64,000 bases of DNA from Myxococcota bacterium (GCA_965223415.1 OZ245002.1:3584001-3648000), one strand, 5' to 3'; positions 1 to 64,000 are shown, counted from the first letter of the stretch. Numbers and translations are program-made. The notes: generated by a model from the sequence alone, not told the origin.

Positions 1-2
1 TG

Positions 3-623
3 AAGAGCGCCGTCCTCGACACCGGGCCCTTCCTCTACGACACCTTCGACGTCTTCTACGCCCTGCGCGGCCTACCCCTCGAGATCGGGCTGGCGGCGGA
101 GCTCCCGGTATACGCCTCGCGCAAGGTCTACGGCCTGCACGTGGACGTGGAGCGCCGCGAGGCCGTGGACGATCCGGTTCTCGGCGCCACCGAGGCCTTC
201 GTGCTGCGCCCCTACGACAGCCTCGACGGCGAGCCCCAGGACGACGGCGCCGGCGAGGTGTGGGTCGACGCCCGGGCGCCCCACGTCCCGATCCGCCTGC
301 GCGGTTGGTTCCGCACGGTGAGCGAGCGGCTGCGGGTGGGCGGCGTGCGCGTCTCCCTGGCCGGCTACCGCGCCAGGGCCGAGGGCTGGCCCGTGCCGTC
401 CTTCCACACCACGCCCGCACGTCCGTGGCCCGCGCGGACGAAGCGTGGCACTCCGGAGTGGGACGTGCCGCCCACGGTGGCCGCGGCCCGCGAGGCGCGC
501 GGGGAGGCGCCGGGCAAGCAGCGTCTCGACGGGCTCCTCGCACCGCGGGAGGGCTGCGACGAGCGGCCGAGCCGCGCTTGGGCACGGGTGGCGATGGCGA
601 CGCCGGCCTGCCCCGGAACCTGA
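3..623 (+). CDS. DUF3108-like protein, C-terminal part (5' end outside window)
   Basis: Frame open from base 3: KSAVLDTGPFLYDTFDVFYALRGLPL...VYASRKVY...GEVWVDARAPHVPIRL, resembling the DUF3108 'D..s..y.lR..pl / vW......lPvr' pattern. Confidence 0.5.
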   Translation, partial: KSAVLDTGPFLYDTFDVFYALRGLPLEIGLAAELPVYASRKVYGLHVDVERREAVDDPVLGATEAFVLRPYDSLDGEPQDDGAGEVWVDARAPHVPIRLRGWFRTVSERLRVGGVRVSLAGYRARAEGWPVPSFHTTPARPWPARTKRGTPEWDVPPTVAAAREARGEAPGKQRLDGLLAPREGCDERPSRAWARVAMATPACPGT

Positions 624-639
624 GGCCCGAGCGACGGGA

Positions 640-1233
640 ATGCCCGGCTGGAAGGCCTTCGTGCTCACCCTCACCGCCCTCGGTGCGATCTCCGCGCCCG
701 CCGGCTGGCTCGTCACCGATCGCCTCGAGCAGGACAACGACTTCTGCGTCTCCTGCCACCTCGACGCGGACACGGCGCTCCACGAGAGCAACCACGCCGA
801 CCTGGACACCCGCCCGCCGGAGGCCCTGGCTCCCGCCCACGCCGCCGCCGGGCACCGGGACGGCCGCGCCTTCCGCTGCATCGACTGCCATGGGGGTGCG
901 GGCTTCGTCGGGCGCGCCCGGGTGAAGCTGCTCTCGGCCAAGGACGCCTTCTGGTACGTTGTCGGCCGATTCGAGGAGCCGGAGGGGATGCACTGGCCGC
1001 TGTGGGACGAGGACTGCGTGAAATGCCACGACACTTTCGACCCGCCCGCTCGCGAGCCGTGGGAGCCGCCGGCCTTCCATGGGCTGCCCGTCCACAACAA
1101 CGTGCTCGGCGTCGCCTGCGTCACCTGCCACGCTGCCCACGAGCGCGGCGGGCTCGCCGACCAGTTCTTCCTGCATCCCGAACCGGTGCGCGCCGCCTGC
1201 GCGGGATGTCACCCGGAGTTCGAAGAGGAGTAG
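640..1233 (+). CDS. Membrane-anchored pentahaem cytochrome c (NapC/NirT-like)
   Basis: N-terminal hydrophobic helix followed by five CxxCH motifs (CVSCH, CIDCH, CVKCH, CVTCH, CAGCH). Confidence 0.8.
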   Translation: MPGWKAFVLTLTALGAISAPAGWLVTDRLEQDNDFCVSCHLDADTALHESNHADLDTRPPEALAPAHAAAGHRDGRAFRCIDCHGGAGFVGRARVKLLSAKDAFWYVVGRFEEPEGMHWPLWDEDCVKCHDTFDPPAREPWEPPAFHGLPVHNNVLGVACVTCHAAHERGGLADQFFLHPEPVRAACAGCHPEFEEE

Positions 1234-1239
1234 CCCGTC

Positions 1240-2046
1240 ATGACCGTTCGTCCGTTCGTCTTAGTCGTTGCCCTCGCCAGCCTGGTGCTCGTCGGCCCCG
1301 CCGGCGCCTACCCGGGTGGCACGCCCGCCTTCCAGACTGACGCCGCGCCCTTCTGCGCCGGCTGCCATTCCTCTCTGGACGAGGCGGTCTTCGCCGGCGG
1401 GACGCCGGGCTTCGCCGCCAAGCAGCTCGCCGAGAACAAGCACCTGGCCCTGATCCGGGCCGGGGAGGGCGGCTACGGGAAGCTCTCCGCCGAGCAGCGC
1501 CAGGAGCTGATCGGTCACATCCAGGCCCTGGACGCGGCCTCGACCGTCACGGTGAACGTGCTGCCCTCCGCCAAGCCCGGCGAGGAGGTCACCGTCACGG
1601 TGGACGTCACCGGCGGCGCCGGGCCGGTGGTCGGGGTCGCCCTGGTGGACGGCGCCCACCGCGCGCTGGCCCGACCCATTGCCGGCGCCGGCTGGCAGGT
1701 GATCGGGGAGCCGAAGGTGATCGGCCAGGACTTCAAGGAGCAGAGCGAGTGGCTGCACAAGCGGCCCGCCCAGGCCGGCCGGAACCTCTCCTTCGTGAAC
1801 GTGCGCGGCATCCGCTCCGATGCGGCGGCCGGGGAGTGGGGCCGGGCCCAGGTGGTGTGGAAGCTGCGGGCGCCCACCACGCCCGGAACCCATCCGCTGG
1901 CGGCCGCCTATTGGTATGGGACCGAGAAGGGCTCGCCCCTCGGCGTGATCGAGGATCCGGTTCGTGGCAAGATGCTGCGCGGGGGCTACGCCGGCGGCTC
2001 CGGCCGCGTGGTGTTCAGTGACGTGATCGGAGTGCAGGTCCGATGA
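1240..2046 (+). CDS. Exported monohaem cytochrome c with beta-rich (reeler/Ig-like) C-terminal domain
   Basis: Signal peptide ending AGA-Y, one CAGCH motif, then beta-strand-rich region ending VVWKLRAP. Confidence 0.6.
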
Positions 2047-4139
2047 AGATGCGCGCTCTCGTCCCCCTGACCGGCCTCCTGGGGGCGTGTGCGCTCCTGC
2101 CCCTCGCCGACGCGCCCTCGGCGCCGTCCGGCGTCGCCCAGGTGGACGACGCGCGGCTCGTCGCCGCCGGCGACGAGACCGGCACCTGGCTCACCTACGG
2201 TCGCACCTACAGCGAGCAGCGCTTCAGCCCCCTCGCCCAGATCGACGAGAGCAACGTGTCCGAGCTCGGTCTGGCCTGGGCCTTCGAGCCGGGCACGAAG
2301 CGCGGCCTCGAGGCCACGCCGATCGTCGTCGGGGGCACGATCTACACGACCGGCACCTGGAGCGTGATCTTCGCGATCGATGCCCGCACCGGCGATCTCA
2401 AGTGGCGCTACGACCCCCGGGTGCCGCGCGAGACTGCCGGCATCGCCTGCTGCGACGTCGTCAACCGCGGCGTCGCCGTCTACAAGGGCCGGGTGTTCGC
2501 CGGCACCCTCGACGGCCGGCTCGTCTCGCTGGACGCGGAGACCGGCGAGCTGATCTACGAGGTCGTCACCATCGACCCGAGCCGCCCCTACACCATCACC
2601 ATGGCCCCGCGCGTGGTGAAGGGGAAGGTCATCCTCGGCAACGGCGGCGCCGAGTTCGGCGTGCGCGGCTACGTGAGCGCCTACGACTGGGAGACGGGAG
2701 ACCTCGTGTGGCGCTTCTACACGGTGCCGGGCGATCCCTCCCAGCCCTTCGAGCACCCGGAGCTCGTGACGGCGGCGGAGACCTGGACCGGCGAGTGGTG
2801 GAAGGTCGGCGGCGGCGGGACCGTGTGGGATTCGGTGGCCTACGACCCGGAGCTCGACCTGCTCTACGTCGGCACCGGCAACGGCTCGCCCTGGAGCCGC
2901 TACGTGCGCAGCCCCGGCGGCGGCGACAACCTCTACGTCTGCTCGATCCTGGCCCTGGACCCGGATACCGGCCGCCTCGTCTGGCACTACCAGACGACCC
3001 CCGGCGACAACTGGGACTTCACCTCCACCCAGCACATCATGCTCGCCGATCTCGACATCGGCGGCCGCGAGCGCAAGGTGCTGATGCAGGCGCCGAAGAA
3101 CGGCTTCTTCTACGTGCTCGACCGGGAGACCGGCGAGCTGATCTCGGCGGAGGCCTTCGCCAAGGTCACCTGGGCCGAGGGCATCGACCCGGCGACCGGT
3201 CGGCCCGTCGAAGTAGAGGGGCTCGACTACCGCAAGGAGATCGTCGAGATCTACCCCTCGCCCCACGGCGCCCACAACTGGCACCCGATGTCCTTCAACC
3301 CGGACACCGGGCTCGTCTACATCCCGACCCACGAGGTGCCCTACTTCTTCCGGCTCGATCCGGAGTACGACTACAAGCCCGGCGCCTGGAACCTGGGCTA
3401 CGACTTCACCGTCGCCGACGACTTTCCCCGCGACGTGGTGTCCGGACACCTGCTCGCCTGGGACCCGGTCGCCCAGAAGGAGGTGTGGCGCGCCCAGTAC
3501 ACGGGCCCGTGGAACGGCGGGACGCTCTCGACCGCCGGCAACCTGGTCTTCCAGGGCACCGCCCACGGCACCTTCGCCGCCTACCGGGCCAGCGACGGCA
3601 CGCCGCTTTGGGAGACCCCCGCTGGCACCGGCATCGTGGCGGCGCCCGTCACCTACGAGCTGGACGGTGAGCAGTACGTCGCCGTGATGGCCGGTTGGGG
3701 CGGAGCCTTTGCCCTGGCCGCCGGCGACGCCGCCGCGGCCGCCGGCACCACCGACAACACGGGACGGCTGCTGGTCTTCAGGCGCGGCGGAACGGCAAAG
3801 CTCCCCGTCCACGAGGCGGTGGAGCGCGAGCTCGCCGCCATCCCGGCCGCGCTCGACGCCGACCAGGTGCAGCGCGGCAACCACCTCTTCCACCGCTGGT
3901 GCGGCACCTGCCACGGCCCCGGCGTGAAGAGCGGCGGCGTCCTGCCCGACCTGCGCAAGGCCGAGCCCGGTATCTACGACACCCTCGAGGACATCGTGCT
4001 GAACGGGACGCGCATTCCCAACGGCATGCCGCGCTTCGACGCGTGGCTCGGCCCCGAGGACGTGGCCGACCTCCGGGCCTACATCCTGAGTCGCAGGGCG
4101 GCGCTGCTCGCGGAGCGGGCCGCCGCCGAGAGTCCCTGA
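2043..4139 (+). CDS. PQQ-dependent quinohaemoprotein alcohol dehydrogenase (type II)
   Basis: Signal peptide, [16 protein letters not shown], vicinal [32 protein letters not shown]-terminal CGTCH cytochrome domain; ATGA overlap with upstream gene. Confidence 0.95.
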
Positions 4140-4150
4140 AGGAGAACCTC

Positions 4151-5425
4151 GTGCAACCGAAGGAAGTGCTCGCCGCCGACGAGATCGACCTCGCCGATCC
4201 CCTCTTCTGGGTGCGTCCCGCCGAGGAACGCGAGGGCGCCTTCCAGACCCTGCGGCGCGAGCGGCCCATCTCCTTCCACGAGGAGAAGCAGCTGCTCCCC
4301 GAGCTGCCGAGTGGCCCGGGCTTCTACGCGCTGACGCGCCACGCGGACATCCTGGAGGCCAGCCGCAACGCCGACGTCTTCTGCTCCGGCCGCGGCACCC
4401 AGATCGCCGACATGCCCGAGAGTTTCAACGAGTTCTTCGGCTCCATGATCAACATGGACGACCCGGCCCACGGCCGCCTGCGCCGCATCGTGAATCGGGG
4501 ATTCACGAAGCACGCCCTGGCGCGCATCGAAGCGGACGTCGAGCGCCGTGCGAAGGACGTGGTCGACGCGGTCATCGAGAAGGGCGGGTGCGACTTCGTC
4601 TCCGAGATCGCTGCGCCGCTGCCGCTCGGGATCATCTGCGACATGATGGGCATCCCCGAGAGCCAGGAGCGCTTCGTCTTCGACCAGACCAACGTCATCC
4701 TGGGCCTCGGCGATCCGGACTACGTGCAGCCCGGCAAGAGCCCCATCGTCGCCGCCCTCGAGGCCGGCGGCGCCCTCGCGACGCTGATGAAGGAGCTGGC
4801 CGAGCTGCGCAAGCGCGAGCCCGGAGACGACCTGACCTCGAAGCTCGTGAACGCCGAGGTGGAGGGAGAGACCCTTGAGCACGCCGAGCTGGCCAGCTTC
4901 TTCGTGCTTCTGGTGGTGGCCGGCAACGAGACCACCCGCAACGGAATCAGCCACGGTATGAAGGCCCTGTGCGACTTCCCGGACGAGCGCGCGAAGTGGG
5001 TGGCAGACTTCGAGGGCGTCGCCCCGACTGCCATCGAGGAGATCGTCCGCTGGGCCAGCCCGGTGATCCACTTCCGCCGCACCGTCACCCGCGACACGGC
5101 GCTCTCGGGCCAGGAGCTCCGGGAAGGCGACAAGGTCGTCCTCTGGTACGGCTCGGGAAATCGGGACGAGGACGCCTTCACCGATCCCTACCGCTTCGAC
5201 GTGACCCGCACCCCCAACGAGCACGTGGGCTTCGGCGGCCCCGGCCCCCACTTCTGCCTGGGCGCGAACCTGGCCCGTCGCGAGATGAAGGTGATGTTCC
5301 GCGAGATCTTCCGGCGGCTGCCGGACCTCACGATCACCGGCCCGCCGGAGCGGCTGCTCTCGGCGTTCATCCACGGGATCAAGCGGATGCCGTGTGCGTT
5401 CACGCCCGGGGGCGTGGGGTCGTAG
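4151..5425 (+). CDS. Cytochrome P450 (CYP124/125/142-like)
   Basis: AGNETT I-helix, EEIVR ExxR, FGGPGPHFCLGANLAR haem-thiolate motif; AGGAG before GTG start. Confidence 0.95.
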   Translation: MQPKEVLAADEIDLADPLFWVRPAEEREGAFQTLRRERPISFHEEKQLLPELPSGPGFYALTRHADILEASRNADVFCSGRGTQIADMPESFNEFFGSMINMDDPAHGRLRRIVNRGFTKHALARIEADVERRAKDVVDAVIEKGGCDFVSEIAAPLPLGIICDMMGIPESQERFVFDQTNVILGLGDPDYVQPGKSPIVAALEAGGALATLMKELAELRKREPGDDLTSKLVNAEVEGETLEHAELASFFVLLVVAGNETTRNGISHGMKALCDFPDERAKWVADFEGVAPTAIEEIVRWASPVIHFRRTVTRDTALSGQELREGDKVVLWYGSGNRDEDAFTDPYRFDVTRTPNEHVGFGGPGPHFCLGANLARREMKVMFREIFRRLPDLTITGPPERLLSAFIHGIKRMPCAFTPGGVGS

Positions 5426-5626
5426 GAGATCTGCGGCTTCGAGCCGGGGCGGGCGGACCTGGCGCTCCGGGTCAGACAGGGCACAGTAGTGGCGACGGTT
5501 CGGTGGCCCCACCGGTCAAGTGGGTCTGTCGAGGGGGCTCTCGCAAGGGACCTCACCGAGGTCGTGTGCTCGTGGCGTTCAGCTGGCAGCCCCGGACAGG
5601 CGGCGACGGGCTTTCCTCGGTCTCCG

Positions 5627-6529
5627 CTACCGGGTTCCCTCCACCGATACATGCACCGTCGCCATCCCCTGGTAGCTCTCGGAACCCGGGAGCCCGAGTT
5701 CGATAGCTGCTGCCCTGGACAATCGGATCTGCAATCCATCAACGTTTCCGCGTTGAACTCCCATGAGCAAGATGCCGCCTATGCTTCTGGCGTCGTGGAC
5801 CTTGAGAACCGTCTCGAACGGATAGTAGCTACCGCAGCCAAGCCAACCGTAGTCCGTTTCTCTGGCCTCGTTAGGGATCACAACGACCGCTTGTTTGGCT
5901 TCGTGGTCGAAGAGCTTTCCGCATGTGGTACCCTCGCCGTCGTGTTTCTTCGCCAGAACAACAGCCGTGGCGGGGACCGGCACCTTCCCGAACGACACGA
6001 CGCTTGACGCGTCGACGGTTCGCGGGTTTGTGTAGGTACCGAACTCTCGGACTAGATCAGCACGAAACCGCTCGAGTAGGGCAGCGTAGAAGGCCCCACG
6101 GTCCAGGAGCTGAGCGAACTCGTCCTTCTCGGCCGTCGTCATGGTTTCCCAGATCTCGGGTTCTATCCCCTGCTTGACTTCAGGAAGTTGGGCCAAGCCG
6201 AGTTTCTGGAAGTGCGGTGTGAACGTGGAGAAGCGCGACGCAGCTGGATACAGATGTTCCAAGACCGGCTGTGCTGCGATCTGCGGCTTCAGGAACCCGA
6301 GCGAAAAGAGACAGAGGAGGCCTGCAAGGAACGCGACGCCGATCTTCGCCTTCGACTTCCAGAAGTCGAGGGCCGCAGCGTCCGCGATGGCTCTGATGTC
6401 CGCGTCGGACTTCCTCTCTTGACTCAACCGGATCTGTTGGGCAGAGAGCTCCCCAAGTTGACGCTCAACCGCCGTCAGGAGGGTCGCTGAATACTGCTCG
6501 AAGTCGCCGGACGAAGAACTCATCCTCAT
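5627..6529 (-). CDS. Hypothetical single-pass membrane protein; C-terminus resembles a degenerate RlpA-like DPBB domain
   Basis: 300-aa ORF with atypical codon usage, one TM segment (IGVAFLAGLLCLFSLGFL), tail VLKVHD...IRLSRAAAIELGL...GMATVHVSV. Confidence 0.55.
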   Translation of the reverse strand: MRMSSSSGDFEQYSATLLTAVERQLGELSAQQIRLSQERKSDADIRAIADAAALDFWKSKAKIGVAFLAGLLCLFSLGFLKPQIAAQPVLEHLYPAASRFSTFTPHFQKLGLAQLPEVKQGIEPEIWETMTTAEKDEFAQLLDRGAFYAALLERFRADLVREFGTYTNPRTVDASSVVSFGKVPVPATAVVLAKKHDGEGTTCGKLFDHEAKQAVVVIPNEARETDYGWLGCGSYYPFETVLKVHDARSIGGILLMGVQRGNVDGLQIRLSRAAAIELGLPGSESYQGMATVHVSVEGTR

Positions 6530-6984
6530 CTCTCCTCGACGCTACGTGCGCGTTGGTCCCCAAGGTCCTCGAGTTCGCCCAGGATGTCGTCGCCTTCTAG
6601 GACTTCGGCCGCGGCATACGTGAGGTTGCCGTCGTCGTAGCGCGATGCTCGCCAGGACAGCCAGCGATACTCGCCGGTCTTCGAGCGGTATCGATTGCGG
6701 AAGTCCGCGACTCCATGCTTGTGAAGATCGCCGGCTGCCGCTTGGGTGGCGTCACGGTCGTGTGGGTGGACGAGTTCGAGGTATGGCTTGCCTTCCATCG
6801 AGTGCGGTGCTCGCCCCAGCTCCACCTCCCAGGCGCGATTGGCCTTGACGCAGATCCCGTTTGCGTCTGCGATCAGCAGGAGCAGGGGCGACTCGAAAAA
6901 GAAGGGTTCCACATCCGCTGTCCGGAGCTGGCCTTGGAGATAGAGCTTCTCGGTCAGCTCGCGTAGACGATCCAAGGCGTCCAT
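6526..6984 (-). CDS. Stand-alone PAS domain protein
   Basis: FFFESPLLLLIADANG...ANRAWEVELG...LELVHPHDR...FRNRYRSKTGEYRWLSW is a classic PAS/PAC pattern; no output domain. Confidence 0.8.
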   Translation of the reverse strand: MDALDRLRELTEKLYLQGQLRTADVEPFFFESPLLLLIADANGICVKANRAWEVELGRAPHSMEGKPYLELVHPHDRDATQAAAGDLHKHGVADFRNRYRSKTGEYRWLSWRASRYDDGNLTYAAAEVLEGDDILGELEDLGDQRARSVEER

Positions 6985-7389
6985 GGCAGATCTCCGAAGG
7001 CGCCGGCTTGGGCGACCGCCGCCCCGATTCGATGGCGACACCTCAATGCTAAGCCTGGCCGGTGGCAGTCCGATGTGAACCGCTTCACACCGAGCGACCT
7101 CTCGTTCTTCCTGGGAGCTTCTCCCGAGTGATGCCCTGGTGTTCGGTGCCGAAGGCTCCGCCAAGTCAACCTCAGTCGCGCGTGGGGGACCTTCGCCCGG
7201 CAGGTAGGCCAGCCGCGGCGGTCTAAGGTGCCCAGCCTAAATGGGGTGGGAGGCGGGGTGCCTCAGTCCAACGCCGATCCGGCCCAGACCAAGCGCTCGC
7301 GTCGCGCAGGCGAGGCCCACGCGCACCTGCCGTGAACCCGGCCCCGGGCCGTGCCACAATGGACGCCTTCGTTCTGGAGGGAACCCGTC

Positions 7390-9216
7390 GTGAAGCGCGC
7401 CTCGATCCTCTTCGTCCTGCTGCTCTGCAGTGCATCCTCCGCCTGGGCGGAGACCGGCTCCTACTCGCCCTACGCCGGCGAGAGCCTTCCGATGCAGCTC
7501 TTGTGGGGCGATACCCACGTGCACAGCTCCTTCAGCATGGACGCGAGCACGATGGGCAACACGCGGCTCGATCCGGGGGCGGCCTACCGCTTCGCGAAGG
7601 GGGAGACGGTCACGTCGAACACCGGCCAGGCGGTGCGGCTCGATCGGCCCCTCGACTTCCTCGTCGTCTCCGACCACGCCGAGTACATGGGCGTGCTGCC
7701 GAAGATGCGCGCGCAGGATCCGCTCGTCCTCGGTGATCCGGACGGCAAGCGGATCTTCGATGCCCTCGCGGGCGGCCCGGACGCGGCGGGCGAGATCATG
7801 CAGGAGCTGATCGCCTCGCTGATGAGCAACCGGCCGATCTTCGACAACGAGCAGGTGAAGCGCAGCATCTGGAGCGAGATCACCTCCCTCGCGGATCGGC
7901 ACAACCGGCCCGGCGTCTTCAGCGCCCTGATCGGCTACGAGTGGACATCGATGCCGGGAGGCGACAACCTGCACCGGGTGGTCGTCTACGCGGACGGGGC
8001 GGACAAGGCGGCGCAGCTCATCCCCGTGTCCGCCTTCGACGGCCAGCGTCCCGAGGATCTCTGGGGGTTCCTGCAGCGCTACGAGGCGAAGACCGGCGGG
8101 CGCATCCTCGCCATCCCCCACAACGGGAACGTGAGCAACGGTCGCATGTTCGCGGTGGAGGACTCGAGCGGCGCGCCGATCGGCGGGCCCTATGCCACGC
8201 GGCGGGCGCGCTGGGAGCCGCTGGTCGAGGTGACCCAGATCAAGGGCGACGCCGAGACCCATCCCCTGCTCTCGCCGGACGACGAGTACGCGGACTTCGA
8301 GACCTGGGACACGGGCAACCTGAACATCGGCGCCACGGTGCCGAAGAAGGCCAGCATGCTCGAGTACGAGTACGCCCGCTCGGCCCTGGGGCTCGGCCTG
8401 CGCCTCGAGGCGGCCACCGGTGTGAACCCCTTCAAGTTCGGCATGATCGGCAGCACCGACGCCCACACCTCCCTCGCCACCGGCGCCGAGGACAACTTCT
8501 GGGGCAAGGCGGTGATGGTGGAGCCTGGGCAGCCGCGCACGAACGAGGTGTTTCTGCCCTCGGCCGGCGGCGACGAGCTGGCGATCATGGCCTGGCAGCA
8601 GGTGGCGTCGGGCTACGCCGCCGTCTGGGCCACCGAGAACACCCGCGAGGCGATCTTCGATGCCATGCGACGCAAGGAGGTGTATGCCACGAGCGGCCCG
8701 CGCATGCGCGTGCGCTTCTTCGGCGGCTGGAGCTTCGATGCGGAGGACGCGCTGCATCCAGACCTGGCGCGCACCGGCTATCGCAAGGGCGTCCCGATGG
8801 GCGGCGATCTGCCGGCGAAGGCTGGCGACGCCCCGGCCTTCCTCGTGTCGGCCCTGCGCGATCCGAGCGGCGCCAACCTGGAGCGGGTGCAGATCGTGAA
8901 GGGCTGGCTCGACGGGGAAGGCGTGTTGCAGGAGCGCGTGCACGACGTCGCCGTGGCCGGGACGACGGGCACGACCGTCGACGAAGCCAGCGCCACCTAC
9001 ACGAACAGCGTGGGCGAGTCGCAGCTCACCGCCGTCTGGCGCGACCCGGACTTCGACCCGAGCGAGCGCGCCTTCTACTACGCCCGCGTCATCGAGATCC
9101 CCACTCCGCGCTGGAACGCCTACGATGCCGTTCGCCTCGGCACCGAAGTCACCCCCGACGCCCCGCGCACCCTCCAGGACCGCGCCTACACCTCCCCCAT
9201 CTGGTACACCCCCTGA
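7390..9216 (+). CDS. DUF3604 domain-containing exported protein (PHP-like metallohydrolase fold)
   Basis: WGDTHVHSSFSMDA, LDFLVVSDHAEY, GYEWT, NLHRVV, IPHNGNVSNG, GSTDAH, RAYTSPIWY; GGAGG before GTG. Confidence 0.9.
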   Translation: MKRASILFVLLLCSASSAWAETGSYSPYAGESLPMQLLWGDTHVHSSFSMDASTMGNTRLDPGAAYRFAKGETVTSNTGQAVRLDRPLDFLVVSDHAEYMGVLPKMRAQDPLVLGDPDGKRIFDALAGGPDAAGEIMQELIASLMSNRPIFDNEQVKRSIWSEITSLADRHNRPGVFSALIGYEWTSMPGGDNLHRVVVYADGADKAAQLIPVSAFDGQRPEDLWGFLQRYEAKTGGRILAIPHNGNVSNGRMFAVEDSSGAPIGGPYATRRARWEPLVEVTQIKGDAETHPLLSPDDEYADFETWDTGNLNIGATVPKKASMLEYEYARSALGLGLRLEAATGVNPFKFGMIGSTDAHTSLATGAEDNFWGKAVMVEPGQPRTNEVFLPSAGGDELAIMAWQQVASGYAAVWATENTREAIFDAMRRKEVYATSGPRMRVRFFGGWSFDAEDALHPDLARTGYRKGVPMGGDLPAKAGDAPAFLVSALRDPSGANLERVQIVKGWLDGEGVLQERVHDVAVAGTTGTTVDEASATYTNSVGESQLTAVWRDPDFDPSERAFYYARVIEIPTPRWNAYDAVRLGTEVTPDAPRTLQDRAYTSPIWYTP

Positions 9217-9270
9217 ACGCGACACACGGCGTGTTGCGTCCGTCTCCCCGGGGCGCGACCCTTCCGCGCG

Positions 9271-10035
9271 ATGCGCGAGCGCCTCGTTCCCCTCGAGGGC
9301 ACCCAGAACTTCCGCGATCTCGGCGGCTACCCGACGGAAGACGGGCGGACCGTGCGCTGGGGCTTCGTCTACCGCTCCGACGCGCTCTCGACGCTGACGC
9401 CGTCCGACATCGCCCGACTCGAGACCCTCGGGCTCCGGCTGGTGATCGACTTCCGCGGCGAAGAGGAGACCTACCTCGAGCCCGGGCCGTATCGGGGACA
9501 CGAGCGCGTCGCCTACCGCCACCTGCCGATCGGCGAGAACGCGTCACCTGCCGAGTGGCGCGAGCGCTTCCGTCGCGGCGAGCTCGGCGCCTTCGACGAG
9601 GGCTGGCTGGCGCGCAGCTACACGGGGATGCTCGACCGCATCCCCGACCGCTTCGCCAGCGTGCTGCGGGCGCTGGCGGAGGACGATCTGCCCGCCGTCT
9701 TCCACTGCACCGCGGGCAAGGACCGGACCGGCGTGATGGCGGCGTTGCTTCTGCGCCTACTCGGCGTGCCCCGCACCCACGTCGTCGCCGACTACGCGCT
9801 CTCGTCCCACTACACCCGGGGCGCCAGCCGGGCGGCCACGCGCTGGTTCGGCGAGCTGGGCCTCGAACGGGCCGACGTCTCCCACCTGCTCTCGGCGCTG
9901 CCCGGCAACATGGAGACCGCTCTCGACCACCTGGACGCCGAGCACGGCGGTGCCGAGCGCTATGCCCGCGAGCGGATGGGGCTCGAGGGCGACGTCGTCG
10001 TGGCCCTGCGCGAGCGTCTCCTCACCGCGAGCTGA
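9271..10035 (+). CDS. Tyrosine-protein phosphatase (Y_phosphatase3/MptpB family)
   Basis: NFRDLGGY and catalytic P-loop HCTAGKDRTG. Confidence 0.93.
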   Translation: MRERLVPLEGTQNFRDLGGYPTEDGRTVRWGFVYRSDALSTLTPSDIARLETLGLRLVIDFRGEEETYLEPGPYRGHERVAYRHLPIGENASPAEWRERFRRGELGAFDEGWLARSYTGMLDRIPDRFASVLRALAEDDLPAVFHCTAGKDRTGVMAALLLRLLGVPRTHVVADYALSSHYTRGASRAATRWFGELGLERADVSHLLSALPGNMETALDHLDAEHGGAERYARERMGLEGDVVVALRERLLTAS

Positions 10036-10054
10036 ACCCAACACCCCGTTGTGT

Positions 10055-11437
10055 TCAGAGGAGGCGGTGGAGGTACCAGGCGAGGAACGCGATGAGGAAG
10101 AGGGTGGTGGCGACCATGGCGGTGAGCCAGAGGGCGCCGGCGGCGCCTCGGGGGCGGTCGTCACCCAGGTAGGCGGGGCTGCGCTGGAGGAGGCAGAAGC
10201 CCAGGTAGGCGGCGGGGAGGAAGATCCCGCACACGATGTTCGTCGGCACGGCGACCCAGACGGCGATGTCGCTCCAGTAGACGCAGCCGAGCACGCCGGG
10301 AACCGGGAGCCAGGTGGCGAGGCGGTGCTTGAAGCTCCCGACGCGGAGGCCGAGCAGCTCCACGCCGACGAAGCCGCAGGTGAGCATCTGCAGGGTGATC
10401 GACGAGAGCGCCATGCCGAGGATGCCGAGGCCGAACACGAGACGCCCAGCCGCCGGTCCGACGCCCCCGGCCAGCACTTGGGCCGCCTCCACCGGCGACA
10501 GGCGCATCCCCTGGTAGGCCGGGTCGAGGTGGATCGTGTTGGCGGTGGCGATCACCACGAGGCTCACGGCGATCGCGTAGGGCAGGAACATCCCGAGCAG
10601 CAGGTCGAACTGGGAGAGCTCGCGGTGGGCACGGCCCCAGCCCCGGGCCAGCAGCGTGTAGGGGTAGAGGAAGACCATGTTCACCCCGACGGCAGCCGAG
10701 AGGCCTGAGAGGATCAGGGTCACGGCCGCCACGCCGTTGCGATCGTCCGGCACCTGGAAGGTGAGGAAGCCGCGCAGGAGCTCGCCCCAGTCAGAGATCC
10801 CGGTGCGGAACACGACCCACGCGAAGCACAGGACGATGCCCCACACCATCCCCTGCAGCAGTCGCTCGTAGACCCGTACCCAGCGCTCCGACCGGCCGTA
10901 CATCCCGGACACGACGACGGCCCACACCAGCACGAGGCCGCCGGCCAGCACCGGCGACGCGCCGGGCCAGCCGGCCAGGTCGCCCAGGTCGACGAGCACC
11001 GCCGATGCCAGCGCGTACTGGGGAAACTGCCAGATGAGCGACGACACGAGCGCGCCAAGGGCCCAGGCCCAGGCGAAGAAGGGCCCGGCGTGCTCGCGCA
11101 TGGCGGGCCAGGGACGCCGCCCGGTCGAGAGCGTCTGCCAGGAGACCGCCGCCAACATGCAGAGGCCGAGAGCCATGGCGAGGGGTGCGACCCAGAGGAG
11201 CTGGTAGCCGAAGATGGCGCCGGCGAAAAGCGCCGACGACGCGGTGCCGCCGCCCAGGGTCATCGCGCTCTGGAGGTAGCCCGGGCCGAGCAGGCGCAGG
11301 TAACCACGCACCCGCCGGCCCAGGGGCTCCTGGCCCAGCAGCACCAGCGTCTCGCGCTCCCGGGCCAGCGCCGCCGGGTTCGGCGGGCTCGCCATGCGAA
11401 GGCCTTGCCACGTCGGGTCGCGTGCGGGCTCGTTCAC
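10055..11437 (-). CDS. Nramp-like divalent metal cation transporter
   Basis: LGPGYLQSAMTLGGG, GAIFGYQLLWV, multiple TM helices, AAVGVNMVFLYPY. Confidence 0.75.
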   Translation of the reverse strand: MNEPARDPTWQGLRMASPPNPAALARERETLVLLGQEPLGRRVRGYLRLLGPGYLQSAMTLGGGTASSALFAGAIFGYQLLWVAPLAMALGLCMLAAVSWQTLSTGRRPWPAMREHAGPFFAWAWALGALVSSLIWQFPQYALASAVLVDLGDLAGWPGASPVLAGGLVLVWAVVVSGMYGRSERWVRVYERLLQGMVWGIVLCFAWVVFRTGISDWGELLRGFLTFQVPDDRNGVAAVTLILSGLSAAVGVNMVFLYPYTLLARGWGRAHRELSQFDLLLGMFLPYAIAVSLVVIATANTIHLDPAYQGMRLSPVEAAQVLAGGVGPAAGRLVFGLGILGMALSSITLQMLTCGFVGVELLGLRVGSFKHRLATWLPVPGVLGCVYWSDIAVWVAVPTNIVCGIFLPAAYLGFCLLQRSPAYLGDDRPRGAAGALWLTAMVATTLFLIAFLAWYLHRLL

Positions 11438-11604
11438 TCGGGCAGCTCCCTGGCCGGGGCGACGAGCGGCGTGCGCCTCCCCGGGGATCCTGGAGGCGTA
11501 CCCGTAGCCCGGTGCGCCCGGGCAGTCGAGGGACGTCGCCGGGCGGGTGGGCAGCTATGATCGTCACCCGGCTCCACCGACCTGCAGGAGAGTCTCCCCG
11601 CCCG

Positions 11605-14394
11605 ATGCGTCGCGTCCTCGGAATCACCTTCGGGCTGTTGTTCGGGCTGGGCATCGCCGCGGCCGTGGCCTGGCGTTGGCTCATGGGGCCCGCCCCGGAG
11701 GCCATCCTCGCGAACATCGAGGTGCCGCCGGCCCCCGTCCTCTCGCCCCCGGAGGAGCTCGCGACCTTCCGCGTCGCGCCGGGCTTCCGCGTCGAGCTGG
11801 TGGCGGCGGAGCCCCTGGTGGTGGATCCGGTCGCGATCGACTGGGACGACCAGGGCCGCCTCTACGTGGTGGAGATGCGTGGCTTCATGCCCGACATCGA
11901 CGGCCGCGACGAGGAGAAGCCCGTCGGTCGTGTCGTGGTGCTCGAAGACACGGACGCCGACGGCCGCATGGACCGGAGCGAGGTCTTCCTCGACGAGCTG
12001 GTGATGCCCCGCGCCATCGCGGTGCTGCCGGAGGGCGTGCTCGTCGGCGAGCCGCCCCACCTGTGGCTCTGCCGGAGCCAGGGTGCGCAGCCTCGCTGCG
12101 ACGAGAAGACCCGCCTCACCTCCTACGCGGTCGAGGGCAACCCGGAGCACCAGGAGAACGGCCTCCTCCCCGGCCTCGACGGCTGGATCTACAACGCCAA
12201 GTCCGAGCGCCGCTTCCGCCTGGACGGCGACACCCTCGAGATCCAGCCGACGGCCTTCCGGGGCCAGTGGGGCATCGCCCAGGACGATGCCGGGCGCGTC
12301 TTCTACAACCACAACTCCGGCTTCCTCTACGGCGACGCCATCCCCGCCGATTACGCCCTGCGCCAGGCCGCTACTGCGGCCGCGGTGCCGAAGCCGGGCG
12401 TGAACGTCGAGCTGGCCGCCGGTGAGCTGGTGCACGGCGTGCGTGTCGCGCCGGGCCTGAACCGCGCCTACCTGCAGGGCACCCTGCGCGCCGACGGCCG
12501 CCAGGCCGGGCCCACCGGCGTGAGTGGGCTCGCGATCCAGCGGGGCGACCAGTACGGGCCGGAGCTCGTCGGCCACGCCTTCGTGCCGGAGGCGGCCGGC
12601 GCCAGCGTCCTGCACTTCGCCGTCACCCGCGACGGCATCGCGCTGGGCGCCGAGCACCGGCTCTACCCCGACGACGAGTGGGGCGAGCGCGAGTTCCTCG
12701 CCTCCACCGACGAGCGCTTCCGCCCCGTCGATGCCGAGGTTGGACCCGATGGCGCCATCTGGGTGATCGACATGTACCGCGGGGTGATCCAGCACGCGGA
12801 ATACGTCTCGGACCACCTGCGCGCCTACGTGGAAGAGCACGGCCTGGCGCCGCCGGGGGCGACCGGCCGCATCTGGCGGATCGTTCGCGACGACCGGCCG
12901 CTGCTCCGGGAAACCCCTCCGCTCGGCACCCTCGAAGAGCAGCTGGCCGGCCTCGACCATCCGAACGGTTGGGTTCGCGACCGCGCCCAGCGGCGCCTCG
13001 CGTTTCGGGGCGGTCCGGACGTCATCGCGGCCCTGCGCGGCCTCGAGCGCTTCGGCCCCCTGGGCCGCCGGCATGCCCTGTGGGCGCTCGACCGTCTGGG
13101 TGCCGTGGACCCGGCCACCTGGCGCCGCGCGCTGGCCGATGCCGATCCGGTGCTCCGCCAGATCGCCCTGCGCACCGGGGAGGCGCTGCTGGCCGACCCG
13201 GACGTCCGGGCGGCGGTGGCGGAACGCCGATCCGATCCCGACGACGCGGTGCGCCTCCAGGCCCTGCACTCGTTAGGCGAGGCGCCGGTCGCGTCTCGGC
13301 CCGTCGCGGCCCTGTTGGAAGCGGGCCGCCGGGGCGACGCCCTCACCCGTCAAGCCGCCGTCTCGGGGCTGGGTGGCTTCGAGCTCGCGGCGCTGGAGGG
13401 CGAGCTGGCTCGCGGCGACGCGCCCGAGGAGTGGATCGAACAGCTCGCTGCGGCGGCCCAGCTCGCGGCCCACGCGGCCCCCGATCCCGCCGCGGCGGTG
13501 GCCCTGCTCCTCGACCTGGTCGACGGCCTCTCCGGCGAGGAGGCCGCCGTCGGCGTGCTGGAGGGCATCGCCCTGGCGCAGCGCAGCCCGGCGAGCCGTC
13601 GCGTGGAGCTCGAGGCGCCGCACCGGCTCTTCGACGAGGAGCGCGAGTTCCCCGACCGCATCGCCGCCCAGCTCCGCCGCCTGCGCCGGCACTTCACCTG
13701 GCCCGGCGATCCGCAGCCCGGCGGCGCGCGTCCCCTGACGGCGGAGGAGGAGACGCGGCGCGAGGCCGGGCGCACGCTCTACGCCCAGAGCTGCGCCACC
13801 TGCCACGGCGCCGAGGGTCGGGGCAACGCCGGCCTCGCGCCGAGCCTCGTGAGCTCGCCGTGGGTGCGCGACGCCGATGCCTGGCTCGTGCGCATCACCC
13901 TCGACGGCCTGACCGGTCCGCTCCGCATCGACGGCGGGGACTGGAACCTGACCATGCCCGGCCACCGCCACGACCCGCGCTTCGCCGACGACGGGCTGGC
14001 CGGCGTGCTCACCCATCTGCGCCGGGCCTGGGGCCACGCGGGCGAGCCGGTGACGCCGGAGACCGTCGCCCGCATCCGCGCCGAGACCGAGGGGCGGGGC
14101 GTTCCCTGGACGGTGGCGGAGCTGCTCGCGCTGCCGGTCGAGCACCGCCTCGATCGCTACGCCGGCCTCTACGGCATCCCGCTGGTCGGGATCCAGCTCG
14201 AGGTCGGCCGCAAGGATCACGCGCTCACCATCGGACAGGGGGGGGGCCCGAGCGGGTCGCTCACCGAGGTGGGCGACGGCCTCTTCGTGGCCGAGGGCAT
14301 GGCGATCCAGTTCGAGGAGGACGATGAGGGCCGGATCGACGGGGCCAGCGTGGTGCGGGACGGCACGACGTTCCCGATCTCCCGGGAGCGCTGA
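11605..14394 (+). CDS. PVC-type haem-binding membrane-bound dehydrogenase domain protein (beta-propeller, HEAT repeats, cytochrome c, DUF3471-like tail)
   Basis: GFRVELVAAEPLVVDPVAIDWD, STDERFRPV, GPDGAIWVIDMYRG, GRIWRI, HEAT-like repeats, CATCH haem motif. Confidence 0.85.
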   Translation: MRRVLGITFGLLFGLGIAAAVAWRWLMGPAPEAILANIEVPPAPVLSPPEELATFRVAPGFRVELVAAEPLVVDPVAIDWDDQGRLYVVEMRGFMPDIDGRDEEKPVGRVVVLEDTDADGRMDRSEVFLDELVMPRAIAVLPEGVLVGEPPHLWLCRSQGAQPRCDEKTRLTSYAVEGNPEHQENGLLPGLDGWIYNAKSERRFRLDGDTLEIQPTAFRGQWGIAQDDAGRVFYNHNSGFLYGDAIPADYALRQAATAAAVPKPGVNVELAAGELVHGVRVAPGLNRAYLQGTLRADGRQAGPTGVSGLAIQRGDQYGPELVGHAFVPEAAGASVLHFAVTRDGIALGAEHRLYPDDEWGEREFLASTDERFRPVDAEVGPDGAIWVIDMYRGVIQHAEYVSDHLRAYVEEHGLAPPGATGRIWRIVRDDRPLLRETPPLGTLEEQLAGLDHPNGWVRDRAQRRLAFRGGPDVIAALRGLERFGPLGRRHALWALDRLGAVDPATWRRALADADPVLRQIALRTGEALLADPDVRAAVAERRSDPDDAVRLQALHSLGEAPVASRPVAALLEAGRRGDALTRQAAVSGLGGFELAALEGELARGDAPEEWIEQLAAAAQLAAHAAPDPAAAVALLLDLVDGLSGEEAAVGVLEGIALAQRSPASRRVELEAPHRLFDEEREFPDRIAAQLRRLRRHFTWPGDPQPGGARPLTAEEETRREAGRTLYAQSCATCHGAEGRGNAGLAPSLVSSPWVRDADAWLVRITLDGLTGPLRIDGGDWNLTMPGHRHDPRFADDGLAGVLTHLRRAWGHAGEPVTPETVARIRAETEGRGVPWTVAELLALPVEHRLDRYAGLYGIPLVGIQLEVGRKDHALTIGQGGGPSGSLTEVGDGLFVAEGMAIQFEEDDEGRIDGASVVRDGTTFPISRER

Positions 14395-14425
14395 CTCGAC
14401 CCCGGGGATCGGGCACCTTCCCGCC

Positions 14426-16849
14426 GTGTCGTCCACTCGTTCCCTCCCGTGGCTCCTGCTGCTCGTGCTCGCGGTGCCTCTCACCGCCCGAGCCGAGGAC
14501 GAGCCCAGCCCGCCGGCGCCGGCTCCCTTCGAGCTCTTCGAGGTGCCCTCCGAGGCGGACGAGCTGGCGCGCCTGCACGGGGAGGCCCGGCTGCTCGCCG
14601 CGACGGATCCCGCCATCGAGGCCCTGCGTGCGGAGGTGGCGGAGAGCGGTGCCGGCCTCGAGGCGGCGCGCGGGGAGCTCGCGGCCAGGCTGGCGGCGGC
14701 ACCGCGCCTCGACGAGCTGGCGGATCTCGAGCAGGCATGGCACGCCCGGGCCCGGGGTGCCGTTGCCTGGCGCGAGGCCCTCGACCAGCGGCTCGCCGCC
14801 CTGGAGCGGACCCGCCGGAAGCTCACGGCCCAGCGCGGACGCTGGGAAGCCACGCTGGCCGCCTCCCGCGACGAGGCCGGACCGCCGGAGGTGCAGCAGG
14901 CGATCCACGCGGCGCTGGACGAGCTCCGGGCGAGCGACCGCCAGGTCTCGGCCAGCCTCGGCCGGCTGTTCTCGTTGCAGCAGGAGCTCTCGTCCTACGA
15001 GGCCGGGATCGGCGAGTCCCTCGCCGCGATCCTCGCCCATCGGGGCGAGGTGCGCGCCAGTCTCCTCGAGGCCGAGCGGCCGCCGCTCTGGGCGCTGCCC
15101 CGGGCTCCCGGCGAGGAGCCGCTGATGGCGCGCGCCGGCCGCTCGGCGGGCTCGGACTTCCGGGCCTTCCTGGCCTGGTGGCAGGCGCCGGAGGCGCCGC
15201 GCAGCCGGGTCGCGATCCTGGTGCTGGGCGCCCTCGCGCTCATCCTCGCCCTGCGCGCGCGCTCCCGGCACTGGCCGCCGGACGACCCGCGCCGCGAGCA
15301 GGGGCGGCTCCTGCTGCGGCGCCCCTGGTCGATGGCGCTGGTCGCCGGTCTGGGCACGACGGCCCTCGTCACGCCCCCCGCGCCGCGTCCGGTGATGGAG
15401 CTGATGGGTCTCGTCTTCCTGGTGCCGGCACTTCGCGTGCTCTCGGTGGCCGTGCCCCGCGCGTTTCACGGTTCCCTCGTCGGCCTGGCGGTCTTCTACC
15501 TGCTCGATCGGCTCCGGGGGATCCTCGAGCCCGTCGAAGGCGCCGGGCGCTGGCTTCTCCTGTTCGAGGTGCTGGCGGCGCTGGCGGTCCTGCTGTGGAT
15601 GCTGCGCCCGAAGCGCCTCCAGAAGGAGGAGACCTGGCAGCTCACCAGCCCCTTCCTGTTGTGGGCGGTGACACGCGTCGGTGTCGTCCTGCTCTCGGCG
15701 GCGGTCCTCGCCAACGTGCTCGGCTTCGTGGACCTCTCCCGGGTCCTCGGCGAGGGCGTGCTCAACGCGGCCTACCTGGGCGTGCTGGTCGTCGGCGCCA
15801 TGCAGGTGGCTCGCAACTTCCTCGCCATCCTGCTGGGGAGCGAGACCGCGAAGGCCGTGCGCATGGTGCGGCTGAAGCCGCGCCGGGTCGAGCGGGCCTT
15901 GCGACGGGGCCTAGCCTGGGCGGTCGGGCTCACCTGGCTCCACTTCACCCTGGGCTTCTTCGCCGTCCGGGATGCGGTGTACGGCGCGGCGGCGGCCATC
16001 CTCACCACGACCGTCACCCTCGGCGAGGTCGAGCTTCGGCTCGGGGATCCGGCGCTCCTGGTCGGCGTGCTGTGGATCGCCGTCCTGCTCTCGCGGCTGC
16101 TGCGCTTCGTGCTCCAGGAGGAGGTGTTTCCCCGCGTCCGCATGAAGCGCGGTGTTCCCAACGCGCTCTCGACCATGTTGCACTACGGGCTGGTACTGCT
16201 CGGCCTGTGGATCGGGTTCTCGGCGGTAGGGCTCCAGTTCGACCGTCTCGCCATCGTGCTGGGCGCCCTCGGCGTGGGCATCGGCTTCGGCCTCCAGAAC
16301 GTGGTCAACAACTTCGTCTCCGGGCTGATCCTGCTCTTCGAGCGGCCGGTGCAGGTCGGCGACACGGTGCAGATGGGCGCGGTGCACGGCGACGTGCGCC
16401 GCATCGGGGCCCGCTCCAGCACCATCCGCACCTGGGACGGCTCCGAGATCATCGTTCCCAACGCGGACCTGGTCTCCCAGCAGGTGATCAACTGGACGCT
16501 CTCGGACCGCCGACGCCGGATCGACCTGGACTTCGGCGTGGCCTACGGCACCGATCCCGAGGTAGTGCAGACGATCCTGCGCGACGCGGCCAGCCAGCAC
16601 GCCGCCGTGCTCGAGACGCCGGCCCCGGAGGCTCTGTTCACCGGCTTCGGGGACAGCGCGCTGCTCTTCCAGCTCCGCGCCTGGGTCCGGGATCCGGAGC
16701 ACTGGATGACGGCCCGCAGCGAGATCAACGTGGTGGTGAACGCCGCCCTCGGCGAGGCCGGGATCGAGATCCCGTTCCCCCAACGCGACGTCCACTTCCG
16801 GACGCCCCTCGCGGGCGCAGGGGCTCCGCCGACCGGGTATGGCGAATAG
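14426..16849 (+). CDS. Mechanosensitive ion channel, MscS/MscK family
   Basis: Signal peptide, coiled coil, many TM helices, GALGVGIGFGLQNVVNNFVSGLILLFERPVQVGD, IEIPFPQRDVH. Confidence 0.93.
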   Translation: MSSTRSLPWLLLLVLAVPLTARAEDEPSPPAPAPFELFEVPSEADELARLHGEARLLAATDPAIEALRAEVAESGAGLEAARGELAARLAAAPRLDELADLEQAWHARARGAVAWREALDQRLAALERTRRKLTAQRGRWEATLAASRDEAGPPEVQQAIHAALDELRASDRQVSASLGRLFSLQQELSSYEAGIGESLAAILAHRGEVRASLLEAERPPLWALPRAPGEEPLMARAGRSAGSDFRAFLAWWQAPEAPRSRVAILVLGALALILALRARSRHWPPDDPRREQGRLLLRRPWSMALVAGLGTTALVTPPAPRPVMELMGLVFLVPALRVLSVAVPRAFHGSLVGLAVFYLLDRLRGILEPVEGAGRWLLLFEVLAALAVLLWMLRPKRLQKEETWQLTSPFLLWAVTRVGVVLLSAAVLANVLGFVDLSRVLGEGVLNAAYLGVLVVGAMQVARNFLAILLGSETAKAVRMVRLKPRRVERALRRGLAWAVGLTWLHFTLGFFAVRDAVYGAAAAILTTTVTLGEVELRLGDPALLVGVLWIAVLLSRLLRFVLQEEVFPRVRMKRGVPNALSTMLHYGLVLLGLWIGFSAVGLQFDRLAIVLGALGVGIGFGLQNVVNNFVSGLILLFERPVQVGDTVQMGAVHGDVRRIGARSSTIRTWDGSEIIVPNADLVSQQVINWTLSDRRRRIDLDFGVAYGTDPEVVQTILRDAASQHAAVLETPAPEALFTGFGDSALLFQLRAWVRDPEHWMTARSEINVVVNAALGEAGIEIPFPQRDVHFRTPLAGAGAPPTGYGE

Positions 16850-16982
16850 AGCGGCCGGCGGCTGCATTGGAAGCGGCCGCAGCTAGCGGGCTGCACCGTC
16901 GTGTCTTCACTGCAGCAGCCGCGCCCCAGCGCGGCGCTCCGCCCGCAGCAGCCGGCACGCTGCTTGCTACTTCCCCTCCCGC

Positions 16983-18851
16983 ATGATGAAGCGGTTCCCG
17001 CGCCCTCGGTGGCTTCCCCTTCTGGCGTCGCTGGTGCTGGTTCCGGTGGCGTCCTTCGCCGGAGACACCGGCGGCCGGGAGTGGACGCACACCGAGGGCG
17101 CACCGGGGGGTGGGCGCTACTCGCCCCTGGCGGAGATTCACGCCGGCAACGTGGCCCGCCTCGTGCCGGTCTGGAGCTACCGCGACGGCGACGTGAAGGA
17201 AGCGCGGCTCCGCCCGGACCGGGTGAACCGCAGTAGCGCCTTCGAGGGCACGCCGATCGTCGTGGGCGGAAGACTCTTCGTGAGCACGCCCTTCGATCGC
17301 GTCATCGCCCTCGACGTGGAGACCGGCGCCGAGCTGTGGACCCACGACCCGGCCATCGACCGGGAGCGTTTCTTCGCCAACATGCTGATCAGTCGCGGCG
17401 TCGCCTACTGGAACGGGCAGGAGCAGGGGCCCTGAGCCGAGCGGATCTTCCTCGGCACCCTGGATGCCCGGCTGATCGCGCTCGACGCCGCGATGGGCAA
17501 GCCGTGCGGGGGATTCGGGGCCGACGGAGAGGTCGATCTCCTCGCCGGCCTGGAGCCCGTGGCGGACAGCCACGAGTTCAACGTCACGTCGCCGCCGACC
17601 GTCGTCGGGGACCTGGTCGTCGTCGGCTCCTCCATCGCCGACATCGTGCGCCGGGTCCAGCCGCCCGGCGACGTCCGAGCCTACGACGCGCGCAGTGGCG
17701 CCCTGCGCTGGACCTTCCACACGATCCCGCGGCCCGGCGAGGCGGGGCACGAGACCTGGGAGGAAGGCAGCTGGCGGGAGTCCGGCGGCGCGAACGTGTG
17801 GTCGACGATCACCGCCGATCTGGAGCGGGGGCTCGTGTTCCTGCCCGTGAGCACCGCGAGCCCGGACTTCTTCGGGGGCGATCGGCCCGGTGCCAACCTG
17901 TTCTCGGACGCCCTCGTCGCCCTGGACGCCGCGACCGGCCAGCGCCGCTGGCACTTCTAGACCGTCCACCACGACATCTGGGACTCCGACCTCCCGGCTC
18001 CGCCCATCCTGGTCGACCTGCCCCGCGAGGGAGCGCTCGTGCCCGCCGTGGTGCAGCTGACCAAGACCGGCTTCGCCTTCGTGCTCCACCGGGAGACCGG
18101 CGTGCCGGTCTTCCCGGTGGAAGAGGGCCTGGTGCCCGCCTCCGACGTGCCGGGGGAGCGTGCATGGCCCACCCAGCCGCCGCCGAGCCTCGGCGGGACG
18201 ATCGTCCATCCGAGCAACGGCGGCGGGGCGAACTGGTCCGGAGGCGGTTTCGATCCCGGGCGGCGGCGGCTGGTCGTTCCGGTCAACAACATCGCCAACG
18301 TCGTCAAGCTGCGGCCCGTGCTCGGGGCCGGTTCGAACCTGCGGGACCAGGACGACCAGCCGATGCGCGGCTACCTGCGCGCGCTCTGGTTCCTGGCGAC
18401 CGGGCGCGGCACGGGCCTGCGCTACATCACCCATCCGCTCACCGGCCGGGTCGCCTTCAGGCGGGAGGGCGTACCCTGCAACCGCCCGCCCTGGGATGAG
18501 CTGGTGGCCGTCGACCTCGATGCCGGCACGATCGCCTGGCGGGCACCCAACGGAATCGGCGGGCCCGAGACCGGCCTCTTCGCCTACGGGCCCCTGCTCG
18601 TGACCGGCGGTGGGCTCGTCATTCACGGGGCCACCCGGGAGCCGGTGCTGCGCGTGCGGGACCTCGGGAGCGGAGAGCTCGTCGCGCACTTCGAGCTGCC
18701 CGCCGGGCTCCACGCCGGCCCGATCAGCGTGCGGCGGCCCTCCGACGGCCGTCAGCTGCTGATCCTCGCGCCGGGAGGACACGTCGGTGTCGGCTCGCCC
18801 ATGGGCGACTGGATCCAGGCCTGGGCGCTGCCCCCGGACGCCGGATCCTGA
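16983..18851 (+). pseudogene. PQQ-dependent glucose/quinate-type dehydrogenase interrupted by in-frame TGA (17433-17435) and TAG (17958-17960)
   Basis: Three ORFs in the same frame reconstruct one quinoprotein: RYSPLAEI, FEGTPI, SRGVAYW, RIFLGTLDARLIALDA, GGANVWS, WHF*TVHHDIWD, GGANWSGG. Confidence 0.85.
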
Positions 18852-18903
18852 ACGCGGAATTCGTTTTCGCCCACTCCGCCGCCGCCTCGTTACCCTGCCC
18901 GGG

Positions 18904-19899
18904 ATGGGAGCGGATCGCCGGCAGCGACTCCGGGCGGGCTGGGCCTCGGCCGCCGTCGGCACCCTGGTGTTCGGGGGCAAGCTGCTCGCCTGGGCCGTGA
19001 CCGGCTCCACTGCGGTCTTCGCGGACGCGATGGAGTCGGTCGTCAACCTCGTGGCGGCGGCGCTCCTGCTGGTGAGCCTCTACATCGCGGCGCGCCCGGC
19101 CGACGAGGGGCATCCCTACGGCCATGGGAAGGTCGAGTACTTCTCCGCCGGCATCGAGGGCACGCTGATCGCGGTGGCGGCGGTGCTGATCGGCGTCGAG
19201 GCCGCCCGCGCCCTCGTCACCGGCGCCGCGCCCCAGCGTCTCGACCTGGGCCTCGGCCTGGTGGCGGCGGCCAGCGTGGGCAACGCACTGCTCGGCATCT
19301 ACCTGCTCCGGGTCGGCCGCCGCACCCGCTCGGCGGCGCTGGTCGCCGACGGCAAGCACATCCTCGCCGACGTCTGGACCAGCGCCGGCGTCCTCATCGG
19401 CATGGCCGCCGTGTGGGCCACCGGCTGGGCGCGCCTCGATCCGTTGGTGGCCCTGGCGGTGGCGGCCCACGTGCTGCGGGAGGGCTGGGTCCTCGCCAAG
19501 GACGCCGCCGCCGGCCTGATGGACGCGGCGGACGAGGACCTCCTCGACCGACTCACCGCCCGTCTGGCCGCGAGCCGCCAGCCGGGCTGGATCGACGTGC
19601 ACGGGCTGCGGGCGTGGCGTTCCGGCGCCGACGTCCACGCGGACCTCCACCTGGTGGTGCCGCGCTTCTACGACGCGGAGCGGCTTCACGGCATGCACGA
19701 TGCCGTCGAGGAGGCCCTCGCGAGCGACGTGGAGTCCGGCGACGTGGTGGTCCACTTCGATCCTTGCAGTCCGCCCTACTGCAAGGGCTGCGTCGTTCCG
19801 GACTGCCCCGTCCGCAGCTCCTCCTTCGAGAGCCGCCTTCCCCTCGACCGGGTCCGCGCCGTTCGCGACGACGCCGCGGCCGAGCCCTCCGGAGCGTAG
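18904..19899 (+). CDS. Cation diffusion facilitator family transporter
   Basis: TGSTAVFADAMES, RPADEGHPYGHGKVEY, SAALVADGKHILADVWTS; C-terminal Cys cluster (HFDPCSPPYCKGCVVPDCP). Confidence 0.92.
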   Translation: MGADRRQRLRAGWASAAVGTLVFGGKLLAWAVTGSTAVFADAMESVVNLVAAALLLVSLYIAARPADEGHPYGHGKVEYFSAGIEGTLIAVAAVLIGVEAARALVTGAAPQRLDLGLGLVAAASVGNALLGIYLLRVGRRTRSAALVADGKHILADVWTSAGVLIGMAAVWATGWARLDPLVALAVAAHVLREGWVLAKDAAAGLMDAADEDLLDRLTARLAASRQPGWIDVHGLRAWRSGADVHADLHLVVPRFYDAERLHGMHDAVEEALASDVESGDVVVHFDPCSPPYCKGCVVPDCPVRSSSFESRLPLDRVRAVRDDAAAEPSGA

Positions 19900-21354
19900 T
19901 CAGTCGACGACGGGGCGCATCGCTCCGGAGCGGAGCCGTTCCAGGTAGTCGTCGAGCGCTGCGCGCACCTTCCCGGAGAGCATGACCACGCCGATGATGT
20001 TCGGGAAGGCCATGCCCAGGATCATCAGGTCGCCGAAGTCCAGTACCGCCCGGGCCTGGAAGATCGCGCCGAGCCAGGCGAAGGCGAGGAAGATCCCCTT
20101 GTAGAGCAGGATGGAGCGCAGGCCGAAGAGCTGCACCCAGCACTGCTCGCCGTAGTAGCTCCAGGAGATCATGGTGCTGAAGGCGAAGAGCACGGCGGTG
20201 ACGGAGAGCACGACCTTGAACCAGGGGAAGACGCTCTCGAAGGCCCAGCTCGTCATGGTGATGCCGGAGACGCCCTCCTGCTGGTGAGCGCCGGTCACGA
20301 CGATCACCAGGCCGGTCATGGTGCAGACGACGATCGTGTCGATGAAGGGCTCGAGCAGCGCCACCACGCCTTCGCGAATCGGCTCGTCGGTGGCGGCGGC
20401 GGAGTGGGCGATCGAGGCGCTGCCGGTGCCCGCCTCGTTGGAGAAGGCGGCGCGCCGGAAGCCCTGGATCATGGCGCCGACCAGGCCGCCGGCGGCGGCG
20501 GTGGGCGCGAAGGCCTCGCCCACGATCGTCGCCAGGCCGGTCCCGAGCTGGTCCACATGGAAGAGCAGGATCACGATGCCCGTCACCACGTAGACGCTGC
20601 ACATGATCGGAACCAAGAAGCCCGCGACCTCGCCGATGCGCCGGATGCCGCCGACGATCACGAGGCCGACCAGGAAGGCGAGCACGCCCCCGAACAGGAT
20701 CGCGCCGCCAGTGTTGTTGAAGGCCGGCAGCACGCTCGCGAACTGGGCGAAGCTCTGGTTCGACTGGAACATGTTGCCGCCGCCGAAGCTCCCGCCGATG
20801 CACATCACGGCGAACACCACCGCCAGCACCTTGCCCAGGCCCGGCTGGCCGAGCTCGGCGAGGCCGTCCCGCAGGTAGTGCATCGCGCCGCCGGAGACGT
20901 GGCCGTCGACCCGGATGGTCTTGTACATCTGGCCCAGGGTGCACTCGGCGAACTTCGAGCTCATGCCGAGGATTCCGGCGAGCACCATCCAGAAGACGGC
21001 GCCGGGGCCGCCGATGCCCACGGCCACCGCCACCCCGGCGATGTTGCCGAGGCCCACCGTCGCCGAGAGCGCGGCGGAGAGCGCCTGGAAGTGGCTGATC
21101 TCGCCGGTCTCGCCGGGGCGGGTGTATCGCCCGCGCACGCAGTCCAACGCGTGGCGGAAGGCGCGCACGTTCACGAACTGGAAGCGCAAGGTGAAGAAGA
21201 TCGCGCCCAGCATCAGCCACACGACCACGATCGGCAGCGCGATCGCGTCGTCCCAGAAGGCCAGGTCGAAGAACAGCACCGCCGAGATCGGATCGACGAC
21301 GCCGTTCTGGAAGATCGCCTCGAGGCCGGCGAGGAATCCGCCGTTCTGCTCCAT
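19900..21354 (-). CDS. Alanine/glycine:cation symporter (AGCS family)
   Basis: ISHFQALSAALSATVGLGNIAGVAVAV, GGPGAVFWM, FSNEAGTGSASIAH, EPFIDTIVVCTMT. Confidence 0.95.
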   Translation of the reverse strand: MEQNGGFLAGLEAIFQNGVVDPISAVLFFDLAFWDDAIALPIVVVWLMLGAIFFTLRFQFVNVRAFRHALDCVRGRYTRPGETGEISHFQALSAALSATVGLGNIAGVAVAVGIGGPGAVFWMVLAGILGMSSKFAECTLGQMYKTIRVDGHVSGGAMHYLRDGLAELGQPGLGKVLAVVFAVMCIGGSFGGGNMFQSNQSFAQFASVLPAFNNTGGAILFGGVLAFLVGLVIVGGIRRIGEVAGFLVPIMCSVYVVTGIVILLFHVDQLGTGLATIVGEAFAPTAAAGGLVGAMIQGFRRAAFSNEAGTGSASIAHSAAATDEPIREGVVALLEPFIDTIVVCTMTGLVIVVTGAHQQEGVSGITMTSWAFESVFPWFKVVLSVTAVLFAFSTMISWSYYGEQCWVQLFGLRSILLYKGIFLAFAWLGAIFQARAVLDFGDLMILGMAFPNIIGVVMLSGKVRAALDDYLERLRSGAMRPVVD

Positions 21355-21434
21355 GGTCACGTCGCTCCCACGTTCTCGGGGCCCGAGGGGGAGCGGGCCG
21401 TGCTGCCGGGACTCCCCTAGGATAGGCGGTCCTC

Positions 21435-23594
21435 ATGCCTGGAACGACCCTCTCCGAGCACGCGTCGAAGGCCCTCCTGGCCGAGTTCGGTGTTCCCGTC
21501 TGCCGTGAGACCACCGCCGCCGATCCCGCCGCCGCTGCCGCGGCCGCCGAGGAGATCGGCTTCCCGGTGGCGCTCAAGCTGTGCGGCGGCGCCATCGCCC
21601 ACAAGACCGAGCGCGATCTCGTGCGCCTGGGCCTCGCCGGCGCCTCCGCCGTGGGCACCGCGGCCGCCGAGCTGCTCGCGAAGGCCACGCCCGAGGACGG
21701 CTCGGTGGAGCTCCTCGTGGCCGAGATGGTCGCAGGACGCCGCGAGCTGATCACCGGGCTGGTGCGGGATCCCCAGTTTGGTCCGTGCATCGTGCTGGGC
21801 CTGGGCGGCATCCTCACCGAGGCCCTGGGCGACGTGGCCTTCGCGGCGGCGCCGCTCGACCGGGCGGAGGCCCGGCGCCTGATCGGACGGCTCGAGGCCT
21901 CGCACCTGGTCACGGAGCCCTTCCGGGGCGAGCCGGCGACGGATCTGGACGCCCTGGCGGACGTGCTCGTCGGGCTGTCGCGGCTCGCCGAGGCGCGGCC
22001 GGACGTGGCCAGCGTCGACGTCAATCCGCTGATCCTCCGCGGCGGTCGCCCGGTCGCCGTCGACGGGTTGGTCGAGCTCGGCGCGCCGGACGCGGCTCCG
22101 GCACCGCCTCGCGCCGCCAGGAGCGACGAGGAGCTGCTCGCACGCTACCGGCCCCTCTTCGAGCCCCGCGGCATCGTGATCGCCGGCGTCTCCTCGCACC
22201 CGGGGAAGTTCGGCTTCGTCACCTATCACAACCTGCTGCGCTTCGGGTATCGGGGGAAGCTCTTCCCCGTCACCCGGGACGGCGGCGAGATCCTCGGCCG
22301 CCCGACCCTCGCGGACGTCTCCCAGGTGCCCGAGGGCGAGGCTGACCTGGTCTTCGTCTGCACGCCCTACCAGGCGAACCTCGAGCTGCTACGCGCCTGC
22401 GCCGGGCGCGGCATCCGCGCCGCCTTCATCGCCAGCGGCGGCTACGGCGAGGCCGGCGACGAGGGACGCGAGCGCGAGCGGGAGCTCGTCGCGCTGGCCA
22501 ACGAGCTCGGCATGGTGGTGGCGGGACCGAACGGGCAGGGTGTCATCTCAACCGGCCCCTCCATGTGCGCCCAGATCGTGGCTCCGTATCCGCCGCCGGG
22601 CCGCATCGCCGTGGCCAGCCAGAGCGGCAACCTGGTCTCGAGCTTCCTGAACTACGCGGTGCTCACCGGCGTGGGGATCTCGAAGGCCGTCTCCGCGGGC
22701 AACTCGGCCCAGACGAGCCTGCCGGACTACCTCGAATACTTCGCGGCGGATCCGGAGACCGCCGTCGCGCTCACGTATCTGGAGGGCGTGCCCGACGGCC
22801 GGCGCTTCGCGGAAGCGGCGCGACGGGTCACCGAGCGCAAGCCCCTCGTCCTGGTGAAGGGCGGCGTGGCCGCCGAGGGCAAGCGGGCGGCGGCGAGCCA
22901 CACGGGCTCCCTCGCCAGCGACGACCGCATCTTCGCCGGCGTGGCCCGGCAGGTCGGCGCGATCCGGGCGCCCAGCGTCGAGCACGCCTTCGAGTGGGCG
23001 GCGACCTTCGCCACTCAGCCGCTGCCCCGGGGCCGGCGCACGATCGTCTTCACCACCGCCGGCGGGTGGGGCGTGCTGGCGGCCGACGCCTGCGCCGCCG
23101 CCGGTCTCGAGCTGATGGCCCTGCCCGAAGACCTGCGCGCGAAGATCGATTCGATGGTCCCGCCGCGCTGGAGCCGGAACAACCCGATCGACCTGGCCGG
23201 TGGCGAGACCCGGGACACCATTCCCGAGGTGCTCGACCTGATCTGCGCTCACCCGGAGGTGGACGCCGTCGTCCACCTGGGCCTGGGCATCCAAGCCGCC
23301 CAGGCCGAGGTGTTCCGCTCCGGCGAGTTCCAGTCGGACGAGGGGATCGCGCGCATCGCCGAGTTCCACGCCCGGCAGGATCGCCGCTACGCCCAGGCCG
23401 CCCGCGAGGCCTCCGAGCGCCACGCCAAGCCGGTGCTCAGCGCCACCGAGCTCGCCTACGCGGACCGCTTCTACGGCAACAGCGGGCCGGTGGGCGTTCG
23501 CGAGGAAGGGCGGGTCTGCTATCCGAGTGCCCACCGGGCGGTCGCCGCGCTGCGGGCGCTGGTGGACTACTCCGAGTTCCGCGGCGAGGGCTAA
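21435..23594 (+). CDS. ADP-forming acetate/acyl-CoA ligase, ATP-grasp domain first
   Basis: LSEHASKALL, AHKTE, DPQFGP, DVNPL, then CoA-binding domain, SQSGN, AASHTGSLA catalytic His, NPIDL. Confidence 0.9.
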   Translation: MPGTTLSEHASKALLAEFGVPVCRETTAADPAAAAAAAEEIGFPVALKLCGGAIAHKTERDLVRLGLAGASAVGTAAAELLAKATPEDGSVELLVAEMVAGRRELITGLVRDPQFGPCIVLGLGGILTEALGDVAFAAAPLDRAEARRLIGRLEASHLVTEPFRGEPATDLDALADVLVGLSRLAEARPDVASVDVNPLILRGGRPVAVDGLVELGAPDAAPAPPRAARSDEELLARYRPLFEPRGIVIAGVSSHPGKFGFVTYHNLLRFGYRGKLFPVTRDGGEILGRPTLADVSQVPEGEADLVFVCTPYQANLELLRACAGRGIRAAFIASGGYGEAGDEGRERERELVALANELGMVVAGPNGQGVISTGPSMCAQIVAPYPPPGRIAVASQSGNLVSSFLNYAVLTGVGISKAVSAGNSAQTSLPDYLEYFAADPETAVALTYLEGVPDGRRFAEAARRVTERKPLVLVKGGVAAEGKRAAASHTGSLASDDRIFAGVARQVGAIRAPSVEHAFEWAATFATQPLPRGRRTIVFTTAGGWGVLAADACAAAGLELMALPEDLRAKIDSMVPPRWSRNNPIDLAGGETRDTIPEVLDLICAHPEVDAVVHLGLGIQAAQAEVFRSGEFQSDEGIARIAEFHARQDRRYAQAAREASERHAKPVLSATELAYADRFYGNSGPVGVREEGRVCYPSAHRAVAALRALVDYSEFRGEG

Positions 23595-23929
23595 GCCTTG
23601 ATCCGACATTCGTCTCCGAGTGAGGTGGCCGCGGGGCGGCGCCCGGAGGTGCAAGGCGCGGCCCCCTGCGTTCCGCAAGGTGGCCCGCTCCCTCGTGGAT
23701 GATGCGCAGAGCGGCGGCCCCCGTTCCTGGCCGCGCCGACCGCAGGACGCCGCCCCGCGGTCACCTCACGGCGTCTCGAGGGGCCGCACTGGCGGATCAG
23801 GGCCAGCGCCCGTCCCAGGGACGGCCAGCGCGCCCCGGCGCCCGGCCGCGAAGCAGCCCACCCTCCTCCTCGGCCGTGCCGCCGGCGAGCTATCCTCCCA
23901 GCGCTCCCTGTCGACTCCGGAGGACCGCC

Positions 23930-24877
23930 GTGAAGCGCATGATCCACCACTCGGAGCTGGCTCGCGACAGCCGCTTCGTCCGCCAGGACAACGCCCTCTC
24001 CACCGTGATGGCCGAGCTGCCCGACGAGGTCGACGTCGTCGTCGACATGTTGGAGAAGTTCTCGCCCATGATCGAGGAGTCGGTCCGGGGCACTGCCGCC
24101 GAGCCGCTCTTCGAGGCCTACGGGCCGGCCTTCAGCCTGGTCACGCTGAACGAGCCGATCCGCCCCGAGAACGAGGCGCTGATGACCCGCCTGCGCCTGC
24201 GCATGCACGGCATCTTCGTGGGTGAGCTGCAGGCCCTGGAGGGTGCCGGCCGCTCGCTCTGGGACTTCCCGGACGCGCCCTGGGAGTTCAAGATGAACAT
24301 GGCGCGGCAGTGCTGGGACGAGGCGCGCCACGTGCAAATCTACGAGAAGCTCCTCGAGCACGTGGGCGGAGAGGTGGGCGAGTTCCCGGAAAGCACCTTC
24401 CTGTTCGAGTGCGCCTGCAGCGACGATCCGGCCATGCGGGTAGCCGGCGTGAACCGCGGCCTCGAGGGTCTGGCCTGTGACGTGTTCCGGGATCTGATCC
24501 GCTTCGCGGAGCAGACCGGCGACGAGACCATGCGCCAAGCGGTGGACTTCGTGCTGGCCGACGAGCTCACCCACGTGCGCTTCGGAAGTGAATGGGTGAA
24601 GGAGTTCACCAGGGACGATCCGGAGCACCTGAAGAAGACCCAGGACTTCCGCCGGGAGGTCGACAAGCAGTTCAGCTTCGGCGGCGCCCGCTCGGACCGC
24701 GAGGACGCGGCGATCCCGATCGCCTGGGAGGACCGGCGCGAGGCGGGCTTCACCGAGGAGGAGCTCGAGGAGCTGACGACGATCTCCGCCGCCGGCCCCT
24801 CTCGCGAGACGATGATGGAGGCCGCGCGCATCCTTCAGGAGCGCTGGCACGCCAAGCGCGAGGAGGCGGCCCGGTGA
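23930..24877 (+). CDS. Ferritin-like diiron protein (DUF455 family)
   Basis: HGIFVGE, WDEARH, GLEG, ADELTHVRFGSEW, RREAGF; GGAGG upstream of GTG. Confidence 0.8.
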   Translation: MKRMIHHSELARDSRFVRQDNALSTVMAELPDEVDVVVDMLEKFSPMIEESVRGTAAEPLFEAYGPAFSLVTLNEPIRPENEALMTRLRLRMHGIFVGELQALEGAGRSLWDFPDAPWEFKMNMARQCWDEARHVQIYEKLLEHVGGEVGEFPESTFLFECACSDDPAMRVAGVNRGLEGLACDVFRDLIRFAEQTGDETMRQAVDFVLADELTHVRFGSEWVKEFTRDDPEHLKKTQDFRREVDKQFSFGGARSDREDAAIPIAWEDRREAGFTEEELEELTTISAAGPSRETMMEAARILQERWHAKREEAAR

Positions 24878-25539
24878 GCGAGCCGCGTCTCTACCCCGGC
24901 AACAGCCGCGAAGAGGCCACCGAGTTCGCACCCTACTCGGCCTTCGACATCCCCGCCGACCTGCGCGAGCTCCATGGCCGCTGGGACGTGGATGCCACCG
25001 CCCAACGCATCCGCAACTACCGCTATGCGGAGGAGTGGATGATGATGATCATGGGCGGCTGGATGGCGACCATCCCCGAGGTTCCGGTGAAGACCGGACT
25101 CGGCAAGATCGTCTGGGAGGCGGCCCTGGCCGCCGACGCCCTGGGCGATCGGCTGCCCGAGCTGCGCGGTGGTCGCCGCGCCAAGAGCGCGTCCCCGAGC
25201 GCCAACCCGGGCTTCGCCGACTTCGTGCAGGCCGTCGCCGAGCCCGAGCGCCCGGACCTCACCATCGAGAAGCTCGCCGGCATTTTCGACGTGCTGAAGC
25301 CGCACCTGGTGCAGGTCTACGAGCTGAACGTACGCGAGACCGACCAGATCTCCGACGCGCCGACCATCGAGATCCTGGAGGACATCCTCCGCCGCACCCG
25401 CAAGCACCTGGCCTGGGGCGACGAGGTCCTGGCTCGCCTGTGCGACACCGACGCCAAACGCGAACGCCGTCGCACCCGCGTCGCCACCCTCACCGAGCAG
25501 CTCGAGAAGTGCGGAGGCGTCACCGGCGCCCTGCCCTGA
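24874..25539 (+). CDS. Helical ferritin-like partner protein with incomplete metal ligands
   Basis: GTGA overlap with the DUF455 gene; YAEEWMMMIMGGW...WEAALAADALGDRLPELR...SDAPTIEIL helix-bundle pattern. Confidence 0.65.
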   Translation: MSEPRLYPGNSREEATEFAPYSAFDIPADLRELHGRWDVDATAQRIRNYRYAEEWMMMIMGGWMATIPEVPVKTGLGKIVWEAALAADALGDRLPELRGGRRAKSASPSANPGFADFVQAVAEPERPDLTIEKLAGIFDVLKPHLVQVYELNVRETDQISDAPTIEILEDILRRTRKHLAWGDEVLARLCDTDAKRERRRTRVATLTEQLEKCGGVTGALP

Positions 25540-25576
25540 GGTGAGACAAAGGGACGTTCCTTTCTGTCTCACCTCA
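25537..25576. terminator. Bidirectional hairpin between convergent genes
   Basis: TGAGGTGAGACA (25537-25548) pairs with TGTCTCACCTCA (25565-25576); inner AAGGGA/TCCTTT stem; includes both stop codons. Confidence 0.7.
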
Positions 25577-27226
25577 CCTCGTGAGCCAGGCGAACTTCTG
25601 GGGCTTGCGTTGGGCGCGGGGGTCGATCATGACGTTGACGACCGCCGGGCCGGGGGTGGCGTAGGCGTCCTTCAGGGCGGGCCCGAGCTCGCTCTCGCGG
25701 GTGACGAACCAGCCCTTGCCGCCGAAGGCCTCGATGATCTGCTCGTAGTGGGCGCGGGGCGTATAGGCGAAGGGCGGGACGTTGTCCGGGTCGATCTCGT
25801 CCACGCCGAAGCCGATGCCGTTGTTGTTCACGATCACGAAGGTGATGTCCATCCGGTAGCGGCAGGCGGTCTCCACCTCCATGCCACTGAAGCCGAACGC
25901 GCTGTCGCCCTCGACGGCGATCACCTTGCGGTCCGGGTGCACGCAGGCGGCCGCGAGGGCGAAGCCCAGGCCCAGGCCCATCGTGCCGAAGGTGCCAGCG
26001 TCGAGGCGCTCCCGGGCTGCGTAGTTCCGGAGCACGCTCCGGCCGATGTCCATGGTGTTCGAGCCCTCGTTCACCAGGATGGCATTGCGGGGAGCCTGGT
26101 CGCGGATCTCGGCGAGTACCCGGTAGTATCCCATCGGCTCGCTCGTGTCCTTCTCCATGGCGACGACCTGCTCGCGGTTCTTTTCCACCGCCTCGGCCAG
26201 CCCGACCCGCCAGGCCGTCTCCGAGGGATAGGACCAGGGCTTCGCGTCGAGGGCCGCGTTCAGCTGGCCGACGATGGCCTTGGCGTCGCCCACCAGCGCG
26301 ACCTCCGGCGTCACGTTGGTACCGATCTCTTCGGGAGAGATGTCGAGCTGCAGAATCTTCACGTCCGGCGCGAAGCGCGGCGGCTTGCCGAAGTGCAGGA
26401 TCCAGTTGAGCCGTGCGCCGAGCAGCAGGATGGCGTCGGCGTTCTGGAGGGCGTAGGAGCGGCCGGGCGCGATGGAGAGCTCGTGCTCGTCGGTCACGAC
26501 GCCCTTGCCCATGGGCGTGGGCAGGAACGGCAGGCGGGTCGCCTCGATGAAGCGCTGCACCTCGTCCTCGGCGCGGGCGTAGGCCGCGCCCTTGCCGATG
26601 ATCACCAGCGGCCGCTCGGCCTCCGACAGCACCCGGAGCGCGCGCCGGATCTCATCCTCTCCGGCCGCGGGCCGCGGGGGCTCGGGGCAGCGCGGCAGGA
26701 TCGGCGCCTCCTCCTCCTCGATCTCGCCCACGATCAGGTCGTTCGGCAGGTCGAGGTACACGGCGCCGGGCTTGCCGTAGATGCTCGTCCGCACCGCCTG
26801 CTCGACGTAGTACGGGACGCGCGCGAGGCTCTCCGGCCGGCGCGCGAGCTTGGCGTAGGAGCGCACCGTCTCGATGTGGGGCGCCTCCTGGAACGATCCC
26901 ATGCCGTCCTGGAAGGCGTCCGGCGCGCCGCCGATCAGGATCATCGGCCAGGCGTTCGACCAGGCATTCGCCATGCCCGAGAGCCCGTGGACCACGCCCG
27001 GCCCGCAGACCACGAGACAGGCGCCGGGGCGGCCCGTCAGGTAGCCCACGGCCCCGGCGGCGTAGCTCGCCGCCTGCTCGTTGCGGCAGCCGATGTAGCG
27101 GATGCCTTCTCGCTGGGCGGCGGCGGCGATCGGGATGACCGGGAAGCCCACCACACCGAACATGAACTCGACTCCCTGGGCCTCGAGGCTGCGGGCGGCC
27201 AGGGTCGCGCCGTCGATCGTTGCCAT
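25574..27226 (-). CDS. ThDP-dependent 2-hydroxyacyl-CoA lyase / oxalyl-CoA decarboxylase family
   Basis: FGVVGFPV, RNEQAASYAAGA, RLDAGTFGTMGLG, VEGDSAFGFSGMEVET, NNNGI, RKPQKFAWLTR. Confidence 0.92.
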   Translation of the reverse strand: MATIDGATLAARSLEAQGVEFMFGVVGFPVIPIAAAAQREGIRYIGCRNEQAASYAAGAVGYLTGRPGACLVVCGPGVVHGLSGMANAWSNAWPMILIGGAPDAFQDGMGSFQEAPHIETVRSYAKLARRPESLARVPYYVEQAVRTSIYGKPGAVYLDLPNDLIVGEIEEEEAPILPRCPEPPRPAAGEDEIRRALRVLSEAERPLVIIGKGAAYARAEDEVQRFIEATRLPFLPTPMGKGVVTDEHELSIAPGRSYALQNADAILLLGARLNWILHFGKPPRFAPDVKILQLDISPEEIGTNVTPEVALVGDAKAIVGQLNAALDAKPWSYPSETAWRVGLAEAVEKNREQVVAMEKDTSEPMGYYRVLAEIRDQAPRNAILVNEGSNTMDIGRSVLRNYAARERLDAGTFGTMGLGLGFALAAACVHPDRKVIAVEGDSAFGFSGMEVETACRYRMDITFVIVNNNGIGFGVDEIDPDNVPPFAYTPRAHYEQIIEAFGGKGWFVTRESELGPALKDAYATPGPAVVNVMIDPRAQRKPQKFAWLTR

Positions 27227-27247
27227 TCTCGTGTCTCCTCGTCCGGG

Positions 27248-28192
27248 CTAGGCACCCAGCAGCGGGCGCACCTCCTTGGCGAAGCGTTCCAGCTGCTCGT
27301 CGCGCGCCGCGTAGGGGCCGGTACTGTCGACGATCACGTGGCGCAGGCCCGCCTGGCGGAACGCGTCGATCTTCTCGGCGACGGCCTCCGGGGGCCCCAG
27401 GGCCGCGTAGCGCTCGGCGGCGCGGCGAAAGTCCATCGCGTAGCGCGTCGAGAGGTGCTCGGCCGCTGCGTCGAGTGCGTCCTCGTAGCGGTCGGCGATG
27501 AAACTGAAGAGGAGGTGGGCGGTGCCGAAGCGCTCGGGCGTCCGGCCGGCGTCCTCGGCGGCGCGGGCGATCTTCGCCAGCCCGTCCCGGTACTGCTCGG
27601 GCGTCACCACGTAGGAGACCCACCCGTCGCCCATGCGGCCGAGGCGGCGCAGCGCGCTCTCCGAGCGGCCGCCGCCCCAGATCGGCGGGCCGCCGGGCTG
27701 GACGGTAGCGGGGAGCATCTGCGTCTCCGGGAAGGGAAAGAAGCGGCCGTCGCTGGTGATCGGCTCACCGCTCCACAGGCCGCGCAGCAGCGGAATCGCC
27801 TCGGAGAGCCGGGCGCCGCGCTCCTCCACTGGCACGCCGCAAGCCTGGTACTCGCCCGGGAACTCGCCGCCCACACCGACGCCGAAGATCAGGCGTCCCT
27901 CGCAGAGGTGGTCGAGGGTCGCGACCTGCTTCGCGACCGGCACCGGGTGTCGAAGGGGCAGCAGATAGACGGAGGTGCCGAGGGTGAGCTTCGGCGCGAA
28001 GGCCGCCACCTGGGCGATCTGCAGGAGCGGGTCGAGGATCGGGATCGCGAAGGCTACGTGGTCGCCGAACCAGAGCGAGTCGTAGCCCAGGGCCTCGGCC
28101 TGCTCGCCGGTCCGCCGGGCTTGGGCTGCCGAGCCGACCGAGGTGATGAAGCCGAAGCGCAGGCCGTCGTCGAGGGAGAGGGGCGAAGACAT
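27248..28192 (-). CDS. LLM class flavin-dependent oxidoreductase
   Basis: AEALGYDSLWFGDH, LGTSVYLLPLRHP, AKQVATLD, GVGVGGE, PPIWGGG. Confidence 0.92.
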   Translation of the reverse strand: MSSPLSLDDGLRFGFITSVGSAAQARRTGEQAEALGYDSLWFGDHVAFAIPILDPLLQIAQVAAFAPKLTLGTSVYLLPLRHPVPVAKQVATLDHLCEGRLIFGVGVGGEFPGEYQACGVPVEERGARLSEAIPLLRGLWSGEPITSDGRFFPFPETQMLPATVQPGGPPIWGGGRSESALRRLGRMGDGWVSYVVTPEQYRDGLAKIARAAEDAGRTPERFGTAHLLFSFIADRYEDALDAAAEHLSTRYAMDFRRAAERYAALGPPEAVAEKIDAFRQAGLRHVIVDSTGPYAARDEQLERFAKEVRPLLGA

Positions 28193-28212
28193 GGCCCCCA
28201 CGTTACCGCGCT

Positions 28213-29004
28213 TCAGCCGAAGATCGCCGGGTCGACGTCGATGCCTACCGGGCAGTGGTCCGAGCCGCGCACGTGGGGATGGATGAAGGCGTCCCGCACG
28301 AAGCGCATGGCGGCGGGCGAAGCGAGCACGTAGTCGATCCGCCAGCCCACGTTCCTCTCGCGCACGCCCATGCGTTGGCTCCACCAGGAGTAGTGGCCCT
28401 CGCCGGGCTCGAAGCGGCGGAAGCTGTCGATCCAACCTGCCGCCAGCCAACGGTCGAGCTCGCGGCGCTCGGCGGGAAGGAAGCCGCTGGTGTCCTTGTT
28501 GCCCTTCGGGCGGGCGAGGTCGATCTCCCGGTGGGCGGTGTTGAAGTCGCCCATCACGACGACGCGGTAGCCGCCGCGGCGCAGGCGCTCGAGCCGCTCG
28601 AAGAGCGTGCGGTAGAAGCGCAGCTTGTAGGGCACGCGGCTGTTGTCGCGCTCCTTGCCGTTGCCGTTGGGGAAGTACACGTTCGCAACGACGAGCCGCC
28701 CGAAGCGCGCGAGCTGGAGGCGCCCCTCGTCGTCGAAGCTCCGCCGGCCGAGGGCGGTCTCGACGGAGTCCGGCTTGCGCCGTGCGTACAGGCCGACGCC
28801 GCTGTAGCCCGGCCGTCGGGCGGCGGCGAACTCCGCGTGCCAGCCCCTGGGCGCCGCGAGCCGGCGCGGCAGCTGCCCGAGGGTCGCCCGCACCTCCTGC
28901 ACGCCGACGATCTCCGCCCCGGAGCGATCCAGCCAGCGCCGGAACCCCTTCCGCTCGCAGGCCCGCAGCCCGTTCACGTTCCACGACAGGATTCGAACCG
29001 TCAT
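28213..29004 (-). CDS. xth: Exodeoxyribonuclease III
   Basis: SWNVNGLRA, QE, GYSGV, YFPNG, GDFNTAH, GWRIDY, SDHCP. Confidence 0.96.
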   Translation of the reverse strand: MTVRILSWNVNGLRACERKGFRRWLDRSGAEIVGVQEVRATLGQLPRRLAAPRGWHAEFAAARRPGYSGVGLYARRKPDSVETALGRRSFDDEGRLQLARFGRLVVANVYFPNGNGKERDNSRVPYKLRFYRTLFERLERLRRGGYRVVVMGDFNTAHREIDLARPKGNKDTSGFLPAERRELDRWLAAGWIDSFRRFEPGEGHYSWWSQRMGVRERNVGWRIDYVLASPAAMRFVRDAFIHPHVRGSDHCPVGIDVDPAIFG

Positions 29005-29008
29005 CGGC

Positions 29009-29080
29009 GACAACCCAACAATCGGAACCGGCCCCCAACGCAACGCGTGGACAACTTGACGAACGGAACCGGCCCCTAAC
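29009..29080. repeat. Two-copy direct repeat, 41-bp period, in the xth-speA intergenic region
   Basis: GACAAC-N8-CGGAACCGGCCCC(C/T)AAC at 29009-29039 and 29050-29080. Confidence 0.75.
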
Positions 29081-30982
29081 TTAACGGTCGGGGTCGAGGT
29101 AGGTGTATTCCCAGAGGCCCTGATCGTAGCGGCGGCGGAGGAGGCGGGTTTCTTCGAGGGTGATGTGGCCGCGGCGGAGCGCCGTCTCGGTGAGGCGGCG
29201 GACCTTCTCCTTGAGGGCGTTCTGGTCGTATTGGACGTAGGAGAGGACTTCGCGCACGTCGTCGCCCTCGACCACGTGGTCGACTTCGTAGCCCCCGTCG
29301 TCATCGAGGCGAACGTGCACGGCGTCGGTATCGCCGAAGAGGTTGTGGAGATCGCCCAGGATCTCCTGGTAGGCGCCCATCAGGAACATGCCCAGGTAGT
29401 AGGGCTGGCCGTCGAAGGGGTGCAGCTCGAGGACCGTCTTCACGTCGTGGACGTCGATGAACTGGTCGATCTTGCCGTCGCTGTCGCAGGTGAGGTCGGC
29501 GATCACCCCGCGTCGCGTGGGCTCCTCGTCGAGGCGGTGGATCGGGAGGAGCGGGAAGAGCTGCTTCACGGCCCAATGGTCCGGTGCGCTCTGGAAGACC
29601 GACAGGTTGCCGTAGTAGGTGTCGGCGAGGGCCTTCTCGAGCGGCTGCAGATCCTCGGGCACCTCCGACAGCTGCCTCGAGACCCGCTGGATCCGGTCGC
29701 AGCAGGCCCAGAACCAACGCTCGACCCGGGCGCGATCCCGCAGATCGAGCTGGCCGTGGGCGAACAGCGTCGCCGCGTCCTCCTTGAGCTGGACCGCGTC
29801 GTGGTAGCACTCCATCAGGTTCCGGCGGGTGACGCTCTCGAAGGTCTCCTCCAGGTCGCGCAGGATCTTCGGGTCGTCCTCGCCCACGGGCTGGGGACGC
29901 GAGCTGGGCTTTACATCGTTCACGCCCAGCACGTCGAAGATCAGCACCGAGTGGTGGGCGACCATCCAGCGGCCCGCTTCGGTGACGATGTCCGGGTGGG
30001 GGACGTTCTTCTCGTCGCAAGCCTCCTGGATCGCCGCCACCACGTCGTTGGCGTACTCCTGGGCCGTGTAGTTCTTCGACGAGTGGAAGTGGGTGCGCGA
30101 GCCGTCGTAGTCCACCGCCAATCCGCCGCCCACGTCGAAGAGCGTCGGGCGCGCGCCCAGCTCGTGGAGGCCGACGAACACCCGGCTGGCCTCCCGCAGC
30201 GCGTCCTTGTGGGCGCGGATGGTGGTGATCTGGGAGCCGATGTGGAAGTGGAGCAGCTCGAGGGAGCCCAGCAGGTCTTCCTGCCGCAGCCGGTCCACCG
30301 CCTCCACGATCTCGGCGGCGGTCAGCCCGAACTTCGAGCGGTCGCCCGAGGACTCGACCCACTTGCCGGCCCCTTTGGCCGAGAGCTTGGCGCGGATGCC
30401 CAGGTGCGGGCGGATGCCGAGCTCCGCCGCCACCTTGATCACCAGCTCCAGCTCGCGGTAGCGGTCGATCACGATCACCGGCGTGCGGCCGAGCCGCTGG
30501 GCCAGGAGCGCCGTCTCGATGTAGGCGCGGTCCTTGTAGCCGTTGCAGATGATGAGCGCGTCCGGCGTGTCGAGGAGCGCCAGGGCGACGAGCAGCTCGG
30601 GCTTGCTGCCGGCTTCGAGGCCGAGGCGCGCGGCCTCGCCCAGCTCCACCATCTCCTCCACCACGTGCCGCTGCTGGTTCACCTTGATCGGGTAGACGCC
30701 GCGGAAGGCGCCGCCGTAGCCGTACTCCTCCGACGCGGTGCGGAAGGCGCCCACCAGGCTCTCGATGCGGCTCTTCAGGATGTCGGAGAAGCGCACGAGG
30801 AGCGGCGTACGCAGCCCGCGCTGGCGCAGGTCCGTCACGAGGGCGGGCAGGGCGACGGCCGGGCCCGACGGGCCGCGCGGCCGCACCAGCAGGGCGCCGT
30901 CCGGATCCACGTCGAAGTAGCCGCGCCCCCAGCCCGGCACGTTGTAGAGCTCGAGGCTGTCGCGGACGGTCCAGCCGTGCAT
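29081..30982 (-). CDS. speA: Biosynthetic arginine decarboxylase
   Basis: VYPIKVNQ (PLP lysine), GLEAGSKPEL, HFHIGSQI, DVGGGL, TCDSDG, GAYQEILGDLHNLFGD. Confidence 0.97.
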   Translation of the reverse strand: MHGWTVRDSLELYNVPGWGRGYFDVDPDGALLVRPRGPSGPAVALPALVTDLRQRGLRTPLLVRFSDILKSRIESLVGAFRTASEEYGYGGAFRGVYPIKVNQQRHVVEEMVELGEAARLGLEAGSKPELLVALALLDTPDALIICNGYKDRAYIETALLAQRLGRTPVIVIDRYRELELVIKVAAELGIRPHLGIRAKLSAKGAGKWVESSGDRSKFGLTAAEIVEAVDRLRQEDLLGSLELLHFHIGSQITTIRAHKDALREASRVFVGLHELGARPTLFDVGGGLAVDYDGSRTHFHSSKNYTAQEYANDVVAAIQEACDEKNVPHPDIVTEAGRWMVAHHSVLIFDVLGVNDVKPSSRPQPVGEDDPKILRDLEETFESVTRRNLMECYHDAVQLKEDAATLFAHGQLDLRDRARVERWFWACCDRIQRVSRQLSEVPEDLQPLEKALADTYYGNLSVFQSAPDHWAVKQLFPLLPIHRLDEEPTRRGVIADLTCDSDGKIDQFIDVHDVKTVLELHPFDGQPYYLGMFLMGAYQEILGDLHNLFGDTDAVHVRLDDDGGYEVDHVVEGDDVREVLSYVQYDQNALKEKVRRLTETALRRGHITLEETRLLRRRYDQGLWEYTYLDPDR

Positions 30983-31013
30983 CAGCGCGCCTCCGGGCCG
31001 GTCCGTGCTTGCA

Positions 31014-32300
31014 CTAGCTCGCCCCGTGGAGCGGCTGGTCCCGCTCTTCGCCGGTGGCGAGCTCGCGCACCCGCGCCACGCCGCGGCCCAGCTCGTCGGG
31101 GCCGATCAGGTAGACCCGCGCGGCGCCGGCGCGGTCCGCGTCGGCGAGGGCCCGCTTCGGCTTCACCTGGCCGAGCACCAGCTCCACCGACTGCCCCTCG
31201 GTGCGAAGCCGGGCCGCCAGGGCCTGGGCCGCCGGGCGTTCCGCGTCGCCGAAGGGAAACACGACCGCGTCGAGGCCGCGGGGCAGCTCGGGCAGGAGCC
31301 CCTTGTCTGCGAGCAGCTCGCTCACCACCGCGTCGCCGAAGCCGAAGCCCACCGCCGGCACCGGCTTGCCGCCGAGGCTCTCGAGCAGCCGGTCGTAGCG
31401 CCCGCCGCCGCAGATCGAGCGGAGCACGCCGCCCGCGTCGAAGGCTTCGAAGACGATGCCCGTGTAGTAGGCGAGGCCGCGCACCACCGAGGCGTCGAAG
31501 ACCACGCGGTCGGCCAGGCCGTAGCCGTCCAGCAGCTCGAACAGGCGCTCGAGATCGGCCAGGGCCGTCGAGCCGGAGGCGGCGTTGCGCCGCGCCTCCT
31601 CCAGGCCCGAGACCGAGAGCAGCGCCACCGCGTCCTTGGCGTCGGGTCGTGGCAGGCCCACGGGCCCGGCCGCGTCGGCGAGCTGGTCGACCACCGCGTC
31701 GGCGCCGATCTTCGCGAGCTTGTCGATGATCACGCACAGGGGCTCGAAGGCTTCGGGCCGGTCGGCCAGGAAGCGCTCGCGCAGGGTCTCCTCCAGCAGC
31801 GCGCGGCTGTTCAGCTTCATCCGCACGTCGGCGGGCCCGAGGCCCATCGCGTCGGTGGCGGTGAAGACGGCGGCGATCAGCTCGGCCTCCGCCGTGACGC
31901 CGGACTCCCCCCACACGTCCATGTTCCACTGGTAGTGCTCGCGCCGCCGGCCCCGGGTCATGCGCTCGTAGCGCCAGCACTGGGGGATCGAGAACCAGCG
32001 GATCGGCCAGCGCAGGGCACCCTGGCGTGCCATGACCATGCGGGCGAGGGAGGGGGTGAACTCGCTCCGCAGGGCCAGGTGCCGGTCGTGCAGCTCGAAG
32101 TGGTAGAGCTGCTCGACGATCTCCTCGCCGGCCTTGCGCATGTAGAGCTCGGCATGCTCGACAATCGGTGCGTCGACCTCCTCGAAGCCGAAGCGGTGGG
32201 CCACGTCCCGCCACAGTCCGAAGAGCCAGCGGCGCAGGCGCAGGTCCTCCGGGAAGAAGTCCCGGGTTCCGCGGGGAGGCTGGGTGTTGATCTTCGCCAC
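31014..32300 (-). CDS. hisS: Histidine--tRNA ligase
   Basis: PPRGTRDF, RYER, REHYQ, RGLAYYTG, GGGRYD, AVGFGFG. Confidence 0.96.
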   Translation of the reverse strand: MAKINTQPPRGTRDFFPEDLRLRRWLFGLWRDVAHRFGFEEVDAPIVEHAELYMRKAGEEIVEQLYHFELHDRHLALRSEFTPSLARMVMARQGALRWPIRWFSIPQCWRYERMTRGRRREHYQWNMDVWGESGVTAEAELIAAVFTATDAMGLGPADVRMKLNSRALLEETLRERFLADRPEAFEPLCVIIDKLAKIGADAVVDQLADAAGPVGLPRPDAKDAVALLSVSGLEEARRNAASGSTALADLERLFELLDGYGLADRVVFDASVVRGLAYYTGIVFEAFDAGGVLRSICGGGRYDRLLESLGGKPVPAVGFGFGDAVVSELLADKGLLPELPRGLDAVVFPFGDAERPAAQALAARLRTEGQSVELVLGQVKPKRALADADRAGAARVYLIGPDELGRGVARVRELATGEERDQPLHGAS

Positions 32301-32441
32301 GGGCAGTCACTAACACAGTTCCCCGGGGCGGCCAGGTCAAGCCCTCCCGGCGAAGAACCGACATGGGTACGCGGGGTTCCGAGTTTGCTACACCCCCGGC
32401 CCGAGGGCCCTCATGGCCCCGCCAGCGTCCAGGAGACCGCC

Positions 32442-33746
32442 GTGACTCGCCGCCTTCTGCCCGTCCTCTCCCTACCCTTCTGCCTGCTCGTCGGCCTGGC
32501 CCTGGCCTGCGGCTCCGCCGAGGAGGCCCAGGCCCCGGCCGCCAGCGCCCCGGAGCCCGCCCCGGCCCCCGCCGCCCCGGCTCCGGAGCCCGCGTCAGCC
32601 ACCCCGGCCGACCTGCCCCAGGGGCTCCTGGTGGCGATCTCGAAGTTCGAGCGCAAGGACGGCAAGCCCCTTCCCAAGAGCGAGCTGATGGTGCTCGTGC
32701 GGGAGGGCGGCGCCTGGGTGGCCAGCGCCTACGACGATCCGGAGAGCAACGTCTTCCACAAGGCCATGGTCTACGCCCCGCCGGGCCGGGAGCCCGGCGT
32801 ACTCACCCTGGGCGGCACCGGCGCCGTGCTGAAGCTCTGGCGCAAGGGCGAGGACGGCCGCCTGGCGCCGGCCGAGACCCTCTGGCAGGAGGACTTCGGA
32901 GGCAAGTGGAGCCGCATGCGCGACGCGGAGCAGGCGGATCTCTACGGCGACGGCGGGTCCGCCCTGGCGGTGGCGACCCACGATCAGGGTGTGTTCGCCG
33001 TCGTGCGGCCGAAGGCCGGCGGTGGCTGGGACGTGAACAAGATGGACGAGCAGCCGGACAAGTTCATCCACGAGATCGAGATCGGCGACCTCGATGGCGA
33101 CGGTGTGCCCGAGGTGTACGCGACGCCCAGCGACCCGAACAAGCTCGACGGCAAGCCCCAGCACGGCGAGGTGGTGCGCTACGTGCCGGCCGCGAACGAG
33201 GGGCGCGTGGTGGTCGCCGACCTGGGCGGGCGCCACGCGAAGGAGATCCTGGTCGACGACGTGGACGGCGACGGACGCGACGAGCTCTACGTCTCCATCG
33301 AGGCCGCCGAGGGCGGTGACCTGGAGGTGCGCCGCTACGACGCCGGTACCGATCCGGCCGCCGGGCACACCATCGCGACCCTCAGCGATCCGATGGCGCG
33401 CTTCCTCACCGCCGGCGACGTCGAAGGCGACGGCGTCAAGGAGATGGTGGTCGCCGCGAAGGACACGGGCCTGTGGCTGCTGCGGCCCGGCGGGGATCCG
33501 AAGGGCGCCTGGGAGAAGGCGCTGATCGACGCCGACTCGAAGGGCTTCGAGCACGCGGCGCTCCTCGCCGACCTGGACGGCGACGGCAAGGACGAGCTCT
33601 ACGTCGCCAGCGATGACGACAAGGAGCTGCGCCGCTACGTCTGGCAGGACGGCGACTTCCAGCGCGAGGTGATCCACGCCCGCAGCGAGGCCCTTCCCAT
33701 CCTCACCTGGAACCTGATGCCGGTGCCCGTCGAACTCGTGCGTTAG
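32442..33746 (+). CDS. Lipoprotein with FG-GAP/VCBS repeats
   Basis: Lipobox LALAC, Pro/Ala linker, repeats GDLDGDGVPE, DDVDGDGRDE, GDVEGDGVKE, ADLDGDGKDE. Confidence 0.8.
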   Translation: MTRRLLPVLSLPFCLLVGLALACGSAEEAQAPAASAPEPAPAPAAPAPEPASATPADLPQGLLVAISKFERKDGKPLPKSELMVLVREGGAWVASAYDDPESNVFHKAMVYAPPGREPGVLTLGGTGAVLKLWRKGEDGRLAPAETLWQEDFGGKWSRMRDAEQADLYGDGGSALAVATHDQGVFAVVRPKAGGGWDVNKMDEQPDKFIHEIEIGDLDGDGVPEVYATPSDPNKLDGKPQHGEVVRYVPAANEGRVVVADLGGRHAKEILVDDVDGDGRDELYVSIEAAEGGDLEVRRYDAGTDPAAGHTIATLSDPMARFLTAGDVEGDGVKEMVVAAKDTGLWLLRPGGDPKGAWEKALIDADSKGFEHAALLADLDGDGKDELYVASDDDKELRRYVWQDGDFQREVIHARSEALPILTWNLMPVPVELVR

Positions 33747-33909
33747 GCGATCCAGCCTTCGCACCACGCGCACCACCCGGCGAAGACCCCAGCCGAGTGG
33801 GTCCGGAGCCGTGCGCGGGCGTGCAATCCGGTGTCCGCACCCCAAGACGCGGATTCGCGGACTCGGTAGGGATCGCGGGCAGTTACGCCCGCAGGAGATC
33901 CCCGATCCG

Positions 33910-35124
33910 ATGCTTGGCGTTCCGATCCTGGACACCGCCCTCGGCGAGCCCGAACCGGGAATGCCGATCGTGCTCTTCGGTCCGATGGGGTGTGGGCGGA
34001 CGGTGTTCGCGTTGCAGGCGCTGCACGCGGCCGCCGCTCGGGGACGAGCGCGCCCTGCTGCTGACGAGCGAGCCGCCGGCGGTTCTGCTCCGGCAGGCGC
34101 GGGCGCTCGAGCTCGACCTGGAGCCGGCGATCCGCGCCGGGCGGCTGGCGATGGACACGGAGGACGAGCTCGAGAACGCCGGCGCCGTGGCCGAGGCCGC
34201 CGAGGCGGACGGCTTCCCGGTCACCTACCTGGTCGTCGCGCGCCTGGCCCGGGAGCACCCGGAGCTCGCTCGCCGGCTCGTCCGGGAGGGCGAGGTGGGC
34301 AGCCGCGCCGACGGGCACGCGCCCCTGGCGCCCCTCTCCCGAGCCCGGCAACGGGATCGCCTGCGCACCGCCGTGGGCCTCACCGAAGCCGCCGTCGGCA
34401 CCCGCCCCGTGGGCTTCCTTCCTCCCTCCGAGGCCTACGCCGAAGGCACCCAGGCACTCCTCGCCGGGCTGGGCTTCGAGTACCAGCTCGGGGAAGCACT
34501 GCTCGATCGCGCCGTGCCCCGGGTCGAGGAGCTCGGCCCGGGGCCGCGGGCGTTCGTCACGGTTCCGCGCACGACCCCGGATGACGACTTCGAAGTACGC
34601 GGCGGCAACGAGGTTCCGACACGCCTCGCGGAGGCGATGCTCGTTCCGATCGCGCGCAGCCGTCGCGTGGGGGGGCTCCACCATGTCTCGCTCCACACCC
34701 GGACCTTCGGCGCACCGGCCCGGGTGGAGGTCTGCGCCGCCTGGCCCGCGAGCTTCGGGCCCAGGGGGCGTGGCTCGCCACGGGCCGGGAGCTGGCCCGC
34801 TGGGCCCGTGCCACCCACGAAGTCGACGTGGCCTTCCAGGCGCGCGGCCCCCATCGGGTGCGCATTCGCGTCTCCAACCGCGGAGGCGAGACGGTTCACG
34901 GCCTCGCCGTCCGCGTGATCGCGAACCGGCCGATCGTCGGCGGCGAGGTGCACGCCACGGAGGTGATCGAGGCGTTGTTCGCTGCCGGCCCGACGCTGCG
35001 GCCCGCCGGCCAGGACGGTCTCGACCTGCTGCTGCCGGATCTCCGGGCGGGCGCGAGCCGCAGCTACGATCTCGACCTGCAGGAGATCGCGGAGCCTTCC
35101 GCCGCGCGGCACGCGGGCGCGTAG
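33910..35124 (+). pseudogene. Frameshifted fusion remnant: KaiC/RAD55-like ATPase N-terminus joined to a polysaccharide deacetylase-like region
   Basis: LGVPILDTALG..PGMPIVLFGPMGCGRTVFALQ, frameshift near 34045, ERALLLTSEPP..LLRQA, then MDTED..FPVTYLVV..GEVGS..PVGFLPP; further shift near 34730-34830. Confidence 0.65.
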
Positions 35125-35135
35125 AGGAAGCGGCA

Positions 35136-35225
35136 GCCGTCCGCTCGCGTCCGGCGCCGTTCGCCCGCATCCGGTGCCGTTCGCCCGCGTCCGGCGCCGT
35201 TCGCCCGCATCCGGCGCCGTTCGCC
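35136..35225. repeat. 20-bp tandem repeat, about 4.5 copies
   Basis: Unit GCCGTTCGCCCGC(A/G)TCCGG(C/T) starting at 35136 (degenerate), 35156, 35176, 35196 and 35216 (partial). Confidence 0.9.
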
Positions 35226-35364
35226 GGTCCGTCGGTTCGCTCCGGGATGCGGGTACGCGCGGCGGGGCGCCGGGGGCGCGCGAGCGGCGCCCTCGCTCGC
35301 CGGGCGCCGGCACGCGATCTGCACAGGCCTTCGTGACGCCCCACGGTCCCGCTGGAGCGCAACC

Positions 35365-38300
35365 ATGCGCCGATCCGTGCAGGCGGCCCCCTGGCCGTTC
35401 CTCCTCCTCCTCCTCGTCTTCCTCCTCGCCTGTCCCAAGGGCTCCACCATCCCGGCGGGGGACGTCGACTATCAACGTCTCGCGCACCTACCCGTCCCGG
35501 GCGGGGTGGTGAACGGCGCGGGCGGCAACCTGCTGCTGCGGCGGGTCGATCTCTCGATCGATACCCGCCTCGGCACCCGCCGGGTCGGCGCTCGCTACAA
35601 CTCGGTCGACGGGCTCTGGCGCTGGTCCTTCGAGCCCACTTTCGACGGCGCCACCTTCGTCGACGGGAGCGGGGCGCGCCTCGGCGTCGGGGGCGTCGCT
35701 CCCGGCCAGGCCATTCCGGGGACCGAGTGGGTGGTGGTCGACGGGACGACGCTCCAGACGAAGGGCGGCCTCGTTCACGCGTTCCGTCCGGACGGGCAGC
35801 TCGCCCGCATCCACTGGTCGAGCGGTGCCTACCCCTCCCTGGAGCTCGCCTACGCACACAGCGCCGGCGCCGATCGCGCCGTGCGGATCGACCAGTGCAC
35901 CGGACCGGGTGTCTGCAGCCTCGTCTTCGACCTGCAGCGCGACGCCGCAGGACGCGTGGTGGCGATTCAGGACCGCGCCGGCCGCAGCGCCGACTTCGCC
36001 TACGACGCGAGCGGACGACTGGTGGCCGCTCGCGACGGCCTCGACACGGCCAGGGGCTGGAGCGGCCGCTTGTACGGCTACGACGTCGCCGGCCGGCTGG
36101 CGTCGATCACCAACTCCGAGGGCGAGCGCGTCGAGGTCGACCTCGACGCCGCCGGGCGGCTCCTCGAGCTGCGCCAGATCGGCGGCGGCGATCCCACCTG
36201 GCGACTCTCCCACCAGACGTCCTCCCGCCGGACGGAGCTCACCGATCCCACCGGCGCCGTGACGCGGGTGGCCTACGACAGCCGACGCCGCGTCGTCTCC
36301 CGCACCAACGGGGCCGGCGAGGAGACCCTCTTCGAGTGGACGGGCCTGCGACCGACCCGCCGCACGGCGCCCGACGGCACGACGACCGAGTGGACCTGGC
36401 AGAACGACGACATGGCGACGGCGCGCTCTCCGAGCGGGAACGTCGTGACGTTCACCTGGGCGCCCCACGGCGTGAACCGGGCGGATCCCCACCGGCGCGC
36501 CCTGGCCCGTTCCGAGGACGGCCTCGGGCTGATCGAGGAGCGGATCTACGACGCCGCGGGACGCCTCGTCGAGAAGCGCAACGGCGCCGGCGAGGCGACC
36601 ACCTGGGAGTACGGCGCCGACGAGATGGTCGCGCGCAGGACGACACCGGATGGTGTCGTCCTGGACTTCGCGGGCCACGGCGATCACGGCCACCCCACGA
36701 TCGTCACGAACCCCCACGCCACGGTGCACCCGCGCTACGACGCGGTGGGCAACCGCCTCGAGGGCCCGGGCACGGGTGAGGCTGGCGGCAGCGTGGGCGG
36801 CATCGTCGAACGCGCCTTCGACGAGGACCGCAACCTCTCCCAGGTCGTGCTGGCCGACGGCTCCCAGGCAGGGGCGGTGCTGCGGAGCCTGGTCCTCCAG
36901 TACCGCAGCGACCACCAGCGCACGGCGGTCCTGCGCCCCTACGGCGCCGACACGGTCTGGGTCCACGACGCCCACGGCCGCGCGATCGAGCGTCGGGACA
37001 AGAGCCAGGGGGCCTGGGCCTCGACCTCGATCGAGCGCGACCTTCGCGGCCGGGTCGTCGCCCGGGAGCGGCCCAACGGCATGCGGGAGGAGTGGTTCCA
37101 CGACGCCGCCGGGCGCACGATCCGCCACGCGATCCTCCGGGGAGGGCTGCTCGAGAGCGAGGCGTTCTTCGCCTACGCGGCGGGTCGCCTCGTCTCGGTG
37201 AGCGACAGCGCCCACGGGGCCGTGCCGGAGACCCTCAGCTACGACGCCTACGGGCGCCCGGCCCAGGTGAACCACCCCGGTGGCGAGCAGACCTGGCTCG
37301 TCTACGACGCCCGTTCCCGGGTCGTCCTGCGCGGCTTCGGCGACACCGCGACCGGCTTCCTGCGCACGGTCGCGGTGAGCTACGACGCCGCCGGACGCGA
37401 TCGGACACTCTGGGACGGTGCCTCGATGGTTCGGGACCGTCAGTATGCGAACGGGCTCGTCACCCAGGAGAGCTACGGAAACGGCCTGGTGCGTAGCTTC
37501 AGCTACGGGCCGGGCGGCGAGCGCATCGGCGCCGTCACCGTCAACGGGCAGGGCCAGACGATCGAGACCACGGCCGTCACCGAGAGCTGCGCGTTCTTCA
37601 TACCGCTCTGTTGGCACGCGCACACCCAGACGTACGGCGCCGTCTCCGGCGACACCCAGGAGAGCTATCAGCTCCTGGCGGCCACTGACGGCGGACCGGG
37701 GAGCGAAGGCGGCGCGCGCATCGAACGCGGGTTCACCTGGGGCGGCGGCGCCGAGTCCTTCTTCTTCGACGCCCAGAGCAACCGGACCGGCGGCGTGGGC
37801 GCAGCGCCGGTCTGCGGAGGGATCGACACCTGGTCGTTCACCTACGACGCGGAGCGCTCGAGGCTCCTGCAGGCGACGACCGTCACCTGCGGAACCGGAC
37901 ACGCCTATGCCTACGATTCGGCTGGCTTCGTCGTGGACCGCGACGGCGTCTCTCTCGAGTGGGACGGCGCCGGCCGGATCCGCGCCATCGGAGCCGACAC
38001 CTTCGCCTGGGACACGCGGGGACGCCCGCTGTCGCGGACCCTGGGCGGTGTCACCACCACCTGGCGCTTCGGCGGCGCGATCGAGGCCGACGCAGCGGGC
38101 CTGCCCGCCGCCCTCGACCTGGGCGAGGTGCGCATCGCCCTCGGCAGCGGTGCACGGCTCTACCGCCACATGGACTTCCGGCAGAACGTCCGCTTCGTGA
38201 CCGACGACGCCGGGGCGGTGGTCGCCCACTACCGCTACGCGGCGTACGGGGTGCAGAGCGTGATCGGCGATGCCAGCGCCGATCCGGTGCGACGCTTCGC

Positions 38301-38862
38301 CCAGGGACACGACCTGGGTGGCCTCGTCCTCCTCGGGCACCGCGTACTCGACCCGGACGTCGGCCGCTTTCTGGCGCCGGACCCGGTCTTCCAGCTGATC
38401 AACCAGTACACCTACACGATCGGCAACCCGATCGACTTCTGGGATCCGTCGGGTCGGTTCCAGGTCAAGGTCTCGACCGGTCTGGCGGTCGTGGCCATCG
38501 CGGTCGGCCTCGCCGGCACCTTCGCGACCGCGCCGGTGTGGGCTGTCGGGCTCGGCCTCGCGAGCGCGGGGCTCTCGATCGCCTCGCTCGTAGTAGCGGA
38601 GTTCGAGGGCGTCCCGAATCCCGAGCCCGGCTCGACCCCCCAGTGCGGCTGCGGCCCGCCCGGTCCTCCCCGGGGGCCCCCGGGCGGCAGCCCCGGGTCT
38701 GGCGGTGGCGACGAGGCCGGCGCTGATGGCGAGGGCTCGGGCGGATCCGGCGGCACCATGATCAAGACCCTCACCATCGAGGTCGCTCCGGGCGGCAGCC
38801 TGGGGTTCGACTGGAGCTTCGCCCTCGGTGTCGCACTGCAACTCGGAGGATTGAACCTGTGA
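35365..38862 (+). CDS. RHS/YD-repeat protein with lipoprotein signal and C-terminal variable domain (putative polymorphic toxin)
   Basis: MRR..LLLLLVFLLAC lipobox; many YDAxGR repeats; Rhs core PDVGRFLAPDPV..NQYTYTIGNPIDFWDPSG; 135-aa tail. Confidence 0.9.
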   Translation: MRRSVQAAPWPFLLLLLVFLLACPKGSTIPAGDVDYQRLAHLPVPGGVVNGAGGNLLLRRVDLSIDTRLGTRRVGARYNSVDGLWRWSFEPTFDGATFVDGSGARLGVGGVAPGQAIPGTEWVVVDGTTLQTKGGLVHAFRPDGQLARIHWSSGAYPSLELAYAHSAGADRAVRIDQCTGPGVCSLVFDLQRDAAGRVVAIQDRAGRSADFAYDASGRLVAARDGLDTARGWSGRLYGYDVAGRLASITNSEGERVEVDLDAAGRLLELRQIGGGDPTWRLSHQTSSRRTELTDPTGAVTRVAYDSRRRVVSRTNGAGEETLFEWTGLRPTRRTAPDGTTTEWTWQNDDMATARSPSGNVVTFTWAPHGVNRADPHRRALARSEDGLGLIEERIYDAAGRLVEKRNGAGEATTWEYGADEMVARRTTPDGVVLDFAGHGDHGHPTIVTNPHATVHPRYDAVGNRLEGPGTGEAGGSVGGIVERAFDEDRNLSQVVLADGSQAGAVLRSLVLQYRSDHQRTAVLRPYGADTVWVHDAHGRAIERRDKSQGAWASTSIERDLRGRVVARERPNGMREEWFHDAAGRTIRHAILRGGLLESEAFFAYAAGRLVSVSDSAHGAVPETLSYDAYGRPAQVNHPGGEQTWLVYDARSRVVLRGFGDTATGFLRTVAVSYDAAGRDRTLWDGASMVRDRQYANGLVTQESYGNGLVRSFSYGPGGERIGAVTVNGQGQTIETTAVTESCAFFIPLCWHAHTQTYGAVSGDTQESYQLLAATDGGPGSEGGARIERGFTWGGGAESFFFDAQSNRTGGVGAAPVCGGIDTWSFTYDAERSRLLQATTVTCGTGHAYAYDSAGFVVDRDGVSLEWDGAGRIRAIGADTFAWDTRGRPLSRTLGGVTTTWRFGGAIEADAAGLPAALDLGEVRIALGSGARLYRHMDFRQNVRFVTDDAGAVVAHYRYAAYGVQSVIGDASADPVRRFAQGHDLGGLVLLGHRVLDPDVGRFLAPDPVFQLINQYTYTIGNPIDFWDPSGRFQVKVSTGLAVVAIAVGLAGTFATAPVWAVGLGLASAGLSIASLVVAEFEGVPNPEPGSTPQCGCGPPGPPRGPPGGSPGSGGGDEAGADGEGSGGSGGTMIKTLTIEVAPGGSLGFDWSFALGVALQLGGLNL

Positions 38863-39119
38863 GCGACGATGGGAACCGACGGACCGGAGGTGTGCGCCGC
38901 GGCCAGGCGGGGCCCCTGATCGGGCTCGCCGCCACCCTGGTGGTGCTGGGGCAGCTGCGTCACCTGGAGCTGACGTCCGACGGGGGGATGGTCTGGACCC
39001 TCTCCCTGGGCCTCGTCCTCGCGGGATTGGGCCTGCTCAACCTGGTGGTCTGGATGCTCTACCGCGAGGTCCGGAGGCTCCAAGACGAGAGGGAGCTCGA
39101 AGCGCGCACCCGCCGCTGA
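38859..39119 (+). CDS. Small two-TM membrane protein, candidate immunity protein
   Basis: GTGA overlap with the Rhs stop, GGAGG about 9 nt upstream, two hydrophobic helices. Confidence 0.6.
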   Translation: MSDDGNRRTGGVRRGQAGPLIGLAATLVVLGQLRHLELTSDGGMVWTLSLGLVLAGLGLLNLVVWMLYREVRRLQDERELEARTRR

Positions 39120-39142
39120 GGCGCCGTGGCCCGGGGCGGCCG

Positions 39143-39922
39143 CTAGCCCCGGGCCACCTGCGCCATGGCGGCGAGGGCGATCTCGATGCACTGGCCCATG
39201 TTGCGGTCGAGGTCGATCTCGGCGGGGCCGGGCCAGGGCGTGCGATCCGACACGACGCAGATGCAGCCGGCCCGCACGCCGAAGAGCCCGGCCAGGGTCA
39301 GGAGCACGCCACTTTCCATCTCGCAGTTCTGCACCCGGGCCGAGCGCAGGTCGGCAATGCGGTTCGGGTGATCGGCCGTCCAGTAGTCGCCGACGCTCAT
39401 CGAGCCCATGCCGCCGCTCTCGGTGAGCACGGCGTTGCGCATGTAGAAGGCGTCGAGGCTCCAGGTGATGCCGGCCCGGCAGCGGGCGCCGCGCTCCCGC
39501 GCCGCGGCCAGGAGCGCGCCGACGATCTCGTGGTCGGCGACCGCCGGGTACTCGGGCAGCACGTAGCTCCGGCTCGTGCCGTCGTCGCGCACGGAGCCGG
39601 TGGTCACGACCAGGTCGCCGAGCTCCAGGTCCGGCGCCAGGCCGCCGCTGTTGCCGATCCGCAGGAACGTGTGGACGCCCAGCTTCACCAGCTCTTCCAC
39701 CAGGATGGCCGTGCTCGGGGCGCCGATGCCGGTCGATGCCGCGGCCATGGGAATTTCACCCCATTTTCCGGTGACGACGCGATACTCCCGGACGTTGCAC
39801 ACCTCCGCGGCGTCCTCCCAGCCCGCGCTGATCCGGTCGATGCGGGCCGGGTCGCCGCACAGGAAGGCATGGGGCGGCACCTGGCCGGGGGTGAGACCGG
39901 TGATGGGTTGGGCGTCACTCAC
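39143..39922 (-). CDS. Nucleoside (uridine) phosphorylase
   Basis: CGDPAR, REY, STGIGAPS, RIGNSGG, RDDGTS, EMES. Confidence 0.9.
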   Translation of the reverse strand: MSDAQPITGLTPGQVPPHAFLCGDPARIDRISAGWEDAAEVCNVREYRVVTGKWGEIPMAAASTGIGAPSTAILVEELVKLGVHTFLRIGNSGGLAPDLELGDLVVTTGSVRDDGTSRSYVLPEYPAVADHEIVGALLAAARERGARCRAGITWSLDAFYMRNAVLTESGGMGSMSVGDYWTADHPNRIADLRSARVQNCEMESGVLLTLAGLFGVRAGCICVVSDRTPWPGPAEIDLDRNMGQCIEIALAAMAQVARG

Positions 39923-40211
39923 GATGGGGCCTCCTGCTGGGGTCGAGCGGGCGGGAGGCTGGCCGACGGGCCGGCTCGCCGCAACCCGGCGGTCCCGGGT
40001 AGGGGCCCGAAACGACACCGCAATTCGCCCGCCCGGCGCCCGGTCGAGGCGGGCCGCACTCAAGTTTTGGGGGCGAGGCCCCGACCGGGGGGCCCGAACC
40101 CGAACTTGTCACTCCCGGGGCCTCGGGCTAAGGGTGGCCCGCCCCCAACAGGACCGAACGCACTCATAGAGAGGGGAGCCCCGAGGGGTAGGGGCCGAGA
40201 GGACGCAGCCG

Positions 40212-43028
40212 GTGGCGAAGGCGCTGATCATCACCGAGAAGCCGAGCGTGGCCCGCGACATCGCCGAGGCCCTCGGCGGCTTCAGCGAGGAAGACGGCTA
40301 CTGGGAGAGCGACGACAAGGTGGTCACCTTCGCGGTGGGCCACCTGTTCGAGCTGCCGCCGCCCGAAGAGGTAGACGAGAAGTACAAGCGCTGGACCCTC
40401 GACGTCCTCCCGATCATCCCCGAGTCGTTCTCCCTCAAGAAGAAGAAGGGGCAGAGCGACCGCATCCGCACCATCCAGAAGCTGGTGCAGCGCGACGACG
40501 TCGACCGGGTCGTGAACGCCTGCGACGCCGGCCGCGAGGGCGAGCTGATCTTCCGCGAGGTGGTGAAGTTCCTGGGCGTCGAGAAGCCGATCGATCGGCT
40601 CTGGCTCCAGTCGATGACGGCGAACGCCATCCGCCAGGGCTTCGAGCAGCTGATCCCGGGAAGCGAGATGGAGGGCCTCGCCCAGGCCGCCGAGTGCCGG
40701 GCCTGGAGCGACTGGCTGATCGGGATGAACGCCACCCGCGCGCTCACCAAGCGCTTCGCCAGCCGCAAGGAGCGCACCGCCTGGTCCGCCGGCCGCGTGC
40801 AGACGCCGACCCTGGCGCTCCTCGTCGAGCGGGAGCTCGTCGTGCTGGCCCACGTGCCCGTCCCCTACTGGAAGGTGGAGGCGACGTTCCAACACGGCGC
40901 CGAGACCTATACGGCCACCTGGTACGACCCGGCCTTCGAGGCCGGCGACGACGACCAGAAGAAGGACGACCGGATCTTCGACGAGGCCCGGGCCCAGGCC
41001 GTCGTCGAGGCGGCGCGCGGCGGCGCCGGCACGGCCAGCGAGACGCGCAAGCCCTCGCGGGAGAGCGCGCCGCCGCTCTTCGACCTCACGAGCCTCCAGC
41101 GCGAAGGCAACCGCCGCTTCGGCTGGAGCGCGCGCCGAGCCCTCTCCGCGGCCCAGCGCTGCTACGAGGGACACAAGATCCTCACCTACCCGCGGACCGA
41201 CTCGCGCTGCCTGCCGAGCGACTACCGCGCCACCGTCGACGAGGTGCTACGGAGCTTCGCGGGCCAGAGCGAGGGCCCGGGCGCCGAGTTCTCCGAGGGG
41301 GCGGCCCGCCTCCTGCGCGACGGTCTCCAGAACGACAAGAAGATCTTCGACGACACCGGCGTGTCCGATCACTTCGCCATCATCCCCACCGGCAGCGCGC
41401 CCCGCGGCGAGCTCTCCGGCGACGACAAGCGGCTCTACGACCTGGTGGTGCGACGCTTCCTGGGCGCCTTCCACCCGCCCGCGCTGTGGGAGCGCGTCGA
41501 GCGCACCACCGTCGTGGAGGGCGAGTACTTCCGCACCCGGGCCCGCGCCCTGATGGAGCCAGGCTGGCGCGCCGTGCTGCCGCCGGCCCAGGAAGAGGGG
41601 GACAGTTCGCCGCTCTCGCCCCTGGCCCCGGGCGAGAACGATGCCAGCGGCGTGGCCGTGGCGACGAGCGAGGTGGAAGCCAGTGCCGAGGAGACCAAGC
41701 CGCCCGCCCGCATCAGCGAGGCGCGCCTCCTCTCGCTGATGGAGAACGCGGGCCGCCAGGTCGACGACGAGAACCTGGCCGCCGTGCTCCACGAGAAAGG
41801 CATCGGCACGCCTGCGACCCGCGCGGAGATCATCGAGAACCTGATCCGCAAGGGCTACGTGGTGCGCGTCGGCAAGGCGCTGCGTCCGAGCGTGAAGGGC
41901 ATCCGACTGATCGACAGCCTCAACCGGCTCTCGATCGATCGCCTGGCCTCGCCCGCCCTGACCGGCGAGCTCGAGCAGCACCTGCAGGAGGTCGAGCGCG
42001 GGGAGCGCACCGCCGCCCAGTTCATGGAAGAGATCGAGAGCTACGCGAAGGAGGTGGTCGAGCGGGCCAAGACCTTCGACTACGACGAGCTCTACGGAAA
42101 CGACGAGCCGATCGGAAGCTGCCCCTACAGCGGGCGGCCGGTGGTCGAGCAGGCCTGGTTCTACACCTGCGAGAAGGACCCGGACCTGCCCCGGGACGCC
42201 AAGGCCGACGAGAGCTGCCCCCACGAGAGCTGCCCCCTCCTGCTCTGGAAGGACACCTCCGGGCGCTACCTCGACAAGGCCGCCGCCCAGGCCATCCTGA
42301 AGGATGGGCAGACCGGCATCCTCGACGGCTTCACCGCCCGCAACGGCCGCACCTACAAGGGCCACCTGGAGCTGGACCGCGAGGAAGGCAAGGTCAAGGT
42401 CGTCAGCGAGGGCTGGAACGAGGAGAGCGCCAGCGACGTCCCTGAGTACGAGGTGAACACGGAGCCCCTCGGTCGCTGCCCCTTCAACGAAGACTGCGAG
42501 ATCATCGAGACGGCGACCCACTACACGTGTCCGAAGCGGCTCAAGGACGAGGAGCTGACCGCGGCCTTCAAGGCGGCGAAGAAGGCGGCCAAGGCCGCCG
42601 GTGAGCCGGCCCCCGAGAAGCCCGAGACGCCGGACCACTGCGGCTTCGTCTTTCCGCGCACCGTGTGCAAGCGGGAGATCACCCGGGACGAGGCCCAGTA
42701 CTACCTGGCCCACGGCAAGACCGAGCTGCTGACCGATTTCACCTCGCGCTTCGGCCGGCCCTTCTCCGCCACCCTGGTGCTGAAGGAGAACGGACGCCAC
42801 GGCTTCGAGTTCCCGCCGCGCGGCAAGAAGGCCGAGGGAGCGAGCGAAGGTGAGGCCAAGACCCCTCGCCGCAAGACCACGAAGAAGAAGACGACGCGGA
42901 AGAAGACCGGGGCGAAGACCACCCGGAAGAAGGTCGCCGCCAAGGCCACGCGCAAGAAGACGGCGCGCAAGGCCACCAAGAAGGCGACCCGCAAGAAGAC
43001 CGCGCGCAAGAAGCCCGAGCCGAGCTGA
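40212..43028 (+). CDS. topB: DNA topoisomerase III with C-terminal repeats and Lys-rich tail
   Basis: ITEKPSVA, NACDAGREGELIF, GMNATRA, GRVQTPTL, LTYPRTDS, GIGTPATRA, C-terminal FTARNGRTY/FTSRFGRPFSA repeats. Confidence 0.92.
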   Translation: MAKALIITEKPSVARDIAEALGGFSEEDGYWESDDKVVTFAVGHLFELPPPEEVDEKYKRWTLDVLPIIPESFSLKKKKGQSDRIRTIQKLVQRDDVDRVVNACDAGREGELIFREVVKFLGVEKPIDRLWLQSMTANAIRQGFEQLIPGSEMEGLAQAAECRAWSDWLIGMNATRALTKRFASRKERTAWSAGRVQTPTLALLVERELVVLAHVPVPYWKVEATFQHGAETYTATWYDPAFEAGDDDQKKDDRIFDEARAQAVVEAARGGAGTASETRKPSRESAPPLFDLTSLQREGNRRFGWSARRALSAAQRCYEGHKILTYPRTDSRCLPSDYRATVDEVLRSFAGQSEGPGAEFSEGAARLLRDGLQNDKKIFDDTGVSDHFAIIPTGSAPRGELSGDDKRLYDLVVRRFLGAFHPPALWERVERTTVVEGEYFRTRARALMEPGWRAVLPPAQEEGDSSPLSPLAPGENDASGVAVATSEVEASAEETKPPARISEARLLSLMENAGRQVDDENLAAVLHEKGIGTPATRAEIIENLIRKGYVVRVGKALRPSVKGIRLIDSLNRLSIDRLASPALTGELEQHLQEVERGERTAAQFMEEIESYAKEVVERAKTFDYDELYGNDEPIGSCPYSGRPVVEQAWFYTCEKDPDLPRDAKADESCPHESCPLLLWKDTSGRYLDKAAAQAILKDGQTGILDGFTARNGRTYKGHLELDREEGKVKVVSEGWNEESASDVPEYEVNTEPLGRCPFNEDCEIIETATHYTCPKRLKDEELTAAFKAAKKAAKAAGEPAPEKPETPDHCGFVFPRTVCKREITRDEAQYYLAHGKTELLTDFTSRFGRPFSATLVLKENGRHGFEFPPRGKKAEGASEGEAKTPRRKTTKKKTTRKKTGAKTTRKKVAAKATRKKTARKATKKATRKKTARKKPEPS

Positions 43029-43338
43029 CCGCCTCCGGCTCCCCCCGCCCCCACCCCGCGGGGTAACCCCGGGGAATTTCTCTTGTCTTCGCAGGTGGTT
43101 CGGCGTATACATGCCACTTGCCGAGCCCGGGGTGAGAGTGGCAGGGATGCCACGCTGCCACACCGAGCTGGGGCGGACCGACCCGAATGGGTCGACCGCA
43201 GCGGTGTTAGGGGGAAAGCGCACCGGACGTTCGGTTCGAGTTGTTCGACGCAAGTCGACGTTGCAGAAGGTCGGTAGACGCGATGTCTCCGGCGGTGGCG
43301 TAAGCGCAGCACGGACGGTCCGGGCATCAGGAGGGGTC

Positions 43339-46300
43339 ATGCAGGGAGCTTTTGCGGCTCGCCGGACGCGCGGTGTCGTCGCCGCGATTCTGCTCGTCAT
43401 GGTGTCGATGCCGTCGGCGGCGATCGATCTCTGGGACGGCAAGATCGAAATCCACGGCTTCTACGAGCAGCAGATCCGCTCGATCTGGGACGACTTCAGC
43501 GGCGCGGACGACTGGGACCTGACCCAGTGGTACCACGTGCTGAACCTCGAGATCGAAGCCGACATCGCACCCGACGGTTTCGGTCCCTTCGACCTGGTGG
43601 GCGCCTTCGCCCGCGTCGAGGCCCGCTTCGACTGCGTGTGGCGGCGGGGCTGCTGGATGTTCCCCAACGTCGACGTCTACGGCGATCGCCCCGGGCGGCT
43701 CCCCCGACGCATCCAGAGCGGTCGCGAGAGCGGCTATAGCGGCACCCAGTTCACCGGCGACGTGCGGCGGCCGGTGCCGGACAATATCCCCGGTGCGGCC
43801 TTCCGTTACCGGAACACCGTGGTCCCCGGCTCCCGGATCGCCACCAACGCGGCCGAGAACAACTACCTGAACGCGTTCTTCGGGGCGAGCGCCGGCTTCG
43901 ACGGCGTGATCGACCCCACTTTCCCCGACGCCGACAGCGACGACCCGGCACAGCTCGTCTTCGCGAACCTCGGTGAGTGCCTGTTCGCGAGCAACCGCAC
44001 CCGCGGCCCCGTCGACGGCTTCGGCAACCGTACCCTCATCCACAACATCAAGTGCGAGATCGAGCCGATCAACGACGTGCGGGGCGTGCCGAACCCTTTC
44101 CGCTCCCGCGACTTCAACGAGCGCGTGCTCGGCGGCGCCGGCGGCGGCTCGGCGCTGCCGTTCCGGCCCGCACCCGAGGCCCGCTTCGACGCGGGCGCGC
44201 CGGACCACGTGCCCCACGGCCTCTGGTATCCGAACGAGCGGCTCCAGCAGGCTCTGAAGGACGGCGACTTCGACGCCTTCGACCAGAACTTCACCGTGAA
44301 CGAGCTGCAGTGGAACCGCGGTGCCTCCCAGCAGGACGAGAAGGAGCTGAAGGAGGCCTACCTCGAGCTCGAGATGTTCGACAGCCGGCTGTGGATGAGG
44401 ATCGGCAAGCAGAACATCATCTGGGGCAAGACCGAGCTCTTCAGCACCACCGACCAGCTGAATCCGCGGGACCTGGCCCTCGCCTCCCTGCCCACCCTCG
44501 AGGAGAGCCGCATCGCCCAGTGGGCGTTCCGCGCGGTCTACTCCTTCTACGAAGTGGGCCCCTTCGAGGACGTGCGCGCCGAGGTGGCGCTGATCTTCGA
44601 CCAGTTCGAGCCCAATGACATCGGGCGCTGCGGCGAGCCCTACTCGCCTCTCGTCGCCTGCGGAAAAACCTTCGGCCTGCTGAACCACGGCCAGAACGCC
44701 ATTGGCCTGGCCGGCGAGATCCGCCCGCCGAACCCGTGGAACAGCTGGAAGGGCATCGACATCGGCGGACGCATCGAGTGGCGCTACGACCGCTTCTCCT
44801 TCGCGCTGACCGACTTCTACGGCTACAGCGACCTGGCCTACGCCGATTTGCTGTTCACCTACAGCCGGAACGTCGATCCGAAGAGCGGTCGTCCGCGCCA
44901 CACGAACACCACCGGCAGCTGCCGGACAGGCAGCGAGGACGCGTGTCTCACCACTGACAACGTGCTGCTTCGCCACAGCGCCAACCAGACGGCCTTTGCC
45001 TGGGTCTGTGCCGGCACGGTTGCCGTCTCCGCCCTCGACCCGGCGTCCTGTGCTCAGACGATTTTCAACAGCCAGGTCGTTCCCCCGCCGCCCGCATTCC
45101 TTCCGATCTCGTCGACCTTCTCTGTCATCGGCGCCGGCGACAATGCGAACCCCTTCGGCCTGGGCAGCAGTGTGTTCTGGTATGGCCTTGGCGGTCTGAC
45201 GGGCGTCAACGGCCCCGCCGCCCCCTTCACCGGGACTGCGGCCGCGATCGCGGCCAACGCACCGTTCGCCGTCACCTTCTTCGACGCGGCCACCTTCACC
45301 AACTTCGTGCCGACGATGCTGGTACCGCTGAACGCGGGCCCCAACGACGGGCCTGCCGCGACGACGGCCCTGTTCCCCGCTTCGACCCTGGCGAACATCC
45401 CGAACGTGGGATTCGCCAACGCGGCTCTCGCGTCGGGCCTCTCGTCCTTCCTGACCAACGAGCAGGAGGCACTGCTCGGGTGTGGTCCGTTCTACGGGAC
45501 GAACTGCGACATCCACGGGATCGACTTCCTCAACATGGACGCCAGTGTGTTCTTCGAGTCGTGGCCCGGCGTCCAGGGCACCTTCCTGCCCGGAGGTGCC
45601 ATCTGGGACGCCGCCGACGCCAGCCGCCCGCAGCCCGGTACCCGGGGCTTCATCGGCGAGGTCGTCGGCTACGCCGGCGGCGGATGCACCCTGCCCGGCA
45701 GCCGGGGGCCCGGTGAGCCCTGCTACGACCCGCGGGTCGACGGCTCGCCCGGCGGCGCCGTGCACCCGATCACGGGTCAGCCCTGGCGCAGCGAGATGTC
45801 GATCGTGTCCTGGAACTTCCTGATGGCGCTGGTGGCCCTGAGCCAGGGCGAGCAGGGCACCACCTTCACGCGGGACGACTCGACACGGGCCGACGTGTTC
45901 AACCCGAACCAGCCGTTCCGGACCAATGGCTGCTCCTTCCGCCAGCCGATCTGGTGCTCGAGCGTGAAGGGCCTGCTCGGTCTCTCCGGCGTGACGCGCA
46001 AGAGCATCAAGGCGGGGGGAAACGGGCGCTTCGGTCGCCGCCAGTTCCTCTGGCACGGCGGCAGTGATCTCGTGCTCCGCTACGAGAAGCGCAACGTGCT
46101 CGGCTTCTCGATGGACTTCGCCGAGGACACGACCAAGTCGAACTGGAGCTTCGAGTTCACCTGGCAGGAGGGTGTGCCGAGCGCCGACGCCGACGAGTTC
46201 GACGGCAACTCCGAGATCGACACCTTCAACCTGACCATCTCGGCGGACCGGCCGACGTTCATCAACTTCCTGAACGCCAACCGGACCTTCTTCTTCAACA

Positions 46301-46686
46301 CCCAGTGGTTCTTCCAGTACATCGAGGACTACAAGCAGAGCCACACCCGGACCGGCCCGTGGAACGCGTTCTTCACATTCACCGTCTCGACGGGCTACTT
46401 CCAGGACCGGCTGCTGCCGTCCATGACCTTCGTGTACGACGTCCACTCGAACTCGGGGGCCTGGCTCCCCCAGGTGACCTACCGGTTCACCGAGAACTTC
46501 TCGGCGAGCTTCGGTCTGGGCGTCTTCGCGGGCCGTTGGAAGGAGTTCGACGCTCCGATCAACTCTCCGGGCGCGGGTGCTGACAACCGGGTGGGCAAGG
46601 ACGCCAACAGCCAGTTCGGCGAAGCGGGCCTCTCGGCGGTGCGCGAGCGGGACGAGATCTTCATGCGTCTCCGCTACACCTTCTAG
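43339..46686 (+). CDS. Very large DUF1302-family outer-membrane beta-barrel protein
   Basis: Signal peptide, LKEAYL..RIGKQNIIWGKTELF, NVLGFSMD, ADRPTFI, terminal RYTF; 1115 aa. Confidence 0.8.
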   Translation: MQGAFAARRTRGVVAAILLVMVSMPSAAIDLWDGKIEIHGFYEQQIRSIWDDFSGADDWDLTQWYHVLNLEIEADIAPDGFGPFDLVGAFARVEARFDCVWRRGCWMFPNVDVYGDRPGRLPRRIQSGRESGYSGTQFTGDVRRPVPDNIPGAAFRYRNTVVPGSRIATNAAENNYLNAFFGASAGFDGVIDPTFPDADSDDPAQLVFANLGECLFASNRTRGPVDGFGNRTLIHNIKCEIEPINDVRGVPNPFRSRDFNERVLGGAGGGSALPFRPAPEARFDAGAPDHVPHGLWYPNERLQQALKDGDFDAFDQNFTVNELQWNRGASQQDEKELKEAYLELEMFDSRLWMRIGKQNIIWGKTELFSTTDQLNPRDLALASLPTLEESRIAQWAFRAVYSFYEVGPFEDVRAEVALIFDQFEPNDIGRCGEPYSPLVACGKTFGLLNHGQNAIGLAGEIRPPNPWNSWKGIDIGGRIEWRYDRFSFALTDFYGYSDLAYADLLFTYSRNVDPKSGRPRHTNTTGSCRTGSEDACLTTDNVLLRHSANQTAFAWVCAGTVAVSALDPASCAQTIFNSQVVPPPPAFLPISSTFSVIGAGDNANPFGLGSSVFWYGLGGLTGVNGPAAPFTGTAAAIAANAPFAVTFFDAATFTNFVPTMLVPLNAGPNDGPAATTALFPASTLANIPNVGFANAALASGLSSFLTNEQEALLGCGPFYGTNCDIHGIDFLNMDASVFFESWPGVQGTFLPGGAIWDAADASRPQPGTRGFIGEVVGYAGGGCTLPGSRGPGEPCYDPRVDGSPGGAVHPITGQPWRSEMSIVSWNFLMALVALSQGEQGTTFTRDDSTRADVFNPNQPFRTNGCSFRQPIWCSSVKGLLGLSGVTRKSIKAGGNGRFGRRQFLWHGGSDLVLRYEKRNVLGFSMDFAEDTTKSNWSFEFTWQEGVPSADADEFDGNSEIDTFNLTISADRPTFINFLNANRTFFFNTQWFFQYIEDYKQSHTRTGPWNAFFTFTVSTGYFQDRLLPSMTFVYDVHSNSGAWLPQVTYRFTENFSASFGLGVFAGRWKEFDAPINSPGAGADNRVGKDANSQFGEAGLSAVRERDEIFMRLRYTF

Positions 46687-46710
46687 CCGAAGGGCTCGAG
46701 GACCCTACGG

Positions 46711-46748
46711 GGGCCCGGCGGGAGGGATCCTGCCGGGCCCTTCTCTTT
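46711..46748 (+). terminator. Rho-independent terminator after the DUF1302 gene
   Basis: GGGCCCGGCGGGA-loop-TCCTGCCGGGCCC followed by TTCTCTTT. Confidence 0.75.
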
Positions 46749-47107
46749 GCGGGACGTTTCGCGATGAGGCGTCTCTTGCCAGGCACCAGGGCGGGGGACG
46801 GGTGTCGCTGCTTCCGCTCCTCGGGCTTGGTAGGGCGTGGCGGGGCCGCTCTTGCCGAACGCGTCGGCACCGGGGCTCGAACCGGGGCCGCGGCCTCATC
46901 GGCAGTGACGCAGCCGCACGTCACCTGGGGCTGCGAGGTCTCCTGACGTCGCTACGCAGCGACACCCGCCCCCCGTCCCCGGGGCCGCCTCGGCGATGCG
47001 GCTCGCGGTGGGGTAGGGGACGTCTCGGTGCGTCGCTGCGGACGCATGGAAGTGGGGGATGGGGTGGGGGGCGTTGCGCGGCTTCGGGGTGGATTCCGCC
47101 GATCGGG

Positions 47108-48595
47108 CTAACGGCCCTTCATGAGCTCGTCGGTGGAGGTGAGCTTGCGGAGCTTGCCGGGATCGACGGGGACCGACTGGACGTCGTAGGACTCGCGGCG
47201 CCAGCCGGCGCCGCCGCCGGGGACGTAGTAGAAGACGGCGGCGACCGGGTCGAAGACGCGAGCGCGCTCGCCGCCGGGCCAGGCCGGGTAGCCGGCACGG
47301 TCGCCGCTGAAGCGGTGGACGAGGATGCCGATGTCGAGCAGGAAGCCGTTCTTGCGCTGGGAGATGAAGTAGAGGGGCTGCTGGGTCTGGACGTCGATCC
47401 AGAGGGTCACGGCGGCCACCTGGTCGATCACCTTGCGGGCGCGGCCGCGGATGACGACGGCGTAGCGCACGTCCCAGCGATCGCTCGCTACCGAGAGACC
47501 GGTGGGCCCGTAGTTGCGGTCGCCCTCGTTCGGCCAGCCCTCTTCCTCGCCGTTCAGGGGCGCGAGCACCTCGCGCATGCCGAGCAGGGTCCAGTCGTAG
47601 GCGTTCGGCCGCACGGCGAGGCCCGTGAAGCCCTTGCGGATGTCCTCGGTGGCGGCGAGCAGCAGGCCGGCGGTGGGTGCGATGGCCTCGATGGCGCCCG
47701 GCGTGAACTGGGTGCCCGGCTCGGTCACGAAGGGAACCGAGCCGCCGGCTCCTTCCACGCCGGAGACCGAGTAGCGCGGGGTGTAGATGCCGTCGGTCCA
47801 GGTGCTGGCGGCCCGGCGGGGCTTCCGGAGGTCCGGGACGTAGACGAAGGTGTCGTCGGGCTCGGTGTAGTCCTGGGCCGCCTCCCGGGGGCGGGCCTGG
47901 CGCCAGGCCAGGTGGCGGGCGTTGGTGGGCTCGGTGAAGCGCCCGCCGGCGACCCACTCGGTCTTGGTGCTCTCGGCGACCCGGTAGTCGCTGGCTACCA
48001 GGTCCGAGCGGTGGCCCGTCCGCACGATGTGCCACTCGCCCTCGTAGGTCTGGGGCGTGCCGATGCGGGACGGCATGTCGGTGAGCTGGAAGGTGCCGAC
48101 CGGGCCCGAGCCCCGGTAGCGGTGCTCGAAGTTCCAGGCCCAGCGCATGGCCGCGTCCTGGCTCTCCGGGTCGATCGTCTCGGGCGGGAAGGGCAGGCCC
48201 GCCACGTAGCCGCTCAGGTTGCCCTCGTCGTCGAGCTCCGACCGGCCGCGGAAGGCCTCGGTGGCCTCGCGGTAGAAGTCCGGCACCGGATAGCGCCGGT
48301 GGCAGAAGCCGATGGTCATGCGCATGCCTTCGTAGAAGAAGGCCTCCCGGTAGCTCCAGACCTCCTCCGGCAGGAGCTGCCGGAGGGAGAGCAGGTCCTC
48401 CAGGTTCAGCACCGCCCCCTCCTTCACGAGGGGGGTGCCGGAATCGATCTCAGGCTCACCGGAGGGAGCACCGGTGAAGTCCGGGCAGCGCCCCTCCGGG
48501 GGCAGACCGCTGACGTCGCCGGGGGCGGCCGATCCGGTGAGCAGCAGGACGACGGTCGAGGTGGCGACCAGCCACGGGCGGGGAGCAATGTGCAT
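47108..48595 (-). CDS. DUF1329-family exported protein (LolA-like fold)
   Basis: AGLPFP..DP..AAMRWAWNF, DDTFVYVPDLRKPRR, YDWTLLGMREVLAP, WIDVQT. Confidence 0.8.
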   Translation of the reverse strand: MHIAPRPWLVATSTVVLLLTGSAAPGDVSGLPPEGRCPDFTGAPSGEPEIDSGTPLVKEGAVLNLEDLLSLRQLLPEEVWSYREAFFYEGMRMTIGFCHRRYPVPDFYREATEAFRGRSELDDEGNLSGYVAGLPFPPETIDPESQDAAMRWAWNFEHRYRGSGPVGTFQLTDMPSRIGTPQTYEGEWHIVRTGHRSDLVASDYRVAESTKTEWVAGGRFTEPTNARHLAWRQARPREAAQDYTEPDDTFVYVPDLRKPRRAASTWTDGIYTPRYSVSGVEGAGGSVPFVTEPGTQFTPGAIEAIAPTAGLLLAATEDIRKGFTGLAVRPNAYDWTLLGMREVLAPLNGEEEGWPNEGDRNYGPTGLSVASDRWDVRYAVVIRGRARKVIDQVAAVTLWIDVQTQQPLYFISQRKNGFLLDIGILVHRFSGDRAGYPAWPGGERARVFDPVAAVFYYVPGGGAGWRRESYDVQSVPVDPGKLRKLTSTDELMKGR

Positions 48596-48660
48596 GAGGG
48601 GCCTCCGAGGGTCGGCAGAGTCTAACTCCGCTACACGTTCAGGGAGCCCATGGAGGCCCC

Positions 48661-49578
48661 GTGAACCGTCGCTCGATCGGCTTTCCCCTCGCGGTCGGCA
48701 TCACCCTGATGGTGCTGGCGCTGGTGCTCGCTGTCGGCTGGCAGGTGCTGGTGGTGGGAGACCTCGGGCCGGTGACGCGCGGGCTCACGGCCGTCCACTG
48801 GACCTTCCTGATCCTGGGATCGGCCTTCTTCGTGCTGATCATCGTGGGGCTCCTGCTGCTGATCGTGTGGCTGGTGCGCGAGATCCGCCTCAACCAGCGC
48901 CAGCAGGCCTTCCTCGACGCGGTGACCCACGAGATGAAGACACCGCTCGCCTCCCTGCGGCTCTACGTCGAGACCCTGGGACGCCACGATCCGGCGCCGG
49001 ACCGGCGCCGGGAGTTCCTGGGCCGCATGGGGGAGGACGTGGAGCGCCTGGAGCGCACGGTCAACCAGGTGCTGATCGCCGCCCGGGCGGACGCGCGGGC
49101 CAAGGCGCCCGACGAAGTGACGGACCTGACCCAGCTCGTGGCCGAGGTGGCCGAGGAGATCCGCGGCCACTACGGGCTCGCGCCCGGGGCCATCGTGCTT
49201 CCCCGGCGGGCGCCGCTCCCGGCCCTGGGCGATCCGGGCGAGCTGGCGGTGGTGGTGCGGAACCTGCTCGAGAACGCCGTGAAGTACTCGGCGCCGGAGG
49301 TCTCCATCCGCGTCGACCTGGAGCGCGTCGGGGATCGCGTCGAGCTGGTGATCGCCGACCGGGGCATCGGCATCGCCGCTGCCGATCTCGGGCGGATCTT
49401 CGACCGCTTCAGCCGGGTCGGCCGGGACGTGCAGCGCCAGGCGGGCCTCGGGCTCGGGCTCTTCATCGTCTGGAACCTCGTCCGCCGCAACGGCGGCCGG
49501 GTGGTGGCGCGCAGCGAGGGCCTCGGGCGGGGCAGCGAGTTCCGCGTGAGCCTTCGCGCTGCGGAAGCCGGGGCCTAG
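48661..49578 (+). CDS. Sensor histidine kinase (HisKA, HATPase_c), two TM, short loop
   Basis: AVTHEMKTPL, NLLENAVKYS, DRGIGI, FDRF, GLGLGL. Confidence 0.95.
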   Translation: MNRRSIGFPLAVGITLMVLALVLAVGWQVLVVGDLGPVTRGLTAVHWTFLILGSAFFVLIIVGLLLLIVWLVREIRLNQRQQAFLDAVTHEMKTPLASLRLYVETLGRHDPAPDRRREFLGRMGEDVERLERTVNQVLIAARADARAKAPDEVTDLTQLVAEVAEEIRGHYGLAPGAIVLPRRAPLPALGDPGELAVVVRNLLENAVKYSAPEVSIRVDLERVGDRVELVIADRGIGIAAADLGRIFDRFSRVGRDVQRQAGLGLGLFIVWNLVRRNGGRVVARSEGLGRGSEFRVSLRAAEAGA

Positions 49579-49614
49579 CGCCGTGCTCGATGCCGTCGAG
49601 GCCAGCGCCTAGCC

Positions 49615-50319
49615 GTGTCGCGGATCGTCGTCGTGGAGGACGAGGCCCACATCGCCGACGGGCTGGCCTTCAACCTGGAGGCGGAAGGCCATGAGGTGGT
49701 GGTGATCTCCGACGGGGCGGAGGCGGCGGAGCGGCTCGGAGGGCCCGACCGCGAGGCGTGCGACCTGGTGATCCTCGACCTGATGCTGCCGGGCCTCTCC
49801 GGCCACGAAGTCGCCCGGCGCGCCCGCGCCGCGGGCAACTACGTCCCCATCTTGATCCTCACTGCCAAGGACGCCCCGGCCGACGTGGTCCGCGGCATCG
49901 AGGAGGGCGCCGACGACTACCTGACGAAGCCCTTCAAGCTCGACGAGCTGCTGGCGCGGACCCGCTCGCTGCTGCGCCGCCGGCGCTGGGACGGGGCCCG
50001 GAGCGAGGACGACGGCGAGAGCGAGCTGCGGCTCGGGCCCGTCTGCGTGCGCTTCGATCGCTTCGAGGTGGTGGGACCGGACGGCGTCCAGCCGCTCACC
50101 CCCCGCGAGGTGGGTCTCCTGCGCGCGCTCCTCGACCGGGAGGGCGAGGCCGTGAGCCGCGGGGAGCTGCTCGAGAGCGTCTGGGGCCTGCACCCGGAGA
50201 CGCGCACGCGGGTCGTCGACAGCTTCGTCGTGCGCCTGCGCCGCTACCTGGAGCCGGATCCGGCCCGGCCCCGCCACATCGTCTCGGTCCGCGGCCACGG
50301 CTACAAGTTCGTGCGCTGA
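49615..50319 (+). CDS. OmpR-family response regulator
   Basis: VVEDE, ILDLMLPG, LTAK, GADDYLTKPF, winged helix TRVVDSFV..LRR..VRGHGY. Confidence 0.96.
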   Translation: MSRIVVVEDEAHIADGLAFNLEAEGHEVVVISDGAEAAERLGGPDREACDLVILDLMLPGLSGHEVARRARAAGNYVPILILTAKDAPADVVRGIEEGADDYLTKPFKLDELLARTRSLLRRRRWDGARSEDDGESELRLGPVCVRFDRFEVVGPDGVQPLTPREVGLLRALLDREGEAVSRGELLESVWGLHPETRTRVVDSFVVRLRRYLEPDPARPRHIVSVRGHGYKFVR

Positions 50320-50345
50320 TCCGGCCGGTCTGTCACTCTCCCGCC

Positions 50346-51125
50346 ATGGCGGACGCGCTCCAGCTGCACGCGCTGCCGACCCTCGACGAGCCGATCCTGA
50401 TCCTGGCCTTCGACGGCTGGAACGACGCGGGGGATGCCGCCACGTCGGCGGTGCACTTCCTCCGTGACGCGCTGCCGATGGCGCCTCTCGCCGAGATCGA
50501 CCCGGAGATCTACTACGACTTCACCGTGCGCCGGCCCACGGTGCAGCTCGGTGAGGGCCAGGTGCGGCGCATCGAGTGGCCGAGCTATCGCTTCCACTAC
50601 GCCTCGGTGGCCGGGCGATGCGACATCGTGGTCGGGATCGGAGGCGAGCCGCACCTGCGCTGGCGGAGCTTCTGCGACGAGCTGCTCGAGCTCGTCCACC
50701 GGGTCGGGGTGCGCCGCGTCGTGTTGCTCGGCGCCTACCTCGCGGACATTCTCTACTCGCTTCCGGTGCGGGTCACCGGCTTTGCCCATCCTTCCGTGGA
50801 GCTCGAGTCCCTCGGCATCGAGGCCTCCGGCTACGAGGGCCCCACCGGTATCGTCGGTGTGCTTGCCGACCGGCTGCGGGAGCAGGGGCTGCCGGTGGTG
50901 AGTCTGTGGGCTTCGCTGCCCCACTACATCAGCGTCACGCCGAACCCCCGCGGCGCCCTGGCCCTGATCCAGGCGCTCACCCGCACCGTCGACCTGCCCC
51001 TCGACCAGTCCCCCCTCCGCGCCGAGGCGGCCGAGTTCGAGGTGCGCATCAACGAGCAGGTCGCCGCCGACCCGGCCCTCGCCGAGTACGTCCGCGAGCT
51101 CAAGAAGCGCGAGTTCGCCCAGTAG
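50346..51125 (+). CDS. PAC2 (proteasome assembly chaperone) family protein
   Basis: AFDGWNDAGDAAT, YYDFTVRRP, EPHLRW, YEGPTGIVG, SLWASLPHY. Confidence 0.9.
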   Translation: MADALQLHALPTLDEPILILAFDGWNDAGDAATSAVHFLRDALPMAPLAEIDPEIYYDFTVRRPTVQLGEGQVRRIEWPSYRFHYASVAGRCDIVVGIGGEPHLRWRSFCDELLELVHRVGVRRVVLLGAYLADILYSLPVRVTGFAHPSVELESLGIEASGYEGPTGIVGVLADRLREQGLPVVSLWASLPHYISVTPNPRGALALIQALTRTVDLPLDQSPLRAEAAEFEVRINEQVAADPALAEYVRELKKREFAQ

Positions 51126-51130
51126 CAACC

Positions 51131-51216
51131 CGCAAGGGTGGGGACGTTCCTTGCAACTTGCACAACGCCCCGGGGGGCAAGAAACGCAAGTTGCAAGGAA
51201 CGTCCCCGTTCTTGCG
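51131..51216. repeat. Long inverted repeat (REP-like or bidirectional terminator) between convergent genes
   Basis: Perfect 22-bp arms GGGGACGTTCCTTGCAACTTGC (51140-51161) / GCAAGTTGCAAGGAACGTCCCC (51186-51207); outer CGCAAG/CTTGCG. Confidence 0.85.
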
Positions 51217-51224
51217 TTCTTGGG

Positions 51225-51476
51225 TCAGAGCTCGATGGATTCCTCGATGAGCATGACGGGGATGCCGTCGTCGACCCGGTAGAGGACCTTGCCGTCCTCG
51301 CGGACGAGGGCTTCGGCGATCTCGTGCTCGGGCTGGGCGCCTCCGCGGTTGCGGAGGCTGCCGTCGCGTATGCCCGCGTTGACCCGCTCGAGCTGCTCGG
51401 CGGTGGCGAGGACGACGGGCTGCTTGGTCTCCGGGCAGACCAGGATCTCGACCAGTTCGGGGCTGACGGTGGGCAT
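51225..51476 (-). CDS. Trm112 family protein
   Basis: LVEILVCPETKQP...LYRVDDGIPVMLIEE. Confidence 0.88.
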   Translation of the reverse strand: MPTVSPELVEILVCPETKQPVVLATAEQLERVNAGIRDGSLRNRGGAQPEHEIAEALVREDGKVLYRVDDGIPVMLIEESIEL

Positions 51477-51496
51477 GGTGGTGGGTCCTCTCGGTC

Positions 51497-52723
51497 CTAG
51501 CGGAGCATGCTGGACGGGTAGTCCAGGATGCGGCGGGCGACGATCAGCTGGTTGATCTGCTGGGTGCCCTCGTAGATGTCGTTGATCTTGGCGTCCCGCA
51601 TCCACTTCTCGACGAGCAGCCTCTTCGACCAGCCCGGCGGGCCCAGCAGCTCCACGGCCTTCTGCGTGATGCGGGTGACGGCGAGGCCGGCCTTGGCCTT
51701 CGCCATGGAGGCCTCCAGGTTGTTGGGGCGGCCGCGGTTCATCATCGAGGCGGCGCGCCAGGTGAGGAGCCGGGCCGCCTGCAGCTCGGCCTCCATCTCC
51801 ATGACGTCGCGCTCGAGGGCCGTGAGCTCGGACGGCGGCGCGTCGTAGCGGATCCGCACGCCCTGCCGATCGAGCTCCTCCTTCACGAAGTCGAGGGCGG
51901 CGCGGCCGACGCCGACCGCCATGGCCGCGACGATCGGACGGCTGGCGTCGAAGGTCGCCATGGCGCCCTTGAAGCCCTTGTCGCCGCCGCTCCCGCTCTT
52001 CGCATCCTTCTTCTTGACCTCGGCGCTGCCGAGCAGGTTCGCCATGGGCACCCGGCAATCCTCGAACACCAGGGTCGCCGTGTCCGAGGCGCGGATGCCG
52101 AGCTTGTTCTCGAGGCCGACCAGGGTCATCCCCGGCGTCCCCGCCGGCACCACGAAGGCCTTGATCCCGCCGCGGCCCGCGGACTTGTCGACGGTGGCCC
52201 ACACCACCACGAAGCCGCCCTCTGCCTGGGAGGCGCCCTCGCCGCCGGTGCAGAAGATCTTCGTGCCGTTCAGGATCCAATCGTCTCCGTCGCGGGTGGC
52301 GGTGGTCTCGATCGCCGCGCTGTCCGAGCCGGCGGAGGGCTCGGTGATCGCCATCGCGCCCCAGGCCGGCGGCCCGTCGCCCTGGAACACGGAGAGGAAG
52401 CGCTGCTTCTGCTCCTTCGTCCCCGCCGCCGCCACCGCGGAGCCGCCCAGACCGGCGAAGGGCGTGCGCAGGTAGAGCCCGGCGTCGCCCCAGCAGAGCT
52501 CCTCAGTCTGCACGCAGACCTGGATGAAGCCGTCGCTGGGCCCGGCCTTCTCGGGCCCGCCCTTGCGCCCCTCCTTCCAGTACCAGTCCACCCACTCGCT
52601 GGGCAGGTCGTGCTCCTGGGTGTCGTACTTGCGGGAGATCGGTCGCAGGTGGTCCGCGGCCATCGCGTGGAAGTGCTCCCGGGCCAGGCGCGTCGTCTCG
52701 CTCATCTCGAAGGAGATCGCCAT
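51497..52723 (-). CDS. Acyl-CoA dehydrogenase (FadE23-like)
   Basis: AMAITEPSAGSD, LNGTKIF, KLGIRASDT, WMRDAKINDIYEGTQQI. Confidence 0.95.
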   Translation of the reverse strand: MAISFEMSETTRLAREHFHAMAADHLRPISRKYDTQEHDLPSEWVDWYWKEGRKGGPEKAGPSDGFIQVCVQTEELCWGDAGLYLRTPFAGLGGSAVAAAGTKEQKQRFLSVFQGDGPPAWGAMAITEPSAGSDSAAIETTATRDGDDWILNGTKIFCTGGEGASQAEGGFVVVWATVDKSAGRGGIKAFVVPAGTPGMTLVGLENKLGIRASDTATLVFEDCRVPMANLLGSAEVKKKDAKSGSGGDKGFKGAMATFDASRPIVAAMAVGVGRAALDFVKEELDRQGVRIRYDAPPSELTALERDVMEMEAELQAARLLTWRAASMMNRGRPNNLEASMAKAKAGLAVTRITQKAVELLGPPGWSKRLLVEKWMRDAKINDIYEGTQQINQLIVARRILDYPSSMLR

Positions 52724-52735
52724 TCCGTTCCCCTC

Positions 52736-53824
52736 TTACACCAGGGCCGTGGCTTCGAGCACAGCCAGGCCCCGCGCGTTGCGCAGGTGCATCTCGGGCA
52801 GGTACTCGCGGATGTAGCCGTGGCCTCCGAACACCTGGACGGCGCCGTCGGCGGCTTCGAGGGCCACCCGTCGCACCTGCTGGATGGCGAGGGTCGCGCA
52901 GCGCAGCGCGTCCTCGCCGCGGTCGAGCTGCCAGGCGGCTTCCCAGGTGAGCAGCCGCGCGCCGTCGATCTCGATGGCCATGTCGGCGAGCTTGAAGGCG
53001 ATGGCTTGCTTCTGGGCGATCTTCACGCCGAAGGCCTCTCGTTCCTTCGCATAGTCGCGGGCGACCTCGAAGGTGGCCCGCGCGACGCCCAGCCCGGCGG
53101 CCGCCAGCGCTACCCGCCCCTGGGCGACGATGCGCCGCAGGTCCGAGCCGGCGCCTTCGCCGAGCCGGGCCGAGGCCGGTACGCGCACGCCGCCCATGCG
53201 GAGCCCCGCGGTGGCCAGCGCCTGGAGGCCCATGTTCTGCTCGGCGGTCGCCGTGAGGCCGTCCGCGTCCCGGGGCACGAGGAAGCCCTGGGGCGAGCCA
53301 TCCTCGTCGGCGAAGACGAGCACGACGTCGTCGCCGTCCTGCCACGGAACGAGGGCCTTCTCGCCGACGAGCACGTAGCCTTGGCCGTCCCTCTTCGCGG
53401 TCGCCTGGGGCCGGAAGGGATCCGAGCCGAAGCGCGGCTCCTGCAGCGCCAGGGCTCCGGGGACGAAGTGCGGCCCCGCGTAGCGCGGGAGCCACGCCTT
53501 CTGCTGGGCCTCGCTGCCGAACTCCGAGACGGGCAGGGCGACGAGCCCCGGCGAGAGGATCGCCAGTGCGAGGGCGAGGTCTCCCCAGGCCAGCTCCTCG
53601 GCGATCAGCGCGCCGGTCACCGCGCTGCGCTCGCCGCCGCCCCCGAAGGCCTCGGGCAGCCCGTTCGCCACGAGCCCCAGCTCGTGGGCCCGGGCGAGCA
53701 CCGCGTCCGGCAGCTTGCCGGCTTCGTCGCACTCCCGCGCCACGGGGCGGAGCTCCTGCTCTGCGAACTGGCGCACCGTGTCGACGATGAGCTGCTGCTC
53801 CTCGCTCGGCTCGAAGTCGATCAT
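52736..53824 (-). CDS. Acyl-CoA dehydrogenase family protein (FadE24-like, short C-terminus)
   Basis: EELAWGD, ALQEP, YAKEREAFG, QAIAFKLADM, VQVFGGHGY. Confidence 0.92.
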   Translation of the reverse strand: MIDFEPSEEQQLIVDTVRQFAEQELRPVARECDEAGKLPDAVLARAHELGLVANGLPEAFGGGGERSAVTGALIAEELAWGDLALALAILSPGLVALPVSEFGSEAQQKAWLPRYAGPHFVPGALALQEPRFGSDPFRPQATAKRDGQGYVLVGEKALVPWQDGDDVVLVFADEDGSPQGFLVPRDADGLTATAEQNMGLQALATAGLRMGGVRVPASARLGEGAGSDLRRIVAQGRVALAAAGLGVARATFEVARDYAKEREAFGVKIAQKQAIAFKLADMAIEIDGARLLTWEAAWQLDRGEDALRCATLAIQQVRRVALEAADGAVQVFGGHGYIREYLPEMHLRNARGLAVLEATALV

Positions 53825-53830
53825 CGGGGG

Positions 53831-55066
53831 CTAGACGCGCTCGACGATCGTCGCGATGCCCATCCCGCCGCCGATGCACATCGTCACGAGGCCGGTGGTC
53901 TTGTCCTGGCGCTCGAGCTCGTCGACGACCGTGCCGATCAGCATCGCGCCGGTGGCGCCGAGCGGGTGGCCGAGGGCGATGGCGCCGCCGTTCATGTTGA
54001 CCTTGCCGTGGTCCATGCCGAGATCCCGCATCACCTTCATCGGGATCGCCGCGAAGGCCTCGTTGATTTCGATCAGGTCGACGTCGCCGAGCTCCATGCC
54101 CGCCTTCGCGAGGCACTTCTCCGTCGCCGGGGTCGGCGCTGTCAGCATGATCACCGGCTCGTCGGCGGCGGTGGCCGTGGCGACGATGCGCGCCCGCGGC
54201 GTGAGGCCGTGGCTCTTCGCGTATTCCGGTGCGGCGAGCAGCACCGCCGCGGCGCCGTCGACGATGCCCGACGAGTTGCCCGCGGTATGGATGTGCTGGA
54301 TGCCGTCGATCTGCGGATAGACCGAGAGCGCCTTCTCATCCATCGAGCGCGTGTCGCCCTTCTGCACGTAGGCGCCCATTCCCTCGAAGGACGGCGTCAG
54401 CTTGCCGAGGCTCTCGACCGTGCCGCCGGGCCGCGGGTGCTCGTCGCGCTCGAGGGCCAGGTTGCCTTCGGCGTCGCGCACCGGAATCAGGCTCTTCTCG
54501 AAGCGCCCCTCCTTCTGCGCGGCCTCACAGCGGGCCTGGCTCTCGGCGGCGAAGGCGTCGGCATCCTCCCGGGTGAAGCCCTCGAGGGTGGCGATCAGGT
54601 CCGCCGAGATGCCCTGGGGCACCAGCGGGTGGAGGGCCGAGAGCTGCGGGTCCTTGCCGTCGAGGCCGCCGCCGGACGATCCCATCGGCACGCGGGACAT
54701 GCTCTCGACGCCGCCGCCGATCACCAGATCCTGCTGGCCGCTCATCACGCCCATGGCGGCGAAGTTCACCGCCTGCTGGCCCGAGCCGCAGAAGCGGTTC
54801 AGGGTGACGCCGCTCGCGGTCTTCGGGTCCCAGCCCGCCGCCAGCACGCCGTTGCGGGCGATGCAGGCGGCCTGCTCGTCCACCGCGGAGACGCAGCCGG
54901 CCACCACGTCCTCCACGTCGCTCGGGTCGAAGCCGTTGCGGTCCTTGAGCGCGTTCAGGGTCTGGGCCAGTAGCTGCTGGGGATGCACGCCGGAGAGGCT
55001 GCCCGTGTCCTTCTTGCCCTTGCCGCGGGGGGTCCTCACCGCGTCGATGATCCAGGCTTCGCCCAT
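53831..55066 (-). CDS. Acetyl-CoA C-acyltransferase (thiolase)
   Basis: [43 protein letters not shown]. Confidence 0.96.
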
Positions 55067-55416
55067 GGCCGAGTGCTCCTCTTGCAGAGAATGCAGGATC
55101 GGCGCTGGGCCGACCTCCGCGGGTGAGATTCCTCGCGGTGCGTGACCGCGCGAGTGGCGCTCCCCCATGGGGAAGCGGGCGGGATGGTATCGGATCGACC
55201 GGAGCGCCGCATCGCGCGGAGATGGCCGTCAGAACACCGTTCTGGGGGTTTTCCCGGCCCCCCCTCAGGGTTGACGCATGCAGGCTGAAGTTCTAATGAA
55301 CCGTCGCCCGCGCCCGGGTCCGCAACGCTTTTTCGTGCACCCCGTGAGGTGTACGAGCGCGCGCTCAGGTGACGGGAGTCCGGACCTTCCCACGCAGGGG
55401 GCGCTTCAGACACGTC

Positions 55417-56142
55417 ATGGGAACGCACCGCTCGCCCCGTCGTTCCATCGGCCTGCTCCTGTTCCTCGCGGTCGCCGGCTTCTGGCTCCTCGCCGGCTCG
55501 GGAGAGCGCGCGTCCGCCGACACCGCCCGTCGGGCCTCGAGTGTCTGCGAGGCGCAGGAGCTCAAGGCGCTCGCGGCCGAGGATCCGCACCTCCAGGTCG
55601 AGATCCCGCCGGAGTACGACAAGTCCTTCCCGACCCTGGCGGCCTGCCGTTCCCACGAGGCCGCCTGGGACCCCGCGGCCGAGGGCCCCCAGCAGCCGAT
55701 CCCCTTCAGCCACAAGCACCACGCCGGTGACTGGGAGATCGACTGCCTCTACTGCCACTCCGGGACCGATCGCTCCCGCGTCGCCGGCGTGCCCTCGACT
55801 GAGGTCTGCATGGGCTGCCACGAGCACTTCCCGGCCGAGTACGACGAGCTCGAGGGGATCCAGATCCTGAAGCAGTACTGGGCGGAGCAGAAGTCGATCC
55901 CCTGGACCCAGATCCACCGTCTTCCCGAGCACGTGAAGTTCCAGCATCAGGCCCACGTGCGCGCCGGTTTCGAGTGTCAGACCTGTCACGGCCAGGTGGA
56001 GGAGCTCGACAAGCTCTACCTCACGCCTGACACGAAGTGGTGGCAGTACGGGCTGCCGACCCAGAAGCTCGAGATGGGGTGGTGTGTCATGTGCCACCGC
56101 GACAACGGCGCCTCGCAAGACTGCCTGGCCTGCCACTACTAG
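55417..56142 (+). CDS. actA: Alternative complex III pentahaem cytochrome c subunit
   Basis: QPIPFSHKHH, CLYCH, CMGCH, HRLPEHVKFQH, CQTCHG, MGWCVMCH, CLACHY. Confidence 0.9.
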   Translation: MGTHRSPRRSIGLLLFLAVAGFWLLAGSGERASADTARRASSVCEAQELKALAAEDPHLQVEIPPEYDKSFPTLAACRSHEAAWDPAAEGPQQPIPFSHKHHAGDWEIDCLYCHSGTDRSRVAGVPSTEVCMGCHEHFPAEYDELEGIQILKQYWAEQKSIPWTQIHRLPEHVKFQHQAHVRAGFECQTCHGQVEELDKLYLTPDTKWWQYGLPTQKLEMGWCVMCHRDNGASQDCLACHY

Positions 56143-56158
56143 GACCTAGGACTTCCGG

Positions 56159-59152
56159 ATGCCTGAGACCTCTCGTCGTGACTTCCTGAAGCTCGTCGGA
56201 GTGAGCGCCGGGGCGGCGGCCGCCGCCGGCTGCTCGGACCACGTCGAAAAGCTGATTCCGTACGTCGTGCAGCCCGAGGAGGTGACCCCGGGCAATCCGG
56301 TCGTCTACGCCTCCACCTGCACCGAGTGCCCGGTGGGCTGCGGCCTGCACGTGCGGACGCGGGAGAGCCGGCCGATCAAGCTGGAGGGCAACCCGGACCA
56401 CCCGATCAACGAGGGCCGGCTCTGCGCCAAGGCCCAGGCCTCCATCGCGCGCACCTACCTGCCCGATCGCTTCACCGGCCCGCGCAAGGGCGCCGAGGCG
56501 ACGACCTGGGACGAGGCGATCGGCGCCGTGGCCGAGGCGATCCGGGGTGCCGGCGGCAAGACCCACATCCTCGGCGGCAACACCGGCGATACGCTCTCGG
56601 GGCTGATCGACCGCTTCGCCCAGGCCACCGGCGCGAAGCGCACCATCTACGACCCCGCCGTCGACGAGGCCCTGCGCGAGGCGACCCGCCGCGTGTTCGG
56701 CGTCGCGAGCGAGCCGATCTTCGACCTGTCCGGCGCGGACCTGGTCGTCGACTTCGGCGCCGAGCTGCTCGAGACCGGCCCCTCGCCGGTCGAGCACCAG
56801 GGCCAGTGGGCGAAGGCCCGGGACGTGGGCGCTCATCACGACGGCGGGGCGCGCTTCGTCTACGTGGGTCCGCGGCTCTCGATGACCGCGTCCACCGCCG
56901 ATGAGTGGCTGCCGGCCAAGCCCGGCAGCGAGGGGCTGATCGCCGCGGCCCTGTCCGGCGGCGACGTCGCCGCCGCGGCCTCGGCCAGCGGCGTGCCGGC
57001 CGAGACCCTGCAGCGCCTCGCGAAGGCCCTGCGCAGTGCCAAGAGCCCGGTGGCGCTTCCGCCCGGCGCGGCCCTGGCCAGTCGGCGCGCCGTCGCTACC
57101 ACCGCCGCGGTGCTGAAGCTGAATGCCTCCCTCGGCGCGATCGGCAAGACCGTCACGATTCCGCCCGCCGGCGAGACCGCCAAGGACCGCTCCAGCTACG
57201 CCAATGCCCTGGCGCTGGTGGCGGCCATGGAGGCCGGCGAGGTCGACGTCCTCCTCGTCCACGACGCCAACCCGGTCTACAACCTGCCCGCCGGCGCCGG
57301 CTTCGCGGCGGCCCTCGCCAAGGTGAAGACGGTCGTCTCCTTCGCCACCTCGAAGGACGAGACCACCGAGCAGGCCCACTGGGTGCTGCCCGACCACGCC
57401 CCCCTCGAATCCTGGGGCGACGCGCGTCCCCGCCCCGGCGTGCGCGGCCTGGTGCAGCCGACGATCCGGCCTCTCCACGACACCCAGGCCCTCGGCGATT
57501 CGCTCCTGGCGATCGCTCGTGCCATGGGCGACGACGTCGGCGGCCAGCTGCCCTCGGGCAGCTTCCGCGACGTGCTGCAGGCGGCCTGGTCCGGCACGAG
57601 CTTCCGCTCCGCCCTCAAGCGGGGCGGCGTCTACGGTCCGACGCCCTCGGCCGTGGGGGCAGCCGGCGGCAGCGGCGCCGACGTCGAGCTGGCGGAGCCG
57701 GCTTTCAACGGCACGGGCAGTTTCACCCTCGTCGCGTTCCCCCACGCCCTGCTGGGCGATGGCCGGGGCGCGGCCCTGCCGATCCTCCAGGAGATCCCGG
57801 ACCCGGTCACCAGCATCGCCTGGGAGAGCTGGGCCGAGATCAGCCTGGCCGCGGCCGATCGTCTGGGCGTCGAGTCCGGCGACGTGGTCGCCATCGAGAC
57901 CTCTGCCGGCCGCATCGAGGTGGCCGTCTACCTACGAGGCGGGATCCGCGACGACGTGATCGCCGTGCCGACGGGGCAGGGTCACACGGTCGGCTGGTTC
58001 GCCTCCAAGGAAGGGCAGGGCCTGCCCGGCATGGCGCGCGGCGTGAACGTCGGCGACGCTCTGCCGGCCCTCACCGACGAGGGCGGGGGGCGCGCCTGGC
58101 TCACCGAGAAGGCCAGCGTGACGCCGACCGGCCGCCACCGCCGTCTGCCCTACCAGCAGACGCAGGACAACAAGCGCGAGCGCCAGCTCGGCGAGGTGGT
58201 CTCGTTGGCGGCGCTGGCCGAGAGCGACCATGGCGACGGGCACGGCGGGGAGCACGGGAGCGGCCACGGCGGCGGGCACGACGGCCCCCACGAGATCCGC
58301 GAGCCCTTCGACCCGGCCGACGACGCCGCCGATCTGGAGCGCGAGCGCGTGTTCCTCGAGGAGCGCTCGGTCAAAGCCTCCGACTACCGCTGGGGCATGA
58401 CCGTCGATCTCGACAAGTGCACCGGCTGCAGCGCCTGCATCGCCGCCTGCTACGTCGAGAACAACATCCCGGTGGTGGGCGAGGACGAGACGCGCAAGAT
58501 GCGCCAGATGCCCTGGATCCGCATCGACCGCTTCGTCGGCCCCGGCGACCGCAAGGAGCTGCTGGCCGGCCGCGACCCGATCGGCCCGAACCACGAGAAG
58601 CTCGGCGAGACCGACATCCGCAACTCGCCGATGTTCTGTCAGCATTGCGGCGCCGCTCCCTGCGAGCCGGTGTGTCCCGTCTTCGCGACCTACCACAACG
58701 AGGAAGGTCTCAACGGGATGATCTACAACCGCTGCATCGGCACGCGGTACTGCGCGAACAACTGCCCCTACAAGGTCCGCCGCTACAACTACTTCGACAA
58801 CCAGATCACGAAGTGGCCCGGCCAGATGGACCTGGGGCTCAACCCGGACGTGACCGTCCGCGGCCAGGGCGTGATGGAGAAGTGCACCTTCTGCGTGCAG
58901 CGGATCCAGCATGCGCGGCAGGAGTCGAAGAACGCCGGGCACGAGACGATCCCCGACGGCTCTGTCCAGACGGCCTGCCAGCAGACCTGCCCCTCCGACG
59001 CGATCGAGTTCGGGAACCTGCGGGACGACGCCAGCGCCGTCTCCAAGAAGGCCGACGATCCGAAGCGCGGTTACTCCGCGCTGCACGTGCTGAACACGAG
59101 ACCCGCGGTGACCTATCTGGCGAAGGTCGTCCGGGGCCCGGTGGAAGGTTGA
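56159..59152 (+). CDS. actB: Alternative complex III molybdopterin-oxidoreductase-like / 4Fe-4S subunit
   Basis: Tat signal SRRDFLK, KLEGNPDHP, CTGCSACIAAC..ENN, CQHC..APCEPVCP, RCIGTRYCANNCPY, GVMEKCTFC. Confidence 0.93.
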   Translation: MPETSRRDFLKLVGVSAGAAAAAGCSDHVEKLIPYVVQPEEVTPGNPVVYASTCTECPVGCGLHVRTRESRPIKLEGNPDHPINEGRLCAKAQASIARTYLPDRFTGPRKGAEATTWDEAIGAVAEAIRGAGGKTHILGGNTGDTLSGLIDRFAQATGAKRTIYDPAVDEALREATRRVFGVASEPIFDLSGADLVVDFGAELLETGPSPVEHQGQWAKARDVGAHHDGGARFVYVGPRLSMTASTADEWLPAKPGSEGLIAAALSGGDVAAAASASGVPAETLQRLAKALRSAKSPVALPPGAALASRRAVATTAAVLKLNASLGAIGKTVTIPPAGETAKDRSSYANALALVAAMEAGEVDVLLVHDANPVYNLPAGAGFAAALAKVKTVVSFATSKDETTEQAHWVLPDHAPLESWGDARPRPGVRGLVQPTIRPLHDTQALGDSLLAIARAMGDDVGGQLPSGSFRDVLQAAWSGTSFRSALKRGGVYGPTPSAVGAAGGSGADVELAEPAFNGTGSFTLVAFPHALLGDGRGAALPILQEIPDPVTSIAWESWAEISLAAADRLGVESGDVVAIETSAGRIEVAVYLRGGIRDDVIAVPTGQGHTVGWFASKEGQGLPGMARGVNVGDALPALTDEGGGRAWLTEKASVTPTGRHRRLPYQQTQDNKRERQLGEVVSLAALAESDHGDGHGGEHGSGHGGGHDGPHEIREPFDPADDAADLERERVFLEERSVKASDYRWGMTVDLDKCTGCSACIAACYVENNIPVVGEDETRKMRQMPWIRIDRFVGPGDRKELLAGRDPIGPNHEKLGETDIRNSPMFCQHCGAAPCEPVCPVFATYHNEEGLNGMIYNRCIGTRYCANNCPYKVRRYNYFDNQITKWPGQMDLGLNPDVTVRGQGVMEKCTFCVQRIQHARQESKNAGHETIPDGSVQTACQQTCPSDAIEFGNLRDDASAVSKKADDPKRGYSALHVLNTRPAVTYLAKVVRGPVEG

Positions 59153-59156
59153 ACTG

Positions 59157-60527
59157 ATGACGCCGCCTCCTGCCATGTCCGTCGCGGAGACCATGCGCCC
59201 GACCCCGGCGCCGCCGGACAGCAAGATCAACACGGACCTGCTCGGGGTCATGTACCACCGGCTCTCGCCCGGGTACCTGCTGTTGCTGGGCGCTGCGATG
59301 CTCTCGGTGGTCGCGGCCGGCGCCACCTGGGTGTGGCAGGTCTACATCGGCCTCGGCGTCGGCGGCTACACGCACCCGATCTTCTGGGGCGCCTACATCA
59401 TTACCTTCGTCTTCTGGGTCGGTATCGCCCACGCGGGCACGCTGATCTCGGCGATCCTCTACCTCTTCCGCGCGAAGTGGCGGAACGCGATCAACCGTGG
59501 GGCGGAGGCCATGACGGTCTTCGCCGTGCTCACGGCGGCCCAGTTCCTGGGCATCCACGTGGGCCGGATGTGGAAGAGCTACTTCATCCTTCCGTATCCG
59601 AACCAGCGCGGGCTGTGGGTCAACTTCAAGAGCCCCCTCGAGTGGGACACCTTCGCGATCTCGACCTACGCCACCATCTCGATCGTCTTCTTCTTCATCG
59701 GCCTGATCCCGGACCTGGCGATCGCTCGCGACCGCACCCGGGGCTGGCGGAAGCTCGTGTACACGGCGCTGGCCCTCGGCTGGCAGGGCACCACCCGCCA
59801 GTGGAAGTCCCACACCCGCTCGGTGCTCCACCTCTCGGGCCTGGCGACACCGCTGGTCCTCTCGGTTCACTCGGTGGTGTCCTGGGACTTCGCCATGTCG
59901 ATCGTGCCGGGCTGGCACGCGACGATCTTCGCGCCCTACTTCGTGGCCGGCGCGATCTTCTCGGGCTTCTCGATGGTGCTGACCTTCTTCATCCCGCTGC
60001 GTCGCATCTACGGGCTCGAGGAGTACATCACCGACTACCACTTCGACAACATCGCCCGCTTCATCCTCTTGACGGGGTGGATCGTCACCTACGGCTACGC
60101 GAGCGAGTACTTCGTCGCCTGGTACAGCGCGGTCGAACCGGAGCAGACCTCGTTCTGGCTGCGCGCCTTCGGGCCCTACTGGCTCTCCACCTGGGTGATG
60201 CTCTTCTGCAACTGCATCGCGCCCCAGATCTTCTGGTTCAAGTGGGCACGAACCACGCCATGGATCCTCTTCACCGTGGCCACGCTGGTGAACATCGGCA
60301 TGTGGTTCGAGCGCTACGTCATCATCATCACCGGCCTCTCCCGCGAGTACGAGCCGGCGGTGTGGGGCATCTACACGCCGAGCTGGGCGGAGCTCACCAT
60401 CTTCGCCGGCAGCTTCGGCTTCTTCGCCATGCTGTTCCTGCTGTTCATGAAGATCTTCCCCGTGATCGCGATCTACGAGGTGAAGGAGCTGGCCATCCAC
60501 GACAAGGCCCATGGAGGCGCGCACTGA
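59157..60527 (+). CDS. actC: Alternative complex III NrfD/PsrC-type membrane subunit
   Basis: FVFWVGIAHAGTLISAIL, HVGR, SPLEWD, PLVLSVHSVVSWDF, PYFVAGAIFSG, GMWFER. Confidence 0.95.
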   Translation: MTPPPAMSVAETMRPTPAPPDSKINTDLLGVMYHRLSPGYLLLLGAAMLSVVAAGATWVWQVYIGLGVGGYTHPIFWGAYIITFVFWVGIAHAGTLISAILYLFRAKWRNAINRGAEAMTVFAVLTAAQFLGIHVGRMWKSYFILPYPNQRGLWVNFKSPLEWDTFAISTYATISIVFFFIGLIPDLAIARDRTRGWRKLVYTALALGWQGTTRQWKSHTRSVLHLSGLATPLVLSVHSVVSWDFAMSIVPGWHATIFAPYFVAGAIFSGFSMVLTFFIPLRRIYGLEEYITDYHFDNIARFILLTGWIVTYGYASEYFVAWYSAVEPEQTSFWLRAFGPYWLSTWVMLFCNCIAPQIFWFKWARTTPWILFTVATLVNIGMWFERYVIIITGLSREYEPAVWGIYTPSWAELTIFAGSFGFFAMLFLLFMKIFPVIAIYEVKELAIHDKAHGGAH

Positions 60528-61039
60528 TGCCCTCTCTCCTCGGCATCTACGAATCGCCCGGCCCGGTGGCCGAGGCCGCCACGAAGCTGAAGAACCGCGG
60601 GTTCGGCGAGCTGGAGATCTACGCTCCCGCCGCCTTCCCCGAGCTGGACGACGTGGTGCAGGAGAAGCCCTCGGCGGTGCGCCTGTGGACGCTGATCGGC
60701 GGCCTGCTGGGCGTCGTGACCGGCTTCGCCGTGACGATCTGGATGTCGATCGACTATCCGATCGTCGTCGGCGGCAAGCCCTTCGCCTCGATTCCGCCCT
60801 ACGTGATCATCGGCTTCGAGCTGACGATCCTGTTCGGCGGCCTCGCCACCCTGCTCGGCCTGCTGGTCGTCGGGGGGCTGCCCTACGGGACCTTCGGCGT
60901 GAACGATCCGGGCTACAGCGCGCGCTTCTCCGGCGAGGAGTTCGGGCTCGTCGTGTCCTGCCCCGAGCGGGATGTCCCCGAGGTGGATGCACTGCTGCGG
61001 GCGACCTCGGCCAAGGAGGTGAACCTTGTCGAGGCCTAG
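60527..61039 (+). CDS. actD: Alternative complex III subunit (DUF3341)
   Basis: Two TM helices, YPIVVGGKP..S.P..IIGFELTILFG. Confidence 0.9.
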   Translation: MPSLLGIYESPGPVAEAATKLKNRGFGELEIYAPAAFPELDDVVQEKPSAVRLWTLIGGLLGVVTGFAVTIWMSIDYPIVVGGKPFASIPPYVIIGFELTILFGGLATLLGLLVVGGLPYGTFGVNDPGYSARFSGEEFGLVVSCPERDVPEVDALLRATSAKEVNLVEA

Positions 61040-61589
61040 CCGACATCTTCCCGCCCACCTCCTCTTCTTCGTAGTGCTGCTGGGCGTGTCGGGCTCCGTG
61101 GGCTGCTGGGAGCAGTGGTCGGAGACTTGGTTCCCGCAGATGAAGTGGCAAAAGGCCGTCCAAGCCTTCGAGCGCGTCGACTTCGAGGGGCAGGTCGATC
61201 CCTTCATGCCGCCGGAAGGCGCCGTGGCGATCGACGCCGAGCTGCCCGCCGTTCCCCAGTACGACCCCTCGGTGGATCGCCTGCGCAACCCGCAGCCCGC
61301 GAACTTCAAGTCCGTGGCCCGGGGCCAGGAGGTCTACGAGATCTACTGCGAGACCTGCCACGGCGCGACCGGGCAGGGCGACGGCCCGGTCAGCATGGCC
61401 GGCACCCAGCAGGGCCCCTTCGCCGGCGTGTTCCCCCTGGTCACGGCCATGGCCCGCAGCGATGGCTACCTCTACAACCTCGTCCGCGCCGGTGGCCAGC
61501 GGATGCCCGGCTACGCGCGCATTCCCAGCGAAGACCGCTGGCACCTCGTGAACTACGTGCGGTTCCTGCAGAAGGGAGGACAGCCGTGA
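61026..61589 (+). CDS. actE: Alternative complex III monohaem cytochrome c lipoprotein (start uncertain)
   Basis: Lipobox-like SVGC, PPEG, RGQEVYEIYCETCHG..GQGDG, MPGY, DRWHLVNYVR. Confidence 0.9.
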   Translation: MSRPSRHLPAHLLFFVVLLGVSGSVGCWEQWSETWFPQMKWQKAVQAFERVDFEGQVDPFMPPEGAVAIDAELPAVPQYDPSVDRLRNPQPANFKSVARGQEVYEIYCETCHGATGQGDGPVSMAGTQQGPFAGVFPLVTAMARSDGYLYNLVRAGGQRMPGYARIPSEDRWHLVNYVRFLQKGGQP

Positions 61590-62866
61590 GCGGCGTGTCC
61601 GAACGAGCCAACCCCCGGCCGCTTCCGGTCGGGCCGTTCTTTATTGCGGCCTTCCTCACGATGGTGGGGGTGCTGGCCTTCGCCGCCGGCCTGACTCGGG
61701 ATCCCGCCGCCGCCTGGCGCGCCTTCCATGTGAACACCCTCTACTTCGGCAGCATGGCCCAGGGCGGGCTCGTGCTGGCCTGCGCCTTTGTGATCGTCGG
61801 CGCGAAGTGGCCCGGAGCGGTGCGTCGCATCGCCGAATCGTTGGCGGCCTGGGTGCCCGTCACGCTGGTGCTGTTCGTGATCGGCTGGCTCGGCGGTCGC
61901 GAGTTCGTCTACGAGAACTGGCTCCACGGTCCGCCCCCCGGCAAGGAGCCCTGGCTCAACGAGCCCCGGCTCTTCTGGAGCAACTTCGCCGTGCTGGGGC
62001 TCCTGGCGGTCCTCTCGATCGCCTTCCTGAAGGCGTCCGTGCGGCCGCACCTGAACGGCGCCGCCGAGGGCGCCGAGGGCATCGCCAAGGGCCTGTTCGG
62101 CCGCTGGACCGCGGGCTGGCGCGGCGACGAGGGTGAGCGGGATGCCTCCGCCAACCGGCTGCGCGTGCTCGCGCCGATCATCGCGCTGACCTACGCGCTC
62201 GGCTACACGCTCGTGGCCTTCGACCAGGTCATGTCGCTCACGCCGACCTGGTTCTCCAACCTGTTCGGCGGCTTCTTCGCCTGGGGCGGCTTTCTGTGCG
62301 CCGTTTCCGCGACGACGGTTATGGCCGTGCTCTACCGCCGCTCCCCGGGCCTCGAAGGCAAGATCACGACGGACCAGTACCACGACCTGGGCAAGATGAT
62401 CTTCGCCTTCTCGATCTTCTGGATGTACCTCTTCTTCTCCCAGTACCTGGTGATCTGGTACGGCAACCTGCCCGAGGAGACCCAGTTCTTCTACGCGCGC
62501 CTGGGCAGCGAGTTCCTCCAAGGCACCTGGTACTGGCAGGGTTGGGCCGAGCGCATCACTGGCGAGCCCTGGGTGGTCGTGAGCCTGTTCGCCTGGGTGT
62601 GCATCTGGGTCATCCCCTTCTGGTGTCTGCTCGGGCAGAAGCCGAAGAAGACGCCAGCCTTCCTGGGCAGCATCGCCGCGATCTCCCTCACCGGCTTCTG
62701 GGTGGAGCGCAACGTGCTCGTGTGGCCGTCGCTGGTTCCGGACGACACCTATGCCTTCCTCGGCACCATCCAGGTCGGCATCGCCCTCGGCTTCCTCGGG
62801 CTCTTCGCCATGACGGTGATGGCCTACCAGCGCATCTTTCCGACGCTGCTCGTTCCCAAGGACTAG
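61586..62866 (+). CDS. actF: Alternative complex III membrane subunit
   Basis: FDQVMSLTPTWFS, HDLGKMIFAFSIFWMYLFFSQYLVIWYGNLPEE. Confidence 0.93.
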   Translation: MSGVSERANPRPLPVGPFFIAAFLTMVGVLAFAAGLTRDPAAAWRAFHVNTLYFGSMAQGGLVLACAFVIVGAKWPGAVRRIAESLAAWVPVTLVLFVIGWLGGREFVYENWLHGPPPGKEPWLNEPRLFWSNFAVLGLLAVLSIAFLKASVRPHLNGAAEGAEGIAKGLFGRWTAGWRGDEGERDASANRLRVLAPIIALTYALGYTLVAFDQVMSLTPTWFSNLFGGFFAWGGFLCAVSATTVMAVLYRRSPGLEGKITTDQYHDLGKMIFAFSIFWMYLFFSQYLVIWYGNLPEETQFFYARLGSEFLQGTWYWQGWAERITGEPWVVVSLFAWVCIWVIPFWCLLGQKPKKTPAFLGSIAAISLTGFWVERNVLVWPSLVPDDTYAFLGTIQVGIALGFLGLFAMTVMAYQRIFPTLLVPKD

Positions 62867-62892
62867 CCCTCCGTCCGGCTACACTTCGGGCC

Positions 62893-64000
62893 GTGGACGC
62901 CCATTCCCCGAACGTGGAGCTGCTGGAGACGGGCGTGCGGCTCGGCCGCACGGGGCGCGCGGCGTCCTTCGTCGCCTACCGCGATCTCCTGCACGTCGTG
63001 GGCATCGGACGGGGCCTCCGGCTCGCCACCGCGCGCGGCGTCCTGGCCGTTCCCCGCAGCGCCGGGGAGCCGCCTGCGGCGCCGATCGCCGCCGGCCAGG
63101 CACTACGGGAGCGGGTCCTGGCGCTGCCGGACGGCTCCGAGCGGATCCGCCGCATGGAGGACCTGGATCTCCTGATGCTGCGCGCGGGTCCTCCGCGGCT
63201 CAGTCAGGCCATCGCGGCACTCTGTGTCACCGCCTTCGCGCTCCAGCTGTGGATTCCCGGCTTCACCGAGCAGGGCGCCCTGCGGCCCGGCTGGCTGGCG
63301 GTGGAGCCCTGGGGTGCGGTGACGGCCCACTTCCTCCACGGGGCCTTCGCGGGCTTTCCCGCCTTGCTGTCGCCGCATCTGATCCTGAACGTGCTCTGCC
63401 TGCTCGGCCTCGGCGCCTTCGTCGAGCGCATGCTCGGCCAGGCGCGGACCGCGGTCGTTCTGCTGGCGGCCGGCGGCGGCGCGGCCCTCGCGTCCCTCGT
63501 CGCCGACTACGTTCGGGTCGTCGGCGCCTCGGGGCTGGTGATGGGGCTCGCCGGTGCCCTGGTCGTCCTGGAGTTCGGCCGGCCCGAGCGCATTCCGGCC
63601 CCCTGGCGGTTGCCGCGACGGCTGCTCATCGGCCTGCTGGGGGCGGACCTGTTGTTGACCGGCTTCATCCCCGACGTTGCCCACGCCGCCCACTGGGGCG
63701 GGCTCACCGCCGGCGGCCTCGCGGCGTGGCTCGCGACCTCCGACCCGGTGCCTCTCGCCCCTCCGCCCCGCTGGGTCGTGGCCGGCGCCGGGCTGGGTCT
63801 CTTCTCGGTGGTCGTGGCCGGGGCGGGCCTGGGCTGGGCCGTTCTCGACCCCGGCGCCGCCAGTCTCCGCCGCGCCGCCTACCTGGCCGACGATCCCGAC
63901 GCGTCTCCCGGGCTCCTGAACGACGCCGCTTGGACGATCGCCATCTCGGACGCGCCGGATGCGGAGCTGCTGGCCGCAGCGGAGGAGATGGCCGAGCGGG
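62893..64000 (+). CDS. Rhomboid family intramembrane serine protease (runs off the 3' end; start uncertain)
   Basis: Translated by eye from GTG 62893: TAHFLHG, HLILNV, VVGASGLVMG (catalytic Ser), AHAAHWGG (catalytic His), LLNDAAW. Confidence 0.85.
   Translation, partial: MDAHSPNVELLETGVRLGRTGRAASFVAYRDLLHVVGIGRGLRLATARGVLAVPRSAGEPPAAPIAAGQALRERVLALPDGSERIRRMEDLDLLMLRAGPPRLSQAIAALCVTAFALQLWIPGFTEQGALRPGWLAVEPWGAVTAHFLHGAFAGFPALLSPHLILNVLCLLGLGAFVERMLGQARTAVVLLAAGGGAALASLVADYVRVVGASGLVMGLAGALVVLEFGRPERIPAPWRLPRRLLIGLLGADLLLTGFIPDVAHAAHWGGLTAGGLAAWLATSDPVPLAPPPRWVVAGAGLGLFSVVVAGAGLGWAVLDPGAASLRRAAYLADDPDASPGLLNDAAWTIAISDAPDAELLAAAEEMAER

Follow-up and report, generated by a model that had tools for sequence, protein, structure and literature searches.

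The locus described here is a two-gene module in which a gene for a single-copy, predicted lipoprotein with Rhs/YD repeats overlaps a gene for a small two-TM membrane protein, orf86. On balance, we read it as a Rhs cage exported by the Sec/lipoprotein route that carries a membrane-active hairpin, together with a two-TM immunity protein, similar to Tse5/Tsi5 and to the Bacillus teneurin-like protein. The window, i.e., the whole stretch of 64,000 nucleotides analyzed (GCA_965223415.1 OZ245002.1:3584001-3648000), belongs to the closed genome of a Myxococcota bacterium (one contig, 5.83 Mb, 97% complete), and its relevant features are collected in Table 1. In the mechanism that we propose, the first gene would provide a Sec-exported, N-terminally lipidated Rhs cage, and its aspartyl autoprotease would cut after DPSG to yield a 135-aa tail, the active part of which would be the two-helix hairpin. 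In the producer cell, the hairpin would be held in or on the cage; in a cell without the partner gene, it would enter the cytoplasmic membrane and either dissipate the potential or permeabilize the membrane. The orf86 product, made by translational coupling, would act as a two-TM inner-membrane protein that neutralizes the hairpin in the producer's membrane. Delivery would proceed without a T6SS, with cell contact, shared outer-membrane material, and vesicles as candidate routes.

Table 1. Features of the Rhs/orf86 module, in positions of the window
Feature	Position	Strand	Details or basis
GGAG, Shine-Dalgarno-like motif	35355..35358	+	7 nt before the Rhs start codon; read in sequence
Rhs/YD-repeat lipoprotein gene (predicted)	35365..38862	+	1165 aa; GC3 0.91; one copy in genome
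Type II (lipoprotein) signal peptide-like N-terminus, lipobox L-L-A-C23	35365..35433	+	pattern and Cys conservation
Rhs shell, aa 24-1030, Cys pairs C178/C184 and C742/C749	35434..38454	+	Pfam/NCBIfam matches, family alignment
Rhs-associated core, aa 958-1030, aspartyl autoprotease motifs LDPDVGRF, APDP, DPSG	38236..38454	+	TIGR03696
DPSG, predicted C-terminal self-cleavage site, aa 1027-1030	38443..38454	+	sequence motif
135-aa tail (predicted cargo), aa 1031-1165	38455..38859	+	no Pfam or NCBIfam family
Hydrophobic, small-residue-rich helical hairpin, tail aa 2-54	38458..38616	+	hydropathy
CGC motif, C1094 and C1096	38644..38652	+	invariant in 3-sequence tail alignment
C-terminal strand-like hydrophobic end, MIKTLTIEV ... 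GGLNL	38755..38859	+	without the TM+Arg signal of most relatives
GGAGG, Shine-Dalgarno	38845..38849	+	9 nt before the orf86 GTG, inside the Rhs gene end; sequence
orf86, 86-aa two-TM protein, candidate immunity/partner	38859..39119	+	start overlaps Rhs stop (GTGA)

The Rhs protein matches Pfam RHS_repeat (PF05593) in five stretches (E 1.6e-34) and NCBIfam YD_repeat_2x (TIGR01643) with 97.5 bits. All other Pfam families, NHL included, are absent from its 1165 residues at E≤0.1, and because RHS_repeat is the sole match at this threshold, we agree with the first-pass annotation that no PAAR, VgrG, or WapA-type domain is to be seen. A precomputed PF25023 (TEN_YD-shell) label was not reproduced in our own domain searches. 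Lipoprotein signals consist of an n-region, an h-region, and the lipobox [LVI][ASTVIL][GAS]C. The N-terminus (MRR...) follows this pattern, with two Arg, a 12-residue hydrophobic run, and L-L-A-C23, and the aligned lipobox Cys is retained in at least 90% of 112 family members. The type II signal peptide originally proposed thus has the expected form, and the pattern and its conservation predict a Sec/SPII lipoprotein. Both cysteine pairs noted in the shell are also present; CTGPGVC (C178/C184) is found in 92 of the 112 members, and CAFFIPLC (C742/C749) is limited to a subclade. The conserved pair suggests an oxidizing, extracytoplasmic location.

The core, likewise described at the outset as intact and ending in DPSG, matches Rhs_assc_core (TIGR03696) with 42.2 bits against a cut-off of 32.5. 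Across the 112 sequences, Asp1006, Pro1007, Asp1027, and Gly1030 are invariant, and Asp996 is kept in at least 90%. In canonical Rhs structures, the first residue past the cleavage site sits inside the shell. The published account of BiTLP, the teneurin-like protein of Bacillus inaquosorum, likewise places the residue after the cleavage site inside the shell (PMC13018210).

Beyond DPSG, the tail has the layout first assigned to it. Two hydrophobic segments (tail aa 2-31 and 32-54), in which 19-residue Kyte-Doolittle window means rise to about 1.8, make up the hairpin; the CGC motif, a Gly/Pro linker, and a hydrophobic end at tail aa 116-130 follow. The tail has no Pfam, NCBIfam, or PDB match and no detectable relative beyond its own Rhs clade, and a phmmer search of 1.84 billion representatives with it returned only the closest Rhs relative and one spurious repeat match. 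Within the family, 57 of 64 relatives' tails start with the same type of hairpin, defined by at least 30 hydrophobic residues within the first 85 aa of the tail, and CxC is present in 13 of the 64. No match to the Pfam glycine zippers (PF05433/PF13488) is found for the tail at E≤10; among 14 relatives' tails, the hairpin of one (L036) reaches Gly-zipper_Omp (PF13488, 25.3 versus 25 bits) and that of another (L040) lies just below the cut-off for 'Glycine zipper 2TM'. The expectation that tails after DPxG vary therefore holds for their sequence and fails for their kind, one hairpin architecture being used family-wide. This is not an exchange of toxin domains, and the tail was found on no other carrier.

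The second gene was initially picked out as an 86-aa two-TM ORF overlapping the Rhs stop codon. Its composition is coding-like (GC3 0.90, GC2 0.47). Homologs follow the Rhs gene directly in four other loci (L032, L033, L116, and L131), so this is not just an ORF that arose by chance; the orf86 family occupies this position in all five subclade loci with DNA context. Among the 64 loci of the family, a same-strand membrane-protein gene starts between -60 and +200 nt from the Rhs stop in 46, often overlapping it; an adjacent partner ORF is absent in 14, and a rhomboid gene is the only neighbor in 10. That downstream ORFs would differ among homologs is borne out: the 60 downstream membrane ORFs fall into 26 unrelated clusters (at least 26 kinds), and they co-vary with tail type. 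A 12-member partner family, for instance, goes with Gly-rich hairpins, whichever C-terminal end the tail has. At the only syntenic locus (G020), the neighboring genes share 64-79% identity but the Rhs protein only 39%, and another gene stands in the partner position. Partner ORFs occur in tandem duplicate at L034 and L047. The topology of orf86, two TM helices followed by a charged C-terminal helix, would also suit a holin-like or release factor, or else a membrane chaperone assisting in export or loading of the hairpin, and weak, sub-threshold matches of orf86 to NF037944 (E 0.018) and of the L096 partner to Phage_holin_3_6 (E 0.003) point in the same direction. We regard such a function in place of immunity as highly improbable, given that all holin matches are far below curated cut-offs and that the partners of different subclades belong to families without homology to one another, as one would seldom expect of a machinery component.

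Comparison of seven close pairs of loci locates the change within the Rhs gene. Three of the pairs, and none of the others, show a sharp drop in similarity over hairpin and linker while the flanks are conserved, with nucleotide identities of 0.8-0.9 in the shell, 0.34-0.58 in hairpin and linker, and about 0.82 in the C-terminal signal; the tails remain alignable and of one kind. Hairpin dN/dS amounts to 3.04 and 1.67 in two of the seven pairs, and in two further pairs the hairpin dS exceeds the shell dS, which fits cassette exchange. In three of the seven, the pace of hairpin divergence does not exceed that of the shell (dN/dS 0.13-0.32), and two more give values of 0.34-0.37. Rapid evolution can also be a sign of weak constraint when the sequence is that of a TM hairpin and low-complexity linker.

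The distribution of the family is narrow. It occurs in 30 of 47 other genomes of the same order and in none of 253 outside it; in the sampled genomes it is thus restricted to one order of Myxococcota, nearly always as one copy. The family is large and apparently undescribed so far. The present gene is chromosomal and lies among housekeeping genes, and no orphan tail or immunity modules are found at this single-copy locus. Such an order-wide, housekeeping-embedded gene would fit a lineage-specific structural protein as well, and the single kind of tail counts against a toxin, in contrast to the exchanged enzymatic toxins of classical Rhs loci. The idea of a T6SS-independent, lipid-tethered Rhs cage with a membrane-active tail and a small membrane partner, put forward in the first-pass annotation, is partly supported: its core fits the comparative data, and the picture drawn there differs in the uniform tails, the single-copy order-wide gene, and the sorting-like signal and protease neighbors of relatives.

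In 47 of 64 relatives, the tail ends in an invariant Cys, a TM helix, and a basic (Arg) cluster, with motifs of the GC[SA]P..L or CGLGFE-like type, an ending that is odd for a caged toxin. TIGR03901 and other NCBIfam models give no match at E≤10 for the present tail and three relatives' tails. Ten rhomboid and two CPBP genes lie directly downstream of relatives' Rhs genes, frequently overlapping the stop codon; the NCBIfam models that they match best are rhombosortase and the MrtS/MrtJ sorting proteases, all below cut-off. The present protein and its subclade lack the terminal TM helix and Arg cluster, and the protein ends in ...GGLNL with no basic cluster.

These observations could be explained by a non-toxic envelope protein, a lineage-specific periplasmic or surface Rhs shell that is held at the membrane by its N-terminal lipid and by its tail (the hairpin and, in most relatives, also a cleavable Cys+TM+Arg end), with orf86 and the other partners as accessories in assembly, sorting, or anchoring and the rhomboid/CPBP proteins as sorting proteases. 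The order-restricted single copy in a housekeeping context and the conserved tail architecture agree with this, as do the downstream protease genes and the tripartite MYXO-CTERM-type layout of the 47 tails, as that layout is described in PMC11980579. The hairpin helices are hydrophobic enough that they might be inserted by SecYEG as a plain anchor. Nonetheless, we hold an envelope protein to be rather unlikely. It leaves unexplained the invariant self-cleavage residues just before the hairpin, which argue against an anchor because cleavage would sever the shell from it; the 26 unrelated partner families, which track the hairpin type and not the C-terminal end; and the abrupt local change in the hairpin, with conserved sequence on either side. 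The subclade under study, moreover, does without the terminal signal, and eight residues could not reach a membrane from inside the shell, where the post-cleavage residue sits in canonical Rhs proteins and BiTLP.

The family is represented by a single fast-evolving copy per genome across one order of a phylum of social bacteria, with a hypervariable cassette in an otherwise conserved protein, which might instead indicate a teneurin-like or TraA-like device for recognition or adhesion, in which the variable tail is a self/non-self identity read when related cells touch, with no killing. The relatives' signal is of the type that, in the account of PMC11980579, places TraA on the surface, and bacterial YD-shell proteins are described as ancestors of adhesion receptors (PMC13018210). 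A recognition device seems improbable to us, however: what varies is a hydrophobic hairpin, for which burial in the cage or membrane is predicted, and not an exposed binding surface, the coupled and diverse membrane partners are better explained as neutralizers, and no adhesion domain is recognizable (Pfam, E≤0.1).

An extension of the preferred toxin reading would make the module an order-wide, one-per-genome identity toxin. The Rhs lipoprotein would pack a hypervariable hairpin; in most members, the hairpin peptide would be processed at the new Cys+TM+Arg signal by a dedicated rhomboid/CPBP protease, both cage and cargo would be held by lipid in the outer membrane, to be passed on by touching cells or vesicles, and cells without the matching small membrane protein would be depolarized. 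We offer this extension as speculative and unlikely; if true, it would represent a new delivery class, a form of kin discrimination without a needle in uncultured Myxococcota of marine and sediment habitats.

As to delivery of the proposed toxin, the lack of T6SS genes first noted in the window extends to the genome, TssC (PF05943) and Hcp (PF05638) being absent from all 5.83 Mb. Outer-membrane exchange, a route suggested earlier, found nothing in its support: no TraA-like protein was recognized among the genome's two PA14-domain proteins, which are a GH3-like enzyme and a propeller/PA14 protein. Known lipoprotein and Rhs toxins of Myxococcus xanthus are similar in part. The SitA toxins are described as lipoproteins with downstream immunity genes that are passed by outer-membrane exchange (PMC10433427, PMC5562445, PMC8546572), but they are not Rhs proteins and need TraAB, whereas the present protein is a Rhs protein with a lipobox. 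Rhs4 and Rhs5 have signal sequences, act without a T6SS, and serve in kin discrimination, according to PMC10433427; they are about 4000 aa long and lie in prophage-like elements, in contrast to the chromosomal single-copy gene of another order studied here. With classical Rhs, WapA, and TcC toxins, the family shares RHS repeats, the Rhs-associated core, a DPxG boundary, and a downstream gene coupled to the tail, but it has one tail architecture and lacks interchangeable enzymatic domains, orphan modules, and multiple copies.

Other comparisons concern parts of the module. The Cys+TM+Arg end of most relatives, in some with a rhomboid or CPBP gene next to it, resembles the MYXO-CTERM/myxosortase and GlyGly-CTERM/rhombosortase systems as outlined in PMC11980579 and PMC3237569, whereas the relatives' motifs have no NCBIfam match, the proteases stay below cut-offs, and the present tail has no such end. 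The glycine-zipper membrane toxins CdzC/CdzD, EsxX, TspA, and Tse4 are described as small-residue-rich hairpins that depolarize membranes and are countered by membrane immunity proteins (PMC5380434, PMC12744356, PMC12169545). A small-residue-rich helical hairpin and a membrane partner are shared with them, but they are carried by T1SS-like, T7SS, or T6SS routes and not by a Rhs lipoprotein, and the present hairpin lacks a Pfam glycine-zipper match.

The closest counterparts, both studied by experiment and neither mentioned in the first-pass annotation, are two Rhs systems with membrane-type tails. Tse5 (RhsP1) of Pseudomonas aeruginosa is portrayed as a Rhs cage with C-terminal aspartyl self-cleavage and an encapsulated pore-forming tail, which has predicted TM and amphipathic helices, no enzymatic domain, and pores that depolarize; Tsi5 is its small inner-membrane immunity protein with two predicted TM helices (PMC10684867, PMC9637101). 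A predicted Rhs cage, a membrane-type tail, and a small two-TM partner are what our module has in common with it. However, the N-terminus of Tse5 is PAAR-like, and the H1-T6SS fires the protein together with VgrG, whereas our protein has a predicted lipoprotein signal, lacks PAAR and VgrG domains, and comes from a genome devoid of T6SS core genes, and no sequence similarity was found between the tails. BiTLP (PDB 9PT5/9IFO) is reported to have a YD/Rhs shell that is exported by Sec and bears the same protease motif and, hidden in the shell, a hydrophobic C-terminal domain with a predicted TM region that is toxic and permeabilizing only with a signal peptide, i.e., from the periplasmic side; in the same account, almost all TLP genes are directly followed by an immunity gene, TLPs mostly occur once per genome, and those of Myxococcota are predicted SPII lipoproteins (PMC13018210). 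The likeness covers the predicted Sec-exported YD shell, protease motif, hydrophobic tail, downstream membrane gene, predicted SPII signal, and single copy. In contrast, the TLP superfold, given there as FN-plug, NHL, and YD-shell (PMC13018210), spans about 2000 aa or more, compared with 1165 aa and no NHL match here. Searches with only the tail, or with a profile of the tail, do not recover 9pt5 at E≤10. Among PDB sequences, 9pt5 belongs to the best matches of the Rhs protein; the alignment continues into the tail, and Cys1094 of the CGC motif aligns opposite Cys2216, the disulfide-forming Cys of BiTLP.

The Rhs gene is an open frame of coding-type composition (GC3 0.91, GC2 0.55), with GGAG 7 nt 5' of its ATG and no alternative upstream start between the preceding stop and that ATG. 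Pfam RHS_repeat matches its product (the query) in five stretches (E 1.6e-34), with no other Pfam family at E<=0.1, and NCBIfam recognizes YD_repeat_2x and, over aa 958-1030, the Rhs-associated core (42.2 bits vs a cut-off of 32.5). The core is intact and ends at aa 1027-1030 in DPSG, exactly where the first-pass annotation had placed this motif; D1006, P1007, D1027 and G1030 never vary among 112 aligned family members, at least 90% of which share D996. At the N-terminus, two Arg and a twelve-residue hydrophobic run precede L-L-A-C23, a predicted lipobox by the usual pattern, with C23 as its Cys and putative site of lipidation; the aligned Cys is retained in at least 90% of the 112 relatives, consistent with the lipoprotein-type signal proposed earlier. 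Likewise, of the paired shell cysteines previously remarked on, C178/C184 is common to 92 of the 112. PF25023 (TEN_YD-shell), precomputed in the protein database for all family members including the query, was reproduced neither by direct hmmscan (E<=0.1) nor by a genome search with that model. A long antisense ORF spanning the Rhs gene is taken as an artefact of 72% GC, given that family matches and GC3 signal alike fall on the + strand.

Features in and around the Rhs locus (positions in the window)
Feature	Position	Strand	Remarks
Arginine decarboxylase, histidyl-tRNA synthetase, FG-GAP repeat protein, polysaccharide-deacetylase-like ORF			upstream of Rhs
Small ORF	34828-35124	+	98 codons; frame of the Rhs gene; third-position GC about 0.9 (frame plot); no family match
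Tandem repeat	35131-35225		20-nt unit CGGCGCCGTTCGCCCGCATC, 4.7 copies (89% matches)
Rhs/YD-repeat gene, predicted lipoprotein	35365-38862	+	open frame, 1165 codons
Antisense ORF (rejected)	35488-38841	-	1117 codons
DPSG motif	38443-38454	+	end of Rhs core
orf86	38859-39119	+	86 codons; GTG start inside GTGA, whose TGA is the Rhs stop
Nucleoside-phosphorylase-family gene		opposite to Rhs	downstream of Rhs
Topoisomerase I			downstream of Rhs
DUF1302/DUF1329 pair	43330-46686, 47108-48595	+, -	downstream of Rhs
Two-component system	48661-50319		beside the DUF1302/DUF1329 pair
Rhomboid-family gene	63304-63735	+	24 kb downstream of Rhs

The organism's genome is a single contig of 5.83 Mb (97% complete), in which tblastn finds the Rhs gene in single copy, with housekeeping genes as neighbours. 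The TssC and Hcp families have no match across this entire genome, and T6SS independence, earlier claimed for the window, is therefore supported for the genome as a whole; the query is not a T6SS effector. The CGGCGCCGTTCGCCCGCATC repeat, which could be regulatory, sits within the 447 nt that separate the deacetylase-like ORF from the start of Rhs. Overlapping with the end of the deacetylase-like ORF, the 98-codon ORF may stand on its own as a small gene or, after a frame change, form the real terminus of that upstream gene. Nothing was seen that ties the DUF1302/DUF1329 pair to the Rhs finding.

Of 8000 candidates scored in a word-indexed search, 2814 are relatives at E<=0.001. The 120 best-scoring ones all measure 1121-1273 aa, at 41-57% identity, and, where named, are 'RHS repeat-associated' proteins from Myxococcota or Deltaproteobacteria MAGs. 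An Rhs match occurs in 28 of 41 close genomes, nearly always in single copy, and a survey spread evenly over the phylum (E<=1e-60) finds it in 30 of the order's 47 other genomes and in none of 253 from outside the order, counts that are a floor given the stricter first look in that search. Genomes of the same genus share just 42-56% identity in the Rhs protein, and at the sole locus with synteny kept, in the related genome G020, the flanking genes are 64-79% identical and the Rhs protein 39%. The gene is thus order-specific, fast-evolving and present once per genome, with the related genomes not being independent samples. Its single-copy, order-wide distribution would also suit a non-toxic cage of the envelope or surface, anchored at both ends, whose partners serve sorting and assembly; this is the main rival to a toxin, and we consider it possible, if rather unlikely.

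Because a single-protein locus query yielded 2 loci only, family loci (L-numbers) were gathered by an alignment-based scan. Tails were taken from 64 species-representative loci (66 were examined, two of which run off their contigs) and from 17 of 18 metagenome loci; some loci from separate collections may represent the same organism (L042/L117 and L124/L125, with identical tails within each pair). Most tails (57/64) open with at least 30 hydrophobic residues in the first 85 aa, typically arranged as two helices, followed by a low-complexity Gly/Ser/Pro linker, and 47/64 close with a Cys followed by a hydrophobic helix and clustered Arg/Lys, an ending also recovered by regex in 99 of the best 120 database proteins. 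The family tails are one architecture, not an assortment of differing toxin domains. The first-pass expectation of variable tails is borne out in part for the sequence, which breaks sharply in three of seven close pairs, and not for a swap of toxin-domain kinds. In these three pairs (L052/L067, L039/L055 and L038/L049), nucleotide identity is 0.8-0.9 across the shell, falls to 0.34-0.58 over the hairpin and linker and returns to ~0.82 at the C-terminal signal. Hairpin dN/dS reaches 3.04 in L038/L041 (few changes) and 1.67 in L038/L049, and is 0.13-0.37 in the remaining five close pairs, in two of which hairpin dS lies well above shell dS (1.23 vs 0.48 and 1.53 vs 0.88), the pattern that would be expected from cassette exchange between diverged alleles. 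Since hairpin divergence in L086/L088 and L045/L063 does not exceed that of the shell, the evidence for diversifying change of the hairpin is real but mixed, the alternative being weak constraint on a TM hairpin and low-complexity linker. The high hydrophobicity of the hairpin is compatible with a membrane anchor of an envelope cage; the invariant protease directly before this supposed anchor argues against it.

By sequence and hydropathy, the 135-aa query tail (aa 1031-1165) has the layout originally described, to which an acidic and proline-rich turn is added: two strongly hydrophobic Gly/Ala/Ser-rich segments forming the hairpin (tail aa 2-31 and 32-54), this turn, CGC (aa 1094-1096), a low-complexity Gly/Pro-rich linker and a hydrophobic, strand-like end. 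Tails of the query and its nearest relatives end in CxC, a K-x-L-x-I-x-V-like strand and a Gly/aromatic or Gly/aliphatic terminus, and the Cys+TM+Arg end is absent from them. Against 1.84 billion representatives, phmmer with the query tail found the closest Rhs protein (E 1.4e-4) and no other relative apart from a spurious match, via a repeated strand, to a cadherin-repeat protein (P0125). Neither the tail by itself nor a tail profile built from 3 sequences retrieved anything relevant from the PDB at E<=10, NCBIfam and Pfam models gave zero matches at E<=10 on the tails of the query and three relatives, and the best ESM Atlas scores (0.80 for the tail, 0.87 for orf86) are both under the lead level of 0.9. 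In Pfam scans of 14 relatives' tails, one hairpin reaches Gly-zipper_Omp (25.3 vs 25 bits) and another falls just below the cut-off for 'Glycine zipper 2TM'; the query's own tail has no Pfam glycine-zipper match.

The small gene overlapping the Rhs stop, orf86, stands as first reported: it has GGAGG 9 nt upstream of its start and coding-type composition (GC3 0.90, GC2 0.47), and its product shows two hydrophobic helices, followed by a charged C-terminal helix. No Pfam or NCBIfam family scores above any cut-off, and the word-indexed search with orf86 retrieves only itself; its relatives were located solely by inspecting the DNA behind related Rhs genes, where the family is found at all five query-subclade loci with DNA context (the query, L032, L033, L116 and L131), with P19, Q32, N61 and W65 invariant in its helices. 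Homology to the similar-looking two-TM family of the L044 type is not supported (hhalign probability 2.4%). A holin-like or chaperone function of orf86 strikes us as very improbable.

Across the family, 46 of 64 loci carry a same-strand membrane-protein gene starting -60 to +200 nt from the Rhs stop, often with a 4-nt overlap. Assigned by hand with simple hydropathy and GC3 filters, the downstream genes encode rhomboid-family proteins (10 of 64 loci), Rce1-like CPBP proteases (2), membrane proteins of 72-266 aa without a family (34), or proteins without a TM helix or unrelated enzymes (4); 14 loci have nothing nearby. At the syntenic G020 locus, a CPBP gene takes the place of orf86. Consistent with the prediction that downstream ORFs vary among homologues, blastp groups 60 partner ORFs, the query's own and those of 59 loci, into 26 clusters, of which 19 have a single member, and the clusters follow tail type. 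A 12-member partner family, for example, goes with Gly-rich zipper-type hairpins whether the tail end is sorting-like or Gly/aromatic (L042 and L117, with identical tails, are possibly one organism counted twice). That 26 unrelated partner families keep step with hairpin type tells against an envelope cage. Two loci have a second partner ORF in tandem, full-length in L034 (7096-7533, 7728-8096) and truncated in L047 (7103-7663, 7697-7939), and these duplications resemble immunity-gene arrays.

The most familiar Rhs cages carry enzymes, as warheads of a T6SS or as parts of Tc toxins; unlike in those settings, the compact cage described here appears tied to the lipoprotein pathway. The nearest solved structures by sequence are T6SS Rhs effectors (8h8a, 7q97) and 9pt5, the full-length teneurin-like protein (TLP) of Bacillus inaquosorum, BiTLP (PMC13018210). 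That paper describes the BiTLP C-terminal domain as hydrophobic with a predicted TM region, cut at the Rhs motif and still hidden within the shell, and as causing growth inhibition and propidium iodide entry only with a signal peptide; it also places an immunity gene behind almost all TLP genes and lists Myxococcota TLPs as predicted SPII lipoproteins (PMC13018210). The HMMER alignment to 9pt5 runs from the core into the tail and sets query C1094 opposite BiTLP C2216, a Cys bonded to the plug in the same account, in the pair C2216-C719 (PMC13018210). Since the tail alone and the tail profile miss 9pt5, the tail alignment is an extension from the Rhs core only, and we treat the likeness of the two tails as resemblance and do not claim homology. 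With no NHL match and half the size, the query is not a TLP by the definition of the same paper (PMC13018210). The encapsulated tail of the Pseudomonas aeruginosa Rhs protein Tse5 forms depolarising pores, and Tsi5, which confers immunity to it, is found in the inner-membrane fraction, with two TM helices predicted (PMC10684867, PMC9637101). Signal sequences are also known from Rhs4 and Rhs5 of Myxococcus xanthus, both of which work independently of a T6SS (PMC10433427).

As the best-supported mechanism, and one towards which we lean with some reserve, the two genes would form a toxin/immunity module with a lipoprotein-exported Rhs cage and a membrane hairpin. The cage would be exported by Sec and the lipoprotein pathway, would cut off the putatively membrane-active hairpin and then hold it, and the co-translated two-TM protein encoded by orf86 would shield the producer's inner membrane. 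Directly observed are the architecture and its conservation, the missing T6SS, partners specific to tail type and, in some lineages, local hypervariability; lipidation, cleavage, caging, membrane activity, immunity and delivery route are inferred. A recognition-only role for the Rhs protein appears improbable to us. Outer-membrane exchange, suggested earlier as a delivery route, finds no support in the genome's two PA14 proteins, which are not TraA-like. The principle of an Rhs/YD cage that carries a hydrophobic tail harmful to membranes, paired with a membrane protein for immunity, is already in the literature, SPII-exported YD-shell toxins of Myxococcota among the examples. What would be new is the joint occurrence of a compact Rhs lipoprotein without accessory domain, a single hairpin architecture order-wide in one copy per genome, partner families co-varying with the hairpin and, in most members, a Cys+TM+Arg end with adjacent rhomboid or CPBP proteases. 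Full-text searches of an incomplete literature collection yielded no account of the family, which is no proof of its being unpublished. Across a mostly uncultured Myxococcota order, the cage carries a membrane hairpin whose sequence changes fast and which has its fitting partner in the membrane. Should the toxin reading be true, Tse5-type Rhs-caged pore formers and the Sec-exported YD-shell toxins (TLPs) would extend to a two-gene design free of a secretion system, and dozens of natural hairpin/partner pairs would be available for studies of recognition between membrane toxins and immunity proteins.

The tail ends of most relatives share with MYXO-CTERM the tripartite layout of Cys, helix and Arg/Lys (PMC11980579). 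Rhomboid genes (L038, L039, L041, L043, L049, L051, L053, L055, L061 and L070) and CPBP genes (L082 and L091) directly follow Rhs genes with GC[SA]P..L + TM + RRRR as the tail end, in many cases with an overlap. The rhomboids match rhombosortase best, below its curated cut-off; among sorting proteases the CPBPs match MrtS/MrtJ best, again below the curated cut-off, and their overall top NCBIfam match is an ABC-permease/CPBP fusion model. These relatives may hold a new pairing of a C-terminal sorting signal with rhomboid or CPBP proteases, and this signal and its protease neighbours speak for the envelope cage. In the organism's own genome, TIGR03901 (MYXO-CTERM) has no match, though the control matched nowhere either; an HMM built from 98 sequences of the C-terminal signal in relatives gave an unconvincing best E of 0.019 against six-frame ORFs, and the myxosortase core model gave sub-threshold CPBP matches only. 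The genome has five rhomboid-family genes, none adjacent to Rhs; the one in the window is the nearest. At L112, a locus of the same genome (G000:C1 ~3,085,600-3,087,900 (-)), a ~800-aa PA14-domain protein has ACGLGAELLPVLAVLGAVRRRLRG at its end, with the layout Cys + TM + Arg; C-terminal sorting signals of the Cys type are therefore present in this organism on other proteins, not on Rhs. The same CGLGFE/CGLLGIE-type end is found in the Rhs relatives L052, L058, L059, L062, L067, L083, L089 and L097.
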